A stretch of 64,000 bases of DNA from a virus. The notes beneath the pieces were generated by a model. It saw only the letters and a list, made by a program, of their open reading frames with translations. It was not told the DNA's origin and did not search any database. Within the stretch, counting starts at the first letter, position 1, and each line of letters opens with the position of its first letter. The stretch covers positions 4,677-68,676 of IMG/VR virus record IMGVR_UViG_3300010354_000003, one strand, 5' to 3'. Positions 1-64,000 of the stretch are shown here, one piece after another. Made by a program: the position numbers and the translations under genes.

Positions 1-1
1 C

Positions 2-790
2 AACGATGTGGACAAAGCCACTGTAGCTGAACGCGGCACCGAACGGCTTGATCAACTCGTCAACTTGCGACGAGAAGCGGAGGTCTTGACGGATGTCAGC
101 GTTCTGCTTCTTGAGGTAGTTGCTCGTTTCGGGGGAGCAGATGAGCGCGTATTGAGGCTCACCGTCAACCATCGCGTAGTGACCTTCGGCGGAGTCGCGA
201 GCCAGATCAAGGTAGAACTGGTCGAGGATGCCTTGGTCGAGGGCATACTGGGGAACAACAGCCGGAAACGCTTGGTCGGAACCGCTGACGGACATCGCGA
301 GGGTGTCGTTAACGTCGGTAACAACTTTGTTGCCAGCAAGACGGATGAACTCGTCGCGGTAACGGTTGCTCCAGAACCACTGGGCGTTTTCTTTAAGGAC
401 TTTAACCTCGCCAGCCAACTGCTCTTCGGCCTTCCACGCGGTGCGGAGGTCGTTGACGCAGAAACCAGGGCTGCGGATAGCCGCCTGCTGGAGGTTGTAG
501 CTCTTGAGGGTGCGGGCGAAATCAACGGTTTGAGGGGTCGGATTGCAAGAATTGCCCGTCCCGTCGTTGGTTCCGACATCTTCCCAAGCGGTCGAACTGA
601 CGTTGCTGACAGTCGAGCGTTCTTGGATGAGGGTCTGGATGGACTCACCCATGCCAGCAGGGAAAGTGTCCTGCTTGATGAGGCGGTTCCACACATCGGT
701 TCCGATAAGTTTTGCGGAGATCATTTCTCCGATACGGCCAGCTTCTTGCTGGAGTTGCTGATTCACATCAGCGAGATTGTATTGAGACAT
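2..790 (-). CDS. Major capsid protein, N-terminal part; continues past the left edge of the window
   Basis: Manual translation from ATG at 790 gives MSQYNLADVNQQLQQEAGRIGEMISAKLIGTDVWNRLIKQDTFPAGMGESIQTLIQERS..., open to the window edge. It follows portal and scaffold genes. It is missing from the ORF track because no stop codon falls in the window. Confidence 0.85.
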   Translation of the reverse strand, partial: MSQYNLADVNQQLQQEAGRIGEMISAKLIGTDVWNRLIKQDTFPAGMGESIQTLIQERSTVSNVSSTAWEDVGTNDGTGNSCNPTPQTVDFARTLKSYNLQQAAIRSPGFCVNDLRTAWKAEEQLAGEVKVLKENAQWFWSNRYRDEFIRLAGNKVVTDVNDTLAMSVSGSDQAFPAVVPQYALDQGILDQFYLDLARDSAEGHYAMVDGEPQYALICSPETSNYLKKQNADIRQDLRFSSQVDELIKPFGAAFSYSGFVHIV

Positions 791-1031
791 TGTAGTATCT
801 TTCTAAATTATGTTAATTGTAAGTTGGTCGCCAAATCCGCATTTGCGGAAACGGCATCATTTCTCTTATCTCCTCTGAGCCACTTGAGAAGCCCTTGCGG
901 GTTTTTTAAGCTCACAATTATTTGTTACTATGGTTGCGGAACACAGCCTCCGTGCCACCTTTTTCAACAGGTTAGGCAACCCTGCATTGCGAGACTTATT
1001 GTATAAGTTAAAATAATGCAAGAACTATTTA

Positions 1032-1069
1032 AAAGAAAAACGGCTTGCAGTATTTCTACCACAAGCCGT
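1032..1069 (-). terminator. Intrinsic terminator after the scaffold gene
   Basis: Minus strand reads ACGGCTTG-tggtagaaatactg-CAAGCCGT followed by TTTTCTTTT. Confidence 0.65.
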
Positions 1070-1090
1070 CTTAACCATATGACTAACAAA

Positions 1091-2293
1091 CTAAGCAACC
1101 ATTCGCGAAACCATTGATTTCACAAAGTCTTCTGTATCAACTTTTGTGTAGTCTGTTGGCTTTGCGGCTTCTTGCGGTGAACGCGGGGAAGTTCCGCCAG
1201 CAGCGGGTGCCGCCCCACCACGAAGCTTAATGTTTTCTTTCTTTATTGTTTCCAATTCCTTTTGGACACTTGTCAGATGATCCACAAGGTCTGGAAGAAT
1301 TGCCGCTCCTGCAATTCCGTAAACCTTTAGGTCTTCTGGCCAAGAGTCATATCCCATAATCTCCTGTTGCAACTTGGAGATGTCTGGGCGTTTGTCTTCC
1401 GGCAAAATGTTAAAGATTTTTTCTCCAAGCTTCGGAATGACGCTTGTGACGGCAATTTCGCGCTGGGCAAAATATTGTTTATGCTGCTCCTCACGCTCCT
1501 TCATCTCGCGCTGTACCGATGCCTCGTATGCCGCCTTGCTGTTCTCCTCGATCTCTTGCTTTCTGTTGTTGATTGCAAGGAGGTTGTCTGCAAGTTGATA
1601 TACTTTCTGGCGATCCCTATCCGGCCAATCCGCAACAAGCTCTTCCAACTTCTTGCCGTTTCCGTTCACGTCTGCTTCAAGCGCATCGACAATATCAGAC
1701 CCGTCCACTTCGTTCCGCTTGGCGTAGAAGTCCACGTCGTCGAACAACTTGTTCAAAGGTTCCGTGACATACTCCTTATACTCGCGGGAAGCTTGAACGC
1801 GAGTCATATACAACTCTCCGTCAATCGCTTCGCGCTCGGCTTTGATCTCCTCGATCTGCGCCTTGAGTGCGTCAACCTCCTTACTGGTAGACTCAAACTC
1901 ATCTCCGCGCTTCTTCAGTTCGGCAAGTTCTTTCTGCGCAAGCTTCAAATCTTTCTCGGCTTGCTTGAGTTCTTTCCAGCGAACCTTTGACTTTTCGTCA
2001 GCAGGCTGCGGCTCTTCAGTCGTCTCTTCTGTTGCAGTAGATTCCTCCTTAACTGGTTCTACTTTTTCTGTAACGGGTTCCGACTTTTGTTCTGGTTTAT
2101 CTGTATTGGATTCCAACTTGGCTTCCTCTTTAATAGCGTAAGATGGAACTGGTGCCGATGGATTCGGCGGGCGTTCCGTCAACGTGGAGTTGGCATTCAA
2201 GTCGTTCCTCGCGATGGAGTCCAATGCTCCGCGAAGATTGGTAATGGCTGCGTCCGTAGATACGGGCGCTTCTTGTGTGGCTTGTTCGGACAT
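1091..2293 (-). CDS. Putative capsid scaffolding protein
   Basis: 400 aa, acidic low-complexity N-terminus and long coiled coil; lies between portal and capsid genes. Confidence 0.65.
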   Translation of the reverse strand: MSEQATQEAPVSTDAAITNLRGALDSIARNDLNANSTLTERPPNPSAPVPSYAIKEEAKLESNTDKPEQKSEPVTEKVEPVKEESTATEETTEEPQPADEKSKVRWKELKQAEKDLKLAQKELAELKKRGDEFESTSKEVDALKAQIEEIKAEREAIDGELYMTRVQASREYKEYVTEPLNKLFDDVDFYAKRNEVDGSDIVDALEADVNGNGKKLEELVADWPDRDRQKVYQLADNLLAINNRKQEIEENSKAAYEASVQREMKEREEQHKQYFAQREIAVTSVIPKLGEKIFNILPEDKRPDISKLQQEIMGYDSWPEDLKVYGIAGAAILPDLVDHLTSVQKELETIKKENIKLRGGAAPAAGGTSPRSPQEAAKPTDYTKVDTEDFVKSMVSRMVA

Positions 2294-2305
2294 GGTTCCT
2301 TTCTG

Positions 2306-2440
2306 TTATTTTTTGATGCCAGCACGGTGACGCGCACCCCAAGCTTTGCCCTTCTGGGAAACGCTTGACTTGCTGGACATCTTTTTGGATTTGACGACGG
2401 GTGCGGAAATGCGTCCGCTTTCTTTTTGCATTGTTTTCAT
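2306..2440 (-). CDS. Small Lys-rich protein (MKTMQKESG...)
   Basis: The ATG at 2440 follows a GGAG; tightly packed between its neighbours. Confidence 0.5.
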   Translation of the reverse strand: MKTMQKESGRISAPVVKSKKMSSKSSVSQKGKAWGARHRAGIKK

Positions 2441-2444
2441 ATAC

Positions 2445-2816
2445 TTATTTCTCCTGTGGATTGTTGAGTTGTGAGAGCCTTTCGGCCTCGTGGATTTCGT
2501 CAACAGTGTAAAGACCTGTCGCGAAAAGTCTTTCCCTAGCTTGCTTGATGTATTCTTGTTCCAGCTTGCTGTCCTTGACTTGGGGACGCTTCGCTAGACT
2601 TTGCAGCTTGTGGAAGAATTCGTTAGCTCCGATAGACTTGCCAGCCTCCAATGCCAGCACGTCACGCATATCCGCCTCAGGACGCAATACTGGCTCCTTA
2701 GGGAAGGATTCTTGTCGAACAATAACAAAGGCTTCGCGCATAACTGGATCATCCAGCAATGCAGTCAACCTATCGAGCTTGTCTGCGTTGAGTTGGAAAA
2801 GTTGTCTTTGCGTCAT
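2445..2816 (-). CDS. Hypothetical protein downstream of the portal gene
   Basis: 123 aa; ATGA overlap with the portal stop codon. Confidence 0.7.
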   Translation of the reverse strand: MTQRQLFQLNADKLDRLTALLDDPVMREAFVIVRQESFPKEPVLRPEADMRDVLALEAGKSIGANEFFHKLQSLAKRPQVKDSKLEQEYIKQARERLFATGLYTVDEIHEAERLSQLNNPQEK

Positions 2817-5125
2817 GCCCGAATTCCTTCGCGCTGGATTTTGCTCGCAGCCTCCGCATCACGGATCGCAAGCTTTTGGTTTGCTTCTTGTTGCTTCATA
2901 ATCATCTTCTGTTGGTGTGTTTGGTAGTCCATTTCCAACTTGGCTTGACGCTCGGCACGTTGGGCCTCAATCTTTGCAAGGACATCGGGAGGAACCCCTC
3001 CTGCTGTAGCCTCGACCGCTTGACCTTGTGCCATAGCGGCCTGCTGGGCCTGCATCTCTTGGGCCTGTAGTTTCTGAACCTTGAGTGTTCCGTTGTGCAG
3101 AATTTCGTCAGCTTGCTGGAGCATCTTGCGGAACATGGCAGCCTCTTGACGCAGAAGCGGGTCTTGAGACATGCGCTCGACGTGTTGAGCCATGTGTCCG
3201 TTAAGGTTGTTGATGCCTGGCAATGTCTGGGCAATAGACATCGGATCGACTTCAAGTGCGTCTTGAGCTTGCGTAACAAGCGGGTTGAGTGCTTGGGCGT
3301 GAACCTTGGCATGAACAAGATCGTTCTGGCCGTCAATGACAGCAATTTGTCCGCCTTGCACTAGAACGTTGTTTTCCACTTGAGCAAGAGAAGCATCCCA
3401 TGTGGGCGTCTCCGTTGCGCCAGGCTGTATTGCGTAACGTGCTGCATTCTCGTATCCAGCGGTTTCCGAAGCAATATCCCAAACAAGGTTCTGTTTACCG
3501 AAATCCGGCAGCGAACCGAATATAGCCATAAGCCTATCGTAAGCAATCATACGTGCTGCCTCCGAGCCAGCACCGACAGGCTTGGTAACGCGAAGGCGAT
3601 CCGTATCAAGCGCAAAGAATGCTTGCAGATATCTGTCTTTGGCGCCCACTCCCTCCGATCCTCGCATAAGCAAACGTTTGTGAAGCTGCGAGATATAAGT
3701 GCCGCCAGGCTCCAGCGCATCGTAGTCACGGCGCTTCATCCGCTTAATCATCTCACGCATCAAACTCTCCCACGGGTCGAAGAACAAATTCAAAGCTGAC
3801 ACGCTCATTTTAGCAATATTGCTAAGTTCAGCGCGTACTTGTGTAGCCGACTTCTCGATGCTTGTGTTTACCAAAGACTCCGTGTTGTAGGCAGACGTCC
3901 TCTCGCGGAACAACTGGGTAAATGCGTTAACAATCGGCAGGGTTCCGTTAGATACGTTGGGAACTATAGTATCCTTAATGACCTCAATTCCTGGAGAAAG
4001 CAAATTGTAGACTCCATTTGGGATGAATTGCATCTCCTGCAATGCCGTCTCGTCTTTGGGCTGGAACGTGGGGGCGGAACCAAACGATGCAATCTCCAGC
4101 AGCGAACAGTATGCGCGGTTAAGCGCACCGTTAATTGCGAACACATCATAACCTTGTCCGCGTATGCCATGATAGTATCCGTTAGTTCCGACTCCGTATG
4201 TAAAGACTGTATACGCTTGATACGCATTCTCAAAGCGCCCGATCTTCTTGTATAGGAAGTCTTGCGCTCCGTTGTCGTCCACAATCATAAAGTGCGAAAC
4301 CTTGTCGTCAAACTCCTTGACCCACAAATGCACAACCCGGATCGATTGCTGGTTCGCGGCTTGCGTGGTAAAATACAAGTCGTTGTTGCGAAGCTCAATT
4401 TCAAGCTTCTCCCAATCGTATTGGCGGAAGTTATAATAATTGTTGTTATTGTTGACGCACTGGATAATTGCACGACGACACGCCTCCACGTTGAATCCAT
4501 TGATGGTGGCAGTCTCCTCGTCCTTAATCAGTTGGTAAAGCTGTGTTGGGCTGTAGAATCGCAAGCAAGCAGCCACATCGATATTCTCTTGCCCAACCTC
4601 TGTCTTGCGGGGAATTTTGAAGTCTGACATATCGGTGGCTTTCCACCGCCAGTCCCACTCGTCGTTGAACAAAGCAATTCCTACGCCGTGTTTGATGAAC
4701 GCGTTGCAAAGTTTCAAATAGGTCGGGAAGAAGTTGCGCCACGAACGGATGCAGGCAGTAACTTCTTGGGCAACAACATTCTCAAGCTCGTCGCGCTCGA
4801 CTTGAGGCCCGTAAGTAGTCGGGCAACTGAAGAACGTTTGGGGAGCGTTGATGATGTCGGTATATCCCGCAAGGGCTGTATCCAAGACTTGCTTGGCGAA
4901 TCCCCACGACACGTTAACGCGATAACCTTGTCCCGCGTTGATAAGCGCCCTCTCGTCGTAGGGTCGCTCGTTGTCGTAAGCCGCGTCAATCTTGCTGCGG
5001 TCAAATGCCGATACGGCATCCGCTCGTCGTAGTGTCTCCCAAACCTCATAGGCGCTCTTGGCGTCTTTTATCCTCGATACGGGCGGTTTGCCCGACTCGG
5101 AAATTGTTTCCAATACATCGCTCAT
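2813..5125 (-). CDS. Portal (head-tail connector) protein
   Basis: 770 aa, helical, Gln-rich coiled-coil C-terminus, 'DNDLVHAKVH'-type segment; position upstream of scaffold and capsid. Confidence 0.8.
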   Translation of the reverse strand: MSDVLETISESGKPPVSRIKDAKSAYEVWETLRRADAVSAFDRSKIDAAYDNERPYDERALINAGQGYRVNVSWGFAKQVLDTALAGYTDIINAPQTFFSCPTTYGPQVERDELENVVAQEVTACIRSWRNFFPTYLKLCNAFIKHGVGIALFNDEWDWRWKATDMSDFKIPRKTEVGQENIDVAACLRFYSPTQLYQLIKDEETATINGFNVEACRRAIIQCVNNNNNYYNFRQYDWEKLEIELRNNDLYFTTQAANQQSIRVVHLWVKEFDDKVSHFMIVDDNGAQDFLYKKIGRFENAYQAYTVFTYGVGTNGYYHGIRGQGYDVFAINGALNRAYCSLLEIASFGSAPTFQPKDETALQEMQFIPNGVYNLLSPGIEVIKDTIVPNVSNGTLPIVNAFTQLFRERTSAYNTESLVNTSIEKSATQVRAELSNIAKMSVSALNLFFDPWESLMREMIKRMKRRDYDALEPGGTYISQLHKRLLMRGSEGVGAKDRYLQAFFALDTDRLRVTKPVGAGSEAARMIAYDRLMAIFGSLPDFGKQNLVWDIASETAGYENAARYAIQPGATETPTWDASLAQVENNVLVQGGQIAVIDGQNDLVHAKVHAQALNPLVTQAQDALEVDPMSIAQTLPGINNLNGHMAQHVERMSQDPLLRQEAAMFRKMLQQADEILHNGTLKVQKLQAQEMQAQQAAMAQGQAVEATAGGVPPDVLAKIEAQRAERQAKLEMDYQTHQQKMIMKQQEANQKLAIRDAEAASKIQREGIRA

Positions 5126-6066
5126 TTATTGTCCTTTTCTTTGCGATCCTTGAATAATCCGAAAAATGTCTTTGGCTTTTGCTTGCGCTCCTCGCGCTCC
5201 TCGCGCTCCTCAAGCTCTTCTGCAATTTGCTCGGCATCTTCAATGGATACTTGTGTCGCTACTTTCATTTCTTTGTTGAAATTATTGTCTTCTTTTTTCA
5301 ACATCAACTTGAGAAGCGATCCATCTTTGCACCCGTGAACAAGAACAGCGTCCTTGTTGACTGGTTTGTTGAAATGGACGTCCCAAGCCAAGTTGGCAAT
5401 TGAATCACATACAATAACATCTTTCTCTTTGCGATAGTTTTTTGTTCTCCAATTATTTTGGATCAATTCCGTGTTTGCAAGGGATGGTGTAGTATACCAT
5501 TGGATGACCGATGACCAATGACGCCTCGTTGCAGACAACGAAGATAGAACAGGGATGGAACAGATTTCCGTTGAGTAGATTCCAATAGGAGCCATGCGGC
5601 TTCCAGAAACGGATTCGGGCAAAAGTTCTCCATTGTTGCCTTCGTAGTTTCGTTCCTTGTTTCCAAAGTAAATGAATGGCTCGCGCCCTGCTTTTGCCGC
5701 CCTTGTTGTGTCTGCATAATATTCTTGCGACAAGATATCCAGCCAGTGGTCGCTGACTGGCGTACTGTCCAATTCAAACCACAAAAACGCATCGTCTTCG
5801 CCTTTGTTAAGATGGTAACAAGTCTGCTGCCAATAGTGGTTGCAAGCCATAGGCCAACCATAATTATTGTTTTCAATAATCAATTTTTCTGAAGATTCAA
5901 ATTTGCTGCCTATGTTTTCAAGAATGGAATCCACATCAGCTTGAACTTCTTTAGAACCCACCACAAGCAAATCGTTATCAGGGCAAATTTCGTATTTCTC
6001 AAAAGCAGCATAGAGATTTGGAATTAGTTCTTTGTCTGACTCTGATACAGGTATAACAAGCTTCAT
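5122..6066 (-). CDS. Putative GT-A-fold glycosyltransferase-like protein (paralog of 8439..9020)
   Basis: MKLVIPV start, FLWFELDSTP (ExD) motif, C-terminal 'DAVLVHGCK'. Confidence 0.5.
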   Translation of the reverse strand: MKLVIPVSESDKELIPNLYAAFEKYEICPDNDLLVVGSKEVQADVDSILENIGSKFESSEKLIIENNNYGWPMACNHYWQQTCYHLNKGEDDAFLWFELDSTPVSDHWLDILSQEYYADTTRAAKAGREPFIYFGNKERNYEGNNGELLPESVSGSRMAPIGIYSTEICSIPVLSSLSATRRHWSSVIQWYTTPSLANTELIQNNWRTKNYRKEKDVIVCDSIANLAWDVHFNKPVNKDAVLVHGCKDGSLLKLMLKKEDNNFNKEMKVATQVSIEDAEQIAEELEEREEREERKQKPKTFFGLFKDRKEKDNK

Positions 6067-6422
6067 TAGAATAACATTGAAAAGGTTGCTTTAAATTTGA
6101 TGGGTCGCGAAGGTTTGGAATCCTCGATAAACTCTTGGCAGTTTACTTGTCTCCAAACGCTGCGAGGCATAAAGAAGCCATACTCGTAAATACCGCGAGA
6201 TATAATGATAACCTTAAAACCCGCACGATCCAACTGGAACTGCGATCCCTTGAGTGAACGCTTAACAGCCAAAGCCAAAGGACTGTTAATAGGATCGTGC
6301 TTAGTGCCGTTATCATAATCTTCGGGCGTAACTTGAATGTCGAAAGTAACATCCTCGCGTTTCTCGTCAATAAACTTTTCGGCCTTCGTTTTTTCCAGAC
6401 CGAGGGCTTGCAGGAGTGTCAT
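6066..6422 (-). CDS. Hypothetical protein (MTLLQALG..., 118 aa)
   Basis: ATG at 6422 overlaps the TGA of the upstream small ORF, a better start than the track's 6521. Confidence 0.6.
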   Translation of the reverse strand: MTLLQALGLEKTKAEKFIDEKREDVTFDIQVTPEDYDNGTKHDPINSPLALAVKRSLKGSQFQLDRAGFKVIIISRGIYEYGFFMPRSVWRQVNCQEFIEDSKPSRPIKFKATFSMLF

Positions 6423-6577
6423 ACCATTCCGGCTTCTTTCTTCGCTTTTGCGATCTCTTTCTTCAACCAACCCGTGAAGGTGGTTCCTTTCATCAGAAGC
6501 CAAGCCCGAAAGAACTTCCAATCATCGGGAGGCAGCTTGGCAACCGTGCGGTGCTTTTCCTCTTTTGCGTTTGACAT
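6419..6577 (-). CDS. 52-aa small basic protein, possibly ribbon-helix-helix (MSNAKEEKHRTVAKLPPDDWKFFRAWLLMKGTTFTGWLKKEI...)
   Basis: Manual translation; ATGA-coupled to the next gene; preceded by TTGCAA-N16-TATAAC on the minus strand. Confidence 0.55.
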   Translation of the reverse strand: MSNAKEEKHRTVAKLPPDDWKFFRAWLLMKGTTFTGWLKKEIAKAKKEAGMV

Positions 6578-6624
6578 GGTGCATAGTTATACACTAACAC
6601 ATACGGGTTGCAACAAATATTTTA

Positions 6625-8442
6625 ATGAAAGCGAACGAGGGAGTCAGCGCCCCCATCTACGGCGATCCGATTGAGGGCTACAAACACAAGTATGGATTCA
6701 ACTGGCGCAAGGGAACACACGACCTTGCGATTGAGTTGGCGATGTTCCGCGAGAAGATTACCAGACGCATTCCAGATGACATCGGCAAAGCCAAGACACA
6801 CGAACATTTCTTGGCAATTTCCAAGGCTCTGTGGCCCGAGCGTGACGCAAAAGTTCCTGCAAACTTCATCTGGCACCCGTGGGCGATGCGAATGCTGGAG
6901 GCTTCTTGCAAGCACGACTACCTTGCGATTGCTGGAAGTGGCGGTTTTGGAAAGTCTGAATTCTATGCCATCTGGGCAATTATTAACTACTTAGCCGACC
7001 CAGAGAACACGATTGTCCTAGCCACCTCTACAACAATCAAGGCATCCAAGCAACGTATCTGGGGTAAGATTGTGAAGTATTGGCAGATTTGCGAACAGCT
7101 TGGACTGCCAGGCAAGCTTGTGGATTCCCTAAACACAATCCGCTACGTGGACTCCAAGGGCAAGGCGAGCAAGGGTGATCTGTCTGGAATTACTTTGATA
7201 CCTGGCGAAAAGAAGAAAGAGAAAGATGCCACTGGCAAGATGCAAGGTATCCACCAAAAGAACGTGATCTTCGTTGCTGACGAGTTGTCTGAACTCTCCG
7301 AGGCAATTACCGAGGTTGCCTTCTACAACTTGTCAAAAGGTTGCGAACGCTTTCAATTTATTGGTATCTCCAACCCAGCCTCGTATGTAGATGCTTTTGG
7401 AAAGTTTGCAAAACCTAAAGACGGTTGGGATAGCATTACAGTCGAGGATGATGATTGGGAAACTGAGCGTGGCGTTTGCTTGCATTTTGATACGCTAAAG
7501 AATCCGAATATGGAGCGGGGTAAAAAGTATTACCCGTGGATGGATGGACCAGAGGACTTGGAGAAAGTCCCAGTATCTGAAAGAAATACTGCGTCATATT
7601 GGCGCATGTATCGCGGGTTCTGGTGTCCGGCTGGCGTTACAGATCAAATCTACTCTGAAGTGGAAATTGTTAACTCCAAGGCTTTGGACAAAGCAATCTG
7701 GCTGGATAACGAGTTTGTGCGCGTTGCGTTTCTTGACCCATCCTTCACAAACGGTGGCGATAGGGCGATCCTATATTTTGGAACTGTTGGTAAACTGACC
7801 GAACCTTACGGATACAAGGGTTTACAATACGACGAGTTCTTGAAGTTTGCCGAGGATGTTACCGACCAATCTTCCACACGAACAGAACAGATTGTTCGAT
7901 GGTTTAGGGATGAATGCGTAAAACGCGGCGTCCAACCCCGCAGTGCTGGATACGACAAGTCTGGTGCTGGCGGACCGCTGGGAGATGTTATTTCCATCGC
8001 TTGGAGCAAGGATGTTTACGGACTCCAGTTCGGTGGCAAGGCTTCGGATAAACCAGTATCCGCCTACGACCAGACTCCGGCACACGAACGGTATGTGAAC
8101 TCCGTCTCCGAGATTTGGTATTCGCTGAAGGAGTACATGCGGGCTGGACAGATTCGCGGTATATCAAATGAGATGATGCAAGAGATGTGCCAGCGAAAGT
8201 TGGACAAGCACGGCATTAAGGACTTGAACCTACGCATAAAAGTTATGCCGAAATCCGAGATGAAACTAACATACGGCATGTCTCCAGACATTGCTGACGC
8301 AGGAATGGGCCTCCTTGCCCTTTGCAGGGAGCGGTTGGGGCTGGACAGCACGACTGTTACAAAAGCGATAAATACGAACAATAAGGCTGAAAGCAAGGGG
8401 TGGAAGCAAGCATTCAGCAAGTTCAGAACTATTTACCGTTAA
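6625..8442 (+). CDS. terL: Terminase large subunit
   Basis: Walker A GSGGFGKS, Walker B IFVADE, coupling motif ISNP, nuclease motifs FLDPSFTNGGD and SPDIADA. Confidence 0.93.
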   Translation: MKANEGVSAPIYGDPIEGYKHKYGFNWRKGTHDLAIELAMFREKITRRIPDDIGKAKTHEHFLAISKALWPERDAKVPANFIWHPWAMRMLEASCKHDYLAIAGSGGFGKSEFYAIWAIINYLADPENTIVLATSTTIKASKQRIWGKIVKYWQICEQLGLPGKLVDSLNTIRYVDSKGKASKGDLSGITLIPGEKKKEKDATGKMQGIHQKNVIFVADELSELSEAITEVAFYNLSKGCERFQFIGISNPASYVDAFGKFAKPKDGWDSITVEDDDWETERGVCLHFDTLKNPNMERGKKYYPWMDGPEDLEKVPVSERNTASYWRMYRGFWCPAGVTDQIYSEVEIVNSKALDKAIWLDNEFVRVAFLDPSFTNGGDRAILYFGTVGKLTEPYGYKGLQYDEFLKFAEDVTDQSSTRTEQIVRWFRDECVKRGVQPRSAGYDKSGAGGPLGDVISIAWSKDVYGLQFGGKASDKPVSAYDQTPAHERYVNSVSEIWYSLKEYMRAGQIRGISNEMMQEMCQRKLDKHGIKDLNLRIKVMPKSEMKLTYGMSPDIADAGMGLLALCRERLGLDSTTVTKAINTNNKAESKGWKQAFSKFRTIYR

Positions 8443-9020
8443 CCAATAAGTCCTTGGAATTTGTCGCGGTGGAAGATAACTGCATCTTCACGCAATAAAT
8501 GGCGATCCCTCGGGAAGATATGCGGCTCGCATTTGCCGCCATCGTAACGCGCGTAGGTATGCTGGATAAGCGGTGTAAATGAGATTAGCGGTTTGATGTT
8601 TTTAATCATCCACCCATCCCATCCGTCTGCTTTGATCCCAGCCGGAATAAGCTTTCTTGCAAGCTTGCCATACACGCCTATGCCGCCAACAAGATCATGC
8701 GGTGGATGCGTGTCGCTGGACAACATAATGTCACTGCCAAACCTATGATATTCCCTTGCGAGAATTCCAGCCCATCCGATACGAAGCGGAATGCTGTCCG
8801 GTTCCAACCAAATAAATGGAGTGTCGCCCATGCAATTGAATGCCTGCTGCAATGCGTGGTTGTTCCTCTCTGGGTATGATGTGACCTTCTCGTCGTTCTG
8901 GATGACAATGACATCTGTCCCGTCCAGCCAGCGGCAGTATTCCACAAGCTTGTCCACCTCCTTAACTTGGCTCTTCGCTTTAACAATTACAACTTGCATA
9001 GGACTAACTCTATAAAACAC
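8439..9020 (-). CDS. Putative GT-A-fold glycosyltransferase-like protein
   Basis: FIWLEPDSIP, GGIGVY and DAVIFHRDK align by eye with 5122..6066. Confidence 0.5.
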   Translation of the reverse strand: MFYRVSPMQVVIVKAKSQVKEVDKLVEYCRWLDGTDVIVIQNDEKVTSYPERNNHALQQAFNCMGDTPFIWLEPDSIPLRIGWAGILAREYHRFGSDIMLSSDTHPPHDLVGGIGVYGKLARKLIPAGIKADGWDGWMIKNIKPLISFTPLIQHTYARYDGGKCEPHIFPRDRHLLREDAVIFHRDKFQGLIG

Positions 9021-9565
9021 TCTACTCCTTTTGCTTCTTCAAATGTTTGGTCTACGCTTGGGGATAAGTTGTAGTCGTAGTTGTTGTCCACAAGGATAGC
9101 CCGTTTTGCATAGGCATACGGACTGACATGCTCCAAGAAAGCGTGGATATTGACGTGGCGCTGGGATGGACTTGTTTCGTGCGTGAAACTCCAAGTGCTT
9201 TTGTGGTCTGGGTTGTATCGCGATGGCCACACCTTTCCCTCGTATAAAGACCAATCTGGGACAGAAACCACTGCATGCCCTCCGCTCTTAACAATCTTCA
9301 ACCATTCCAGTATTGCATCAAATGGGTTGTGCATGTGTTCCAAACACTGGGATGCATGCAGGTAATCAAATTGTTTTGTAAAGTATTTGGAGATAACATT
9401 TGCGTCCCCATGCTCCAAATCAAAAGCAATGCAATCATTATACCAAATCTTGTCGGGACCGCATCCAACATCAATACCCTCTCCCTTGAAAATATCGCTC
9501 CAGTTGAATATGCCAAGCTTGTCTTCCACAAGCCTTCTCCTCATTGCCTTGCTGGTTTCGTTCAT
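8987..9565 (-). CDS. Class I SAM-dependent methyltransferase
   Basis: GIDVGCG motif I, FDYLHASQCLEH, VKSGGHAVVSVPD. Confidence 0.88.
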   Translation of the reverse strand: MNETSKAMRRRLVEDKLGIFNWSDIFKGEGIDVGCGPDKIWYNDCIAFDLEHGDANVISKYFTKQFDYLHASQCLEHMHNPFDAILEWLKIVKSGGHAVVSVPDWSLYEGKVWPSRYNPDHKSTWSFTHETSPSQRHVNIHAFLEHVSPYAYAKRAILVDNNYDYNLSPSVDQTFEEAKGVECFIELVLCKL

Positions 9566-10509
9566 CCTATAAGCTCCCTCACACGCTGTATGTCGCTGGA
9601 CACACGTTCGGAAAGATTGCTTCCCAGTATACTTGGGGATGTTTCGCGGACAATAATGTCTTCAATCTCGCGTTTTGTTCCAACAACACCATTGTTCTTT
9701 GCATCCACAACCAATGCGTCAATTGCATAGCTTTTCAACGTCTTTCCGTTTACAGTAATCCGCCACCCGCCTGAAGGTGTTTGGCTCTTGTTTGCATTTG
9801 ATTCAAGTGCTTTGCTGTGCAACTTTATGTTTATCCCTGCAACGCTTGTGTCGATTGTTCCATCGTAGCAGAACGTTGCGTTGTCACGCTTGTAGATACA
9901 ATCCGGTTGCCACAAACACACCTCTTGGATTGAACGATGCTTCAATCCTTCCGCAACGCAATTTGATGAGCTTTGGTTGCCGATAAAACAATCCGAGCTA
10001 TTTATTGCAATAGCCAGTTCAAGATAATCCTTAACAATCAATCTGTCTACTTTTCCAAATGACCTGCAAAACAACTCGTATTCGTTGTTGTGACCAACAA
10101 ACAACATCTTTTCTCCCAATAGTTTTACAAGTTCACTCCAAGGGAAAATAGGATTCACATATCTATGGGTCTTGTTAACAATAATTCTACCATTGAACTT
10201 GCTGTCTTTTGGAACAAACAGCCAAGGCCTTGATAGGTCTGTCGGTTGCTTTATCCATCTGGCATGCAATTCCGCAAGCTGAACGCCCCAAGGCAACCCT
10301 TGCTTTCTAAACTCAACAAACGATTTGTTTATCCTAATCAAGTTCTTTTCGCCACACTTGTCGATATATGGTTGCAGTTCTAGCAGTGGTTTCAAAACCT
10401 TAACTGCGTTGGAATTGTTTTGAATGTAATAACTCCCGCCTCCAGCAGCTTGAACTGCGGCCAAGCTTAGTATTATGTCGCCTAAATCTCGTTCATGTAA
10501 AAAGTTCAT
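9562..10509 (-). CDS. GT9 (heptosyltransferase)-like GT-B glycosyltransferase
   Basis: N-terminal DLGDIILSL and 'YLELAIAINSSDCFIGNQSS...VAEGL' match GT9 signatures. Confidence 0.75.
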   Translation of the reverse strand: MNFLHERDLGDIILSLAAVQAAGGGSYYIQNNSNAVKVLKPLLELQPYIDKCGEKNLIRINKSFVEFRKQGLPWGVQLAELHARWIKQPTDLSRPWLFVPKDSKFNGRIIVNKTHRYVNPIFPWSELVKLLGEKMLFVGHNNEYELFCRSFGKVDRLIVKDYLELAIAINSSDCFIGNQSSSNCVAEGLKHRSIQEVCLWQPDCIYKRDNATFCYDGTIDTSVAGINIKLHSKALESNANKSQTPSGGWRITVNGKTLKSYAIDALVVDAKNNGVVGTKREIEDIIVRETSPSILGSNLSERVSSDIQRVRELIG

Positions 10510-11135
10510 CTATCGGAGCTTTTCCAGCAATGTGTAAGTTTCTTGAAATCGTTTTTAAGTTCTTCGCTCAACCCATCCCTTTGAACATCCAAAGGAACGT
10601 GAACCGCAGATTTTAACTCGCAAGAACATACGAGGCAAGCACCCAGATTCCTGTCGTTGGATGTCTTTCTGTCCCCCAATACTCCGTGGATTAGCGATAA
10701 TACGCCACCCATACACGCACCGCACGAAAACTGGAGCGTCACGTTGTTCGGACATCCCGCGCAGATGCTAGCGCGTCTCTCTGCTTCGTCTTGCGAAACG
10801 AACGCAGCCTTGCCGTTCAATACTTGCATCGCCCATGACTTGATCATGTTTAGGAACGACAGCACGGCTTGTAGCGACAATCTCCTACGAACAATCTTAT
10901 CAAGTGAAACAGGCTTGCACATCTTGCCCCAATTGTTCTGCACACACATCTCGGAAATCAACTCCTCCTCCCAGTCTGGAGACAGTGCAATATTGTTTGC
11001 TAGACAATGGTTAACGTAGTTCTTAATGAACGCCTTGTAGTCGTAGTGCTTGAGTTTAAGTCCCGTGACTGGATGTGTGTAGCGCCACTCGCCTGGCGGG
11101 CAAGTGGACTTGTCAGTGTATGTGTATTGGATCAT
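10506..11135 (-). CDS. Cys-rich hypothetical protein
   Basis: CAGC, CGAC and CLVCSC motifs; C-terminal HCWK. Confidence 0.7.
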   Translation of the reverse strand: MIQYTYTDKSTCPPGEWRYTHPVTGLKLKHYDYKAFIKNYVNHCLANNIALSPDWEEELISEMCVQNNWGKMCKPVSLDKIVRRRLSLQAVLSFLNMIKSWAMQVLNGKAAFVSQDEAERRASICAGCPNNVTLQFSCGACMGGVLSLIHGVLGDRKTSNDRNLGACLVCSCELKSAVHVPLDVQRDGLSEELKNDFKKLTHCWKSSDR

Positions 11136-14100
11136 TACTGTCCGTAGATGCGTTGCAGTTGTCGTTCCGCTTTCTGCCGCGCCTCGGCTTGGTCTTTAAC
11201 ATCCTTTGCCATCCTCTTTACCATTCGTGCAACGTCCGCGTCATTTAATCGCATAGTGTAGAGCGTTTCGCTCAATGCCGCAAGGATAAGAACCCTCTGT
11301 TCTTCTTCCGTGAGCGAGTCCATAATCTCGTCGTCCGACAAATCTTTTAGCCTGTCAAACGACTCTCTGGCTTGGCTTGGAAGAATATCAAGCATACCAA
11401 GCGTGGAATCTGCTCCAGGTCCAGTATAGCGATACATTGGGGCGCGTTCCTTGCGATACTTCTCCCAAGACATAATCTCACCCTTGTCGTCCAGCACGTT
11501 TTCGCTTTGCGTCTGAATCTCGTAGAAATATGCGGCTGCGTTTACAGCGTCGATTAGCCTTGTTTCCGCGTAGGCAGAATAACCACCGACAAAGATGTTC
11601 GATGCAACCTCACCCAAGAACTGGCGGAATACGCGCCTTTCTTTTTCAAGCCGCTCTTCCTCGTCCGGTTCTTCCATATCCACGCCAAGCAATCCGTATG
11701 CGGCAGCGGCAATACCACCAGTAAGGAATGGCAATGCGTAGCGTCTTACTCCGTGGAAGATAACAATTCCAAGCAGTGTTCCTGCCAATCCCTTTGCGGC
11801 GACTTTCTTCTCGTCCGTATCCCCGTAGGATATATCCCGCAAGTCGGAAAGGATACGAGAGCGTTGCTGGATTACGAACGACGAGAATGGCATAATCATC
11901 GTCTTGAGAAGATTTCCACCGCCGCTGTCTCCTCGTTGAGCGAATGTTGCCATCTTGGTCGGGTCGGACGAGCCTTGGTAGATGTCGATCATTTGGTCTG
12001 CGTAAAGACCAGCCTCTACGCGGCTCCTATCTCCTTTAGCAATAAGATCAGATTCGTTGTCCCAGTTTGTGAATTGGATGTCGTTGTCTTTAAGATATTT
12101 CTTGTAGTAGGAAATCCATCCGTGCGATGCGGCAACCGTGTCGGAAATTTTGAGCGGAATCAGCCAGAAGTTGTTAAGATTCTCGAAAGCTTCCATTGCT
12201 TTGGGCCACAAGCCATCTTGCATGAACTGCTGTAGCTTGGTGAAGTTGCCCTCAAGCTGGTTGACCCACTTTGAGCCGCCTGCAATCTCACCGCGTTCAC
12301 CGATGGAGAACTGGCGCATCGCTGGCAATGCCGCCTTGATTTCCGTGAAGGCTGGAGTCGTGATGCTCAGATCGTTTACGTTGGCAATCGTTGTGGCTAC
12401 TTGGTCTGGCATCTGCTTTGCCGCCTGCCCAATACCTCCGAGTGCGATACTCGTTCCGATCTTGCGAACCATATTCGCAACAAAGTCCGCAGCTTGGTTG
12501 AACGGGTCCATTTGGTAAATCTTGCGCTCGCGGGAATCGGATAGGTTATTGATTCGTTTCGTGACGAAATCGTAGTTCTCTACACCACCGAGCGCCTCCA
12601 CTGCTTCGGGAGACTTTAGGAATGCGTAGACTTGCTGCCAGCCTGGATTTGTATACGCCGCCTCAAGCTGCGTTGACAAGGAATCCAATACGTTTCTGGT
12701 AAGGTTGTAGTCAAACTGCTTTCCTTCTGGCAATACGCTGTTCTTGATGCGCTTGATTGAGTTGGGCGCTTGTTTCGGGGCGGTAACGCTATCGGATGCC
12801 CGTCCGCGCAGTTCCCCTGGCTTCTTGGGTTCTGTTCCGATGGAGCGGTAGCGGATTGGAAGGTAATACGGATTCTCGTAGTTCTCTGTCTGGTTGTTAA
12901 AAAGCTCGTCGTGTTCTTTAAGCAGCGGCTTGTATTCGGGTAGAACCTCGTTCATCAAGAACGTCAAAGCCTTGTAGTTTGCTGGATGCAGTCTGTTTAG
13001 ATTGTCCAAGATGCCTTGGATGGAGTCAGCGTAAACCTCGTCCAAAGCCTTCTCGATATACAGCGCAGTCTTTCTGTCCTCCGTCTTTGGTGACTTCTTT
13101 TTCTTCTCGATGTCTTTTTCTATCAAACCGCGCATTCTTTGTATGCCTTCAGCTTCTGTCTCGTCGGGGTGGATTTGGATGAGATTGCCAGCAACGCCCA
13201 TCGAATAGACGCCTTGTGTTTCAGCAATCCTTTGACCTGTTTCCTTTTCGATTTGCTTGAATCGCTGCTGGACGCCATCCGTGATTTCGCGCCTTGCCCT
13301 GTTTGTGTTGGCTTGCCCGCGCTCAATCTCACCAAACCCCATCTGGTAAAGAAGCCTTGGAAGTCCTTGTGTTCCTGTAAGATTGCGGAATGTGTCTGCG
13401 AATGATTGCGTTCCAAGATTGACCAGCCTTCCGAAGTTCTCTCCAAGAAGGTTCTCGTAAACCTTTAATGTCGCGGAGTTGCGTTTGATTGTCTTGGAAT
13501 CTTTTGCAGCCTCAACCGCTCCAATCTGCCCCCTCGCCATAGATGCAAACTTTTGAGCGCCGAGGAACTTATTGTTAACAAGAATGTTGTTCGCAATCTT
13601 GATAAACTCCTTTCGTTCCCCAATGCTGATATCGGACAGCGTGATGCGCTTCATATCGTCCAAAACAACCTTCTCTTCAGAAGTAATTTCTGGATTATCG
13701 TAATTGATCAGTGCAACTTGCGCCACTTCAGCCAATCCGTTTATCTTTTGCTCGATGCGATTGCGGCGCTCTTCGTCTCTTGCAAGCTCGGCATCAATCT
13801 CTTCTGGTGTCTTATCTGCAATCGCTGCAAGCTCGCCGTCCATTCCAAGGTTTTCCTTAGCCTTGCGATTTGTTTCAATCTGTTCGCCAAGCTTTGTTAG
13901 GAAGTCGGTAATCTCTGCGTCAGGCACAAGGACGTATTCCTCTGCCGTGACGGGGCCACCCGCCTTCATGTATTCCTTCAGAACTGCTGTAAACTCTGCG
14001 ACAGAGATTGGCGTCTCCCCCTCCACCTCAACCATCTCTTCCGGCTCTATTTGTCGCGGTTCGATATTCGCAAGCTTTTCGAGGTTGGCTTTAATGTTAG

Positions 14101-17100
14101 CAGCCAATCCTTTTTGCTTTGCCAAACGCTTGGCAGATTTAATTGCTGACTTGGCATCAGATAAATCCTTCTCGTAGTTGGCGTTCTCGATAACCTTGTT
14201 CGCGTAGTTAACGAATCCAAGGATAGACGCCTCGTTGTCGAACTGCGTCTGCAATGCCTTGCTGGTAATAGCCCTAAGTTGTGACGGGCGGACCTTTCCT
14301 CGGATAGCAGCCTCGCGCAGTTGCTGGGTTAAGTCCTTTGCGAACTCGCGCTGGGTGCGCTTATCCTCCTTGCGCTTCCTTGCGCCCATTCTGATCTGGT
14401 CCTTCAGCGCCGTCATCTCGTTTACAGTCAACTTCGTCTTGGGGCGCTTCACGCCTGTAGAGATGTCGATGATGTTCTGCATCTTCGTGCGGCGTTTCGG
14501 GCGCTCTGCGGGGGCTTCCTCTACTACTGCTTCTGGTGCTGGGGTTGGTTCGGGTGCCATCTTCAGCACTCCTTCGCGCATCTCGCGAATGATCCTTTCC
14601 CCGCTGTTGAAACGCTTGTATCCGACATTGAATACAGCCATCGCGCCACGGTCAGAAAGCATGATGTTCGTCTTGAGGAGTCGGTTGATGATCTTCTTGA
14701 TGGTGTCCTTTAGCTTCTCCCACGCGGTCAGCCCCCTCTTCGTCCTTCTGATAAGCGAGGCAAATGCCATAACTTCCCGCTCTTCAATCTGAACTTCGTT
14801 GGTTTCCTTGTTGTAGCCCTCGTTTACGATGCGATCTATCTCTGCGCGGGCCTCATCCGGCATGCTTTCCAAAAAGCTTTGGAAGTCGGCTTGGAACTGC
14901 GGGTCGGAGTAGATGTAGTGACCGAGTTCGTGGGTGAGGATGTCTTCGATGTTCTCGCCCCTCTGGATGTAGGCGCGGTTGAGGATGATCTCCCCACTAT
15001 CGGGGTCGTAGCCAGCCTTGAACTCGTAGTCTGGATCATCGGTATTGTTAACAATTACAAAGTTTTCCGGCTTCTCTCCACCGAAGAATCGGATGGCGCG
15101 ACCAGATGCCTCTCTAAATGTGTAGCGATCCGCTTCTGGGACGGGTGTGTATTTCTCTTCTGCGCGAAGCTCTGATGCCATGTATCTAATGTCGCGAATC
15201 CCAGCCCCGCCAACTATTCCCCTCGGACGAGCTTGCATCTGAGGATTTTTAACAAAGACGCGAGAACCAACCATGATTGCTTCATCGCCGCCAACAACGG
15301 CATTCTTTGAGCGCACATCTACAAAGTAACTTGAACGGATTGGATTGTAACTAACCTCAGTCCAAACATCTGGGTTATTGATGTCTGCTGGCAGATTGGT
15401 AATCGGCTCGTAGTTGCCTTTGACTGTGGCAAGAGGAAATTTTACAGCACCAGTTGCAATATCAATAGCCTCGCCCTTCCCAGAAATAGAGCGAGTCATC
15501 ATCTTTGGATTAATGACTTTTGCCGCGCCAAGGTAAGATATTGGAGTCCCTACACGAGTGCTTGTCTCTGGAACTGGCTCATGCGCCGTTACGGCATATA
15601 CCGTATCTCCAGCAGCAGTAGATCGGTTGTATGTCGGAATATCTATTCTGAACTCTACCTCTTTGCCGCTTTGTATTGGTGCATTTACTTTGCTTCGTTT
15701 ATCTTCTCCAATGTATTTATCTATTTTATCTTTTGTTGGAATAGATTCAGCGCCTTTAACTGTAAAGGGATCAATGGAATCAATTAAGTCTGCGTATTCT
15801 CCAGCAGTAATCTCACCATTTTTCAGTCTTACAGCAGCAACGGCAAGTTCTGGATTCCTTGCCATTACTTTATTGGAAGATGCTTTTTGGAATGCCGTTG
15901 TTTCCTCTGGAGTTTGCGGCGTTATTTTTGTTGGAGTAGCCGCCATCTTCCGCACTCCCTTGCCTCTAACAATCTTAATATCTCCAGCCTCTACAGTCTG
16001 CACCTCGCCAGTCCGCTCATTGCGGATGCTGTAGTATTGTTCTCCAAGCTCTGCCTCTCTTGCGCTTTGAGGCAGCACTTCTTCTACTACGAAGCTCTGT
16101 GGTGTGGTCTTGGTCTTGACGCGGTTGCCTATAGCGATGCCTGCGGGTTCTTCCTGCTCTCTAAATTTTCTAGATGCCTCTGCTTGCTGTAAAACAGTTT
16201 CCAATGATGCGGGGGGTTGCTCTTCCAGCGCCTTGCGGGTTTTAGCATCTTCCGTCATTGCTGTAGCAGGAGCAACCTCTGGCTCAAGAACCGCTATGGC
16301 TTTTTCATAGCGGGAACGAAGAGATGGTTTAAAATTTTCTACATTACGAATGTTCTCGCGAAGATCAGCCAATTTGATCTGTGCTGCTTCGGGATTTTGG
16401 GCAACACGATCAATAAATTGAGCGTATGTTTCGCCTTCTTTTCTGCTTACCACATCCACCAATCCCGCAACATCATCACCGAATTGAGACCTAACCTCAT
16501 CCAGTGTCATCTTGCCATCTTCCACGGAATCGTGAAGAAATGCAGCTGTCTTTAGTTTGTTGTTGGGCATTTGCTCCGAAACTCTGCGGAGGTGATTGAT
16601 ATATGGCTCCTGCCCGTATAAATCTTGAGCGAAATCTTCTGTTGCTTTTTGCTCTGCTGCCTGAACCGTTTCTGGCGCGACTTCTATGACTGCTGGCTCT
16701 ACCGCCCCTTCTGCCGCAACAACTGGCTCTACAGGGGCTACAGCGGCCTCTGGTGTAGGTGTTACAAGAGGGGTCGTTACGGGAGTGGGGGCTGCTGGTG
16801 CGGCGGCAACCTCCGCAGCCCTCTCTTCTGGAGTCAGTCTGGGTAGCGGTGCGCCAGCCCTCTGCATTACCTCTTCTCCTCGCGGGGTGATAACATTCTG
16901 CCCGTCTTGGATGTTGACCAACCCTTGTCTTGCGAGACGGACTACTTCTTCGTCTGTCGCGGTGTTGTCTGCGACTCGGGAGAGAGATTCTGCTTGGGCG
17001 AGTTCTTCGCGCAATGCCTCCGCTCCTAATTGCGATCTGCGGATTCTTTCGTCCTCGGCAAGCTGTTGCTCGATTGTAATCGCGGCTTCCTCTGCACGGC

Positions 17101-18838
17101 TCGGGCGGCGAATCTCTGCGAATACATCCCCCTCTGCTGGTTCTGGTGCCGTGGCCAATGCTTCTTCCGTAGCGCGGCGGACTCCACCGACCATCTCCTC
17201 GCCTTGCAGTTCTCGGCGCAAAAGATCGCGTCCCTCTGGTGTACGGCGAAGAACATCTGCGCGGCGGGCGGCTTCCTCGATTACTTGGGCGGATTCAAAT
17301 GCGGGACCGCTGGGCGGCATGGGGCGCCTTCTTACGTCCGCAAACACGTCGTAAATGTCAGCCTCGCGCCCGTATGTGGCACCAGGCGTTTCTGTCGGCA
17401 GGACGTCTGTAGGCAGCTTCCTTGCCCTTGCTTGCTCTGCGCGGAACTCTGCAAGTGCGTCGAGTGCGTTCTGTGAGAATACCCTTGTCTCCTCGTCTTC
17501 GGATTGCAACTGCTCGCGGAAGTTCGCCTCCGTCTCCGCAATCGACTCGGGGGTCATCCTTGCAAATGCCGCCTTGAATTCCTCTTTCGGAGGCTGGACG
17601 TATGGTTCTTCTTCGCGGATGGGGACTGTCGGGCGTGTGGCTGCTTCCGCATCTTCGATAGCCTGCTCGGTTGCTGAGATGTCTTTTTCTGTCGTAGCAG
17701 CTTTCTGACCAGCGGCACGGATTGCTGCGGCGGTCTGAGGTGCGTTCGCCTCATCCGCCTTGATTGCCGCATCTTCTGCGACAGATGCTTTTTGGATAGC
17801 TCCAAGAGGTGCGCCCACTCCGAATCCAGCGATGCCTTCCAATGCACCAGACGAGAACACGCCACGGGTTGTGGGAACCTCCATCCCTTCGCGCTGCAAT
17901 GCCAAGTTGGCGGCAAGTTGCTCTTGCGCTCCTTGTGCAGCTTCTGGGAAGGCTTCTGTAATACCAGTCTTGAGTGCGTTGCCGATACGGCTCTTGCTTG
18001 CAGCTACTCCTGTTTTCGTAAGTATTCCTCCGATAATCTTTTCCGCTCCAGTCGTTGCCGCAGCAGCGCCGAGTCCAGCGCCGAGCAGAATCTGGTCGAG
18101 GTTCTTGCCTCCGTATTCTTGCGCCTTAACAGCTTGTTGGTGTGCGGCATCCTCGCTCAATCCTTGCGAGATGAGTTCGTTCTTAACCTCGTCGTAGATG
18201 GTTCCCTTAACAACACCAGCCCCCATACCAGCACCGATGCCAGACTGGGCTGCTGCCATCTGTCCTGCGGTAAGTCCCCTTGCCGCCGCCGCTCCTCCAC
18301 GGATACCAGTTACAGCAAGCTTTGCTGTATTTGCTGCGAGTCCACCGACAATAACAGGAGCCATCGTCCCGAGTGCCTGCACGGTCATATCGACTGGTGC
18401 AACGGAGAAAGCTTTAACGCCAGCCATGACTTGATCCAGTACACCCTTGTCCTGCGCGTCTTGCATGATGCGGGCAATCTCTGCTTGGTCTTCCTTGGCT
18501 TGCGCCGACATAAGATTGCCCAAATAGTCCTCCACTCCACGGATGGATTGGGATACAGGGTTATCTGCTCCAGCAATGTCCGTAAACATTCTTACGCCTT
18601 GTGCGGCACCTTTGGCTAATCCTACGGGAATATCAGCGGCTTGTCGAAGCAAACTATCCCCAGCGGGCTTGGGCTTCGGTTTGAACATCTCCTCAACAGG
18701 GGGAAGCAACTTAGCCTTTCGCTCGGCAGGCTCCTCGTCGAAATATGTAATCTTGCGACGTTTGGGCTGCGTTAATGGAGTCTGGCGAAGCGGAGATGCG
18801 AAGTCTTCCTCTTCTTCATCTAGGTAGGTGATAGGCAT
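11135..18838 (-). CDS. Giant polyvalent internal virion/ejection protein with RelA/SpoT HD hydrolase and HExxH metallopeptidase-like domains
   Basis: 2567 aa; Gly/Ala hydrophobic N-terminal region; PYINH...AAFLHDSVED...IKLADLREN; ILTHELGH; helical C-terminus. Confidence 0.8.
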   Translation of the reverse strand: MPITYLDEEEEDFASPLRQTPLTQPKRRKITYFDEEPAERKAKLLPPVEEMFKPKPKPAGDSLLRQAADIPVGLAKGAAQGVRMFTDIAGADNPVSQSIRGVEDYLGNLMSAQAKEDQAEIARIMQDAQDKGVLDQVMAGVKAFSVAPVDMTVQALGTMAPVIVGGLAANTAKLAVTGIRGGAAAARGLTAGQMAAAQSGIGAGMGAGVVKGTIYDEVKNELISQGLSEDAAHQQAVKAQEYGGKNLDQILLGAGLGAAAATTGAEKIIGGILTKTGVAASKSRIGNALKTGITEAFPEAAQGAQEQLAANLALQREGMEVPTTRGVFSSGALEGIAGFGVGAPLGAIQKASVAEDAAIKADEANAPQTAAAIRAAGQKAATTEKDISATEQAIEDAEAATRPTVPIREEEPYVQPPKEEFKAAFARMTPESIAETEANFREQLQSEDEETRVFSQNALDALAEFRAEQARARKLPTDVLPTETPGATYGREADIYDVFADVRRRPMPPSGPAFESAQVIEEAARRADVLRRTPEGRDLLRRELQGEEMVGGVRRATEEALATAPEPAEGDVFAEIRRPSRAEEAAITIEQQLAEDERIRRSQLGAEALREELAQAESLSRVADNTATDEEVVRLARQGLVNIQDGQNVITPRGEEVMQRAGAPLPRLTPEERAAEVAAAPAAPTPVTTPLVTPTPEAAVAPVEPVVAAEGAVEPAVIEVAPETVQAAEQKATEDFAQDLYGQEPYINHLRRVSEQMPNNKLKTAAFLHDSVEDGKMTLDEVRSQFGDDVAGLVDVVSRKEGETYAQFIDRVAQNPEAAQIKLADLRENIRNVENFKPSLRSRYEKAIAVLEPEVAPATAMTEDAKTRKALEEQPPASLETVLQQAEASRKFREQEEPAGIAIGNRVKTKTTPQSFVVEEVLPQSAREAELGEQYYSIRNERTGEVQTVEAGDIKIVRGKGVRKMAATPTKITPQTPEETTAFQKASSNKVMARNPELAVAAVRLKNGEITAGEYADLIDSIDPFTVKGAESIPTKDKIDKYIGEDKRSKVNAPIQSGKEVEFRIDIPTYNRSTAAGDTVYAVTAHEPVPETSTRVGTPISYLGAAKVINPKMMTRSISGKGEAIDIATGAVKFPLATVKGNYEPITNLPADINNPDVWTEVSYNPIRSSYFVDVRSKNAVVGGDEAIMVGSRVFVKNPQMQARPRGIVGGAGIRDIRYMASELRAEEKYTPVPEADRYTFREASGRAIRFFGGEKPENFVIVNNTDDPDYEFKAGYDPDSGEIILNRAYIQRGENIEDILTHELGHYIYSDPQFQADFQSFLESMPDEARAEIDRIVNEGYNKETNEVQIEEREVMAFASLIRRTKRGLTAWEKLKDTIKKIINRLLKTNIMLSDRGAMAVFNVGYKRFNSGERIIREMREGVLKMAPEPTPAPEAVVEEAPAERPKRRTKMQNIIDISTGVKRPKTKLTVNEMTALKDQIRMGARKRKEDKRTQREFAKDLTQQLREAAIRGKVRPSQLRAITSKALQTQFDNEASILGFVNYANKVIENANYEKDLSDAKSAIKSAKRLAKQKGLAANIKANLEKLANIEPRQIEPEEMVEVEGETPISVAEFTAVLKEYMKAGGPVTAEEYVLVPDAEITDFLTKLGEQIETNRKAKENLGMDGELAAIADKTPEEIDAELARDEERRNRIEQKINGLAEVAQVALINYDNPEITSEEKVVLDDMKRITLSDISIGERKEFIKIANNILVNNKFLGAQKFASMARGQIGAVEAAKDSKTIKRNSATLKVYENLLGENFGRLVNLGTQSFADTFRNLTGTQGLPRLLYQMGFGEIERGQANTNRARREITDGVQQRFKQIEKETGQRIAETQGVYSMGVAGNLIQIHPDETEAEGIQRMRGLIEKDIEKKKKSPKTEDRKTALYIEKALDEVYADSIQGILDNLNRLHPANYKALTFLMNEVLPEYKPLLKEHDELFNNQTENYENPYYLPIRYRSIGTEPKKPGELRGRASDSVTAPKQAPNSIKRIKNSVLPEGKQFDYNLTRNVLDSLSTQLEAAYTNPGWQQVYAFLKSPEAVEALGGVENYDFVTKRINNLSDSRERKIYQMDPFNQAADFVANMVRKIGTSIALGGIGQAAKQMPDQVATTIANVNDLSITTPAFTEIKAALPAMRQFSIGERGEIAGGSKWVNQLEGNFTKLQQFMQDGLWPKAMEAFENLNNFWLIPLKISDTVAASHGWISYYKKYLKDNDIQFTNWDNESDLIAKGDRSRVEAGLYADQMIDIYQGSSDPTKMATFAQRGDSGGGNLLKTMIMPFSSFVIQQRSRILSDLRDISYGDTDEKKVAAKGLAGTLLGIVIFHGVRRYALPFLTGGIAAAAYGLLGVDMEEPDEEERLEKERRVFRQFLGEVASNIFVGGYSAYAETRLIDAVNAAAYFYEIQTQSENVLDDKGEIMSWEKYRKERAPMYRYTGPGADSTLGMLDILPSQARESFDRLKDLSDDEIMDSLTEEEQRVLILAALSETLYTMRLNDADVARMVKRMAKDVKDQAEARQKAERQLQRIYGQ

Positions 18839-19665
18839 TAGTCAATTCGTGCTTTCCTACCATTTATAATCACAATTGTTCCAGATGGCAACCCAGAAGC
18901 CATAGCCTCTTCCTCGCTGGTAAAATCCAACATTTCTGGAGCCTCCATTGCTTCCATTTCTCGCTGTGGCTCAACGCCAACTCCTTGCTGTTGCATAAAT
19001 TTGTTGTATGTATCCCTTGCTACAACAGCACGTCCGAGGGCAATTTGGTCGCCAGCTTGAACTTGCTTTTGAAATGTTGGGTCGCTGAGGAGTCCAGCAG
19101 CCTTTTGGAATGCGTCTTCGGTAACTTCCTTTCCTGTTTCAATCCGGCCTTCGCGCAGTTTGGAGTGCCTAAACAGCATTGGCTTATCAACAGTTTCGAT
19201 AAATGCGTCGTATTCAAAAGCAACAGGATACTTGTTAACAACATCCATTCTTTTGGAAAGATAGTCTGGATCACGCGGATCAAGTTGTCCAAGGGCTTGC
19301 CGAGCAAGCGGCACTTGTTCCAGCATTGCATCCTCTCGATTGATGCGGGATTCGTAGAGGTCAAGGTCGCGGGCCGCTTTCTTTAAGCCAAGTTCCGCCT
19401 CGCGTTCCGCAAGCAGTGTTTTCTTGTATTCCAAGTCCTCTTCTAAGAAGGGTGTTTCGCGCCTGCGTTGTTCTTCAACTTGAAGCCTTCCAGAGATAGA
19501 ACGAATAGGGAACTTTTCGTCTAATTGGCTGTAATCGAATTTTGATTGAAGTTCTGGGCGTGTTCTTATGGCATACTCAAAATACCCCTCGTCGCCTTGG
19601 TCATCAAATTCTTCCATTATCGGGCGGTATTGATATCCGCTAGCTCTTGAACGTCGATTTGCCAT
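18838..19665 (-). CDS. Putative internal virion protein
   Basis: 275 aa, helical and charged; coupled to the giant gene. Confidence 0.55.
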   Translation of the reverse strand: MANRRSRASGYQYRPIMEEFDDQGDEGYFEYAIRTRPELQSKFDYSQLDEKFPIRSISGRLQVEEQRRRETPFLEEDLEYKKTLLAEREAELGLKKAARDLDLYESRINREDAMLEQVPLARQALGQLDPRDPDYLSKRMDVVNKYPVAFEYDAFIETVDKPMLFRHSKLREGRIETGKEVTEDAFQKAAGLLSDPTFQKQVQAGDQIALGRAVVARDTYNKFMQQQGVGVEPQREMEAMEAPEMLDFTSEEEAMASGLPSGTIVIINGRKARID

Positions 19666-19666
19666 T

Positions 19667-21286
19667 TTAGTAAAGCCTCTTTGCGAAGAATCCTAGTTGG
19701 CTTCGCAGTGTTTCGATTTGTTGATCTTTGAATACTCGCTCCCTGCTATTAACTGGGAACTTGTTGCGTTCTTTCCTAAGATCATCAATCGCCTTTTTCA
19801 ATACATCGTGCTGTTCTTTCGCTTTGGTTGCAATCTCGTCATACTGCTCGCGAGCTTCTTTGGATATTAACCGACGCCTAAATAATGCGCGTTCTTGCTC
19901 GTTCAAGTCAACAGCCGATGTGTAAGCATTTTGAACATCTTCGTCGAGAGATGGAAGAATAACTCCTTGCGTGTATTCTTGAATTACCCGCTGATTGTAT
20001 TGCTCTGGAGTTTCGTCTGGCAGGCGTTCAACTTTAGGAATTTCTGAAATACCAGGCAATACATCTTCATCCGTCCGTTGGGTGGACGTCATCGGAATTT
20101 GAGTAAATGGTTCTGGTTGCGGGAATGTTGTTGGTTTTGGCTCTGGTGGCGGAACTGGAATTTCGCGTGGTTGCTGTTTTGGCGCTCCCTTTTCTGGAAT
20201 CCTTGTGGTTCTTTCTGGTTCTGTTCTTCGGAATGGCTCTGGTTTTTCTGCAATAAACCCAGTCCAATTGCGCACGGGAATTTGTGGTGTCTTTTCAGTA
20301 AATCCAGTAGCGGTAAAATCAACAGTTGCCTCTGGATTTGCAGAATTCTGTTTTGCTGTGACGGCTCTCCTTTCAGCGGCCCGCCTTTCAAGCTCTGTCT
20401 TTAATTTTGTATCCGCTTGTTCTTCAAAAAACTTCCTTCTAGCCGTTACATTAGAAATGTTCCCGCCAGCTTTTTTATTTTCCTTTTCAGCATTTTTTTC
20501 AAAAAGAGCGGCAGATTGGAAGTCTTTGTTTTTTCTGGCCTCACGCGCAGCCCTCTTAAAATCCCTATAAGCGTTTACTGTTGCTTTTTCTTCTTGCTGT
20601 GCGCTTTCTCTGGCGGCTCGACCTAGTCGGAAATCAACCATTCTTTCAGCATTAAACTCAGCCTCTTCTGCGCGAGTTTTCGGAGCGACAAGTCCTCGGC
20701 TGGCAAGCTCATCGTCGTATCGCTTTTGCGCAGCGTCATACCACCTCCGATACATTCCCTCTTGTGCTGTGTCTACCTTGGCTTGTTGTGCGGCCTGTTG
20801 CGCGGCCTTCTTTTCTTGAGTCTTGGCCTCAAATTCACGCATTTGCCTAAGCGTATCGCTACCGAACTTTACGCGCCCGCCGCTTGGAAGCTCCAGTTCC
20901 GTGCGGGTAACATCTTTTTCCAAAGGTGAGGGTAGTGTCACCGCAGCCCTGCGGTTAGCTTCGGCGCGTCCAGCCAATGCTTCTCGTGCGGCTTGGGATT
21001 CCTCCTCTGCTGTTCTTGCGCGGGGGCGAAGCATTTCAGCCCCGCCTTTTGCTTCAAACCTACGCTGCGCCTCCGTCTCGATAAACTCCCCGAGATTCTT
21101 CGCGCTCCTTGCTTCGGGCGATCCTTCCTCGACAAACTTGTATCCTTGATACGCCTTGGTAAACGACCCGACCTCTCCACGCGGAACGGCAACCGTCTGA
21201 CTGCGAGCAGCTTGTTTTTTCCTACGCTTTTCTTCTTCAGTCCTGCGTTTTGCTTCTCTTGTGATTTGGTCGTCTTTTAAAGCCAT
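19667..21286 (-). CDS. Putative internal virion protein
   Basis: 539 aa coiled coil with a Pro-rich linker; AAGGAG upstream. Confidence 0.55.
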   Translation of the reverse strand: MALKDDQITREAKRRTEEEKRRKKQAARSQTVAVPRGEVGSFTKAYQGYKFVEEGSPEARSAKNLGEFIETEAQRRFEAKGGAEMLRPRARTAEEESQAAREALAGRAEANRRAAVTLPSPLEKDVTRTELELPSGGRVKFGSDTLRQMREFEAKTQEKKAAQQAAQQAKVDTAQEGMYRRWYDAAQKRYDDELASRGLVAPKTRAEEAEFNAERMVDFRLGRAARESAQQEEKATVNAYRDFKRAAREARKNKDFQSAALFEKNAEKENKKAGGNISNVTARRKFFEEQADTKLKTELERRAAERRAVTAKQNSANPEATVDFTATGFTEKTPQIPVRNWTGFIAEKPEPFRRTEPERTTRIPEKGAPKQQPREIPVPPPEPKPTTFPQPEPFTQIPMTSTQRTDEDVLPGISEIPKVERLPDETPEQYNQRVIQEYTQGVILPSLDEDVQNAYTSAVDLNEQERALFRRRLISKEAREQYDEIATKAKEQHDVLKKAIDDLRKERNKFPVNSRERVFKDQQIETLRSQLGFFAKRLY

Positions 21287-21403
21287 AGATTGCTTTACTC
21301 CTTATTGTTGCACAATAATTGCTTATTCTTAAAGAGACAAGATTTAATAAATAAAGTGTGCAGAAATGCTGATTGCGTTGATTGAAATTAGAATAAACAT
21401 CAT

Positions 21404-22831
21404 TTAGTTTATATCCGAATCGATCAAGTTGTAGCTCTGCGTTAATGTGCCGAGATTGTTGCTGATGTTGGCGTTGATGTCGCGGTTCATGCGGCATCCG
21501 GAGAGAGAAATTGTTACTGGACCGCTTGCTGTAATGCTATCTGTTGCACCATTCGCAATAAATGTGGAATCAAATAGTTTAGCGTTGCTTTCAACTTTTA
21601 ATGCGTGTGCTGGAGTTGGACCACCTGATACTGCCACAAATCTACACCGGATCATTGTTCCTGTAAATATTCCGTTATATGCAGTTCCAGATCCAATCCA
21701 ACTGCAATCTGTAAGCGTCCCACTTGCTGTTCCGCCAAAACCTGCTCCAAATGAATAACCGCTGCCGCTGCATCTTAAAAATGTTCCGTCTGCAATTGAA
21801 AATCCGGTTCCTAATGCAGAGCAGTCTGTGAATGTTCCGGATGCCGTTCCTCCAAATGATGAGTTTCCACCAGTGCATCGAGTGAACGTTCCGCTGGCTA
21901 TTCCTCGACCAAACGAGGAAGCCCCGCCAGTGCAATCCTCAAACAATCCAGATGCTAATGCTCCAGACACTCCATTGCCAGCAAATGCACCTCCAAACGA
22001 TTCAGCCCCTCCAACACATCTGCGGTAAGTTCCAGCATACTCTACTGCTCCGCGCATCCCTGAATCAGTTGTCCCGCTGAAGCGACAGTTCTCGATATAA
22101 GTATCGTCGAATCGTTCTGTTGCTGTGCCGATCAGCCCAGACGAGTTGACTGTAGATGGAAATGTAAACGAATTATTATCAATTCTTGTTATTGTATACG
22201 CTCCGTCGAAGTTGGTGTTGCCAGACCCTGTAATGCGAACAGAGTCGCCGTCTTGCAACCCGTGTCCGTTGGATGTGACTGTTGCCGTGGTTCCGTTGGA
22301 TGTCCACGATTGGATTACTGTAGATGCGCGGTTCGGGAAGTATGCCGCAGTTCTTCCAGCCCCAGTACCAGCGGGCGCACCAGTGCGGTCTATGCTGACG
22401 TTGCGGATAGTCACGTTGTTTGCGGTCTGCACGATTGTCCCGCTATCGGAGACAATAACTTGGCTCGTGATGAAGACGTGGCGCGGCTCTTCGGAGAGTC
22501 CTACCAAATCTACGAACTCCGTGTCCATGGTTAGCGGTGTTGTTGCCAGGTCGTAAGTGCCAGGAAGCAAAAGCAATACCGCTCTGTTTGTAGCGGACAA
22601 TGGGAGCGAGTTTGGTGTAAATAGCTTTGCCGCAGCATAGGCGTTCCTTAAAGCCGTTCCATTTCCCGTCGCGGATGCTGATGTTGAAACAATAATATAG
22701 TTCGATGTTGACGCAATTACATCGCCAGTCGCCGTCATTGCGTCCCAAGCAATCCCGTTCCACTTCCAAGTCTTGCCAACCGCTGAAAATTCTTGGTTTA
22801 ATGCTGGTGAATTTGGAAAATCTATTGGCAT
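21404..22831 (-). CDS. Tail fibre/spike-like beta-solenoid protein
   Basis: IDFPNSP...WKWNG N-terminal module; SGTFTxCTGGxxSFG repeats. Confidence 0.65.
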   Translation of the reverse strand: MPIDFPNSPALNQEFSAVGKTWKWNGIAWDAMTATGDVIASTSNYIIVSTSASATGNGTALRNAYAAAKLFTPNSLPLSATNRAVLLLLPGTYDLATTPLTMDTEFVDLVGLSEEPRHVFITSQVIVSDSGTIVQTANNVTIRNVSIDRTGAPAGTGAGRTAAYFPNRASTVIQSWTSNGTTATVTSNGHGLQDGDSVRITGSGNTNFDGAYTITRIDNNSFTFPSTVNSSGLIGTATERFDDTYIENCRFSGTTDSGMRGAVEYAGTYRRCVGGAESFGGAFAGNGVSGALASGLFEDCTGGASSFGRGIASGTFTRCTGGNSSFGGTASGTFTDCSALGTGFSIADGTFLRCSGSGYSFGAGFGGTASGTLTDCSWIGSGTAYNGIFTGTMIRCRFVAVSGGPTPAHALKVESNAKLFDSTFIANGATDSITASGPVTISLSGCRMNRDINANISNNLGTLTQSYNLIDSDIN

Positions 22832-22835
22832 AGCA

Positions 22836-25331
22836 TTATTTATTCTTAATTTCGTTTAGTTCTTGTTTAACAATAGTAAGTTCAGTGGACAGTTCTTGGA
22901 CGGCCTTGATCAATGGGGCAATAAGCTCGTCATATCCAATTGACATTACATCTTGTCCTCCGCAAATGGAATGGTCTTGCAATCCACCGAAGTCGATTCC
23001 CTTTGCTTCTAAAATAGACTTAACTTCTTGCGCTATTAATCCATGATGAAATCTATTACGCTTCTTGCTTCCGTCTGCTGTAATATTGGAAATATCGTGA
23101 TTTTCCTCTGTCTTGTAGTCCTCGCGCAAGTCCCATTTAAAATCAACAGGTCTAAGTGCATTGATGAAATCTAGTCCAAGCTCTGTGTCTTTTACATCTT
23201 TTTTGTCCCTAACATCTGATCTGTTTTGAACTGTTCCATAAACATAAGTTGTTGTTGTACTTGAACCAAGCTGAACTTGATTTGATGCAGTAACAGAGGT
23301 GTTGGCTCCGAGTGCAGAACAGTTTGAATAAGTGCTGTTGTTGTTGAGCGCGTTATATCCTATCGCTGTATTTGAATCACCGCCAACTGTTTGAAGCGAA
23401 TCTCTTCCTACTCCAGTATTAAACGAATTATTATTGAAAATTAAAGACGACAATCCAATTGCCGTGTTTCCAGCCCCAGTTAAATTATCCCTTAGTGAAT
23501 TATATCCAACTGCAACATTTCCTGATCCACTTGTGTTGCTTCTTAGCGATGTACTTCCAACTGATACATTAGTATTTCCAGCCAAGTTAGAAGAAAGTGA
23601 CAGATAACCAACTGAAGTGTTGTCATTTCCAGTATTGCTTGATCCAATTGCTGTAGCACCAATTGCTGTATTACGAGTTTGGTTTCCACCACCCCTGCCA
23701 ATCGTTATTCCATTTACAGTAATATCTGAAGTAATATTAGATACTGTTCCAGTAGCACCTTGAACTCCAGTTGCTCCTTGCGGGCCTGTTGATCCCTGCG
23801 GGCCTGTAGCACCAGTTTGTCCAACAAAGGCACTTGATACCTCAACCCAAGCATTATCATAATACTGATAATAACGCATTGTTGCTGTATTAACCCAATT
23901 AAGGCCATTTATCGGAGTTGGGGCTGTATCAGAAAAAATTGTTCCAATTCCAGTAGCTCCAGTTGCACCCGTGGAACCTGTTGCCCCAGTATTTCCAACA
24001 ACACCAGTAGCTCCCGTTGTTCCAGTAGCTCCAGTAGCTCCAGTAGCTCCAGTTGTTCCAGTAATTCCTTGTTGAGTTAGTATAAATAAAAGCTCGCTGT
24101 TGTTTGCAAAATTTGAGCTTCCACTTCCAGCACTGCTAACCAATGTAACTGGGAGTTGAATATAACTATTCGGAACATTGATTGGCGCTCCAGAAACTAC
24201 CCATCTCTGGAAATCATTTGAGCTTGATTTTGATTGAATTACAAATTGGTTTGTTGCACCCAATAGGTTTAAAAACATATCTATATCTTCTGAGTTTGCA
24301 GTTGTATGTGATATAGATATTTGAGTTGAGCTTGTTTGCGTGGCGTTATTCCAGTACAATGTCCCTAAAGTTGGTGTTCCAGATGTCTTTGTGGTATCCG
24401 CATTATATCTGTAGAAAGCATTTGTATAACCCTGTGCGCCAGTAGCTCCAGTAGCTCCAATTTGCCCCGTGGTTCCAGTTGCTCCTTGTGGACCCGTTGC
24501 GCCCGTTGCTCCTTGCGCGGCTGCTGCGCCTGGAATACCAGTAGCGCCAGTCAGTCCAGTAGCTCCAGTCAGCCCAGTAGAACCCATTGGTCCCGTAGCT
24601 CCATTGGTTCCAGCCGGACCCCGAATAGTTCCAATATTAGACCAAGATATTCCATTCCAAGAATATCCAGTTCCGTTTTCATTTGTAACAATATAAATAT
24701 CGCCAATTTGGGAATTACCTGGAAGATTAACAAAACTGGGAACACTGCCAAGAACCCTTACACTTGAACCGGTTGCTCCAACCAATCCTGGAAATCCAGT
24801 CGCACCAACTGGGCCGGCAACTCCAGTTGCCCCAGTCAGCCCAGTCGCGCCAGTTGCCCCAACACCAGTTGCTCCAGTAGAGCCTTGTGATCCGGTTGCT
24901 CCAGTGGTTCCGGTTGCTCCAGTTGCCCCGTGCGCCCCGACAGCGTAAAGAGACGATACAGTAATATCATCAATCATTACAAATTCCCTAACACCAGAAT
25001 TCTGTCCAATTGGAATATCAGAAACTTGGAACTTCCCAGAAAGAACCATTTGCTTGATTCCGTCCTTGGTTCTATTCAGATACCACTTCTTGTTGGAAAT
25101 AACTCCAATCTGGTTTGTTTGTGTATCGCTAAGTGTAAGGTTTACAAGATTGGTTCCGCTAATACTTGTCGTAATCGGAAATACAATTTGTGAAGGATAT
25201 TCTTGTAAAACAATACCAGCATCAAATGTGTAAGTTGACACTCCATTCGCGAAGTTTAGTGAAAGTGCAAAGTCAGTTCCAAGAACTGCCTCAATATCAA
25301 GTTCACCTGGTGTTTGTGAAAATACTGGCAT
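22836..25331 (-). CDS. Collagen-like tail fibre with C-terminal intramolecular chaperone (peptidase S74-like)
   Basis: (GAT)n triplets; NTAIG/NVAVG repeats; RSDVRDKKD...HGLIAQEV...[15 protein letters not shown]. Confidence 0.88.
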
Positions 25332-25334
25332 AAG

Positions 25335-26309
25335 TTATCTCCCTGGCCAAAGATTGTTAAACTGCATTGAAACAGGATCAATGTTTAGTGTCCACCGCGA
25401 TCCGCCGCGAGTTTCCTTCGTCTCGCCGTTAAGAAGCTGCAATGCTTTCATAAAGAACATTTCAGACCTTTCCAAGTCCGCTTCGTCTTCATATCGCAAG
25501 CTGATTAACATATTTTTCAAGGCTCCAAGATTTGATACAACAACTTCATCTGTATCTTTGATGCAAGGAACATATCGAATCTTGCAAAGAACATCAAGAT
25601 AATCGATTGTCGGCTCGTTTGGAACGGAATACCTATGGTAGCTTGCTGTAGTTTCCGTATCTTGGTATTCACCAATCAATTCTTCTTGAGAGGGGTTTGC
25701 AGAATTTACAGCGTAAAGTTTAATGTTCCCACTCGTAATTGGTTTTTGGAACATCAACAACTGACCCTTAAAAACCTGCGATGGTGTAATGTCTGGATTT
25801 ACAAGCGTTACACCCATTGTTACATCGTTGTTATTTTCGTCCCTGCCCTTGATAACAATTTTGTTTCCTGAGTCGTCTGTATTTTCAATCTCGATCTTTA
25901 GCTTGTATGATTCGTATGTTGAATCTTTAAACGTGCAAAACCCGTCCCCAAGATCATCAATAAATGTTTCGTTGAATCCGTATCGGGGCCAGTATGTCGC
26001 GCTCCACAAATCTGTGATTGGAGTAAGATATGTAAACCATCCGTTGCGAATACGAATTGGTCCGCTCGCCTCGTCCTTTACCCATTTTGATGCAAGCGCG
26101 GAAATAAAATTGCGCGGCAATGTAATCAGACCATCTGGGGAAACAAAACGAACTGGAAATATCGTCCCATTCCACTTCCCGCTGTTTATCAACCTTTCTT
26201 GCGCAAGATTTAGATAGGATGTGAATCTATCTATATTCTCTTGCGAATTTAGGTTTGGGACAACAGCCGTATAAAGTTGATGCTTTGCTTCTCCGAGTGT
26301 TGTTTTCAT
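25335..26309 (-). CDS. Putative head-tail adaptor / tail tubular protein
   Basis: 324 aa; 'YLNLAQERL' N-terminal helix; tail module context. Confidence 0.5.
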   Translation of the reverse strand: MKTTLGEAKHQLYTAVVPNLNSQENIDRFTSYLNLAQERLINSGKWNGTIFPVRFVSPDGLITLPRNFISALASKWVKDEASGPIRIRNGWFTYLTPITDLWSATYWPRYGFNETFIDDLGDGFCTFKDSTYESYKLKIEIENTDDSGNKIVIKGRDENNNDVTMGVTLVNPDITPSQVFKGQLLMFQKPITSGNIKLYAVNSANPSQEELIGEYQDTETTASYHRYSVPNEPTIDYLDVLCKIRYVPCIKDTDEVVVSNLGALKNMLISLRYEDEADLERSEMFFMKALQLLNGETKETRGGSRWTLNIDPVSMQFNNLWPGR

Positions 26310-27526
26310 TTCCTATAACGCATCACCCAGCTATTTCCAATTTTCACGTATCCTTTGCTAATCATTTTTCTAGCGTATTCTTCATCGCGTTGCTTTTTTT
26401 CTTCCGCCATTCTTTTCCTTTGCATTTCAAACTGCATTTGCGATGCATTTGTGTATCCAAGTGCTTTGGCTTGTTGATCTGCGTTGAATTTTGATAATCC
26501 AGTTGCTTGCGACCCACGCAACCCCTGTAGACCATATTCTTGCTCCCCCCTCAATCCCTGTAGGCCGTATTCTTGCGATCCACGCAACCCCTGTAGGCCG
26601 TATTCTTGCGATCCACGCAACCCCTGTAGGCCGTATTCTTGCGATCCACGCAACCCCTGTAAACCGTATTCTTGCAATCCTCGCAGCCCCTGTAAACCGT
26701 ATTCTTGCGATCCACGCAATTGTTGGAGTTCGCGTTCTTGACCGCCACGAATTCCTAGGAGTTCACGTTCTTGCGCTCCTCGCAATCCTTGGAGGCTGTA
26801 TTCTTGCGATCCGCGTAACCCTTGTAGACCGTATTCTTGCGCTCCTCGCAAGAGTTGAAGATTGTGTTCTTGAAGCCCCTTATATTCCCCAGCAACCATT
26901 TCTCTTAAAAGAGCGGAATCTGCAAGTCTCTTACTAGCCAACTCAAGTGAAGCCATGTTTGGCATTCCGTCACTATCATCGAATCCAGTATTAGAACGAT
27001 CCATTATTTGATCGTAAGCTTTTTGAAGCAATGCAGAGCTTCGTTCACTTGCGGCCGATGTTTTTTTATCTTCAGCAACTCCATCTGCATTTTTATATGA
27101 CTCTTGCGGCGTTAAGGTGCTTGGTTGGGGATCATATTTTTCATTCCATGTTTTTTTAGGGCTAGCCATATTAGTTCCTATTTGGGATGTTGTTGTTCTT
27201 GTATATGATGGAAGCTCTCCTCGCGCAATACTTCCTCCAGTTCCACTGATTGGGGAATATCCCTTAGATCGATAAGATTGATTTATATCTCCATACGTTC
27301 TAGACAAATCTTCATTTGATCTAATGTCTCTAGCGGCCGATGTTTTTTTATCTTCAGCAACTCCCTCTGCATTTCTATATGACATTGGCATATTCATTGC
27401 AAGTTTGCCATCATTTGTGCTATACGATAAAAGCTTATTGCCTGTTTGTTGTTCCCACTCTTGTGGGGTTAAGTCGCCTGGTTTGGGGCCGTATAGTTCA
27501 TTCCATGTTTTTTTAGGGCTAGCCAT
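26306..27526 (-). CDS. Repeat-containing protein with duplicated N-terminus and 11-aa repeats
   Basis: MASPKKTWNE occurs twice; (GLQGLRGSQEY)n. Confidence 0.75.
   Translation of the reverse strand: MASPKKTWNELYGPKPGDLTPQEWEQQTGNKLLSYSTNDGKLAMNMPMSYRNAEGVAEDKKTSAARDIRSNEDLSRTYGDINQSYRSKGYSPISGTGGSIARGELPSYTRTTTSQIGTNMASPKKTWNEKYDPQPSTLTPQESYKNADGVAEDKKTSAASERSSALLQKAYDQIMDRSNTGFDDSDGMPNMASLELASKRLADSALLREMVAGEYKGLQEHNLQLLRGAQEYGLQGLRGSQEYSLQGLRGAQERELLGIRGGQERELQQLRGSQEYGLQGLRGLQEYGLQGLRGSQEYGLQGLRGSQEYGLQGLRGSQEYGLQGLRGEQEYGLQGLRGSQATGLSKFNADQQAKALGYTNASQMQFEMQRKRMAEEKKQRDEEYARKMISKGYVKIGNSWVMRYRK
26505..26850. repeat. 33-bp coding tandem repeat, about 10 copies
   Basis: Unit TATTCTTGCGATCCACGCAACCCCTGTAGGCCG repeated head-to-tail without spacers. 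Confidence 0.92.
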
Positions 27527-27584
27527 ATTAGTTCCTGTTTGTATGGATTAGTATTTTTTATAACTAGATTCTTCAAGAATAAAA

Positions 27585-27935
27585 TCATTCACATGCCTCT
27601 GTTGGAGTCCATCCAAGTTGATTGTTGAACAATTGTAACGAACCAGATGGTGCCTGTACAAAATTTATTCTGCCATTTTGAACAACAACAACATAATTTC
27701 CGCTTTGCGGTATTTGTAGCCAATTTATGTTTCCGCCTTGTGAATCAAAGATAGCTTGTCCAGAAGTTGGTGGTATTTTATACTCTCCTATTGCGTTTCC
27801 ATCGCCGCCACGTGGATATGAATATCTTCCAGCAATAGGAACCCCATATTGACCACTAATAAAATTTTGTTCTTTAACATCAAAATTTACACCAGATGCT
27901 GTTGAATAATTTTGTGGTTGAGATTGGGAATTCAT
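27585..27935 (-). CDS. Hypothetical structural protein
   Basis: 116 aa, beta-rich; ATGA overlap with the upstream gene. Confidence 0.65.
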   Translation of the reverse strand: MNSQSQPQNYSTASGVNFDVKEQNFISGQYGVPIAGRYSYPRGGDGNAIGEYKIPPTSGQAIFDSQGGNINWLQIPQSGNYVVVVQNGRINFVQAPSGSLQLFNNQLGWTPTEACE

Positions 27936-30001
27936 GTATAATCTCCAGTTATTTGTACAGTAATTGCTGTAACTTTAACAAATCCCCATTTATACAATTC
28001 AACATTTGCAGAATATAAATAATTGCCAGTTGGGAATGTCGCGGCTATTTCATTTTTCCCATTTATTTTAATTTTGGTTGGTTCTAAAGTCGTGGGTCTT
28101 ACGCCATGTGTTGGTTCTAATCCTTCCTCAAATTGTTCTCCAATAAATTCTTGTACAATATTTATTGTTCCATGTAGGGTATTTGGAATGTTTATAGATC
28201 GTGCATTAACATCCACATCAATTGATTCACCAGACCCAGAACCCGCGCCAAATCCATTAATTGTTACAGATTGTGATTTTGACTCATTTTTTGTGCTTGA
28301 CTTACCGCCAGAAATTACCACTAAATTTTCTGTTCTTGTTTGAAGATACGGCCAGCGAACATATGTTTTGCTCAAGTTAACCAAACCCTCTCCACTAGGA
28401 GGTGGGGGTGCATCTCTTTCACCAAACTGTTCAAAATTATTTAATATATCCAATATTTCGGCAGCTTCAATTCTTCCGTCTTTTCCTATTTCAATAAAAA
28501 ACACATGTTGATATCCAGAGACAGCCCCCTTGTATCCTTGTTCAACATTAAAATAGATATCACCGTTGATAGATGAGGAGCTTTTTGAGGAAGATGATAG
28601 GCTCTGATTGTAACTTCCAGTGGATGCTCCAAAATCAATATCGGAAGATTTACCTGCGCCAAAACTTCTTCCCCAATACACAGTTACGCCAAGTAATTTG
28701 TCTGGAAGTGAAACATCGACTTCGATTGGAATTTTATACCATTGGCTCAATAGTGCATCAGACACTTTTTCTTTGTCTATTTCTCTTTTTAAGCTCTTCC
28801 ATTGGTCAATTGGTTTATAATCAATATTCGATAAATCAGACCAATACGGTGGATTTAGGTATTCGCTTGGTGGAACAATTGTTTCTGTATAATAAATTCC
28901 AAGCCCCAATTGCTCATCATAGTTAACTCCAGCGTTTGTTGGCCAAGCCCCATCAATTTTTACAAGCTCTCTCTGCGACTTTGAGTCATCAAGTCGATCT
29001 ATTTGATCTTTAATTGTTTGAAGTCCAAGTGCAGTATTTGATGTTGGTTGTGTTGATGGAACAACAATTGATTTCTCTATTTTTGCATTAACAAGACCGA
29101 GGGGAGAATCTATAAGTGAATTTGACTCAAGTTTTGTTGGACCAGTTGCCCTAACTGTAACTTTTTTTGATTTGGTTTTTGATATTGGTGTAACGGATGA
29201 TTCAATAATTCCACTGCTACCAGTAAAGGTTAATTCATCCGGCGAAGTATTGGGTGAAACAATTGTGTCTTGCGTTGATGTCCTTCCCAAAAGACCAGAC
29301 CCAGTTTCTCCGCCAGTTAATGTGCTGTAGCTTTCTACTGTAGCCGTTGTCTTTGTTCCTTTGCTAACGTCTTCCTTTATGACTTGGCTTTGCGTTACGA
29401 GAAGACCGTCTGGGTCCGGCAATGTGTCTGGGGATACTTGTTGTGTATTGACAGTCTCCAAATCACCTCGATCCGTGTAACGCTTTGAAGAAATAACCGG
29501 ACCTGGCAGCGTTTCGTATGTGCGTATAACCTTAACGTATCTGGAGTCCAGTTCGTCTTCTTGCCGCTGCATTTCCTCCTCAACGAGCAAGGCATTTGGG
29601 AATAGCGGGTCTGGCGACAAATCTGGAACTGGAGCGTATGTCTCGCGGAGTTCTACATAGGTGCGGATGTAAATTGGGTGTGCGTCAGAGCCTCCGCTGT
29701 ATTTGATCGCGTAGTTGTAAGTGTCTTGATCTACGCGATCGTTCGCCCAGATGCGCTTGACCCACTGCCCGTCCTCGCTGTTCGGGGATTGGTTGATCAG
29801 CTTGTGGTCTGGGAAGCTGCCTTGAACCGAAGCGTGTGGAACGTCGTCCCACTTGGTGCCGTATTCTAGCGGCTGGTAGTCGCCCTTCCATGCGTTGACG
29901 ATTTCTACAATAACCGTATCCTTGATAACTGGCGTTGGGAAGGACGATACGCCCTTGCCTGGCGCTGGCTTCATCGCATTTGTCGTAGGAATCGGATTCA
30001 T
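27932..30001 (-). CDS. Putative tail protein
   Basis: 689 aa, Ser/Thr- and beta-rich; structural module context. Confidence 0.55.
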   Translation of the reverse strand: MNPIPTTNAMKPAPGKGVSSFPTPVIKDTVIVEIVNAWKGDYQPLEYGTKWDDVPHASVQGSFPDHKLINQSPNSEDGQWVKRIWANDRVDQDTYNYAIKYSGGSDAHPIYIRTYVELRETYAPVPDLSPDPLFPNALLVEEEMQRQEDELDSRYVKVIRTYETLPGPVISSKRYTDRGDLETVNTQQVSPDTLPDPDGLLVTQSQVIKEDVSKGTKTTATVESYSTLTGGETGSGLLGRTSTQDTIVSPNTSPDELTFTGSSGIIESSVTPISKTKSKKVTVRATGPTKLESNSLIDSPLGLVNAKIEKSIVVPSTQPTSNTALGLQTIKDQIDRLDDSKSQRELVKIDGAWPTNAGVNYDEQLGLGIYYTETIVPPSEYLNPPYWSDLSNIDYKPIDQWKSLKREIDKEKVSDALLSQWYKIPIEVDVSLPDKLLGVTVYWGRSFGAGKSSDIDFGASTGSYNQSLSSSSKSSSSINGDIYFNVEQGYKGAVSGYQHVFFIEIGKDGRIEAAEILDILNNFEQFGERDAPPPPSGEGLVNLSKTYVRWPYLQTRTENLVVISGGKSSTKNESKSQSVTINGFGAGSGSGESIDVDVNARSINIPNTLHGTINIVQEFIGEQFEEGLEPTHGVRPTTLEPTKIKINGKNEIAATFPTGNYLYSANVELYKWGFVKVTAITVQITGDYT

Positions 30002-30028
30002 TGCGTTACTATATTGTTTAACAAGAGT

Positions 30029-30268
30029 CTATTCAATGTAATTTCTAGCTGAGTCGCAGCAGCCGCTAATTCTCGCTCGGTTGCTTGGGTGTGTGCGCTC
30101 CGCTTTAGCAAAGAGTTCTTTTGCGTATTCTTCATTGTTCTGATTTTTGTTAACGCATTCAAGGCAGTTTCCAATGTATGGATGCCCCCCATACATTCCT
30201 ATTTTGCAAATGAATAAGTTTACTGAATCTGTTTTTACTTGATGACTACAATTGATTTCCATCCTCAT
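30029..30268 (-). CDS. Small Cys-rich protein
   Basis: C...CKIG..GG.P..GNCLEC...SGCCDSA; overlaps the upstream gene's stop. Confidence 0.6.
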   Translation of the reverse strand: MRMEINCSHQVKTDSVNLFICKIGMYGGHPYIGNCLECVNKNQNNEEYAKELFAKAERTHPSNRARISGCCDSARNYIE

Positions 30269-30804
30269 ACATCTTCTAAATAAAATTGAATGTTTTCAAA
30301 ACCGGCATCTTGCAGTTCTGCAATTCCAGTAAAACTAAATCCCATTGTTATTTTACTTGTTGGATTTACAATTATTGCAGTCGCAGTTCCTGTTTGAGTG
30401 TTTGGGTTTGATCCTCCACAATTTGCAGAATCTTCAAGTGAATATCTTATTGTTTTTCCGCCATTGCTTATTGTCCAAGGGTCGCCAAATGTTCCCCCAT
30501 AAGTTGTTGTCCATGACACATTCATATCTGGATCAAATGTGTAATTTGCTTGATAAAAAGAATTAACGTGATACAGCGAGTCTCCTGACGTGAAATTTAT
30601 TCTAAGCCTATATTGTTTATTTCTTAAAAGAAAATATGGTGGATTTATAAAATATGTCTGAACAGCAGGCCCCATGTCGCATCCAAGATTTAAATCTTGA
30701 GATGTTGCCGATGCAAGTAAACCAAACGGTGTTGCACAGCACTCACAACTCACCTTCCCGTCCTTCAAAACAACCTTTCCGTCTTGTAGCTTAACAGTCG
30801 CCAT
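30265..30804 (-). CDS. Hypothetical protein with N-terminal 'KDGKVSCECC' motif
   Basis: 179-aa ORF in the operon. Confidence 0.65.
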   Translation of the reverse strand: MATVKLQDGKVVLKDGKVSCECCATPFGLLASATSQDLNLGCDMGPAVQTYFINPPYFLLRNKQYRLRINFTSGDSLYHVNSFYQANYTFDPDMNVSWTTTYGGTFGDPWTISNGGKTIRYSLEDSANCGGSNPNTQTGTATAIIVNPTSKITMGFSFTGIAELQDAGFENIQFYLEDV

Positions 30805-30806
30805 AC

Positions 30807-31673
30807 CTAATATCTTTCAATCCAAGAGTTCATCTCTTCTACAGTATAGCATCTTCCCTGCAATATCAAGTCCGCCCGCAGCATTGCTACCACAAGATGC
30901 GGCTCCTTGGATTTATACTCGTAGTTGTTGAAGACAATCTTGTGGCCGTGCTTGGGATATTCTGGCTTGGCTGTAAACGATTTATTGTTGAACGAGAACG
31001 AGAGTTCTCCGTGAGTTATATGTTTCTTGTTATTCCTCAAGAACACGCAGTCGAAAGCATACAGGCAGCACTCTTGAATGCAGCTGTGCTTTAATCCCTC
31101 GCAAATGGCGTTGGGCGAGCTTTGATTGCCAATGAATAGGGCAGACCCAGCAATAGCCTCCGCGACCTCATACAGGTCTTTTGTGGGAAAGTATTCGACA
31201 TTCCCGAATAGCGAACAAAAATCTTGATGCTCTTCGGGTAGTCCGACGAATACGATATCATCCTTGAACTCCTCGACTATCTGCCTCCACGGGAAATATT
31301 CACCGTGCCACCTTGCCCCGCGAGCAACAACAATCTTTCCATTTGTGTATTTGTTTGGATTCTGAACAGAAATCCACGGCTTGTCCAAATCCGGCTTTAC
31401 CATCATCCATCTAGCTACCCTGCTGGCTATGTTCTCCCCGTATCGCATGCCGCCGTTGCGATATGTGGAAATGTCGTGGTCTATTTTTTCCCCCTCATGT
31501 TTGTGGACAGATATGCCCTGCTCCTCCAAGAGTCTTTGGAATAGCGGAATCCTATCCTCAATAGGCTTTGTCCACGGTCTATTGCCGATAAAAAGCCTCT
31601 TGGTTTGCTTCTCTTGCAATGTAGGGATGGAATAGACAATGTCGCCTATGCAGCCGGAATGGAACGCGTTCAT
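30807..31673 (-). CDS. Second GT9-like glycosyltransferase
   Basis: HSGCIGDIVYS and DLYEVAEAIAGSALFIGNQSSPNAICEGLKH; paralog of 9562..10509. Confidence 0.75.
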   Translation of the reverse strand: MNAFHSGCIGDIVYSIPTLQEKQTKRLFIGNRPWTKPIEDRIPLFQRLLEEQGISVHKHEGEKIDHDISTYRNGGMRYGENIASRVARWMMVKPDLDKPWISVQNPNKYTNGKIVVARGARWHGEYFPWRQIVEEFKDDIVFVGLPEEHQDFCSLFGNVEYFPTKDLYEVAEAIAGSALFIGNQSSPNAICEGLKHSCIQECCLYAFDCVFLRNNKKHITHGELSFSFNNKSFTAKPEYPKHGHKIVFNNYEYKSKEPHLVVAMLRADLILQGRCYTVEEMNSWIERY

Positions 31674-31803
31674 CTCCGTTTATTGTTGAACAAGACTGGC
31701 GTAAATTCAAGTCGGTTTTTACTTCAGAAATTTGCATACATTTTTCTGACATAACCCGTCGAAACTTGACAGGTTCGCGCAAAAGTTTATTGTAATATTC
31801 CAG

Positions 31804-32919
31804 ATGAATAAACACACATACCATGTGTTGGGTCTTCCACACACGGTTTCTTCCACAAAGTTCAACGCCTGCGCCTACACACAAAAAGTGGTCAAATTTG
31901 GAAAAATGATGACCGAGCGCGGTCATACAGTAATACACTACGGACATGAAGACTCTGATCTACAATGCAGCGAACACGTCACCGTACTTACCAATGACGA
32001 CTTCAAGATATCTTATGGATCACATGATTGGCGCAAAACCTTTTTTAAATTTGATACCAACGACCATGCGTATCGTAAGTTTTACGACAACGCTATCCGT
32101 GAAATTTCCAAACGGAAGCGGAGTAACGAGTTTATCTTGCCCTTCTGGGGTTCTGGCGTACGTCCCATCTGTGACGCACACCAAGACCTAATTTGCGTTG
32201 AGCCAGGCATTGGATATGCTGGTGGGCATTGGGCGCGTTGGAAAGTATGGGAAAGCTACGCAATCTATCACGCTTATTGCGGATTGAAGAATGTTGGTCA
32301 GTGCAACCAAGACTGGTATGATGTCATTATCCCAAACTATTTCGACAAGAATGATTTTGAGTTCAATGACAAAAAGGGCGACTATTTCCTATACCTTGGG
32401 AGGGTTTATGATGGGAAGGGAGTGAATGTTGCAATACAAGCAACCGAAAAAGCTGGGGTTAAGCTTGTAATTGCTGGCCAAAAAGAAGACGGCTACAATC
32501 TGCCAGACCACGTGGAATATATCGGGTATGCCGATATGGAGAAACGTAAGAAGTTGATGTCAAATGCCATTGCATCTTTTTTGCCAAGCATGTATGTCGA
32601 GCCATTCGGCGGTGTTCAAATCGAAAACCTATTGTCTGGAACTCCAACCATAACCACGGATTGGGGTAGTTTTGCCGAAAACAATCTGCACGGAATTACG
32701 GGATATCGATGCCGGACTATGGGGGATTTCGTGGATGCCATTAAAAATATCGACAAAATCAAACCAGCGGACTGCCGTAAATTTGGCGAAAACTTTACTC
32801 TGGAAAAAGTTGCCCCAATGTATGAGAAGTTCTTTGAAGACGTTCTTGATGTTTATAACGGCAAGGGGTGGTATGCAGATGGAAATGGGCTAAATGCAAT
32901 GATTAGGGATTACCCATGA
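31804..32919 (+). CDS. GT4-family glycosyltransferase
   Basis: YLGRVYDGKG and PSMYVEPFGGVQIENLLSGTPTITTDWG (EX7E motif). Confidence 0.9.
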   Translation: MNKHTYHVLGLPHTVSSTKFNACAYTQKVVKFGKMMTERGHTVIHYGHEDSDLQCSEHVTVLTNDDFKISYGSHDWRKTFFKFDTNDHAYRKFYDNAIREISKRKRSNEFILPFWGSGVRPICDAHQDLICVEPGIGYAGGHWARWKVWESYAIYHAYCGLKNVGQCNQDWYDVIIPNYFDKNDFEFNDKKGDYFLYLGRVYDGKGVNVAIQATEKAGVKLVIAGQKEDGYNLPDHVEYIGYADMEKRKKLMSNAIASFLPSMYVEPFGGVQIENLLSGTPTITTDWGSFAENNLHGITGYRCRTMGDFVDAIKNIDKIKPADCRKFGENFTLEKVAPMYEKFFEDVLDVYNGKGWYADGNGLNAMIRDYP

Positions 32920-33269
32920 AATCAATTGTTTTGCTGCTCGCGTTGTTGTTGGTTTCGTGTTCCGAAAACCCGCCGGCCGATATTCCTGCATGGGTTGGAA
33001 AATACAAAAATGCATGCCTTCCAGAAGCCATTGCAATGCAGTCTGGACTTCGCGGTTCTGGGATTGAAAGCAAGGTGCTGATCGTTCAAACAGACAAATG
33101 GAACCATGCGGTTTGCGTTTATGTGTTTAATGGAAAGCTGTTTGTTTGGGACAGCTATTGGAAAAGCAATCAAGTTCGTGCATGGTTTGACAATCCAAGC
33201 ATGGTTGCAAGGGAGTGGCTGGAGTTGGTTTCAGATGCTGTGGTTTTCAAGAATGGATATTATTTGTAA
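32916..33269 (+). CDS. Lipoprotein with papain/transglutaminase-like Cys-His-Asp motifs
   Basis: Lipobox LVSC; NACLPEA, NHAVCV, FVWDS. Confidence 0.6.
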   Translation: MKSIVLLLALLLVSCSENPPADIPAWVGKYKNACLPEAIAMQSGLRGSGIESKVLIVQTDKWNHAVCVYVFNGKLFVWDSYWKSNQVRAWFDNPSMVAREWLELVSDAVVFKNGYYL

Positions 33270-33308
33270 TTTTGTGTTGCGCTGTTTTTAAAATCGTGTA
33301 GATTGGTT

Positions 33309-33895
33309 GCATCCTAATGAGGAACGCAAGACTCATACAGGTCTGAGAATTTCCCTAAAAGAGAAAACCCCTGACCCGCTTGGTATCTTGCGTTACTAAG
33401 CGGGTCTTCTCTTTTGGTATGAAGCCGAGAGGCAGTTCCCTAAAAGAACCCGCAAGTTAGGATGAGCGTAGCACGGCGGGGTCCAATCCCCCGACTGCGG
33501 AGAATAACCTGGAAAGGACTCCCGTGTGAAGGAGAGGGGTCGGGAGGGTTAAAAGACTACCGACTTAAAGCGACTCTGGCAGCTATGCTGGGGACTGCGG
33601 ATCGAACTGGCTCTCCCCGAAAGGGGTAAACTAAGCAAGCCTAGGCTAAGGACGACCTCTGGGCGAGCGATCCATCAAATGAACAAGCGGCTCCAAACGG
33701 AAACGTAAAAGCATTTGGCAGTTCTCTAATTGGTAGGGAACTGCTATGCCCAAGCCCACCGCCGGAAACGCCTCAAGCATTGCAACAGGCGGGGCCATCC
33801 TAACCGCAAGCGCAGCACTGCGAGCGAGCAGTTAACAAGCTTGTTACGGATTGCAGAGCGGAAAGTCTGGATTGGGTAGGCAAAATTTGCCTAGC
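33309..33895 (+). ncRNA. Candidate large structured non-coding RNA
   Basis: No credible ORF. Upstream TTGCGC-N16-TAGATT promoter, many GNRA hairpins, 9-11 bp long-range helices, and G-U pairs consistent with the + strand. Confidence 0.65.
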
Positions 33896-33964
33896 GCAAT
33901 ACAGTAAACATTTTTACAAAAAACTGTGCATCTTGGAAAACCGTTGATACAATTTACACCACAC

Positions 33965-34360
33965 ATGCAATACGAAGAATACGCCTTGGAGATAGCGAAG
34001 ACTGTATCGAAGAAGAGCAAAGACCCTTGGAGAAAAGTTGGTGCTTGTGTATTAAGGCACGACAATTCAATTGCTTCTGTTGGATACAATGGATTTACTG
34101 CGGGGATGCCAGAAGACTGGTCTGACAGGGACAAACGAAGATTGTTTGTTATCCATGCCGAGCAGAATGCGTTGCGGTATGTAAGTCCAAACGAATGCGG
34201 ACTGATTGCGGTAACGACCCTCCCCTGCAACGACTGCCTTAAAGCGATAGCATCCTACGGGATCAAGCGCGTGGTTTACGAGGATTCCTACGAGTTTGAT
34301 TCCTCGACGGAGAGTATTGCAAAAAAGTTCGGAATAGAACTCCGCAAGATTACTTGCTGA
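33965..34360 (+). CDS. dCMP deaminase
   Basis: SKDPWRKVGA, GYNG, HAEQNAL, PCNDC. Confidence 0.93.
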   Translation: MQYEEYALEIAKTVSKKSKDPWRKVGACVLRHDNSIASVGYNGFTAGMPEDWSDRDKRRLFVIHAEQNALRYVSPNECGLIAVTTLPCNDCLKAIASYGIKRVVYEDSYEFDSSTESIAKKFGIELRKITC

Positions 34361-34499
34361 GAGATTGGAACGTCTTTTTCTTCAGCATCTTTTTAGCCAA
34401 ACGCTTGTCGTAGATGCTGCGATAGTTATCCGTATACTTGGGAATGTCCTTTTTAGGAGGAAAGTTCTCGTAGTCGGATTTGGTCTTTTTCTTTTTCAT
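34350..34499 (-). CDS. Small Lys-rich protein (49 aa, MKKKKTKSDYENF...)
   Basis: Manual translation; directly follows 34506..34754. Confidence 0.45.
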   Translation of the reverse strand: MKKKKTKSDYENFPPKKDIPKYTDNYRSIYDKRLAKKMLKKKTFQSLSK

Positions 34500-34505
34500 A
34501 CCATC

Positions 34506-34754
34506 TTATCCTTGCCTACGAAATCCTTCCCTACCCCTAAATCCGCGACCATATGCCGTATTCGGGTCTTCGTGTGTAATTGGTTTGGCCATCTGCCTAT
34601 CGTATTCTCCAAGCCAAAAATTTACATCCCTGCTAATATTGGGATTTCGTCTAGCCATAAGAGCAGCCCAGTTTCTTTTATAAATATCTGGATCGACCAT
34701 TCTTGTCATTGATTCTTGGACGGAATTCATATTGTTGTTTATTTTGTAATTCAA
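34506..34754 (-). CDS. Hypothetical protein
   Basis: ORF track; the start may be the later ATG (MNSVQES). Confidence 0.45.
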   Translation of the reverse strand: MNYKINNNMNSVQESMTRMVDPDIYKRNWAALMARRNPNISRDVNFWLGEYDRQMAKPITHEDPNTAYGRGFRGREGFRRQG

Positions 34755-34775
34755 TTACAGTATGCTAAAAACAGC

Positions 34776-35018
34776 ATGAGTAAAGAAAAACTTTGGGAGC
34801 TTTATATTTCAAAAAACCCGTCGCTTTTAAAGGACGAGATTCGATTCACGCAAGCCGGATTGTTTAAGTTCTTCAATACAACATATGATGTGGCATACAA
34901 ACAAGGTTTCAACCAAGAACCGGATACGGATGCCCATGAGGAGGAGTACACTTGTCCAAGTCATGCAAATCATTCTTCTCTTGAAGACTTGTTGAATATT
35001 TTTGGAATGCGGCGTTGA
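34776..35018 (+). CDS. Hypothetical protein (MSKEKLWELY...)
   Basis: ORF with a plausible ATG. Confidence 0.6.
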   Translation: MSKEKLWELYISKNPSLLKDEIRFTQAGLFKFFNTTYDVAYKQGFNQEPDTDAHEEEYTCPSHANHSSLEDLLNIFGMRR

Positions 35019-35050
35019 CTTAATTGTTAAGCAATGTATGTTTGGACTTG

Positions 35051-35260
35051 ATGAACAATGAGTGCGAGGAATGCAGGATTCTTAGGGAGGAGCGCGACGA
35101 CTGGAGGGATTGCGTAGAGAGGATGGTATGGTCCGCACCGCTGGCATTTGCCGCAGACCCGAGTTGGATGAAAGCTTTGCTAATAGCCAAGAAACTTACG
35201 GAGAAACGACTTGCAATGCGCAAGGCAATGAATTTATTGGATAACAATAACAAGATATGA
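35051..35260 (+). CDS. Hypothetical protein
   Basis: ATGA overlap with the next gene. Confidence 0.55.
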   Translation: MNNECEECRILREERDDWRDCVERMVWSAPLAFAADPSWMKALLIAKKLTEKRLAMRKAMNLLDNNNKI

Positions 35261-35439
35261 AAAAACCCACAACAAAAGCAGGAAAAGCGGCGAAAGTCGC
35301 AACCGTCATGCGTGAATACAAACAAGGCAAGCTCCACGGGGGAGTCAATCCGAAGGGGCCGAAGAAGGCACCAGTCGTCAAAAACCGTCGCCAGGCGGTC
35401 GCGATTGCCCTCCGCTCTGCTGGCGTTAAGAAGAAATAG
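35257..35439 (+). CDS. Small basic protein (KVxxVMREYKxGKLH...QAVAIAL family, DUF6496-like)
   Basis: Motif recognised from memory of the family. Confidence 0.7.
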   Translation: MKKPTTKAGKAAKVATVMREYKQGKLHGGVNPKGPKKAPVVKNRRQAVAIALRSAGVKKK

Positions 35440-35796
35440 GTTATGAATCAACAACACCCCAAACGCTTCCAAGCGCACCATTGGGGTTGCTTCTTTCCCC
35501 GTTCCTTTGCCGGACGAAGTATGCAACCAACTCGGATTGGGTTTTCCCCCAGCCAAGATGGTTGCAGAAAAGCGGTAGGCGGCATAACCACCTTCGGACC
35601 TACTCTGGGGGAGTCTATCGGCGGGGACAATCTTACCGATCAGTAAGAAAACAAGAATCCAGTAAAAGAATTACGAAAAATCTTACCGATCGGTTAATTT
35701 CGGCAAGAGTGCTGTCGCCAACCCAGTAAGCCGAGACGGGAAGTTCATCATTGCCGACAGCCACGTTTTGCGGTAGCGTCAAAACCGCACTTCCAT

Positions 35797-36045
35797 ATGC
35801 CAGCCAAACCCAAGACCGCAGACAAGGACAAACAGATCGACAACTTGATAGTCGCACTGGAGGAAGTCTCGCGGCACAACACGGAGCTATGCCACGAAGC
35901 CGCCGAACTCGCGCAAGAGATCGAAGAACTGGAAGACGAGCTAGCATTGGCCAAAGCCGACATTTCAATCATTCTGGCTGAAATGAAGAAGAACGGATTG
36001 AATATGGCATTCGTAAAGCGGTTGAAGACCACCGAACCGGAATGA
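35797..36045 (+). CDS. Coiled-coil hypothetical protein
   Basis: 82 aa with a heptad pattern; overlaps the next gene. Confidence 0.6.
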   Translation: MPAKPKTADKDKQIDNLIVALEEVSRHNTELCHEAAELAQEIEELEDELALAKADISIILAEMKKNGLNMAFVKRLKTTEPE

Positions 36046-36260
36046 AGAAAAAGACGGCAAAACCCCCCACCCCCGAAACCTTCGATATAGGGGATATACT
36101 CCCGAAAGACGCTAGCGCCGTAGACGTGTTCCTATTTCTAGCCCAAGTTGAGTCAAATTTAGGCGGATGTTTCTCGATGCAGTTCGACCCAGATTTCCTC
36201 AGAACCCTCGCAAGAGAGGTGCAAGAGTTGCAAAGCCTGCGGAACAGGGTGCTGGAGTAA
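36042..36260 (+). CDS. Hypothetical protein
   Basis: 72 aa; ATGA overlap. Confidence 0.55.
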   Translation: MKKKTAKPPTPETFDIGDILPKDASAVDVFLFLAQVESNLGGCFSMQFDPDFLRTLAREVQELQSLRNRVLE

Positions 36261-36285
36261 CCGTCTCGGGGCATATTTACACCCC

Positions 36286-36359
36286 GCCCGCGTAGCTCAG
36301 TCGGATAGAGCAGCAGCCTTCTAAGCTGCGAGTCGTTGGTTCGATCCCAACCGAGGGCG
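36286..36359 (+). tRNA. tRNA-Arg(UCU)
   Basis: GCCCGCG-TAGCTCAGTCGGATAGAGC D-arm, GCAGC-CTTCTAA-GCTGC anticodon arm, GTTGG-TTCGATC-CCAAC T-arm. One G-A mismatch in the acceptor stem; CCA is not encoded at the canonical position. Confidence 0.92.
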
Positions 36360-37210
36360 CCCCAATGTTTAGATTATGCATAGAAATCCAAGCCACACTT
36401 GAACTACTCAACACAATCCAAACAGCAGCATGACGGAATGACGGAGATGACGGATATTCCCAGAAAGCCCCTAAAACGCACGGAAGGCAGCAGACCGCAC
36501 CCAAGTATCGGAAAACAGAAGAAAACACGCTACAGACCCGAATAAACGAAAAGGAGAGGGGGATAGACAAGGGGGAGAGGATAGATATTCGGCAAGAGGG
36601 ATACCAAACAAAGAAACGAGAGGTAGGCAAATTTTTCCTAGTCAAGCAAATATGCGGATATCAGCAACATAAAGAGCAGAAAGGGCAAGAGGAGGGAATT
36701 TTTAATTTTGATTTTTAATTTCAGAATTTAAATTTTGGTTTTCCCTTAGGTCGTTTTTTGCCCCACCAGCCGCCAGCCAAGTCCCCCCACGGGTACCACG
36801 GGTGTGGTGGGGTGGGCTGTCTCGGTCCCGCTGCGGCCAGCGCCCCGCCCTCCCCTCCGGCGCCGCTGTGGGGTAGGGTTGCCCATCCGCCCGCCCGCCC
36901 GCTCGCTTTGGGTAGGGTGTCACACGGCCAGCCCATCGCACCTTGCGCCATCCCGTTGCCCGCCTTTCGATTGCAGCGCCCGCTTTGCCATAACTTCTGA
37001 TAAGTACCCTAATGCCTAATTGAACGATGCGCGAGGATGCCCGTGTTTTGCTTTGTTTCGATTGGCAAGGGTAGGACGGCGGGGGAAAATAGAACGATTC
37101 TACGTGGCGCGTAGCGTAAGCGCGGGGCAAATCGTTTCTCGGGAATTCCACACGGGGGAATGCCTGCGAGAATTGCACGGGGGAAAGTGTCGAAAAACAC
37201 GGGAAAACAC

Positions 37211-37227
37211 TTGGCATGATAGCTGCT
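37211..37227 (+). promoter_or_regulatory. Sigma-54-type -24/-12 element
   Basis: TTGGCATGATAGCTGCT (GG-N10-GC). Confidence 0.55.
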
Positions 37228-37383
37228 GCGATTTCGCGGAAACGATTGCGATTGCGTGGGTTGCGAGAGGATTGGCAAGATTTGCGCGAAAAGGGGAAAA
37301 TGCTGCCGGTTTTTAGTAGGAAAGAATTGCCCACGGGGAAAAGTCTTCCGCCCTTCCTTCCCTTGATTTCCAGCCGTTTACGC

Positions 37384-37400
37384 TTGGCATGATTCATGCT
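37384..37400 (+). promoter_or_regulatory. Sigma-54-type -24/-12 element
   Basis: TTGGCATGATTCATGCT (GG-N10-GC). Confidence 0.55.
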
Positions 37401-37457
37401 GTGCATTTTCCATGCGTAAGTGCTTGATATCGCGCTTCCCGTTCCCCTTCGCAGCAC

Positions 37458-37474
37458 TTGGCACGGGCCTTGCT
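37458..37474 (+). promoter_or_regulatory. Consensus sigma-54 promoter of the early operon
   Basis: TTGGCACGGGCCTTGCT matches YTGGCACG-N4-TTGCW; 50 nt upstream of the first early ATG. Confidence 0.75.
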
Positions 37475-37524
37475 ATGTATCTGGCAGCTTGGCAATCACG
37501 CCATGGCGCAACCAACACACTAAA

Positions 37525-38202
37525 ATGAAACTTCTCTCAATCGATACGAACGCGAAAACACGCAAGGGGCAGGCGAAGGGTTATATGACGGGAATCCTAT
37601 ATTTGGCGCCCGCCAATCTATCGGGGCGCAATTTCTGCCCCCATGCGAGCGAGGGCTGCAAGGCGGCTTGCCTATTTTCCGCCGGCCGTGGCGCATTCGA
37701 TTCTGTTAAAAACGCGCGTTTGAAGAAATCCCACTATTTCCTGCGGGACAGGGAATCTTTCTTGAACGATTTAAAAGCCGACATTCGCGCACTTGCCAAA
37801 AAAGCCGCGCGGGCGGGGATGAAACCTTGCGTGCGTTTGAACGGAACCAGCGACATTCCCTGGCATCGTTTCGGCTTCATGGAAGAGTTTAGGGAAATCC
37901 CGTTTTACGACTATACGCCGAACCACCTTCGCATGATTGAATTTTTAGAGGGCAGGCTACCCGCGAACTATTCTTTGACCTTTTCGCGAAAAGAGGACAA
38001 CCAAAGCGCCTGTGACGATATTCTCGCGCGTGGCGGAAATGTCGCAGCGGTTTTTTCTGAAATTCCCGAAAACTATGCTGGAAAGAGAACATTTAATGGC
38101 GACGATTCGGACCTACGCTTTTTAGATCCGAAAGGTGTTGTCGTTGCACTTAAGGCAAAGGGCAAAGCCAAAAAAGACGCAAGCGGCTTCGTTTTGAATT
38201 AA
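37525..38202 (+). CDS. Gp88-like phage protein (Cys cluster, radical-SAM-like)
   Basis: LYLAP, CPHASEGCKAACL, VRLNGTSD, FYDYT, DLRFLDP. Confidence 0.78.
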   Translation: MKLLSIDTNAKTRKGQAKGYMTGILYLAPANLSGRNFCPHASEGCKAACLFSAGRGAFDSVKNARLKKSHYFLRDRESFLNDLKADIRALAKKAARAGMKPCVRLNGTSDIPWHRFGFMEEFREIPFYDYTPNHLRMIEFLEGRLPANYSLTFSRKEDNQSACDDILARGGNVAAVFSEIPENYAGKRTFNGDDSDLRFLDPKGVVVALKAKGKAKKDASGFVLN

Positions 38203-38245
38203 CCCCCCCCCGAACAGAAACCCAAAAACAAAGGAGACAAAAAAC

Positions 38246-38500
38246 ATGGAAACCATCGAACAAAGCAAAAACACCCGCCCGCTATATGCAATCGCAAGTG
38301 AAATCCGCCGAGACTGGGGAAAAGTATACTTCGGCGCCGCCCCATACTTGGAAGCAATGGGAGGACTGGAATCTGTGAATGATTCTTATGGCTATGACAA
38401 CGGGCGCGGAATCGTGCGTTATTTTCTCGCAAATGCGCAATCGTGGAGGGGCGAGAATGCGAAACGCATCAAAGCGGAGCTTAAAAATCTGGTAAAATAA
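38246..38500 (+). CDS. Early hypothetical protein
   Basis: AGGAG upstream; 'YFLANAQSWRGE' motif. Confidence 0.75.
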   Translation: METIEQSKNTRPLYAIASEIRRDWGKVYFGAAPYLEAMGGLESVNDSYGYDNGRGIVRYFLANAQSWRGENAKRIKAELKNLVK

Positions 38501-38513
38501 AAAGGAGACTAAA

Positions 38514-38843
38514 ATGAGCAAAGCAAAAGAAATCGAAATTCTACGCGAATGCGTGGAAAGACTCGGGCGGGATTCATACTGTGGCCCGTGGTTGAAAGAT
38601 CAAATCCCACTTATCGAACACGACATTCGGTGCGACATATTTCCAACCCCTACTTGGACGGAATCGCGAATGAGACACGACAACCACCTTGCCCTCGCGA
38701 ACGATGCGGCGGAAAGAATTATCAAATCGGCGAAGGAAGAGGGCGAGCGCATAAAAAAAGAGGCTGCAGAATATGCTAAAAAACTACGCATCGCAGCATT
38801 GAATGCCGTGGAAAGGGCGATTCGGGAAATTGAAGCAAAGTGA
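38514..38843 (+). CDS. Early hypothetical protein
   Basis: AGGAG upstream; 109 aa. Confidence 0.7.
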   Translation: MSKAKEIEILRECVERLGRDSYCGPWLKDQIPLIEHDIRCDIFPTPTWTESRMRHDNHLALANDAAERIIKSAKEEGERIKKEAAEYAKKLRIAALNAVERAIREIEAK

Positions 38844-38955
38844 CCCCCGCGCAACTTCACGCCATCAAAACTAAACTAATCTCCATGCCGCCAGGCCCCA
38901 AGCGGGAAGCCCTGGTGCGTATGATAAACAAAGCAACAAACAGAAAGCCAAACAA

Positions 38956-39288
38956 ATGATCAAAACACTATGCAATTCAGAAGCGGCGGAAGAGTTATTC
39001 CGCGATGAGAACGCCAATTGGAGCCGAGCGGGCGCCTATGCGCTTGTGGAATACTTGGAGCAATTGGAAGAGGATACGGGAACGCCAATCGAATTTGACC
39101 GAGTAGCAATCCGTTGTGATTTCGCGGAGTATTCCAGCCCACAAGAAGCCGCCGAGGAACACGGATGGACGCCTGACTCCCATATCGCGGAGGATGGGCA
39201 AGAATGCGATGCGGGCGCCTTGCAATGGCTGCAAGACCGCACAAGCGTAATCGAATTTGACGGGGGCGTAATCGTTTCCAGCTTCTAA
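38956..39288 (+). CDS. Acidic early protein
   Basis: 110 aa, D/E-rich; 'IEFDRVAIRCDFAEY'. Confidence 0.75.
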   Translation: MIKTLCNSEAAEELFRDENANWSRAGAYALVEYLEQLEEDTGTPIEFDRVAIRCDFAEYSSPQEAAEEHGWTPDSHIAEDGQECDAGALQWLQDRTSVIEFDGGVIVSSF

Positions 39289-39410
39289 TGAGACAAAGGG
39301 CGGCGGGTTCCATCCCCGCGCCATACTTGGAAACAATAACTTATCCCCGTGCGGGTTCCCCGCCGCGCTGCACGGGCTTAACATTAGGCGGGTAAGGAGA
39401 TAAAACCAAC

Positions 39411-39599
39411 ATGAAAACCATCGATATGACCCCAACATGGGAAGCTTCCGTGCGCGTATACATAGCCGTGCTGCGCAACCCTGGCGCCGATTCGGAAGCA
39501 ATCGCCGGAGCGGAAAACGAAATCATGCGCGTCGCACGAATTGCAGACGCATTCCACAACGCAATCCAACACGAAAGCAAGGCTCTCGGAAAACAATAA
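39411..39599 (+). CDS. Early hypothetical protein
   Basis: AAGGAG upstream; MKTIDMTPTW. Confidence 0.7.
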   Translation: MKTIDMTPTWEASVRVYIAVLRNPGADSEAIAGAENEIMRVARIADAFHNAIQHESKALGKQ

Positions 39600-39616
39600 G
39601 GAAACAAACGCACAAA

Positions 39617-39934
39617 ATGAACATAAAAATAGAAGTATATGCGCGACAGGATGAATCGCCTGTTCGCGGAAACGCATCCGCAATATCCGATGAAATCGAC
39701 CGAGAAATCGAAAACGAAATCCTCGAAAGGTTGAATGACGGGGACATTTGGGCATGGGCCCTGGTAGAAGTGCGGGCAACAGACGAAGATTCGGGGGACC
39801 ATGAATCCGAATTCATCGGAGGGTGCTGCTACAAAAACGAAGGGGATTTCAAGATTTTCTCCGGTTACTACGGGGAAATGGCCGCAGCCGCAGCCGTGCG
39901 CTTAATTGAGCGCCGCGCCGCTATTAGTGCATGA
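39617..39934 (+). CDS. Acidic early protein
   Basis: MNIKIEV...DIWAW...FIGGC. Confidence 0.65.
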   Translation: MNIKIEVYARQDESPVRGNASAISDEIDREIENEILERLNDGDIWAWALVEVRATDEDSGDHESEFIGGCCYKNEGDFKIFSGYYGEMAAAAAVRLIERRAAISA

Positions 39935-40069
39935 GAACATTCCTAATTCACCAGCAAAAGCCCATCGTCGTGCCGCTTGGCATGGAAGATGCTGCGAAAC
40001 AAGATGCTCGGGAAGTATTTCCCCTGCACCAAGCAGAAGCAAACGAAGAACAACAACAAGAAAACTAAA

Positions 40070-40246
40070 ATGTTACACATACAAACAAACACGATCCGCG
40101 CCTTCCATGTTTTGTGGGGGGCGAAAACCAGCACAACACCTGTCTATGTCCCCGAGGGAGACTACCTCGCGGAAGGAGACAAGTTCACCCCGCTCCTCGA
40201 TTCGGGCGCGGCTTCAGATAAACACGCTTATATTGTCACCCAATAA
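40070..40246 (+). CDS. Early hypothetical protein
   Basis: A-rich initiation region; 58 aa. Confidence 0.5.
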   Translation: MLHIQTNTIRAFHVLWGAKTSTTPVYVPEGDYLAEGDKFTPLLDSGAASDKHAYIVTQ

Positions 40247-40247
40247 A

Positions 40248-40601
40248 ATGACAACAACACAACACACACCTGGCCCTTGGGTCGTCAACATTTGCAACGA
40301 AAACGGCCCTTTTCTGGATTCGTTTTATCTATCCACGGCCGCCCAGACTTGGGACGGGAACGAGGAAGAGCGAATCGTTTGCCGCTTTCCTACAGGCACA
40401 GGTCAATTTTCCGACATGGGACGGGAAAACCTCGCAAACGCCCGCTTAATCTCAGCCGCACCGGACCTTCTCTCCGCTTTGGAAGAAATTGCATCCCGTG
40501 CATTGCTGGATGTTTGCAAGCACGGAGAAGTGGGTCAACCGTTTTACATTCTGAGTGCTGCCAAGTCAGCAATCGCCAAAGCGAAAGGAGAAACCAAATG
40601 A
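40248..40601 (+). CDS. Phage protein of the HTPGPW...NARLIxAAPDLL family
   Basis: Both conserved motifs are present. Confidence 0.8.
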   Translation: MTTTQHTPGPWVVNICNENGPFLDSFYLSTAAQTWDGNEEERIVCRFPTGTGQFSDMGRENLANARLISAAPDLLSALEEIASRALLDVCKHGEVGQPFYILSAAKSAIAKAKGETK

Positions 40602-41236
40602 AACAGACCACAATTCAGATATACATCGAAGAGGCGCTTTGCGGAGCAACTGTTTTCGCAACATCCCGCCGCACTAAATTTTGCCCACACACGGGGGCGA
40701 GAGCAAATCCGTTGCCCGAAGAAGAGGCCCTCTGGCGAATGATCGCAGGAGAATCGGCGCAATGGGGGATTGGCAGGATAATTGAGCCGAAAGACGGAGA
40801 ATTTGACAACGCAACATGGTTCAAAAACCTTTCCGAAAGGATTGAACGGGTTTGCAATAAACGCAAATTCAAAACCAAGGTGCGTGCGTTAAATTTCACT
40901 CCGCAGGGGTATCCGACAAAGTGGTCTGTGACCGTTTTCTGGAACAAGCCAAATCCGCCCCCGCTTAAAGACACTCCGGGCATTTGGACTTTGCGCCAAT
41001 TTGAAGGGGTGAAAAGGCGGGGGAAGGTTATCCGCGAATTCGGCGGCACGCTTGAGTGCTGCGGAGATGACCTTTACTGCTTCCTGCCAGATGGATGCGT
41101 CCCAGACGGGTATGAAGTTTTCCCTGACTTTCATTCCGTTGTGGTTTGCCAAAGTATAGTGGAAGAAAACGAAAACCCCATCTGGTGGGAATTCACATTC
41201 AAGGCAAAGCGCATTCAGAAAGGAGTCGCGAAATGA
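40598..41236 (+). CDS. Early hypothetical protein
   Basis: AAGGAG upstream and ATGA overlap; 212 aa. Confidence 0.65.
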   Translation: MKQTTIQIYIEEALCGATVFATSRRTKFCPHTGARANPLPEEEALWRMIAGESAQWGIGRIIEPKDGEFDNATWFKNLSERIERVCNKRKFKTKVRALNFTPQGYPTKWSVTVFWNKPNPPPLKDTPGIWTLRQFEGVKRRGKVIREFGGTLECCGDDLYCFLPDGCVPDGYEVFPDFHSVVVCQSIVEENENPIWWEFTFKAKRIQKGVAK

Positions 41237-42709
41237 GGCCACACAAAACGCCAGACTGGATTTTGCAGACTAAATCCATCCGACAAACACGGGAACGCAA
41301 CGCCACAATCCTTGTCGCGATTTGCATCCTCACAATCTCAATCGCAATCGTCGCGCTTATCGCAAAATGATCCACCTACACACACCAACGCAGAAATATA
41401 CATTCCTCACACGGGCCGCTGCGGAGCTATTCGCGGAGACTGAGGAGTTAAACGAGAACCTGTGCATATTGCACGAGGACGGGCGCGTCCTGTCTTTCCG
41501 TAGAAAAGGGGACTCAAAGTTCACAGTAATAACCAAAAAACCAGATGCCCAACTGTAAAGCGGGCAATAACACATGAGTATAATACAACAACTCGCGCAA
41601 ATTGAGTCGCGGGCAAATACATACAACAACCAACGGACGCTTCACATTTACCCGAAGCATCCGGTAGCGGGCGAAACCTCGCCGATAGACGCATTCGATG
41701 TCCGTGTTCCCTATGATAATGCGGAGGATAAATCGAACGCAATGCTGCTTCTGGAGTTATTCAAAGAGAAAGGTATTTGTGCCTCTCTTTGTCTGCCCGG
41801 CGGCAATATCAACAACTTCAAATTCCTTCCTCGCAAAAAATGAAACTTCCGATCACCAAAATAATCGACGCACTCAACGAAGCGGATGCTTTGCTCACAG
41901 ACGGGGGGGAACTCTCTCGCCTTCGTAAAGAGTGGGGTGCTGACGATAGCACCTACCAATGGGCAAAGAATGTCCGCAAACTGATTCAGAAACTGGAGGA
42001 GGCAAAATGAAAGATTATACGCTATTCACCAAACGGACAAACTACCCGAAACTCGGTTATTTGCTTAAAAAATGCAAGGAGGCTGGGCTTCGAGTAAAGA
42101 AAAGCGGCAAGTCATTTCACGCTCCTTGTTCATGGGTTCACAAGGATGACGAGGATGCTGCTTGGGCTATTCTCTCGCCAATTGACAACATTCCGGACGA
42201 CGATAGGAGGTTCGCATGAAAACACACGACGAAGCATTAGACGAAGCCTTCATGCTGTTGAGTGAACAGCACCTAAAAGTGTTCGGGCGTTGCGCCATGT
42301 CTTCCGACTGGGACTTCGATCTGCAATACAAGGAGGAGGGATCGAAGGAATTCTGCATCCGCAGCAAGGATGAACTTGTCGAACTCCATGTTGTTCCGAC
42401 CACTAACATCGGGCGGGCGGCATGGGCTTATGAGGTTTGGCCTATCTTCCCCAACGATGGGCCGGGCAATGAGATGAAATTCCGCAGTCTGCAAGATGCG
42501 GTGTTTGCGTTCATCAAGTTGCAGTTGGAAATGAAGTTGGCACAAAAGCTATGAAACCACCAACCGCCACCATTCATCAACTGCGGGCGATCCTAAAGCT
42601 CAAAAAGCGAATCGGACTCCCTGCTGGCTACCTGTGGGAACTTAACAAGGCAGAAGCGGAGCGGGTTCTTCTGCTCCTGCGAATACAAGCGAGGCGAATC
42701 GCCAGATAG
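41233..42709 (+). other. Run of small early ORFs (41233..41370 with a TM segment, 41367..41558, 41574..41843, 41840..42010, 42007..42219, 42216..42554, 42551..42709)
   Basis: Mostly ATGA-coupled, all on the same strand. Confidence 0.6.
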
Positions 42710-42710
42710 T

Positions 42711-43223
42711 TTAAGACTCCTCCAGCAGCAAAGGCTTTCCATTCTCAGGGATGGAAAGCCTTTCGCTTACCAACTGGATCGCAATGTTCGTTTGATCCTT
42801 GTCGTCCCCGAGTTCCCCGCTTGCCCTCATGTCGAGTTCGATTGCCTTTAACTTGTCCGTAACCTTCGGGCCTTGCAATGTCCGCCTGCCCTCGCCGTCC
42901 ACAGATAAGGAGACAAAGGGTTTTGTTTCATCCACATCTTTTGGCTTGGCCCGTGCGATTTGCGCTAACAACTGCCGCTTCTCCTCGAAAGTCATAACCG
43001 AGTTCTCCCAAGCAGACTTCCGAAGCGTCTCCATATACGCCTTAACATGGGGGCGGGCAGCGATTGCCCTGCCTTTCAAGTATCCATACTTGTGATTGGT
43101 CGTAAGTTTATAGCCAGAGGAATTGTAAGCCTTTGCGTAGGACATTCCAGAGACAAGGTTCCTGGCGAACGCAGTCTCCCACGGGGTTAGCTCCATCTCC
43201 CTACCTTTTGCTTTTCTCGGCAT
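42711..43223 (-). CDS. terS: Terminase small subunit
   Basis: LTPWETAFARNLVSGMSYAKAYNSSGY HTH; 'DKLKAIELD'. Confidence 0.75.
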   Translation of the reverse strand: MPRKAKGREMELTPWETAFARNLVSGMSYAKAYNSSGYKLTTNHKYGYLKGRAIAARPHVKAYMETLRKSAWENSVMTFEEKRQLLAQIARAKPKDVDETKPFVSLSVDGEGRRTLQGPKVTDKLKAIELDMRASGELGDDKDQTNIAIQLVSERLSIPENGKPLLLEES

Positions 43224-43225
43224 AA

Positions 43226-43771
43226 CTATTCGCAACTAAAGATTTGGTTGTTCAGTTTCAACTTCGGCATTGGATTCTTGTTTACAATAAACGACTTGTC
43301 AATGAAGGAGACACGATTTGTCGGCTGGATTGTAAGCCTGTTGTTGTCCAACTGGATGAAGAAGAACTCCTTATCCTGCTCTGGTGTCATGCTATACGAA
43401 TCGTCTATGTGGGCGGCAGAGAAAAGGTATTCCCCTCCAAAGAGTTCGCCGTCTATCCACACAGACACACGCAGACCAGACAAGTGTTCGTTCTCCAAGG
43501 TCGTGAAGTTCCACCCGTAGCAGTTCCAAAGCTGGCTCCGTTGAAGAGTCCACGGCACGGCGTCCTGCCTAAAGGAGACAAAGTGCGGGGGGATGTTGCG
43601 ATACAATGCCCCGCCTTCGCGCAAGATGGCGTTTATTCCCCAGCATCTGGCCGGAATAGCAGTCACCCCTACCCAGACCGCCTCGACGAATCCTTGAGGC
43701 TCCTCGTGCGTAAACGAAGAGTCGATCCAGATATACTGTTGCCTCGGGATGTGACCGATCTTTGTAAACAT
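43226..43771 (-). CDS. Conserved phage hypothetical protein
   Basis: QLWNC...GEYLF...QLDNNRLTIQPTNR. Confidence 0.7.
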   Translation of the reverse strand: MFTKIGHIPRQQYIWIDSSFTHEEPQGFVEAVWVGVTAIPARCWGINAILREGGALYRNIPPHFVSFRQDAVPWTLQRSQLWNCYGWNFTTLENEHLSGLRVSVWIDGELFGGEYLFSAAHIDDSYSMTPEQDKEFFFIQLDNNRLTIQPTNRVSFIDKSFIVNKNPMPKLKLNNQIFSCE

Positions 43772-44097
43772 CACGGGTCGTAACAAGTTCCGTCGTGGTA
43801 AGTCTCCAATCCGAAGTGCAACCCAAGCCGGACCCAAGGCTTCGCATCGTCCTCGTCGTATCCAGACCTGTAGAAGGCAGTCAGTCCACCAGTTCCAGTT
43901 GATCCTCCGTTCTCTGCGACATGCTTCAGCAAGCGGCGTGAGGCGCGGCGGATGTCAAGTGTGTGAGGAATCCTCTCGCCTTCTCCTACAAAGTTCCACT
44001 TCCAATCCAACGCCTCCATAATCTGTTGTGCCTTATGGAACTCAAAGTTGTCCATGATCTCGTCCATCTGCTCTTGGATGGCTTCTTCTTTTGTCAC
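43771..44097 (-). CDS. Hypothetical protein
   Basis: 'IMDNFEFHKAQQIMEALDWKW' motif. Confidence 0.7.
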   Translation of the reverse strand: MTKEEAIQEQMDEIMDNFEFHKAQQIMEALDWKWNFVGEGERIPHTLDIRRASRRLLKHVAENGGSTGTGGLTAFYRSGYDEDDAKPWVRLGLHFGLETYHDGTCYDP

Positions 44098-44327
44098 AGG
44101 TTTCTCCTCGCTTTTAGCTTGCGATACTCCACTACCAAATCCTGCCCGTCCTTCGGGTTGTGCTGGAGTAGGAAGTCCGCAAACTTCTCGTTCATTCGGA
44201 CAAGTTCAAAGACCACTCCGGCAAGGTTGTATTCCCGCTCCATGCTTTTGCCGAGTAGCGTTGCCTGCTCGTTGATTTCTGCTTGGAGGTTGCGAATCTC
44301 ATCCTCCTCTTCCATCACAGGGTTCAT
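44094..44327 (-). CDS. Hypothetical protein
   Basis: 77 aa, coupled to its neighbours. Confidence 0.6.
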   Translation of the reverse strand: MNPVMEEEDEIRNLQAEINEQATLLGKSMEREYNLAGVVFELVRMNEKFADFLLQHNPKDGQDLVVEYRKLKARRNL

Positions 44328-44554
44328 CGGTAGGCGGAGGTTTTCGCGGCGATTTTCTTGGGTTGCCTGACGAACTGCTTGCCAGCGCGATTGCCTTTAG
44401 CCTTGGCGCGGTTGGTTGCAGCCTTTTCGGAGGGAGACAAAGCCTTCCACGCCGCAGCCGGAAGGTAACGCTTCTTGCCCTTCGACGGCTCGCCGCTTGA
44501 GGTCGTCCACTTCTGGGCAGTCCAGTCTTTCAAAGATTGCTGTGGCTTTTTCAT
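44324..44554 (-). CDS. Basic protein, DUF5872-like (SLKDWTAQKW...RYLP)
   Basis: Motif recognition; TAATG overlap with the upstream gene. Confidence 0.7.
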   Translation of the reverse strand: MKKPQQSLKDWTAQKWTTSSGEPSKGKKRYLPAAAWKALSPSEKAATNRAKAKGNRAGKQFVRQPKKIAAKTSAYR

Positions 44555-44736
44555 TAGTCTCGATACCCTCCGCCAGATTTTTTGTATTGAGTTGCAAGTA
44601 GTTGCGCCTTCCTGGCTGACCATTCTCCTGGGTCGCCACCCTTGGTTCCCGCCTTGATCTTGTTGAACAAGCGTTTCCTCATTGTGGGTTTAGTATAATT
44701 ACCCGCAGCGTTTACTTTGCTTTTTGTTTTCTTCAT
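44554..44736 (-). CDS. Basic protein, DUF5872-like (WSARKAQLL...GGGY)
   Basis: Motif recognition. Confidence 0.7.
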   Translation of the reverse strand: MKKTKSKVNAAGNYTKPTMRKRLFNKIKAGTKGGDPGEWSARKAQLLATQYKKSGGGYRD

Positions 44737-45031
44737 AGCGTTTCACCCCTTCTTTTAGGTTCCAGTTCTTCTCTTCAAGGCGGTTGATCTGCCGCCTCAA
44801 AACTTCAATCGTATCAAGTAGTTGCCGTTGGCTCGTCATTATCATCGTCGTCGTCCTTTATTTCCATGAATCCCGCGTATCTGTCTGCAATGATGTAGCC
44901 TACCACGCACCCTACGATGCAACCGATGGATGCCCAAGCTGGAAGCCATTGGATTGCACCGAAGATTAGCACGGCAGGGCAGATGAAGATGAGGGCCAGC
45001 GCAATGATCGCCAGACCTACATCCCACCAAC

Positions 45032-45328
45032 TCACTTCTTCTGGTCTGCGCTCCCGCATACAAGTTGTTCGATGCCTTCGGTTAGCCGAGCGAAGTAAGA
45101 AGACTCATTCTTGTCGTGCATCAACTTCTCCAATGCTCGGACAAGAACTGCGGAGAGCTTCAGCATTTCTGTTGTCTCTTCGATCCGCTCGATGCAGGCT
45201 TTCGAGAAGTCAGTCCCGATCTCCCCCTCGTTCTTGTCCAGCAATACAACTCCGTTGCGCTTGACGATCTCTTCGCACTCTGCGGCAATGTCAAGCAAGT
45301 GGTTCCAGCGTTCGTTAAAGTATGCCAT
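45032..45328 (-). CDS. Hypothetical protein
   Basis: 98 aa, in the operon. Confidence 0.6.
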   Translation of the reverse strand: MAYFNERWNHLLDIAAECEEIVKRNGVVLLDKNEGEIGTDFSKACIERIEETTEMLKLSAVLVRALEKLMHDKNESSYFARLTEGIEQLVCGSADQKK

Positions 45329-45620
45329 TTCGTTTGTTCCAGTTTTTGATTCCGTCTTGTATTTCCTCCAGCATCACACAATACTGGAGCCTATTCTTAA
45401 CTTTCTTTGTTACTGCGTTTTGTATTTGCCTGACTCTTTCTCTTGTAATCCCGAATTTCTTTCCGATTGCGGATAGTGTCTTCGGTTTCTTGGCTTCAAT
45501 CCCAAGGCGCATCTTGATGATCTCAACATCTCTCGGGTCGAGGATTGATTCTGATTCCTTCGCTGCTCGCTCCATCATCGTGAGCGTGGCGCCAATCTCT
45601 TTCATCGCATCTGCATTCAT
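45315..45620 (-). CDS. Sigma-70 region 4 HTH protein
   Basis: IIKMRLG...TLSAIGKKFGITRERVRQIQ. Confidence 0.85.
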   Translation of the reverse strand: MNADAMKEIGATLTMMERAAKESESILDPRDVEIIKMRLGIEAKKPKTLSAIGKKFGITRERVRQIQNAVTKKVKNRLQYCVMLEEIQDGIKNWNKRNGIL

Positions 45621-46654
45621 TTGAGAATCTTGGTTAAGATGTCGTTTGTTTCGTCATCAAACGTCTGCTCGTCGCGCATCTCGGTTAGGAACTCGCGGAG
45701 AATAACTTGTGTTTTGCCTGACAACTGGTGGAAGATTTTCACCAGTGCCGTTGCGAAGTGGAAGGATGTAACTCCAGCGTTGCACATCGCACACTTGGCG
45801 GCAACGATCAGTAGCTCCTCCGCGCCTCCGAACTCCTTGATCCATGTCGTGCTGGTCTTGTCCAGCTTCTGTAAGGGTTCCTTGCCCTTGATCATGCGGA
45901 CATGGGAGCGGGCTTCGGTGCAAGTCCATTGCTCACGTCTGGCAAGGTCGATGAGTTCCTTGATCTTCGCATTGTTCTCCACCTCGTTCTCGCTGAACTT
46001 GGCGGTTGCGATTTCAACTGCGACAGTCGGGCTGATCTCGTGCCTCTGGTGCAAGGGAATCCTCTGCGCCGTGCGGTGCCAGTTGGAAACGGCAGAGTAT
46101 GACATCTTCAGACTCGCCGCGATTTGATACACAACATTTTCGTGACCGAGACGGATGAGGTTGGAGATACCATCGCCTGCCAGCCACATTCCCTTGCTGC
46201 TCATGTCCACGCCCATGCCGATGGCGGCAGCGTAGTCCTCTGGTGTGGGGATCGTGCCGTCCTTCGGCTTGAACTGGGTCATATACTCCCCGAAGTCGAA
46301 GCGTTCGGAAAGCTTGGAATAACTGTTGTCCAGCCGTGAGTTAAGCGCGGAGTCGAGGATGCTCTGCTCTGTTCCTTCTGCCGATACTTGTTTAACAAGC
46401 TCGACAGGAAGCTCATCGATCTCGCCGCTGTCGAATTGAATGATCATGCAGGCTTCTTCCAGCAATGCCCAATGATTCTTCGGGGCGTCCTCGTCAATCT
46501 CCTCGTCCCGTTCGCAACAGGAGATTAGTTTGAGCGCGGTTTTCACATCGGTTTTGTGTTTGATTGCAAGCATTTCGGCAAACTCTTGCCGTGTAACGCT
46601 GCCGTTCGGGGTATTAAAGGTCGCCCGCAACCTTGGTGTTTGTGTGTCCATCAT
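45617..46654 (-). CDS. DNA-binding protein with LmbU-like central domain
   Basis: WLAGD...SYSAVSNW...QR..IS..VAVEIA...A..EQWT...R pattern. Confidence 0.5.
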   Translation of the reverse strand: MMDTQTPRLRATFNTPNGSVTRQEFAEMLAIKHKTDVKTALKLISCCERDEEIDEDAPKNHWALLEEACMIIQFDSGEIDELPVELVKQVSAEGTEQSILDSALNSRLDNSYSKLSERFDFGEYMTQFKPKDGTIPTPEDYAAAIGMGVDMSSKGMWLAGDGISNLIRLGHENVVYQIAASLKMSYSAVSNWHRTAQRIPLHQRHEISPTVAVEIATAKFSENEVENNAKIKELIDLARREQWTCTEARSHVRMIKGKEPLQKLDKTSTTWIKEFGGAEELLIVAAKCAMCNAGVTSFHFATALVKIFHQLSGKTQVILREFLTEMRDEQTFDDETNDILTKILK

Positions 46655-46668
46655 TTTTACTTCAGCAG

Positions 46669-46878
46669 TTAGTGTGCCAAGTCGCGAGAGTATCCTTCTT
46701 CCTCGGACATATACTCCAATTTGCAGATAATTTCGGCAGAGAAAGACCTTCTGTTCTTCGCGGCCTGCTTGGTCAAGTGTTGGTGTAGGTTGAGTGGCAT
46801 ACGGAATCCGACGTAGTGCGTCTTCTCCTGTAGCTTTTTAGACAGGTGTGTTTGTTTTTTTACTGGCATGATTCGCAT
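46669..46878 (-). CDS. Arc-like ribbon-helix-helix repressor
   Basis: FRMPLNLHQHLTKQAAKNRRSFSAEIICKL. Confidence 0.85.
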   Translation of the reverse strand: MRIMPVKKQTHLSKKLQEKTHYVGFRMPLNLHQHLTKQAAKNRRSFSAEIICKLEYMSEEEGYSRDLAH

Positions 46879-47126
46879 TCCTCGTCATCTAAATTGCATT
46901 GAGGTGTGATGAACTCGCTCGGGATGTCGTTGTCTTCGGTCAAGCTGGGTGTTTTGATTGGCTCATCAACCCAATCCGATTTTAATTTAATGATTTTGTA
47001 TACAACCCTCTCAAGAGGAAGGGTGTGGACCCAAAACTGGGCTTCTTCATGGGTGGCAAACCACTTTCCCATTGCCCAATTGTCTGAATCAAGAAACTTT
47101 AGAAGGATTAAATATCCCATGTTCAT
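46860..47126 (-). CDS. Hypothetical protein ending in CxxxxxxCESCQ
   Basis: ORF track. Confidence 0.55.
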   Translation of the reverse strand: MNMGYLILLKFLDSDNWAMGKWFATHEEAQFWVHTLPLERVVYKIIKLKSDWVDEPIKTPSLTEDNDIPSEFITPQCNLDDEECESCQ

Positions 47127-47186
47127 GTTGCCGATTGGGCGGGCCGAGGTAAAATGACAAACCCTCGACCCGCCACTCGGCGCGGG

Positions 47187-47399
47187 CTAAAAAGCGTCTT
47201 CCCTTTGTTTGGGAATACTAACCTTTAGGCTGTAATAGGTTCCCTTGTCGTTTGTTTTTGACCAACCTGCGAGGTCGTAGTCCTTGCCTTCAACATTGAT
47301 CTTGCCCTTGATGTCGGGGTGCTTGTCTTCTGTCTTGTTTTTGTTCTTGGAAAGGACTCCACGATTGGTGTTGTCCCATTTCTTTTCTGTGTTGTTCAT
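47187..47399 (-). CDS. Small single-stranded DNA-binding protein (DUF736-like)
   Basis: NRGVL...HPDIKG...LAGW...YYSL; follows the ERF gene. Confidence 0.78.
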   Translation of the reverse strand: MNNTEKKWDNTNRGVLSKNKNKTEDKHPDIKGKINVEGKDYDLAGWSKTNDKGTYYSLKVSIPKQREDAF

Positions 47400-47401
47400 A
47401 A

Positions 47402-48097
47402 TTATTTCTCGTAGATTGCCTTCCATTCGACGATTACGCCGATAGTTTGCTTGATGTCCTTCAAGAACTTGGACGCGGTGTCGTCTTTCATTTTGAAGAA
47501 GTCGTTTGCTTTCTCGGGAACAGCGCCAGCGTGGTGCATTGCGCCGAGGAAGTCTGATGGTGTGTAGCCAGCCTTGGCAAGCTCCTCAAATAGTCCCTTG
47601 TGGTTAGGACCAGAGAACTTGGGTGAGTCTGGCTTAGGATCAACCTTTGCCTCCGGTTCCTCAACCTTGGGTGCCTCGATCTTGGGTGCTGGCTTGCTTG
47701 CCGTGCGCCCCATCGCAGCCTCACCATCGTCGTCATCGGGGCATGCCATGACCATTGCCTGCAAGGCGTAACGCCGTGCGTAGCTGATTAACGAACCGAT
47801 GCCTTGAGGGTCTTCCTTGGCGGGCTTCATGTAGGTCGTGCTGCGAACCCACTGTCCCGAGGAGTGCATTAGTTGAGTCTGAACGTAGTATCCGCGCTCA
47901 TCTGAGCCAGGCATCTGCACCACGCTCAGTCCGTTCTTGGACAATGTTGGCCTGACTGCTTCCCACACCGCCGCAAGGGTGGCGTAGTGAGATTTGAAGT
48001 AAGGGTTAGCTGCGTCCTTGTGAACGCTACCGATATCGGCTTGTGCTTTAGCCAGCGCCGCCGCGAGGTCTGCAATGTTGTCTGATTGTGTGTTCAT
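47402..48097 (-). CDS. erf: ERF-family ssDNA annealing protein
   Basis: NPYFKSHYATL, PQGIGSLISYARRYAL, DDDG. Confidence 0.92.
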   Translation of the reverse strand: MNTQSDNIADLAAALAKAQADIGSVHKDAANPYFKSHYATLAAVWEAVRPTLSKNGLSVVQMPGSDERGYYVQTQLMHSSGQWVRSTTYMKPAKEDPQGIGSLISYARRYALQAMVMACPDDDDGEAAMGRTASKPAPKIEAPKVEEPEAKVDPKPDSPKFSGPNHKGLFEELAKAGYTPSDFLGAMHHAGAVPEKANDFFKMKDDTASKFLKDIKQTIGVIVEWKAIYEK

Positions 48098-48110
48098 TTT
48101 TTTTGTGTGG

Positions 48111-48293
48111 TCAGATGTTCGCATCCGACGCAATGGAATCTACGACTTCTTGGTGCGTGACACAAGAATTATTTTCATTTTTTTTGCTCATCACTTTTGC
48201 ATACTTCGCAGCCCATTCATCCCGTTGCTTTAACGCATTGGTTAGTCTGCGCTTGAGTTGCTTGATTTCTCTCTTCAGTTCTTCTTCGCTCAT
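48111..48293 (-). CDS. Small coiled-coil protein
   Basis: ATGA overlap. Confidence 0.55.
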   Translation of the reverse strand: MSEEELKREIKQLKRRLTNALKQRDEWAAKYAKVMSKKNENNSCVTHQEVVDSIASDANI

Positions 48294-49045
48294 TTCGGGG
48301 GAGTGTAGTTGTTCATTGCCTGCCAGATTGCGCAGACATGGGTAAATGTGCTGAACTCCTTCTTCAAGGTGGATTCGTCATACCAAGCGTCACCAACTCG
48401 GCCTGGCTCTGTTGTGCTGATGTAGAGGTTCACACCACGGGTGGCTCCCGCAACGCTTGCATAAGCCGCAATCTGCATCGGCTCCTTGCTCCACGGCTTG
48501 ATCTCATACTCTGGCTTGGTCTTGCGGCTCTTGTAGTCGAGGATGTGCAGCACTCCGTTGACTTCGATCAGAGCGTCTGTTGTGCCAGCGTAGCCAATCC
48601 GTGGGTTCACCAAGCGGAGTTCGTGCTGGAGGAACTTGACGTTGTGCTTTACTGCCCACTCCTTGACGGGCGCAACGTAGGTTTCCATTGCCGGATCGTA
48701 TGGTTGGCCTTGGAAGTGAAGTTCCAGCGACTTGTGGATTTGCGTTCCCAAGTCAGCGGCATCGTCAACTTGCTTGAATGCATCTTCCATGATGCGGGAG
48801 CAGTATGCTTCATCTGTCTCACCTTCTTGGCGGGGCAACGTAAGGCTGGCGAGCAAGACTTGCTGTTGTTTCCAGCGGTCCAGTTCGGGCGCAGCCAGCA
48901 CCTTCATTATCGTTGTGACGCTTGGGTAAAGACCGAGCGATTTGCAATCTTTCAGCGTTGTCGGGCGCATTCCGCCCTTCGATTTATTTGGCACCTCAAA
49001 GACTGCGGTGCCGTCCTTCTGGTAGTAGTGACCAGATTCTTTCAT
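48290..49045 (-). CDS. PD-(D/E)XK exonuclease (recombination)
   Basis: PSVTTI, GTQIH, YAGTTD, LDYKS, QIAAY. Confidence 0.88.
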   Translation of the reverse strand: MKESGHYYQKDGTAVFEVPNKSKGGMRPTTLKDCKSLGLYPSVTTIMKVLAAPELDRWKQQQVLLASLTLPRQEGETDEAYCSRIMEDAFKQVDDAADLGTQIHKSLELHFQGQPYDPAMETYVAPVKEWAVKHNVKFLQHELRLVNPRIGYAGTTDALIEVNGVLHILDYKSRKTKPEYEIKPWSKEPMQIAAYASVAGATRGVNLYISTTEPGRVGDAWYDESTLKKEFSTFTHVCAIWQAMNNYTPPK

Positions 49046-49078
49046 TTTGGTTTTATTTCTGCGTGTGTTGTTCTGTGC

Positions 49079-49879
49079 TTATTGTTGGACACTCTGGTTG
49101 CACAAGGGACAGAGCGTGAAATTGGGCTTGCTGATTCCGTTCCAATACCAGCCCACGATAAGGAAGAATGCAAGCATTAGGGCAAGAACGATGATGCTGT
49201 TAATCTTGCTTTTCATCGTCGGTCCATTGCCTCCATCCAGACAGTTCTTCCCTTGGCGTGGTGTCGAGCGCGACATCGTAGCTGATGTTCATGCTGCGGG
49301 TCAGTTCGACGGCGACAGTGTTCACTTGTTTAACAATAATGAACTGGTAGCAGAAGATGTCTCCGTCCGGAAGGCAGTATTCTTTCAATTCAAATTTCAA
49401 TTCTTCTTCCGAGCAGTAAGGTCCAAGGACAATTGCCTCACCTACGCAATCCTCTCTCTCGTATCCGTCAGATACGTCAATGGCGTAGTAGGTTGCCTGC
49501 TCTACTGGCTGCGCTTCTGGTTTCTTTACAGGTTTTTTTTTAGCTTTCGCTTTCATTCTCTTGTTTGGTTTGTTGTTTTGATGCCCGACGATTGTAGTCG
49601 CGGGGTGATTTGTGTGTCTTGGGTGGTGGAAGGGTTGGTTTCCTAATAAACCGGATCATATGCAAACGCGGAGGTAAACTGATCTTCATCGCGGGAAAGT
49701 TAGAACCAACCGTCAGCCTCGTCAAAATCTTTTTTGTCGAAGTATTCGGCTTTGATTGCAAGTGCCTCCTCGTAATACCGCTGCGCCTGCTGGAATTTTT
49801 CCTGCACGTCGAGGTGCCAGATTTGCTGGGCCTTGTCGAGTAGCCAGTATGCCTTTCGGAATGCTTCGTCGGTTGTCAT
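49079..49879 (-). other. Small ORFs (49079..~49216 with a TM segment, 49200..49556, 49540..49689 basic, 49700..49879)
   Basis: Coupled starts and stops; 49700..49879 (MTTDEAFRK...) was translated manually. Confidence 0.55.
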
Positions 49880-51096
49880 TCTGTGAGTCGGCTGATCTCG
49901 CCGTCCATTTTGATATCGAATTGATATGCCCTCGGACCGCGCCGATTCTTGTCAACATACACGCACGACTTGGCCTCCTTGTGCTTAATGTAGATGACTT
50001 GGTTTGAGTGCTGCTTGATCGCCCGAGACTCGCGGAGCTTGCCGTCGTCGTTTAGCTGGCTACCTGTAATGACGGGAGCCTTTATTCGGGACGCGAGGTT
50101 CTTGAATCTCCTTGCGATGTCGGATACCGCCTGCTCGCGATTATCCCCATCGTTCTCGACAATCTGTAGGTAGTCCACGAGAACTACCGATGCTTTGCCG
50201 AGCATGGAAAGCCGCTGTGCCTCGGCACAGATTTCGTCGAGGGTGAACATATCGTCCACGATTGTTAGGGGCAGCTTCTGGAGCGAGAAGATTGCGTTGC
50301 TGATGGAGGGGAGTTCTTTGATGTGACCCGTCTTGTATTCCTCGGAGGTTCGCACGGGTATCCTCGCGGTTGCCGCTACCATCCGTTCAAATACATCGGT
50401 CTTGTCCATCTCAAGGGAGAAGTAAACCACGGGATTGCCAGCTTGCAAGTTCGCCAGCGCGGCCTGAACCATAAAGATGGATTTACCGCCGCCCGATTCC
50501 GCGGCAATCGTCAGCAGTTCCCCGCCGTGCATGCCGCCCTTCATCGTTCTATCCAAGTAAACGAGTCCAGTAGGGTAGCACTTGCGGTCTTCCTTCCCCT
50601 CCATAATGTCGATCAGATTGTTTGCGATCTCTTTTACGGAGGTTTGGGTAGGCGCGTTATCGTTTAACGAGTTTGCAATCTTGTCCCCCAAATCGCGGAG
50701 GTTGGCGTTCGCGTTCTCGATATCTGGGATACTCTCCTCGATGAGCTTGAGTGTGTCGCGGTAGCCTTTGTATCGGATCAACTCCTTGCGGTAGTCGTGC
50801 GCCATCTGCTTGGCGACGTCACCTGGCTTTACGTAGTGTGCCGATAGGATTTTGTGAACCGCGTCATCGCCTCCCATCTTCTGCAAGTATCCAGACTTCT
50901 CCAGTTCCGCAACGGCGCTGAACTCGCTCGCGTCCCCTGTTTTGTGGAAGGAGGATTGCAAGGCTTGGAAGAGTCTCTTATGCGTCTCTATTGCGAAGTA
51001 GTCTGATTCCCATACTTGGGTTCCAAGAATGGCAGGGTCGTTGGCGATGAGGGATAAGGCTCCTATCTCTCCGTGTGTGTATATCGGTGTTTTCAT
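49876..51096 (-). CDS. dnaB: DnaB-like replicative helicase
   Basis: AAESGGGKS, YFSLEM, VDYLQ, SQLND, LRESRAI, KNRRG. Confidence 0.93.
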   Translation of the reverse strand: MKTPIYTHGEIGALSLIANDPAILGTQVWESDYFAIETHKRLFQALQSSFHKTGDASEFSAVAELEKSGYLQKMGGDDAVHKILSAHYVKPGDVAKQMAHDYRKELIRYKGYRDTLKLIEESIPDIENANANLRDLGDKIANSLNDNAPTQTSVKEIANNLIDIMEGKEDRKCYPTGLVYLDRTMKGGMHGGELLTIAAESGGGKSIFMVQAALANLQAGNPVVYFSLEMDKTDVFERMVAATARIPVRTSEEYKTGHIKELPSISNAIFSLQKLPLTIVDDMFTLDEICAEAQRLSMLGKASVVLVDYLQIVENDGDNREQAVSDIARRFKNLASRIKAPVITGSQLNDDGKLRESRAIKQHSNQVIYIKHKEAKSCVYVDKNRRGPRAYQFDIKMDGEISRLTE

Positions 51097-52016
51097 TTAT
51101 AGATTAACTGTTTGATTTTTTGAAGTGTGTCTTGTCTTTCCTCGGCTGCGCGAACCAGCCACTCCTCTTTGAATTGAAGATTATGTTTGGAATGCAAGTC
51201 ATCTGGGCAAGAGCAAAAGTATTCTTCGCCTATGTTGTATCCGCTTTTCTCTATAGTCCCATTGCAAGACTCGTCGAATACAGGCGTTGTCCTACAAGAA
51301 ATCGCCTCGTAAAATCTGTTGGCTAAATGATTGTAGTGGGTGTGCGTCTTTTCGTCTTCGATATAAAGAGAGTATTGAAACGATTCCAACTGTGGTCTTG
51401 GCTTCCATTTCAGCTTCCCGATGAACTTGCATTTAAGATTCGGAATAACTTCGCTGAACTTGAGGATATTATCTTTGCTTGTTGATACGTATATTCTGTT
51501 GTCGAAATACTTTTGAAAGTATTTCCTCCTTCCAGCTCGGAATGATCCGTAATACACCACACCTGTTTTCTCTATTGGGAACAAGGATGACTCTGCTACA
51601 ATCTGCGTAGGATTGAATATGATTGAGTTGAGGTTGATGATATTCCACTCATTGACATACTTCTTCACAACCTTGGATGCCTCTGCTGGATGGTTGGCTA
51701 TCACATCATACTTTCTTCCAGACTTTGCAGCCATCCAAAGTAACTGAGGTTCGCCCAAGTTGTATTCGTTTGTAATATAGAATAGCTTGGCGTCTGGATT
51801 CATTTCTACGCATTTGTAATCCACGTTAGAGTATCCTGAAGCATGGTTAAAAATGATAGCATCCCATTTTTGTTGGGCTATTGCATCTGCTCCAGCGTGT
51901 GAAGACACCAGCGTTGCGCCTATATGGGCCGCTATGGCCCTCGCGTTTCTCACATGGAGGTTGGTGACGTCTTCATGTGGAAAGCCCTTGTGTGAGTCGA
52001 TTATGAGTATTTTCAT
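51093..52016 (-). CDS. T4 DNA beta-glucosyltransferase-like GT-B enzyme
   Basis: MKILII..., VVYYGSFRAGR (T4 BGT VIYGGSFRSGQR, recalled), FIGK, NRFYEAI. Confidence 0.62.
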   Translation of the reverse strand: MKILIIDSHKGFPHEDVTNLHVRNARAIAAHIGATLVSSHAGADAIAQQKWDAIIFNHASGYSNVDYKCVEMNPDAKLFYITNEYNLGEPQLLWMAAKSGRKYDVIANHPAEASKVVKKYVNEWNIINLNSIIFNPTQIVAESSLFPIEKTGVVYYGSFRAGRRKYFQKYFDNRIYVSTSKDNILKFSEVIPNLKCKFIGKLKWKPRPQLESFQYSLYIEDEKTHTHYNHLANRFYEAISCRTTPVFDESCNGTIEKSGYNIGEEYFCSCPDDLHSKHNLQFKEEWLVRAAEERQDTLQKIKQLIYK

Positions 52017-52020
52017 TTTC

Positions 52021-52923
52021 TTATTCGTTTGGTTTCCAAGTATCCCAGTCTGTTTTCTCTTTCGACAACGCATGCTCGCGTGACTTGTCTATCTCGCCAG
52101 CCCAGTTGTTGAGGAGGGTTTCCATATTCTTCCGGCAGTAGAAGTCTTTCTGCCCTCTGTTGGCGTAGTAAGCCTCCAGATATTTCCAGTCCTCGTCCGT
52201 TGTGTCGAGGTGTGGTTCGCAAAGGCGAAGCTCTTTCACGCTCCACGCGGTTGATGTTCTTCTCCCCATCAGTCCGCATGCTCGGGTTTTGAATGCTTCC
52301 AGCTTTTCGCGTTTGGGTTGCTCTGGTTTTTCTTGGCTTATTGGAAATAGTAAACCATCCGAATTTTGTTCGTGAATAACATTCGATTTCCTTTTAACAA
52401 CCTCCCTAAAGCTATCACTCATTTTCCGCATCTTGCTAAGAATAGCCTTCTCGTGTTGCCGTGTTATTATTTCATTACCATTAAAGGGTATTTCATCTAC
52501 TATTACATTGCATTTGTCTGCGGGTTTTCCACCCTGTGGGATTTCCGCAGTGTGGAATTTCCCCATGGTGGCCTTCATTGCATAACGAATTTTGACGAAG
52601 TGCCTTGTTATTTTGTTTCCATCACCAAGAACCTTTACGTCCTCTATAAAGCCAGATTCCAGTAGCTGGTTTTTAGCTTTCGAGAACCTGTCTCTACCCC
52701 AGTCCAGCGCCTTCATCATATACTCAGAAGTGGCCCACACGTTTGAGTTGTGCTGCCACTTTCTGACGTAGCAGTATGTCGTGTATAGGGCGATGCAGTC
52801 GCCTGGGTTTTGCATCTTGAGCAGCCTGTCTATTGAAGGCTTGGTTACGCCTATTAAAATATCTTCGATGCTGCCTTCCTGCATTACGTCGCAGCGCTCG
52901 TATTCCTGCACTTGGTATTCCAT
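52021..52923 (-). CDS. Replication initiator protein
   Basis: N-terminal winged-helix-like region (ALY...LDWGRDRFSKAKNQLLESGFI), a linker, and C-terminal 'ETLLNNW'; upstream of the helicase. Confidence 0.72.
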   Translation of the reverse strand: MEYQVQEYERCDVMQEGSIEDILIGVTKPSIDRLLKMQNPGDCIALYTTYCYVRKWQHNSNVWATSEYMMKALDWGRDRFSKAKNQLLESGFIEDVKVLGDGNKITRHFVKIRYAMKATMGKFHTAEIPQGGKPADKCNVIVDEIPFNGNEIITRQHEKAILSKMRKMSDSFREVVKRKSNVIHEQNSDGLLFPISQEKPEQPKREKLEAFKTRACGLMGRRTSTAWSVKELRLCEPHLDTTDEDWKYLEAYYANRGQKDFYCRKNMETLLNNWAGEIDKSREHALSKEKTDWDTWKPNE

Positions 52924-52936
52924 AGTCTATGAGGGC

Positions 52937-53063
52937 CGCAGCCCCTCTCCGCAGAAAGACCGATTGAATGTCGGGTGAAGAATAACAGAGAGGAGCCGCG
53001 ATTTGTTTCTCATTGTTTCGATTTAATCTTTCTTTTGCTTAACGCCTGTTCTTCACGCAGGCG
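52937..53063 (-). promoter_or_regulatory. Structured RNA leader of the initiator gene (loop-loop pseudoknot)
   Basis: Hairpin CGCCTG/CAGGCG whose loop (GTGAAGAA) is complementary to TTCTTCAC inside a 15-bp stem that has G-U pairs only on the minus strand. Confidence 0.7.
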
Positions 53064-53102
53064 GTGCGAATCTCTCCGCACGGGAATCAACCTATCATCC
53101 GT

Positions 53103-53360
53103 TCATTTCTGGTCAAGTATTATTGTTGAACAAGCATTATCCTTCCCGCGCATCAAGTCGGCTATCACGCCTTGCAGCCTGTCGTTCTCCTCTATCATGG
53201 CCTCAAGTGTCCGACGGGTCTTGGCGTGGTCGTAGAGTTCCTCTTCATACATAGACTCAAGTTCGCAGTAGTTGCACTGCACCTTGCCTGGACGAACGAG
53301 TTCCAGCGGGTAGCTGCACTCCAAGCATGTTCCCGCGTCCTCGCTCACAGACTGGTTCAT
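53103..53360 (-). CDS. Zn-ribbon hypothetical protein
   Basis: CLEC...CNYC. Confidence 0.65.
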   Translation of the reverse strand: MNQSVSEDAGTCLECSYPLELVRPGKVQCNYCELESMYEEELYDHAKTRRTLEAMIEENDRLQGVIADLMRGKDNACSTIILDQK

Positions 53361-53554
53361 AGTTCGATAGCAAACTCCTTCTCGGGTATCTCTGCCATCA
53401 CTTCCACCAGAACGCGGATGGCATCGTTGATTTGGTGCTGGGCTTTGAGAATACAATTATACCCCTCCAGCAGATTCCCGATCTCCAGTTCTTCGACTGC
53501 GGTTCTGGCGAGGATGGCTGCTAAAGCGGCTTTGGATGTGGCGTCACCTGTCAT
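53357..53554 (-). CDS. Hypothetical protein
   Basis: MTGDATSK..., first gene of the leftward operon. Confidence 0.55.
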   Translation of the reverse strand: MTGDATSKAALAAILARTAVEELEIGNLLEGYNCILKAQHQINDAIRVLVEVMAEIPEKEFAIEL

Positions 53555-53564
53555 TTGAAAAAGA

Positions 53565-53600
53565 TATTTGACACATCGGTGCATACAGTGCAACTTCTTT
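53565..53600. promoter_or_regulatory. Overlapping divergent sigma-70-type promoters
   Basis: TTGACA on + and TTGCAC on -, each preceded by an A-tract, at the strand switch. Confidence 0.5.
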
Positions 53601-53604
53601 TTTG

Positions 53605-54637
53605 ATGAACATACCAAACGAAATGACAGCCGAGTGCGACCTTGAGCGCACCGGATTCAGCAGGGCAGCAGACGAACCTTGGACTAGCGAGCAAACCGTC
53701 CCATACCACGTCATGCTACAGAACGAAATCGAGGCGCTGCGCAACGAGGTGCAGACCCTCCGCTCGCAGTTATTGTTCCCCAATAACGAGCCGAAGTTCC
53801 TCGGGTTTCCGATCCGGCAATACGACGCCAGCGATGACGACTGCCGCCGCACCACCTACGAAGCCTACATCCTCGGGGAGTGGCACGAAATTGTTACTTG
53901 CGGGTTACGCTGGGACAAGAAGGAAGCATTCGACTCCATCGTAAAAATCCTCAAGAGGAAGGCTGAGTTGTGAGCGACACACCAGAAACAGATGCGGCTT
54001 ACAAATATTGGCCGAGCGAAAACGCTGAACTTGTCGATGCTGCTCTCGCCCGCAAACTTGAGCGCGAGCGCGATGAGGCGAGGGAGGCGTTGGATGAAGA
54101 AACAAAGTTTCACCATCGCACGCACAGGGAGTTAGTTCTAACTCAATGCAAGTTGATGGATGTAACGCATAATATCATTGCCACATTAGAACAGAATCGC
54201 CACTTGGCAGATGGAGATGACTGCACACTATCTAAACTGAAATCAGTAGTTCCAGAATGGAAATGAACATCCAACTTACACCAAAAACAGACGCGGCAAT
54301 CAAGGAAAGCAATGGGCAATGGTCGGTTGCGCTAAAAGAAACTTTCCAAAGATTGGAGCGCGAATACAACGAAGCCAAACAGAAAAACGAGCAATACTTT
54401 ATTTGGGTAAACCAACTCATAAAAGAACGCGACGAGCTAAAGAAAATCGTAGAACAGCGCATCTTGGTCGGCGCTGAAATTCACGACAAGGCGAACAGTC
54501 TTCTTAAGCAGAGCAATAGAACTGAGGCCGAGTGCGAAGCTTTGCGCAAGCAACTCTATTCCGCAACCTCTGCCCTGCGCCAGATACATCTGGAGGTTGG
54601 AGACTGGATTCGCTCGACAATAATTGTTGAGGAATGA
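53605..54637 (+). other. Three hypothetical ORFs (53605..53973; 53970..54266 of the SDTPETD..ARKLERERDEA family; ~54263..54637)
   Basis: Coupled ORFs; the last two share TPxTDA...LERE. Confidence 0.65.
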
Positions 54638-54912
54638 AATGCCCGACATGCGAAGACGACCTCGACATCAAAGAGAGCAGGAAACTGGTGGACGGGGATG
54701 GCAACCAATTTGTTCGGCGCAGGAGGGTCTGCAAGAACGGACACACGTTTATTACACACGAGGTGTTTGTTGCAATCAGTCCGATACCAGATACTTACAG
54801 GCTGCAACGAAATAGAAGGGCGTATCAAAAGAAATGGAGATTGAAAGCCAAGCGGAAGAAAGAGAAGCTAAAGGATGCGTGGCTAAGAAAAATCCAAGGA
54901 AAGATTGGTTAG
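54634..54912 (+). CDS. NrdR-like N-terminal Zn-ribbon protein
   Basis: MKCPTC...ESR...VRRRRVC...H.F.T.E. Confidence 0.75.
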   Translation: MKCPTCEDDLDIKESRKLVDGDGNQFVRRRRVCKNGHTFITHEVFVAISPIPDTYRLQRNRRAYQKKWRLKAKRKKEKLKDAWLRKIQGKIG

Positions 54913-54970
54913 AGCCAGACACGGTTCTAATCCTAATCGTGCTGGCAATCTGCATTGCCTATATCTTGAC

Positions 54971-55252
54971 ATGCTGAAGCGCCGTGTAGGACTCAAGCGT
55001 GGAGGCAGGCTGAATCCCGTCAGCAAGAAGCACAAGGTAGAGCTTGCGGAGTATTCCAAGAAGCGTAAGACATACTTGCTATGCAACCCCCACTGCGAGA
55101 TATGCGGGGTTATGGCAACCGACATACACCACAAAGCCAGACGTGGGAGCAACCTCAACAACGAGGAGACTTGGATGCCTGTGTGCCGCCCGTGCCATAA
55201 CTACATTGAAGCAAACGGCAAGTGGGCGCGTGAGAAAGGCTATCTGATATGA
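54971..55252 (+). CDS. HNH endonuclease
   Basis: CEIC...DIHHK..RG...VCRPCH. Confidence 0.85.
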   Translation: MLKRRVGLKRGGRLNPVSKKHKVELAEYSKKRKTYLLCNPHCEICGVMATDIHHKARRGSNLNNEETWMPVCRPCHNYIEANGKWAREKGYLI

Positions 55253-55704
55253 CGATATTCGCAATAGACCCAGGCCCAGACATGTCTGCATTCGTGCAGT
55301 GGGACGGCAAGAAGGTGATCGACCACGGGCATGTCCCCAATGCAGAGATGCGCCAGCTACTGATCGGACGCGACTACGACGAGGTTGCCATTGAAATGGT
55401 AGCCAGCTATGGGATGGCAGTCGGAGCCAGCGTGTTCAACACATGCCTTTGGGTTGGAAGGTTTTGGGAGATAGCTCGCAAGGAACCAATGCTCTGCTAC
55501 CGCAAGGATATCAAGATGTTCCTCTGCAAAACCATGCGCTCGAAAGACAAGGATATCAGACAAGCATTGCTTAATCTCATCGGCCCTCAGGGAAGCAAGG
55601 ACAAGCAAGGTCCGACCTACGGGCTAAAGTCGCATACTTGGTCTGCATTGGCGGTAGCGGTTTACGCAAAGAATAAATTTGACTCGTTGGAAACAAACGA
55701 GTAG
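55249..55704 (+). CDS. RuvC-like Holliday junction resolvase
   Basis: FAIDPG, VAIE, WSALAVA. Confidence 0.75.
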   Translation: MTIFAIDPGPDMSAFVQWDGKKVIDHGHVPNAEMRQLLIGRDYDEVAIEMVASYGMAVGASVFNTCLWVGRFWEIARKEPMLCYRKDIKMFLCKTMRSKDKDIRQALLNLIGPQGSKDKQGPTYGLKSHTWSALAVAVYAKNKFDSLETNE

Positions 55705-55713
55705 CGTCCGCAA

Positions 55714-55782
55714 CAAGCCAGTTTTTGCTTTGGTTTAGCTGGCTTTTTGTGTGTGTGTCTGGAGGCTCCCTAACCGGAGCCT
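55714..55782. terminator. Hairpins between convergent genes
   Basis: AAGCCAG...CTGGCTT followed by a T-tract; GGCTCC/GGAGCC. Confidence 0.5.
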
Positions 55783-56044
55783 TCAGATTTTAGGACGGTA
55801 GAAGTTTACGTCGCGCTTACCAATACCAACCTTAATACAAAACTTTTTATTCTCCAACCTTCCCTCTTTAACAGCCGAACGCAAGGCCCAGTTGGACAAG
55901 CCTGCCGACAAGATATCACCTGTATCCCGCCATCCTTGCTTGTTTAGGTCTTCTTTTGTAAGTGCTTCTTCTTGTTGGAAGAACGCGTTCCATGCCTCTT
56001 TTACAGAGGCAACATCCACGGATTGTCCGGTTTTCTTTCGCATA
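55783..56044 (-). CDS. Hypothetical protein (MRKKTGQS...)
   Basis: Overlaps the end of the phosphoesterase gene. Confidence 0.5.
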
Positions 56045-56768
56045 GGTTTACAGTTAGGTGTGTGTCTGTGTAGTAGCCGTAGCCAAACCCTTGGCTCCAA
56101 GCTAAAGTTGCCCTCTTTGTCTTAGCGTAGTCGGCATCGAGGCGCATAAGTGTTCCAACACAATATGCTGTTGCGCTCTGTAGTGTGCGTCCAGGCTCCA
56201 TTCCAACTCGGTGTAGATGCCCCATAATGCAGTTGCCATGCGTCTCTGCGTGGTCCCGAATAGCCGCTTGGTTAAACATGAACCCGTGGATAAACTTGTA
56301 GCCACCGATAGGACAATACGAGCGAATGTCATAAGGATATGTCCGAGCTTTCAAGTTTTTTGCCAACTTCTCGATTTCTTGGATAACAATAGTGGCTGCA
56401 TGCGCGGCCAAAGCGTTGGGTGAGTTCGCAAGTTTAAACAAACGGTCTTCGTGATTGCCGTAAAGGATGTGCTTGGGTCGAAGCTCCGATAGGAAGTCAA
56501 CCCCAGCAGCGAGGTCGTCCGCTACGCTAGCAGCCCTATCCGAAGCATTGGGGTCGTTCATCGCACCAGAACGGGCAGCAGCCATGTCGATAAAGTCTCC
56601 GAGGTGGATCGTCGTATCCGGCTTCCACCGCTCTTGGAACGCAAGCACTGCATCCCTTGCCTCTGGGTCGATATGATCCCCGTGTGAACAGCTAACAGCC
56701 ATCCACTTTTTCCATTGCCTTCCGATATTAAACGGTTGGAAACGGCTCTTCTTCTGGGTCTTTGCCAT
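56001..56768 (-). CDS. Calcineurin-like metallophosphoesterase
   Basis: SCSHG, LGDFID, GNHE, IHG, GHLHR. Confidence 0.88.
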   Translation of the reverse strand: MAKTQKKSRFQPFNIGRQWKKWMAVSCSHGDHIDPEARDAVLAFQERWKPDTTIHLGDFIDMAAARSGAMNDPNASDRAASVADDLAAGVDFLSELRPKHILYGNHEDRLFKLANSPNALAAHAATIVIQEIEKLAKNLKARTYPYDIRSYCPIGGYKFIHGFMFNQAAIRDHAETHGNCIMGHLHRVGMEPGRTLQSATAYCVGTLMRLDADYAKTKRATLAWSQGFGYGYYTDTHLTVNLCERKPDNPWMLPL

Positions 56769-56973
56769 ATTGTTTTATTGGTGGACAATCAAAATCGTCC
56801 CTAGAGAACATTGGCTCTCCGTTCTCTTTGAGGAATGGAAAATGCCGCAAGCATGAATAGGCCCTATCTTTTAGTTCCTTCCCAGTTTTTGGGCGTGTGC
56901 TGCTGTGCAAAAGGTCGCGTAGAAACTCGCGTGTTTTGTGTAGAGAATAATACTGTTCGTAGCGCAGGCTCAT
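56728..56973 (-). CDS. Conserved phage hypothetical protein
   Basis: TREFLRDL...TRP...AYSCLRHFP. Confidence 0.7.
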   Translation of the reverse strand: MSLRYEQYYSLHKTREFLRDLLHSSTRPKTGKELKDRAYSCLRHFPFLKENGEPMFSRDDFDCPPIKQYGKDPEEEPFPTV

Positions 56974-57154
56974 ACAAGTTGCTCCTTATCTTCGACTGGG
57001 GTGAACAACTTTAAAAACAAATGGGTCGGGCCATACCAAGAGAACCCATCCCCCCAAGAAACGACGTGTCCCGTTGTAGACTCGCAGACTTGCTGGTTCT
57101 TCCCGCAACCTTGCTGGTCGCCTCGGAACGTCCACCAGCTACCTTGCTTTGGAA

Positions 57155-57472
57155 TCATAGCTCGATGCCCTCCTCTTTGGCGTGTAACTCTTGTGGGAAC
57201 TTGGACAAGTATTTCATAAGAACCATTTCGGCGTGTTCGACGGACTCCTCGTTCAAGTCGGGGAAGCAAGCGTGGAGAATCTCGTGTATCCCTGTGCCGA
57301 GCGATTCGCTATTCGGGGCAATGTAGATCGTTCTGTTTGCATAGGAGCAAAGCCCTTGATCGTCTGGCTCGATGGTCGTCATTAGATCGTCACCTTCCCT
57401 TGGTGCGCGGAAGATGAGCTTCCACTTCTCATCGTGAATAGTCAGAGTCCTTGTTGGAACCCGCTTCGTCAT
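57155..57472 (-). CDS. Small HExxH metallopeptidase-like protein
   Basis: GLC...IYI...IHEILHA...EE. Confidence 0.7.
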   Translation of the reverse strand: MTKRVPTRTLTIHDEKWKLIFRAPREGDDLMTTIEPDDQGLCSYANRTIYIAPNSESLGTGIHEILHACFPDLNEESVEHAEMVLMKYLSKFPQELHAKEEGIEL

Positions 57473-57544
57473 TGATGTGAATATCTGCTATTCGTCAGCA
57501 GAATGCAAACAAAATTTTAACAGAGTGCGTAAGCTGATGAAATA

Positions 57545-57829
57545 TCACCACTTTACGCGGTTGGCCCAGTAAGCCGCGCTCATCTTTCCTTTTGCAATGT
57601 TCTTTGCGTGGCGAGCTTTGAAAGACTCACGACGCTTGCGATACGCGGCAGACTCTCCTTCTTTCTTCGGGCTTCCGCTCACGCCTTGCTGTCCGAACCG
57701 GATAATCTTTTTCTTGTCGCCCTCTTTAGCATAGACCACATGGCTCTTCGCGGCTCCAGGTGTCCGCTTGGGTTTGTTAAACCCAGACAGCCCCAGTCTT
57801 TTCATTGCGCTTTTAACTCGTCCTTCCAT
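57545..57829 (-). CDS. Small basic phage protein (IRFGQQG...SFKARH...AYWA)
   Basis: Motif recognition. Confidence 0.75.
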   Translation of the reverse strand: MEGRVKSAMKRLGLSGFNKPKRTPGAAKSHVVYAKEGDKKKIIRFGQQGVSGSPKKEGESAAYRKRRESFKARHAKNIAKGKMSAAYWANRVKW

Positions 57830-58049
57830 AGCTTTCTTTAATGATCTGTCTTACGTGGTTAATCTGCCTTGCCTTCAGACATTTGGCAAGCACTTCACGC
57901 AAGAGCTTTACCTCTTGCTTGAGTTTTGCCTCCTCGGGACTGTTAGCGGACAAGCTGGGTGATTCCATATACTGCTAGTAGTGATGTTGTGATGGATAGC
58001 ATCGCGAAGATGAATATCTTGTATTGTTGTTCGTTCATGCTTTGTATCG

Positions 58050-58622
58050 TTAAATGATATATTGCTGGGCAAATTCGTAGGCTTTGTTCCAGCGGTTGAC
58101 GAGTCCCTGCCAGAACTTAGCCCTTGCCCCTACAGGCGGGGCTACCTTGCGCTCATACGCCTCCCTAGCGCGTCGTAATGCTTTGAGTAGGGTGGATGGG
58201 TTCTTCAACGCTTCCGACAACGCAGCGCGGGTTTTAGGCCCAAAGTTGCCGTCATCCGTCACTCCGATTGCAAGCTGTAGGATGCGCAGCGCACCCTTGG
58301 GTCCGCGATTGAATACCGAGTCTCTGAGGAACGCCTCGATTGCAGCATGCTGTGTCCACTTGGAAACAATATCCGTATAGTGCAAAAGATAATCGACGAT
58401 ATATTCTTCAGCAGCCTTGAACCGCTTTTCCTCCAACAGCCTTTTAATGAAACTTGCAGCCTGCGGATGGTACCTATCGTTGATTCCAGCAACCTCGTAT
58501 GTTCCACCACCATCTGCGGCGGGAAGCTTGTATACCCTTAGGTTCCCGTCACGTCCCCTTCTTGCCTCAACAGACAAGATAAACCTAGCCATCTCCAGCT
58601 TCTGTTCCAGAGTAGACCGCAT
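58050..58622 (-). CDS. Endolysin, GH108-like with peptidoglycan-binding region
   Basis: E...DGGG...AGI; DSVFNRG; LQ...DDGNFGPKT; FWQGLVNR. Confidence 0.8.
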   Translation of the reverse strand: MRSTLEQKLEMARFILSVEARRGRDGNLRVYKLPAADGGGTYEVAGINDRYHPQAASFIKRLLEEKRFKAAEEYIVDYLLHYTDIVSKWTQHAAIEAFLRDSVFNRGPKGALRILQLAIGVTDDGNFGPKTRAALSEALKNPSTLLKALRRAREAYERKVAPPVGARAKFWQGLVNRWNKAYEFAQQYII

Positions 58623-59089
58623 TAGAAGTCTGCGCCACCCTTGATCTCGCCCCTCAACGGAAAGAGCAAGATGTTAAATTTTAGGCTGTCAACCAACCTC
58701 ACAAGAAAGTGGCGGCTATCCACAACATTGCAGTATCTGATAGGATTTGTATACCAAACGTGGGATGGATATGGAATTGCATGCGCTTGGACAACAATAA
58801 GAAAAAAGAATATTCCGAGTACCCTCTTGCGGGCAGACTTGGCTTTGCGGACCTCTGCGTTCGGGTTGAATTTGCCGCCTGGCGTCGTTCGCTTAATTGT
58901 CTTTCTCGCTTTAACCCGACCATAGATTGCAAGGCTTGCACCCACAAAGTCCATCACCAGTACAACGATATCCGTTAGTTCCTCGTTAACGATATCAACC
59001 TTGAAATACTTCAGAACTTGGGCAAGCAGAAGAACGATAACGCCGATAATAGTCCGGCTCTGCCACCACTCCTTTGTCTCTTCGCTCAT
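58622..59089 (-). CDS. Holin-like membrane protein
   Basis: KEWWQSRT...AIYGRVKA with TM segments; adjacent to the lysin. Confidence 0.6.
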   Translation of the reverse strand: MSEETKEWWQSRTIIGVIVLLLAQVLKYFKVDIVNEELTDIVVLVMDFVGASLAIYGRVKARKTIKRTTPGGKFNPNAEVRKAKSARKRVLGIFFFLIVVQAHAIPYPSHVWYTNPIRYCNVVDSRHFLVRLVDSLKFNILLFPLRGEIKGGADF

Positions 59090-59379
59090 TTCTCCTTCGT
59101 GCGCTGCACCGCGAGTTCGATTGCAAGATTGATAACCGAATTAGCAGCCTCGATACCGCGAGATTTTGCAGCAGTCTCGATGCGGACAAACGCATCCCTG
59201 CGCTTCTCATCTCCGGTCTTCTTGCTGTCTACAAGTGAAGAAACCACCTCAAGTGCGATAGGTAGCAAATCCGCCAGCAGTTTGCTTGTGGTGTCTTTGA
59301 GAATCGGCAGAACAAAGTTCAGAACCGACTTGGATGCTCCAGTAAGGAGCGCAAGTGCTTTAACGATGATGTTCTTCAT
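59086..59379 (-). CDS. Lysis-module protein (LLH holin-like)
   Basis: TGDEKR...INLAIELAV. Confidence 0.55.
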   Translation of the reverse strand: MKNIIVKALALLTGASKSVLNFVLPILKDTTSKLLADLLPIALEVVSSLVDSKKTGDEKRRDAFVRIETAAKSRGIEAANSVINLAIELAVQRTKEK

Positions 59380-59578
59380 TTCGCTTATTCCTCTCGATGT
59401 TTCGTTTTTCCAGCATAATAAATATGGAAACAATCGCGGCGGCAGTTCCAAAGGCAAGAGAACTAATACGCAGCCACGCCTCGATGTGCGGAAGGAAAGA
59501 TACCGCAACTGCGACCAAGCTGGTCAGAGAACCCAAAAATCCGTGAGTATGGTTGCTGATTGGAGCTTCAATATTCAT
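59360..59578 (-). CDS. Small 2-TM holin-like protein
   Basis: Two hydrophobic segments and a charged tail. Confidence 0.55.
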   Translation of the reverse strand: MNIEAPISNHTHGFLGSLTSLVAVAVSFLPHIEAWLRISSLAFGTAAAIVSIFIMLEKRNIERNKRNEEHHR

Positions 59579-59596
59579 TTATTTCTAAATGTATGG

Positions 59597-62152
59597 TTAA
59601 TTGTTTGCTTCCGTCAAGTTTTCTTGGGTTTCAACCAAGCTGCGCGATTGTTCATCCCAATAAAGCAACCCATGATAAAGCCCGTACGCCTGTTCGTCTG
59701 TAATTGGAAGTGACGTTAGGTGGCTCGGTATGTTTTCTACAATTACAGAACCTATGCTTACCGAGTTGCCGCTATCTGTTTCGTAAAGAATATGCCAATT
59801 TTCCATATTAAGGAATTCCAATTAGGTTGAATCCGTACCTGTTGGGGTTGGCTGCAATTAAATGCCTAACGGCAAGCCTGCTTCCAGCAGGAATATTTCT
59901 ACCGTATGTGCTATAAAATGGCACTTCAGTGGCAGTAAACTCATTTACATTCGACGTCCAACGCATATTACCAAACACAATTTCACTTCCGCTGGCACCA
60001 ACTCCTAAATCAAATCTAGAAAGAACAATATTTGCGCTGTCGTTTGTGTTGTTTGACAATACAAGCCCAACTGCACGATATGCACGGGTGGTTGATGCAA
60101 TTGCTTGAATCCATGTTCCACTTGATCCACTAAAGCTGATTCCTTGGCTTGTGGATGTATCTCCACCTATAACATCAACACTGGTAGGCGTTATGTCATA
60201 ATCACCAGCATCAATCGTAATTAATTGCAACTGGGCCGTTTTTCCGCCTGGAACAACCGATTGCATGCGGGCTGATATTCTTGTTCCACTTGGAATTTTA
60301 ATCGGAACCTGTATTCTAATATTTCCAGTTCCACCAATTGCTATGTTTTGCAAAATTGCCGTTTCACTTCCAGCTGGTCCTATTGCAATATCAAGTAATG
60401 ATGCTGTATTTGTTGCTGTTACAGCCAAATTGGTTGGCGACAAATACAACATCGATGAATTTTCTGAAGTTGCAGCTATGACTTGCGTCCACGGTCCCTT
60501 TGTATTTGCATTTGTGTTTGCTGTAATTGTTACTAACGCGCTAATATCTTTTATTACTGGTGCAAAAATATTAAACCACGCCAAGTTCCTAAAAAGTGGA
60601 GTGCTGCCAAGATATGCTTTTTGTAGAAGAGCCATAAATCAAGGATCAGTAATAAGATAAAGAGTTGCTGTGTCTGGAGAAACAATTGCATTGTACTCGG
60701 CTTGCGTAAGGCTAACGATATTGTTTACAATATCGCTTCCTGTGCCGGCCGTAATATCTGAAACAACAACTGTTCCAGAACGATTCGGGATAGATAGCGT
60801 TCGGTTCGTTGATGGACTTACTCCGTTTAAATTAAATTGTACTGTCCTTGAAGAATCCGCGTTGTCGTAAACCGTAAAATTTGCATCCGAGAAAACATCT
60901 GGAAATGCTCCGGCGTATGTCCAGTCTGTCAGCGCACCCGCGTTAGCTAGACGGACGTAGATGCCTGCTGGCTTGCGGTTGATCAACCAAGCCCCAGATG
61001 CCTCCCTAACAAGAAAAGCTGAATCAATTGGAGGATTGTTAACTAGAATAGGCAAATTGGAGTAGTATTGAACTTCACCATCAATATAGCTGGAACCACC
61101 ACCTCCGCTACCAGCGAAGTCCAATTTTGCCGTAAATGGATTGAAGACCCAAGCCATTAGCTAATCGAGGCAATCTTGTCGTTATCCACAACGCCCCCTC
61201 CGACATAAGTTAAGGTAAGAGTTTTTACGATAGCCCCGTTTTTTTTGTAAACTACTTGGAAGATATTGTTTGTGCTTCCGTAGTAATCGATGTCAATCTC
61301 ATCAAACGGTGGAATTTGGAAGCCTTGCCCAGACAAAGAACCTTGATAGGTATTCTCTGTAATCTTGCGGAGAAGGTTGTTTTGACCGTCGCCTAGTTGT
61401 GGAAGTGCTGGCATTAAATTGCAGTTACAATGGTTTCGATTTCTTCAATAGAAGAGTACTCTGTATCACTCAGGTGAACCAACCTAATGCATCCATCTAA
61501 CTCTACGTGGCACATAGTGTCGTCAATTTTTTCAAAATAATTTCCAGTCACATCCAACCCGTTGATTTTCATATTATCTTATTCTAATTATATCGCAGTA
61601 AGTCTGATCGGAAACAGATAAATTTTGTATTGCCACAACTATAAATCCATTTTGAGTCCAGTCTATTGCTAGGCTCTGTGGGATCGGCGTTGTGATTCCA
61701 TAATCTGTGGTATTTTGAATTGTCACATCGTTTACGCTGGTTGAATTTGTGGAATTTACTATTGCAAGCAGCCTTGAAAGATACAATGTGTTGCTTCCTG
61801 CAACAACATTTGGACCCCTGCCAATTAAAATTGGGGTTCCAGCGATGTCTGGTGTGGTATTCCAATATATTCGTGTTTGGAACTGGTTCAAACTGGCTCC
61901 AGTCCTTCTAACCCTAACAATTAACTCGGGGCAATCGTTTGTAGTAAAGCTATTCGCAGGTATCGAAAGTGCTTTTGATGCCGTGTTATTTAGTGTTCCA
62001 GTGACAACTGTTCCGCTAACAACATTGCTCAATGACCTTGGTGCGCCCAACGCGGCCAGGGCGGCGGAAGCCGTTGTCGCGCCTGTGCCGCCAGCGGCGA
62101 TCTGTTGGACTCCGTTAATCTCTACATCTGTTGTTCCGTAAATTGTTTTCAT
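59597..62152 (-). other. Tail-associated structural ORFs (59597..59821, 59808..60635, 60639..61157, 61157..61414, 61414..61572, 61574..62152)
   Basis: Coupled beta-rich ORFs; GGTGATTA..A..ALG and IVSLTQAEYNA..LYLI fibre-type motifs. Confidence 0.65.
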
Positions 62153-62155
62153 ATA

Positions 62156-64000
62156 CTATCCAGCGTTCACAATGTTGTTGTTGCCGTCGAGGCATAGGCG
62201 GATAATGCCTGCGCCGGATGGTGTTTGGAATGAGCCAGAGGTTAGGCGGCAGGAAATGAGTTTTCCGGAAAGTACACCATCGCCGCCGAAGCTGAGAGCC
62301 CCACCTTTGCAGTCCGTGAATGTGCCACTGGCTGTGCCGCCGCCGCCGCCGTTGCCGCCGAAGCCGAAATCCCCCGCCGTGCAGTCCGTGAATGTCCCGC
62401 TGGCTGTGCCGCTGTCGCCGCCGAAGCTGCCATATCCCCCCGTGCAGTCCGTGAATATTCCGTTGGCTGTGCCGCTACCGCCGAAGCTGGCATCTCCCCC
62501 AGTGCAGTCCGTGAATGTCCCGCTGGCTGTAGCGCCACCGCCACCGCCGCCGAAGCTGTTATTCCCCCCAGTGCAGTTCGCGAATGTCCCGCTGGCTGTG
62601 GCGTAGCCACCGAAGCTTCCTTCTTCCCCCTTGCAGTTCGTGAATGTCCCGCTAGCTGTAGCGCCGTTGCCACCGAAGCTATTATCCCCGCCTGTGCAAT
62701 TTTCAAAAACTTGCAACGGCTTATTGTTTCCAATCTTAAATTCCTGCGAACCAACAGAAATCCCACTTACACGCACGTCGTTCGCCGTAACATTCAGCGT
62801 GCTGGTGGTGACAAACACCGAGGGTGATTGGACCTGTGCGCCGAGTCCTACGATGTCCACGAACTCTGTATCGATTGCGAGTTCGGCGGCAAGGGAGTAG
62901 GTGCCAGGGAAGACAATAAGGCTGGCGCGGTTTGTTCCGCTGCGGGCATTTCCTTGCGGCGTCAGGACTTTTGCCTCTCCGTATTTGGTGGCAAGATTGT
63001 CTCCGGGTCGGGCGATAACATAGCTGTTTGCGGAGAGTCCGAGTTTTCCAGCAAGGTCTGTCGTTAGATTTGCAATCTTTGTCTGGGCAATATTTGCTGT
63101 AGCTGAAACATCCGAGTCTACAATGGTTGATGCTGGGCTTTGGAAGACTCCGTTGACCACCTTAACAACGCCGCTGCCGGTAACGCCTGGAATGGTGCTG
63201 TGCGCATGGGATGGATATGTTCCACCGAATTGGAAAGTTAGCTGATTGTTGTTCTGGTGCGCACGACCATAGAGATAAACAACGATACGGTCTGTAGCCA
63301 GAATCGTAGTTTGTGGCATAACTACCGAACTTACATACTGCGTAATCTCTGTTGGATCGTAAATGTATGTATCGTTTGATGTAGCAAGAAGCGTGGGTGC
63401 GTTTACTCCGTCATACTTCAGAATCTCAATCTTGTAGTAAATCTGGTTGGCTGCATTCGTTGTTGAAGATGTTGCAAAAATATTGAAGTCCCAAATGCCT
63501 GCTGGGATTGCTGTAGCAGACGGAACATTCAAATCTGTAACAAACGATGCCAAAAGGTCGTAACTTCCAGTAGAAAGGTTGGGCGATGTGTATGATGTTG
63601 CTGCTGTTTCTGCTGTAATCCCAAGTTCTTTTGATGTGTTGGGAGTCTGTGGGATGTTTGTAACAGGGGAATCCGCAGATGTATTGAAATTAAGGAAGTA
63701 AACTACGCCACCACCACCAGAGCCGCCAGATGGAACACTTCCTGGAACCCAACTTGTTCCGTCAAACTGCAATACTTGACCATTGTATGGTGTGGCATTG
63801 CTAACTGGTCGCCCCTGCAATCCGTCTACGGTTGGGTTTGGATAATTTCCAGACAAGTCGCCGCCAGCGACTCCAGTAGATGGTCCAGTAGCTCCAGTCA
63901 ATCCGGTGGCTCCAGTCAAACCAGTTGCACCTGTATTTCCGGCAACTCCAGTCGCCCCAGTAATCCCTGTAGCTCCAGTAGCCCCAATGTAATCGCCAAT
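62156..64000 (-). CDS. Collagen-like tail fibre; 5' end lies beyond the right edge of the window
   Basis: Frame is open to 64000 ([12 protein letters not shown]...); AGGDLSGNYPNP; C-terminal TASGTFTDCTGG..SFGG repeats. Confidence 0.85.
   Translation of the reverse strand: MGDYIGATGATGITGATGVAGNTGATGLTGATGLTGATGPSTGVAGGDLSGNYPNPTVDGLQGRPVSNATPYNGQVLQFDGTSWVPGSVPSGGSGGGGVVYFLNFNTSADSPVTNIPQTPNTSKELGITAETAATSYTSPNLSTGSYDLLASFVTDLNVPSATAIPAGIWDFNIFATSSTTNAANQIYYKIEILKYDGVNAPTLLATSNDTYIYDPTEITQYVSSVVMPQTTILATDRIVVYLYGRAHQNNNQLTFQFGGTYPSHAHSTIPGVTGSGVVKVVNGVFQSPASTIVDSDVSATANIAQTKIANLTTDLAGKLGLSANSYVIARPGDNLATKYGEAKVLTPQGNARSGTNRASLIVFPGTYSLAAELAIDTEFVDIVGLGAQVQSPSVFVTTSTLNVTANDVRVSGISVGSQEFKIGNNKPLQVFENCTGGDNSFGGNGATASGTFTNCKGEEGSFGGYATASGTFANCTGGNNSFGGGGGGATASGTFTDCTGGDASFGGSGTANGIFTDCTGGYGSFGGDSGTASGTFTDCTAGDFGFGGNGGGGGTASGTFTDCKGGALSFGGDGVLSGKLISCRLTSGSFQTPSGAGIIRLCLDGNNNIVNAG
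62280..62700. repeat. ~60-bp imperfect coding repeats, about 7 copies
   Basis: GCAGTCCGTGAATGTCCCGCTGGCTGT...CCGAAGC recurs. Confidence 0.85.

Follow-up and report, generated by a model that had tools for sequence, protein, structure and literature searches.

The pRNA of the phi29 family is an RNA of 120-174 nt from small protein-primed phages; it is made from a strong promoter, and its loops pair between molecules on the portal. The c4 RNAs of P1 and P7 and the CI RNA of P4 are short RNAs at the start of an early transcript, and their loops are complementary to sites on the same transcript. The c4/CI code differs between close phages and sets specificity, and the result is premature termination or blocked translation downstream. 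In the cobalamin riboswitch (L5-L13) and in the IncB/IncI-alpha rep mRNA, a loop pairs in cis with the loop or the flank of a structure that blocks expression; the IncB/IncI-alpha loop sequence defines incompatibility groups. As far as we know, there are very few large structured phage RNAs of unknown function (GOLLD and ROOL). In the available text of the cryo-EM study, both GOLLD and ROOL are self-assembling RNA cages (PMC12286853).

Here we describe an element in a 64,000-nucleotide stretch of viral DNA, which we call the window and whose numbering we use throughout. On balance, we favor the view that positions 33310 to ~33878 on the + strand are a gene that stands on its own and encodes a large folded non-coding RNA of ~570 nt, which would have two parts and would be transcribed from a sigma-70 promoter. 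The 5' and 3' ends of the RNA are placed from the promoter position and from conservation only. The original prediction for this segment was of a large, densely structured + strand phage RNA that lies outside of Rfam. This part of it stands, given homologs at 51 loci, compensatory changes in the helices, and no Rfam family that reached its threshold.

The locus and its homologs

In the ORF listing of the window, no ORF of 60 or more amino acids lies fully within 33309-33895, so the segment is ORF-free as described. (A 128-amino-acid ORF on the minus strand, 33844-34230, overlaps the 3' end of this range by ~50 nt.) The GC content is 0.52-0.55 in the segment, versus 0.42-0.45 in the flanks. The predicted fold of the + strand has an energy of -225.4 kcal/mol and z = -4.95 (20 shuffles), versus z = -3.35 for the - strand. 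The strings that had been named in the segment are all present at their positions, including the small hairpins GCC-GAGA-GGC (33424-33), CCT-GGAA-AGG (33508-17), CCCC-GAAA-GGGG (33615-26), and CG-GAAA-CG (33698-705), as well as a T-arm-like hairpin at 33477-93.

The neighboring genes encode a GT1 glycosyltransferase, a 117-amino-acid protein without a family match, and a dCMP deaminase; as noted originally, no reverse transcriptase or nuclease gene is adjacent. ARAGORN's sole match is a tRNA-Arg(TCT) at 36285-36362, which agrees with the earlier remark that the element was not recognized as a tmRNA. This nearest tRNA gene is 2.4 kb downstream of the element, with five small ORFs in between, and in the homolog loci that we scanned, the tRNAs are thousands of bases from the element. 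Nor does the element appear to be an intron, which it had not been recognized as either: the flanking genes are complete and separate, and there is no reverse transcriptase or homing-endonuclease ORF. In particular, we rejected a self-splicing intron of group I or II because the 117-amino-acid protein and the dCMP deaminase are full-length in loci without the element (L002 and L003), where a small ORF occupies its place. None of the four loci that we found via relatives of the upstream 117-amino-acid protein has the element at the corresponding place, so the element is not tied to that neighbor.

Homologs were first gathered with exact 14-21-nt keys from the core and were compared using nhmmer and MAFFT alignments. 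Using the window's element as the query, nhmmer finds 21 loci in viral contigs and all 30 of the 30 loci from the metagenome scan, or 51 homologous loci, with E values from 1e-24 to 1e-110. The homolog set has 54 rows, which reduce to 48 distinct sequences; the 41 distinct full-length ones were used for the structure counts. Because exact keys from the core were used for gathering, the invariance of some blocks is partly by construction, and the diversity of the family is underestimated. Most of the matches to two of the 14-mers (117 and 112 matches) are due to chance; the true loci number 21. Pattern matches at L009, L012, and L015 lie in coding DNA and are also chance matches, and the match at L265 is an ordinary terminator that precedes a gene. 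Across 185,579 species genomes, the sole exact-pattern match (L258, in a contig from a Vicinamibacterales MAG) is a chance match as well, as nhmmer finds no homology.

When we compared the element to 50,697 records of isolated phages with blastn (word size 11), there were no matches. The family seems to be limited to uncultured phages. The phage records that carry homologs are ~62-69 kb, and some of them have direct terminal repeats. The terminase is 24-27% identical to those of two isolates, across about one third of its length; this likeness is so low that we do not name a host.

Rfam's families include GOLLD, ROOL, OLE, HEARO, raiA, pRNA, C4, 6S, tmRNA, RNase P, and the group I and group II introns. 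With the gathering scores of Rfam 15 (4227 models), the whole window gives just the tRNA (36286-36359). At E <= 10, the region 33100-34100 has just two matches, both at chance level: a Tetrahymena snoRNA at 23.9 bits (the cut-off is 100) and a CRISPR repeat at 13.8 bits (the cut-off is 38). Six homolog loci gave tRNAs only, and examples of two other types of bodies (types 2 and 3, see below) gave no match near threshold. We did not find a description of this RNA family in the published literature. A virus-wide screen whose candidates, in its available text, are structures of 29-151 nt only (8,495 of them from IMG/VR; PMC10690425) would miss the family as such.

The promoter-like sequence that had been noticed upstream is present (Table 1), and a promoter is conserved in the relatives. 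In 39 of 40 homologs, we see TTGAC at the -35 position, a spacer of 16-17 nt, and TAxxxT, which ends 5-6 nt before a conserved CAU at the start of helix P1. The window's promoter is the weakest copy (7 of 12 consensus positions) and is below the threshold of a generic promoter scan. A consensus scan of the minus strand, which weak promoters can escape, identified no promoter-like sites over the leader and one inside the body. One metatranscriptome run contained 6% of the sampled words, and its single contig on the 2001 bases compared is the 191-nt contig in Table 1. This contig is a hint of transcription, and it could also be carried-over DNA; the lack of contigs elsewhere in the stretch says nothing either way.

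Structure of the leader and the body

Our structure model has 90 pairs in 17 helices, with pseudoknots that give three classes of crossing helices. In the 41 distinct full-length sequences, and counting in the same alignment from which the model was derived, 94.7% of the cells at paired positions are paired, versus 86.6% in shuffles (0 of 500 equal it), and the covariation score is 0.265, versus 0.120 in shuffles. Compensatory changes are seen in 39 of the 90 pairs, versus 27.9 in shuffles (0 of 500); since perhaps a dozen clades make up these sequences, the cell counts overstate the number of independent compensatory events. If the partners are slid by 1-3 columns, the paired cells drop to 36-49%. 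Several of the core helices show no variation across the homologs.

If the same 90 pairs are read on the - strand, then the proportion of standard pairs is 89.6% instead of 94.7%, which bears out the claim that G-U pairs favor the + strand. Variable core columns show no codon periodicity (50/44/42 by position modulo 3, p = 0.68), and the longest stop-free stretch in the six frames has a median of 68 amino acids. Given the strand bias of the pairing and the lack of codon periodicity, we found no support for a DNA origin or a decayed ORF, either of which the original prediction had named as an outcome that would refute it. The conserved ATGAAGCC... could also be read as a peptide, of 13 codons in the window, but we rejected this reading, as the frame is closed or has another length in the relatives, and L016 has no start codon. 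Two 8-bp alternative helices (33466-73/33742-49 and 33467-71/33495-99) do not covary and were excluded from the model; the latter is broken in L228 and L232.

Table 1. Features of the element and its promoter, in window coordinates.
Feature	Position	Strand	Details
Sigma-70-type promoter	33277..33304	+	-35 TTGCGC (33277-82), 16-nt spacer, -10 TAGATT (33299-304)
P1, 5' strand	33310..33316	+	First bases of the RNA; partner 33458-64; closes the leader
Hairpin A	33317..33336	+	Stem ATGAG/CTCAT; loop with kissing code AACGCAAGA (33323-31)
Hairpin B	33373..33406	+	Terminator-like 13-bp stem; loop TCTTGCGTT (33386-94) complementary to loop A
Third arm of leader	33413..33444	+	U-run 33413-17 pairs with A-run 33440-44; encloses nearly invariant ATGAAGCC-loop-GGCAGTTCCC (small hairpin 33424-33)
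P1, 3' strand	33458..33464	+	Boundary of leader and body
Type-1 body	33465..33765	+	~300-nt pseudoknotted core; found in 51 loci by nhmmer
Body helix	33465-67/33610-12	+	C-G to U-A in 6 sequences
T-loop-like hairpin	33477-81/33489-93	+	Body helix
Body helix	33508-10/33515-17	+	From model
Body helix	33519-22/33531-34	+	From model
Body pseudoknot	33535-37/33656-58	+	A-U to U-A in 4 sequences
Body helix	33539-43/33560-64	+	From model
Body hairpin	within about 33574-93	+	From model
Body helix	33599-604/33668-73	+	4 of 6 pairs with compensatory change; crosses 33465-67/33610-12
Body helix	33615-18/33623-26	+	From model
Body helix	33639-42/33661-64	+	From model
Body helix	33696-98/33705-07	+	From model
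Local hairpin of body	33718-26/33736-44	+	From model
3' extension	33766..33878	+	~110 nt, in the window's clade; helix CCGCC 33759-63/GGCGG 33788-92, then small hairpins
Hairpin TAGGCAAA-T-TTTGCCTA	33877..33893	+	Past the conserved part; possible 3' end structure, no U-run
Metatranscriptome contig	33647..33837	+	191 nt, at least 99% identical, depth 2

Comparison of the homologs shows the leader (33310-33464, ~155 nt) to be a four-armed domain, closed by the pairing of its 5' end with 33458-64. The closing helix, P1, has 7 pairs with 97.5% of cells paired, and 3 of these pairs show compensatory changes (CG/UA, UA/CG, and AU/UA); it is also predicted independently by RNAalifold. In hairpin B, 92.8% of the cells in the 13 pairs of the stem are paired, and 6 of these pairs have compensatory changes. 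A terminator scan lists hairpin B (13 pairs, 7 of them G-C, with the tail TTCTCTTTTG), and its G+C-rich stem with a U-run directly after is what would be expected of an intrinsic terminator. In most homologs, the end of hairpin B and its tail read GGCGGG and then TTTTTC, and in the window's clade the U-run is interrupted (TCTTCTCTTTT). In the third arm, the column pair 148/175 is CG in 19 sequences, AU in 10, and UA in 7. The ATGAAGCC-loop-GGCAGTTCCC motif within this arm is retained in RNAs with other types of bodies as well.

The loops of hairpins A and B are complementary in all 41 type-1 sequences (a mean of 6.83 nt, versus 2.96 nt for non-cognate loops), which have 24 different codes. If we include the other body types, then the complementarity holds for 55 of 55 RNAs and the codes number 25, and the kissing segment is in a loop flanked by a stem of at least 5 bp in 54 of these 55. 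All six of the kissing column pairs show compensatory changes. Because the register of hairpin A is imperfect in the alignment (A4), we checked the complementarity sequence by sequence. Overall, the predicted pairing of ~7 bases between loops A and B is kept in every homolog while the code varies between phages. A second leader with the same design and a different code lies elsewhere in the window (52924-53065 on the - strand), ahead of a replication initiator gene. In G007 and G008, the loops of the corresponding leaders are likewise complementary, with other codes.

The original prediction also included two crossing, switchable long-range helices, between 33432-42 and 33734-44 and between 33456-64 and 33796-804. 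A repeat search does find these matches (11 nt and 9 nt, both at 100%), as well as 33310-17/33457-64 (8 nt) and 33718-28/33734-44 (11 nt, 91%). There is also a direct repeat of TTCCCTAAAAGA, at 33351 and 33436, and GGCAGTTC(C/T)CTAA occurs at 33431 and 33717. But the conserved partners turn out to be a local hairpin and the 5' end of the RNA, so we do not retain the crossing helices. The covarying partner of 33734-44 is the local strand, 33718-28. For instance, where the 3' strand has changed in the L067 clade (6 sequences), the local 5' strand carries the compensating change and the distant 33432-42 does not, and there is no intact distant copy in L238, L016, or L102. The distant motif is kept in 14 of 16 RNAs with other bodies, and the partner string is in none of them. 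Similarly, the conserved covarying partner of 33458-64 is 33310-16. The proposed partner, 33796-804, is in a 3' extension that is common to only three other homologs; L238 and L016 retain ~5 complementary bases. A proposed helix of CTCCCG with CGGGAG was also replaced, as two covarying local hairpins take over its strands. The proposed CCGCC/GGCGG helix becomes CCACC/GGTGG in L238, L016, and L097.

Besides its helices, the body contains long invariant unpaired stretches. L238 and L016 share the 3' extension as far as ~33878, L097 has a more distant version of it, and the other 37 aligned homologs lack it. The hairpin at 33877-33893 is not conserved in L238 or L016.

At 16 loci, the same leader is found with other bodies, and 6 codes are common to different types of bodies. 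In contig G005, the two ends repeat one locus: the flanks and the leader are 97-98% identical, but one end has a type-1 body of 311 nt and the opposite end has a type-2 body of 354 nt. As judged from these alignments, the leader is followed by unrelated bodies in related phages, and these bodies are alleles of a single locus.

Proposed mechanism and alternatives

We propose that the host's sigma-70 RNA polymerase would transcribe the RNA from the promoter at 33277-33304, and that the leader may act as a gate and as a 5' stabilizer. Hairpin B and the U-run would stop some of the transcripts, and the loop-loop contact would set the read-through of the polymerase. (Termination at hairpin B is a sequence-based prediction.) Owing to the variable code, this contact would be confined to a single leader, and the body would act in trans by binding a partner from the host or the phage. 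The presence of unrelated bodies, as alleles behind the same leader, fits a payload that is under changing selection. The U-run is interrupted in the window's clade, and the third arm takes up part of it, so the loop-loop contact could instead be purely architectural.

A more tentative idea, which we consider possible rather than probable, is that the leader is an RNA "address label." Its 7-base self-complementary hypervariable code would allow recognition of RNAs from the same phage, or of an RNA's own nascent copies, while ignoring co-infecting relatives. This would drive the self-assembly of multimers or copy-sensing autoregulation by terminated leaders, and the exchanged bodies (at least two types, and perhaps three) would be alleles in an arms race with the host. 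If true, this would add a new class of RNA system in phages, one that is both modular and addressable, and not simply another family.

A related proposal is that the loops of A and B pair between molecules to form dimers, rings, or cages, for which phi29 pRNA, ROOL, and GOLLD are precedents, with the code keeping the RNAs of co-infecting relatives apart. Across 40 pairs of sequences whose cores are less than 2% different (0.005 on average), the divergence is 0.20 at the kissing positions, 0.144 in the unpaired spacer, and 0.031 in stem B, so the code diverges at least as fast as an unconstrained spacer. With the code changing that fast, drift in a purely internal contact is unlikely, and selection for private recognition would fit. 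Also, the kissing loops are on two long arms of one junction, and a kissing loop of ROOL that was read as tertiary from covariation turned out to be intermolecular, according to the available text of the cryo-EM study (PMC12286853). However, comparison alone cannot separate pairing in cis from pairing in trans. The two hairpins are just 36 nt apart in the window (33337-33372) and are inside the domain closed by P1, so the simplest reading is pairing within one molecule. Recombination that exchanges entire leaders is another possible source of the fast change of the code: L259 has the leader of L008 and the body of L010. We consider pairing between molecules to be unlikely.

Quite unlikely, in our view, is that the whole 0.6 kb is a cis-acting leader (an attenuator or antiterminator) of the rightward early operon (the dCMP deaminase gene and those after it), with no function as a free RNA. 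The element does lie directly after a strong promoter and before genes on the + strand (a dCMP deaminase gene follows in 25 of 52 loci), it contains a terminator-like hairpin, and the same design precedes an initiator gene elsewhere in the genome. But 13 of 52 loci have a convergent gene as their next conserved gene (a median of 614 nt downstream), and at others, hairpins that belong to the RNA come after it. The body has ~300 nt, with pseudoknots and long invariant loops, and a leader that is matched to one downstream gene would not permit the exchange of unrelated bodies between conserved flanks. This exchange also argues against an RNA-primed origin of replication in the manner of ColE1 RNA II, as an origin that is matched to replication proteins would hardly tolerate the swapping of unrelated bodies between near-identical flanks. 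In such an origin, the element would be a long structured primer, with copy-number control acting on its 5' hairpins. The size is suitable, there are kissing hairpins at the 5' end, 14 of 52 loci have a gene for a DnaB-like helicase in the 4 kb downstream, and the sister leader precedes an initiator gene. The element also lies where leftward genes give way to rightward genes, and the cumulative GC skew has its minimum at 31.8-32.1 kb; but this turn in the skew coincides with the change of gene orientation. Furthermore, the complementary loops are on one strand and we saw no antisense promoter (the sole minus-strand promoter-like site is within the body), and 33300-33900 contains no AT-rich unwinding tract and no array of iterons. 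We judge an origin of this type to be very unlikely. Finally, it is hardly credible that the element acts as DNA (as protein-binding repeats, a recombination cassette, or a decayed gene) instead of as RNA. An 11-mer is present three times (33432, 33718, and inverted at 33734), inverted repeats flank the segment (33273-83/33893-903), and the body behaves as an exchangeable cassette. But the compensatory changes preserve pairing, and some of the preserved pairs are G-U, which the other strand would read as A-C. The conserved promoter is aligned to the first helix, variable positions lack codon periodicity, and RNAs without the other copies of the 11-mer still conserve its distant copy.

Comparison with described RNAs

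If the element is a free-standing RNA gene, as we favor, then its nearest likeness is to GOLLD and ROOL. In the available text of the cryo-EM study, these are also RNAs of several hundred nucleotides from phages and prophages, with many helices, pseudoknots, strong covariation, and kissing loops, and GOLLD is modular as well, with one half conserved and the other half variable (PMC12286853). Here, the arrangement is the reverse: the 5' part is constant and the large 3' part is exchanged. Unlike GOLLD and ROOL, the element has no covariance-model match, whether at the gathering score or at E <= 10; it does not adjoin tRNA genes or a tRNA array, with one tRNA gene 2.4 kb away; and it is found in contigs of uncultured phages and in no records of isolated phages. 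The element is of the same kind as GOLLD and ROOL, a large phage RNA with covarying structure and pseudoknots, and this is a likeness of kind, not membership.

The phi29 pRNA shares with the element a strong promoter and two loops that stay complementary while their sequences differ between related phages. In contrast to the pRNA, the element is ~570 nt, it is found in phage records of ~62-69 kb, the predicted pairing of its loops may be in cis or in trans, and it has no match to an Rfam family. As in c4 and CI, there is a phage-specific complementary code in a short structured RNA at the start of the transcript. But here the partners are two hairpin loops that are 60 nt apart, the RNA is not known to be processed, and the loops are followed by a 300-nt structured body instead of genes. 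Also, the element has no match to Rfam's C4, and one exact-pattern scan of species genomes found no prophage copies. Compared to the riboswitch and IncB platforms, no ligand-binding aptamer or antisense RNA gene is evident, and an RNA body takes the place of the blocked protein gene; a protein gene follows only the leader at 52924-53065.

Given the precedent of phage RNA cages, every new class of large phage RNA is a ready target for structural and functional study. This one offers ~50 natural variants that covary clearly, a promoter of its own, and both pseudoknots and long invariant loops. One feature that has not been described for the known classes is a loop code that is always complementary and yet changes at least as fast as an unconstrained spacer, which leads to a testable prediction about RNA self-recognition or autoregulation. 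Another is that phages of one population exchange unrelated bodies while the leader stays the same, which points to a payload under diversifying selection, possibly in a conflict between phage and host.

Genomic context, homologs and expression

The virus genome that includes the window is complete (68,676 bp, with direct terminal repeats). The element lies in a gap of ~690 bases. A 117-aa gene has its stop codon at one edge (33269), and a gene whose product matches dCMP deaminase in Pfam begins at the other (ATG at 33963). No ORF of 60 or more amino acids was listed wholly within 33309-33895, and comparison of homologs found no codon periodicity. The GC content of the segment is 0.52-0.55, versus 0.42-0.45 in the flanks, and the z-score of its predicted fold relative to shuffled sequences is -4.95 on the + strand and -3.35 on the - strand. 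All of the motifs and repeats that led to the original prediction, which was of a large phage RNA, are present at the positions given for them.

The element is missing from the corresponding spot in the closest relatives that we reached via the upstream protein. Weak BLAST similarity to a related complete genome revealed a common motif; exact-pattern scans were seeded from this motif and from conserved blocks, and were followed by nhmmer. With nhmmer, we found 21 homologous loci in viral contigs, and all 30 metagenome-contig loci that were returned were homologs. Four loci had identical sequences in the viral and metagenome sets, and the 54 rows contain 48 distinct sequences. In one exact-pattern test against 185,579 prokaryotic species (one genome each), we did not find the RNA in cellular genomes, for instance as a prophage copy; the single match was due to chance.

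Across the whole window, Rfam 15 identified a tRNA alone, and even at E <= 10, region 33100-34100 had just two matches, both at chance level. ARAGORN reported only the tRNA-Arg(TCT). The element had no blastn match among 50,697 records of isolated phages, and our literature search did not find this RNA family described. The candidates in the article text on a virus-wide screen for structured RNAs (PMC10690425) span only 29-151 nt. Given the covarying family described below and the lack of an Rfam match, both the nature and the novelty of the predicted RNA are borne out.

Helix P1, which closes the leader (see table), is preceded in 39 of 40 homologs by a TTGAC -35 box, 16-17 nt of spacer, and a TAxxxT -10 box that ends 5-6 nt before it. 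Transcription is therefore expected to start at the first strand of P1, which fits an RNA that has its 5' end as part of its fold. Of all versions of this promoter among the homologs, the window's TTGCGC-N16-TAGATT is the weakest. As a weak hint of expression, one metatranscriptome run includes one 191-nt contig that is at least 99% identical and covers 33647-33837; no contig of that run was placed elsewhere in the 2-kb query.

The RNA is located at the turn from leftward to rightward genes. Its most constant neighbor, on the leftward side, is a 288-aa protein without a family match, which adjoins it in 37/52 loci and is a candidate partner of the RNA. On the rightward side, dCMP deaminase is next in 25/52 loci, and a DnaB-like helicase is less than 4 kb away in 14/52. 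Because the next conserved gene is convergent in 13/52 loci, the RNA is not bound to one downstream gene. In two close relatives, a small ORF (starting with MKAT.EF.LP) follows the 117-aa gene at the RNA's place (L003, 4150-4360, and L002, 3490-3770), so this slot is variable. The whole element is flanked by an 11-nt inverted repeat (33273-33283/33893-33903, 91% complementary), one arm of which overlaps the -35 box; the repeat could mark the edges of a cassette or have arisen by chance. There are also weaker inverted repeats just outside the element (33242-65/33919-42).

Features of the RNA and of the surrounding window
Feature	Coordinates	Strand	Remarks
P1	33310-16/33458-64	+	RNAalifold and column counts agree; 3/7 pairs compensated
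Hairpin A	33317-36	+	Leader arm
Hairpin B	33373-33406	+	Leader arm; terminator scan lists hairpin and U-rich tail
Third arm	33413-17/33440-44	+	U-run after hairpin B pairs with A-run
Body helix	33465-67/33610-12	+	Among best supported; C-G to U-A in 6 sequences
T-loop-like hairpin	33477-81/33489-93	+	Among best supported
Pseudoknot	33535-37/33656-58	+	Among best supported; A-U to U-A in 4 sequences
Body hairpin	within ~33574-93	+	Among best supported; 7/7 compensated
Body helix	33599-604/33668-73	+	Among best supported; 4/6 pairs compensated
Body helix	33615-18/33623-26	+	Among best supported
Body helix	33639-42/33661-64	+	Among best supported
288-aa protein	30807-31673	-	No Pfam match; relatives beside RNA, usually divergently transcribed
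Single 2567-aa ORF	11135-18838	-	
Five small overlapping ORFs, 60-82 aa	35024-36362	+	A-rich, GC-rich stretch; then tRNA-Arg(TCT), 36285-36362
Second loop-loop leader	52924-53065	-	Precedes replication initiator gene (52021-52923, -)

The conserved fold

We aligned 41 distinct full-length sequences (alignment A4) and searched all pairs of columns for stacked, covarying helices. The model that we counted has 90 pairs in 17 helices, including three crossing helix classes. Standard pairs fill 94.7% of cells, versus 86.6% in 500 shuffles (0/500 reach this value), and 39 pairs show compensatory changes, versus 27.9 in shuffles; the model was derived from the same alignment, whose sequences represent perhaps a dozen clades. 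Sliding the partners by 1-3 columns lowers pairing to 36-49%. Because of G-U pairs, the + strand fits better than the - strand (94.7% versus 89.6% canonical cells).

The original prediction also included two long-range helices that would switch between alternative folds. The 11-nt complement between 33432-42 and 33734-44 is present, but the covarying partner of 33734-44 is the local strand 33718-28: in the clade of L067, compensation occurs only in the local strand, and three sequences have no intact distant copy. The distant motif (33432-42) is retained in 14 of 16 RNAs with other bodies, which offer it no partner; its conservation thus has another cause. Part of the 9-nt complement (33456-64/33796-804) falls within a clade-specific extension, and 33458-64 has the 5' end as its conserved partner. 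Since 33734-44 pairs locally and 33458-64 pairs with the 5' end, the comparative data give no support to two alternative folds.

A leader with a kissing code and exchangeable bodies

P1 encloses ~155 nt with three arms. The third arm surrounds a nearly invariant ATGAAGCC-loop-GGCAGTTCCC, and one of its column pairs is CG in 19 sequences, AU in 10, and UA in 7. The loops of hairpins A and B are complementary in 41/41 sequences (mean of 6.83 nt, versus 2.96 for non-cognate combinations), with 24 distinct kissing codes and compensatory changes in 6/6 kissing columns. Among 40 pairs of sequences whose cores differ by under 2% (mean 0.005), the difference is 0.20 at kissing positions, 0.144 in unpaired spacer, and 0.031 in stem B. 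For instance, L077 and L227 have identical cores and differ at half of the kissing positions. The code turns over very fast. Because complementarity is kept while the rate of change equals or exceeds that of unconstrained sequence, these comparisons suggest selection for new private codes. Alternatively, frequent recombination that swaps whole leaders could explain the fast turnover, and L259 appears to have arisen in this way.

All 51 loci share the conserved type-1 body (33465-33765). A 3' extension is present in the window, L238, and L016, where it is conserved to ~33878, and more distantly in L097; within it, CCGCC/GGCGG covaries with CCACC/GGTGG. Using a scan keyed on the leader and another keyed on a second body type, we found 16 further loci (L007, L008, L010, L011, L259-L264, and L266-L271) that share the promoter, leader, and P1; their body, of 350-450 nt, is different. 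Loops A and B are complementary in all 16. The type-2 body was matched by nhmmer in 10 of 12 new loci; L268 matched neither type and may have a third. (L265, another potential leader locus, was a chance match.) The type-2 body shows compensatory changes, and neither it nor the other-body loci match Rfam. Six kissing codes are found with both body types. The two ends of contig G005 overlap. Bases 1-132 and 444-608 are 97-98% identical to the other end, and between these flanks, one end has a type-1 body of 311 nt while the other has a type-2 body of 354 nt. Both are alleles of a single locus in one assembled population. Complete relatives have a single copy of the locus.

The window contains a second leader of this kind, with the hairpin GCCTG-CGTGAAGAA-CAGGC, whose loop we confirmed to be complementary to TTCTTCAC. 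TTCTTCAC is within a long stem whose end falls immediately ahead of the initiator's ATG; this stem seems to bury the ribosome-binding site. Matching second leaders in G007 (L280) and G008 (L281) also have complementary loops, with other codes. In this phage group, the loop-loop leader is thus a portable device: it is used, with different codes, ahead of both a protein gene and an RNA body.

How the RNA may work

As shown by comparing homologs, the predicted RNA has a closed leader of four arms next to the promoter, with a private contact between two of its loops, and then a pseudoknotted body. The body contains long invariant unpaired stretches; the search keys render some blocks invariant by construction. 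We propose that the leader serves as a gate for read-through at hairpin B and as protection for the 5' end, while the body would act in trans on a host or phage partner. The replacement of the body by unrelated ones suggests that it is a payload under changing selection. Overall, a real, uncatalogued large phage RNA of unusual modular design is well supported; that the element is purely a cis-acting leader, an RNA-primed origin, or a DNA element is less likely.

The main alternative for the loops is that they pair between molecules, in which case the RNA might self-assemble as ROOL, GOLLD, and pRNA do. This is a serious possibility because of the precedent of ROOL, in which, by the account in PMC12286853, a kissing loop that had been taken as tertiary proved to be quaternary.
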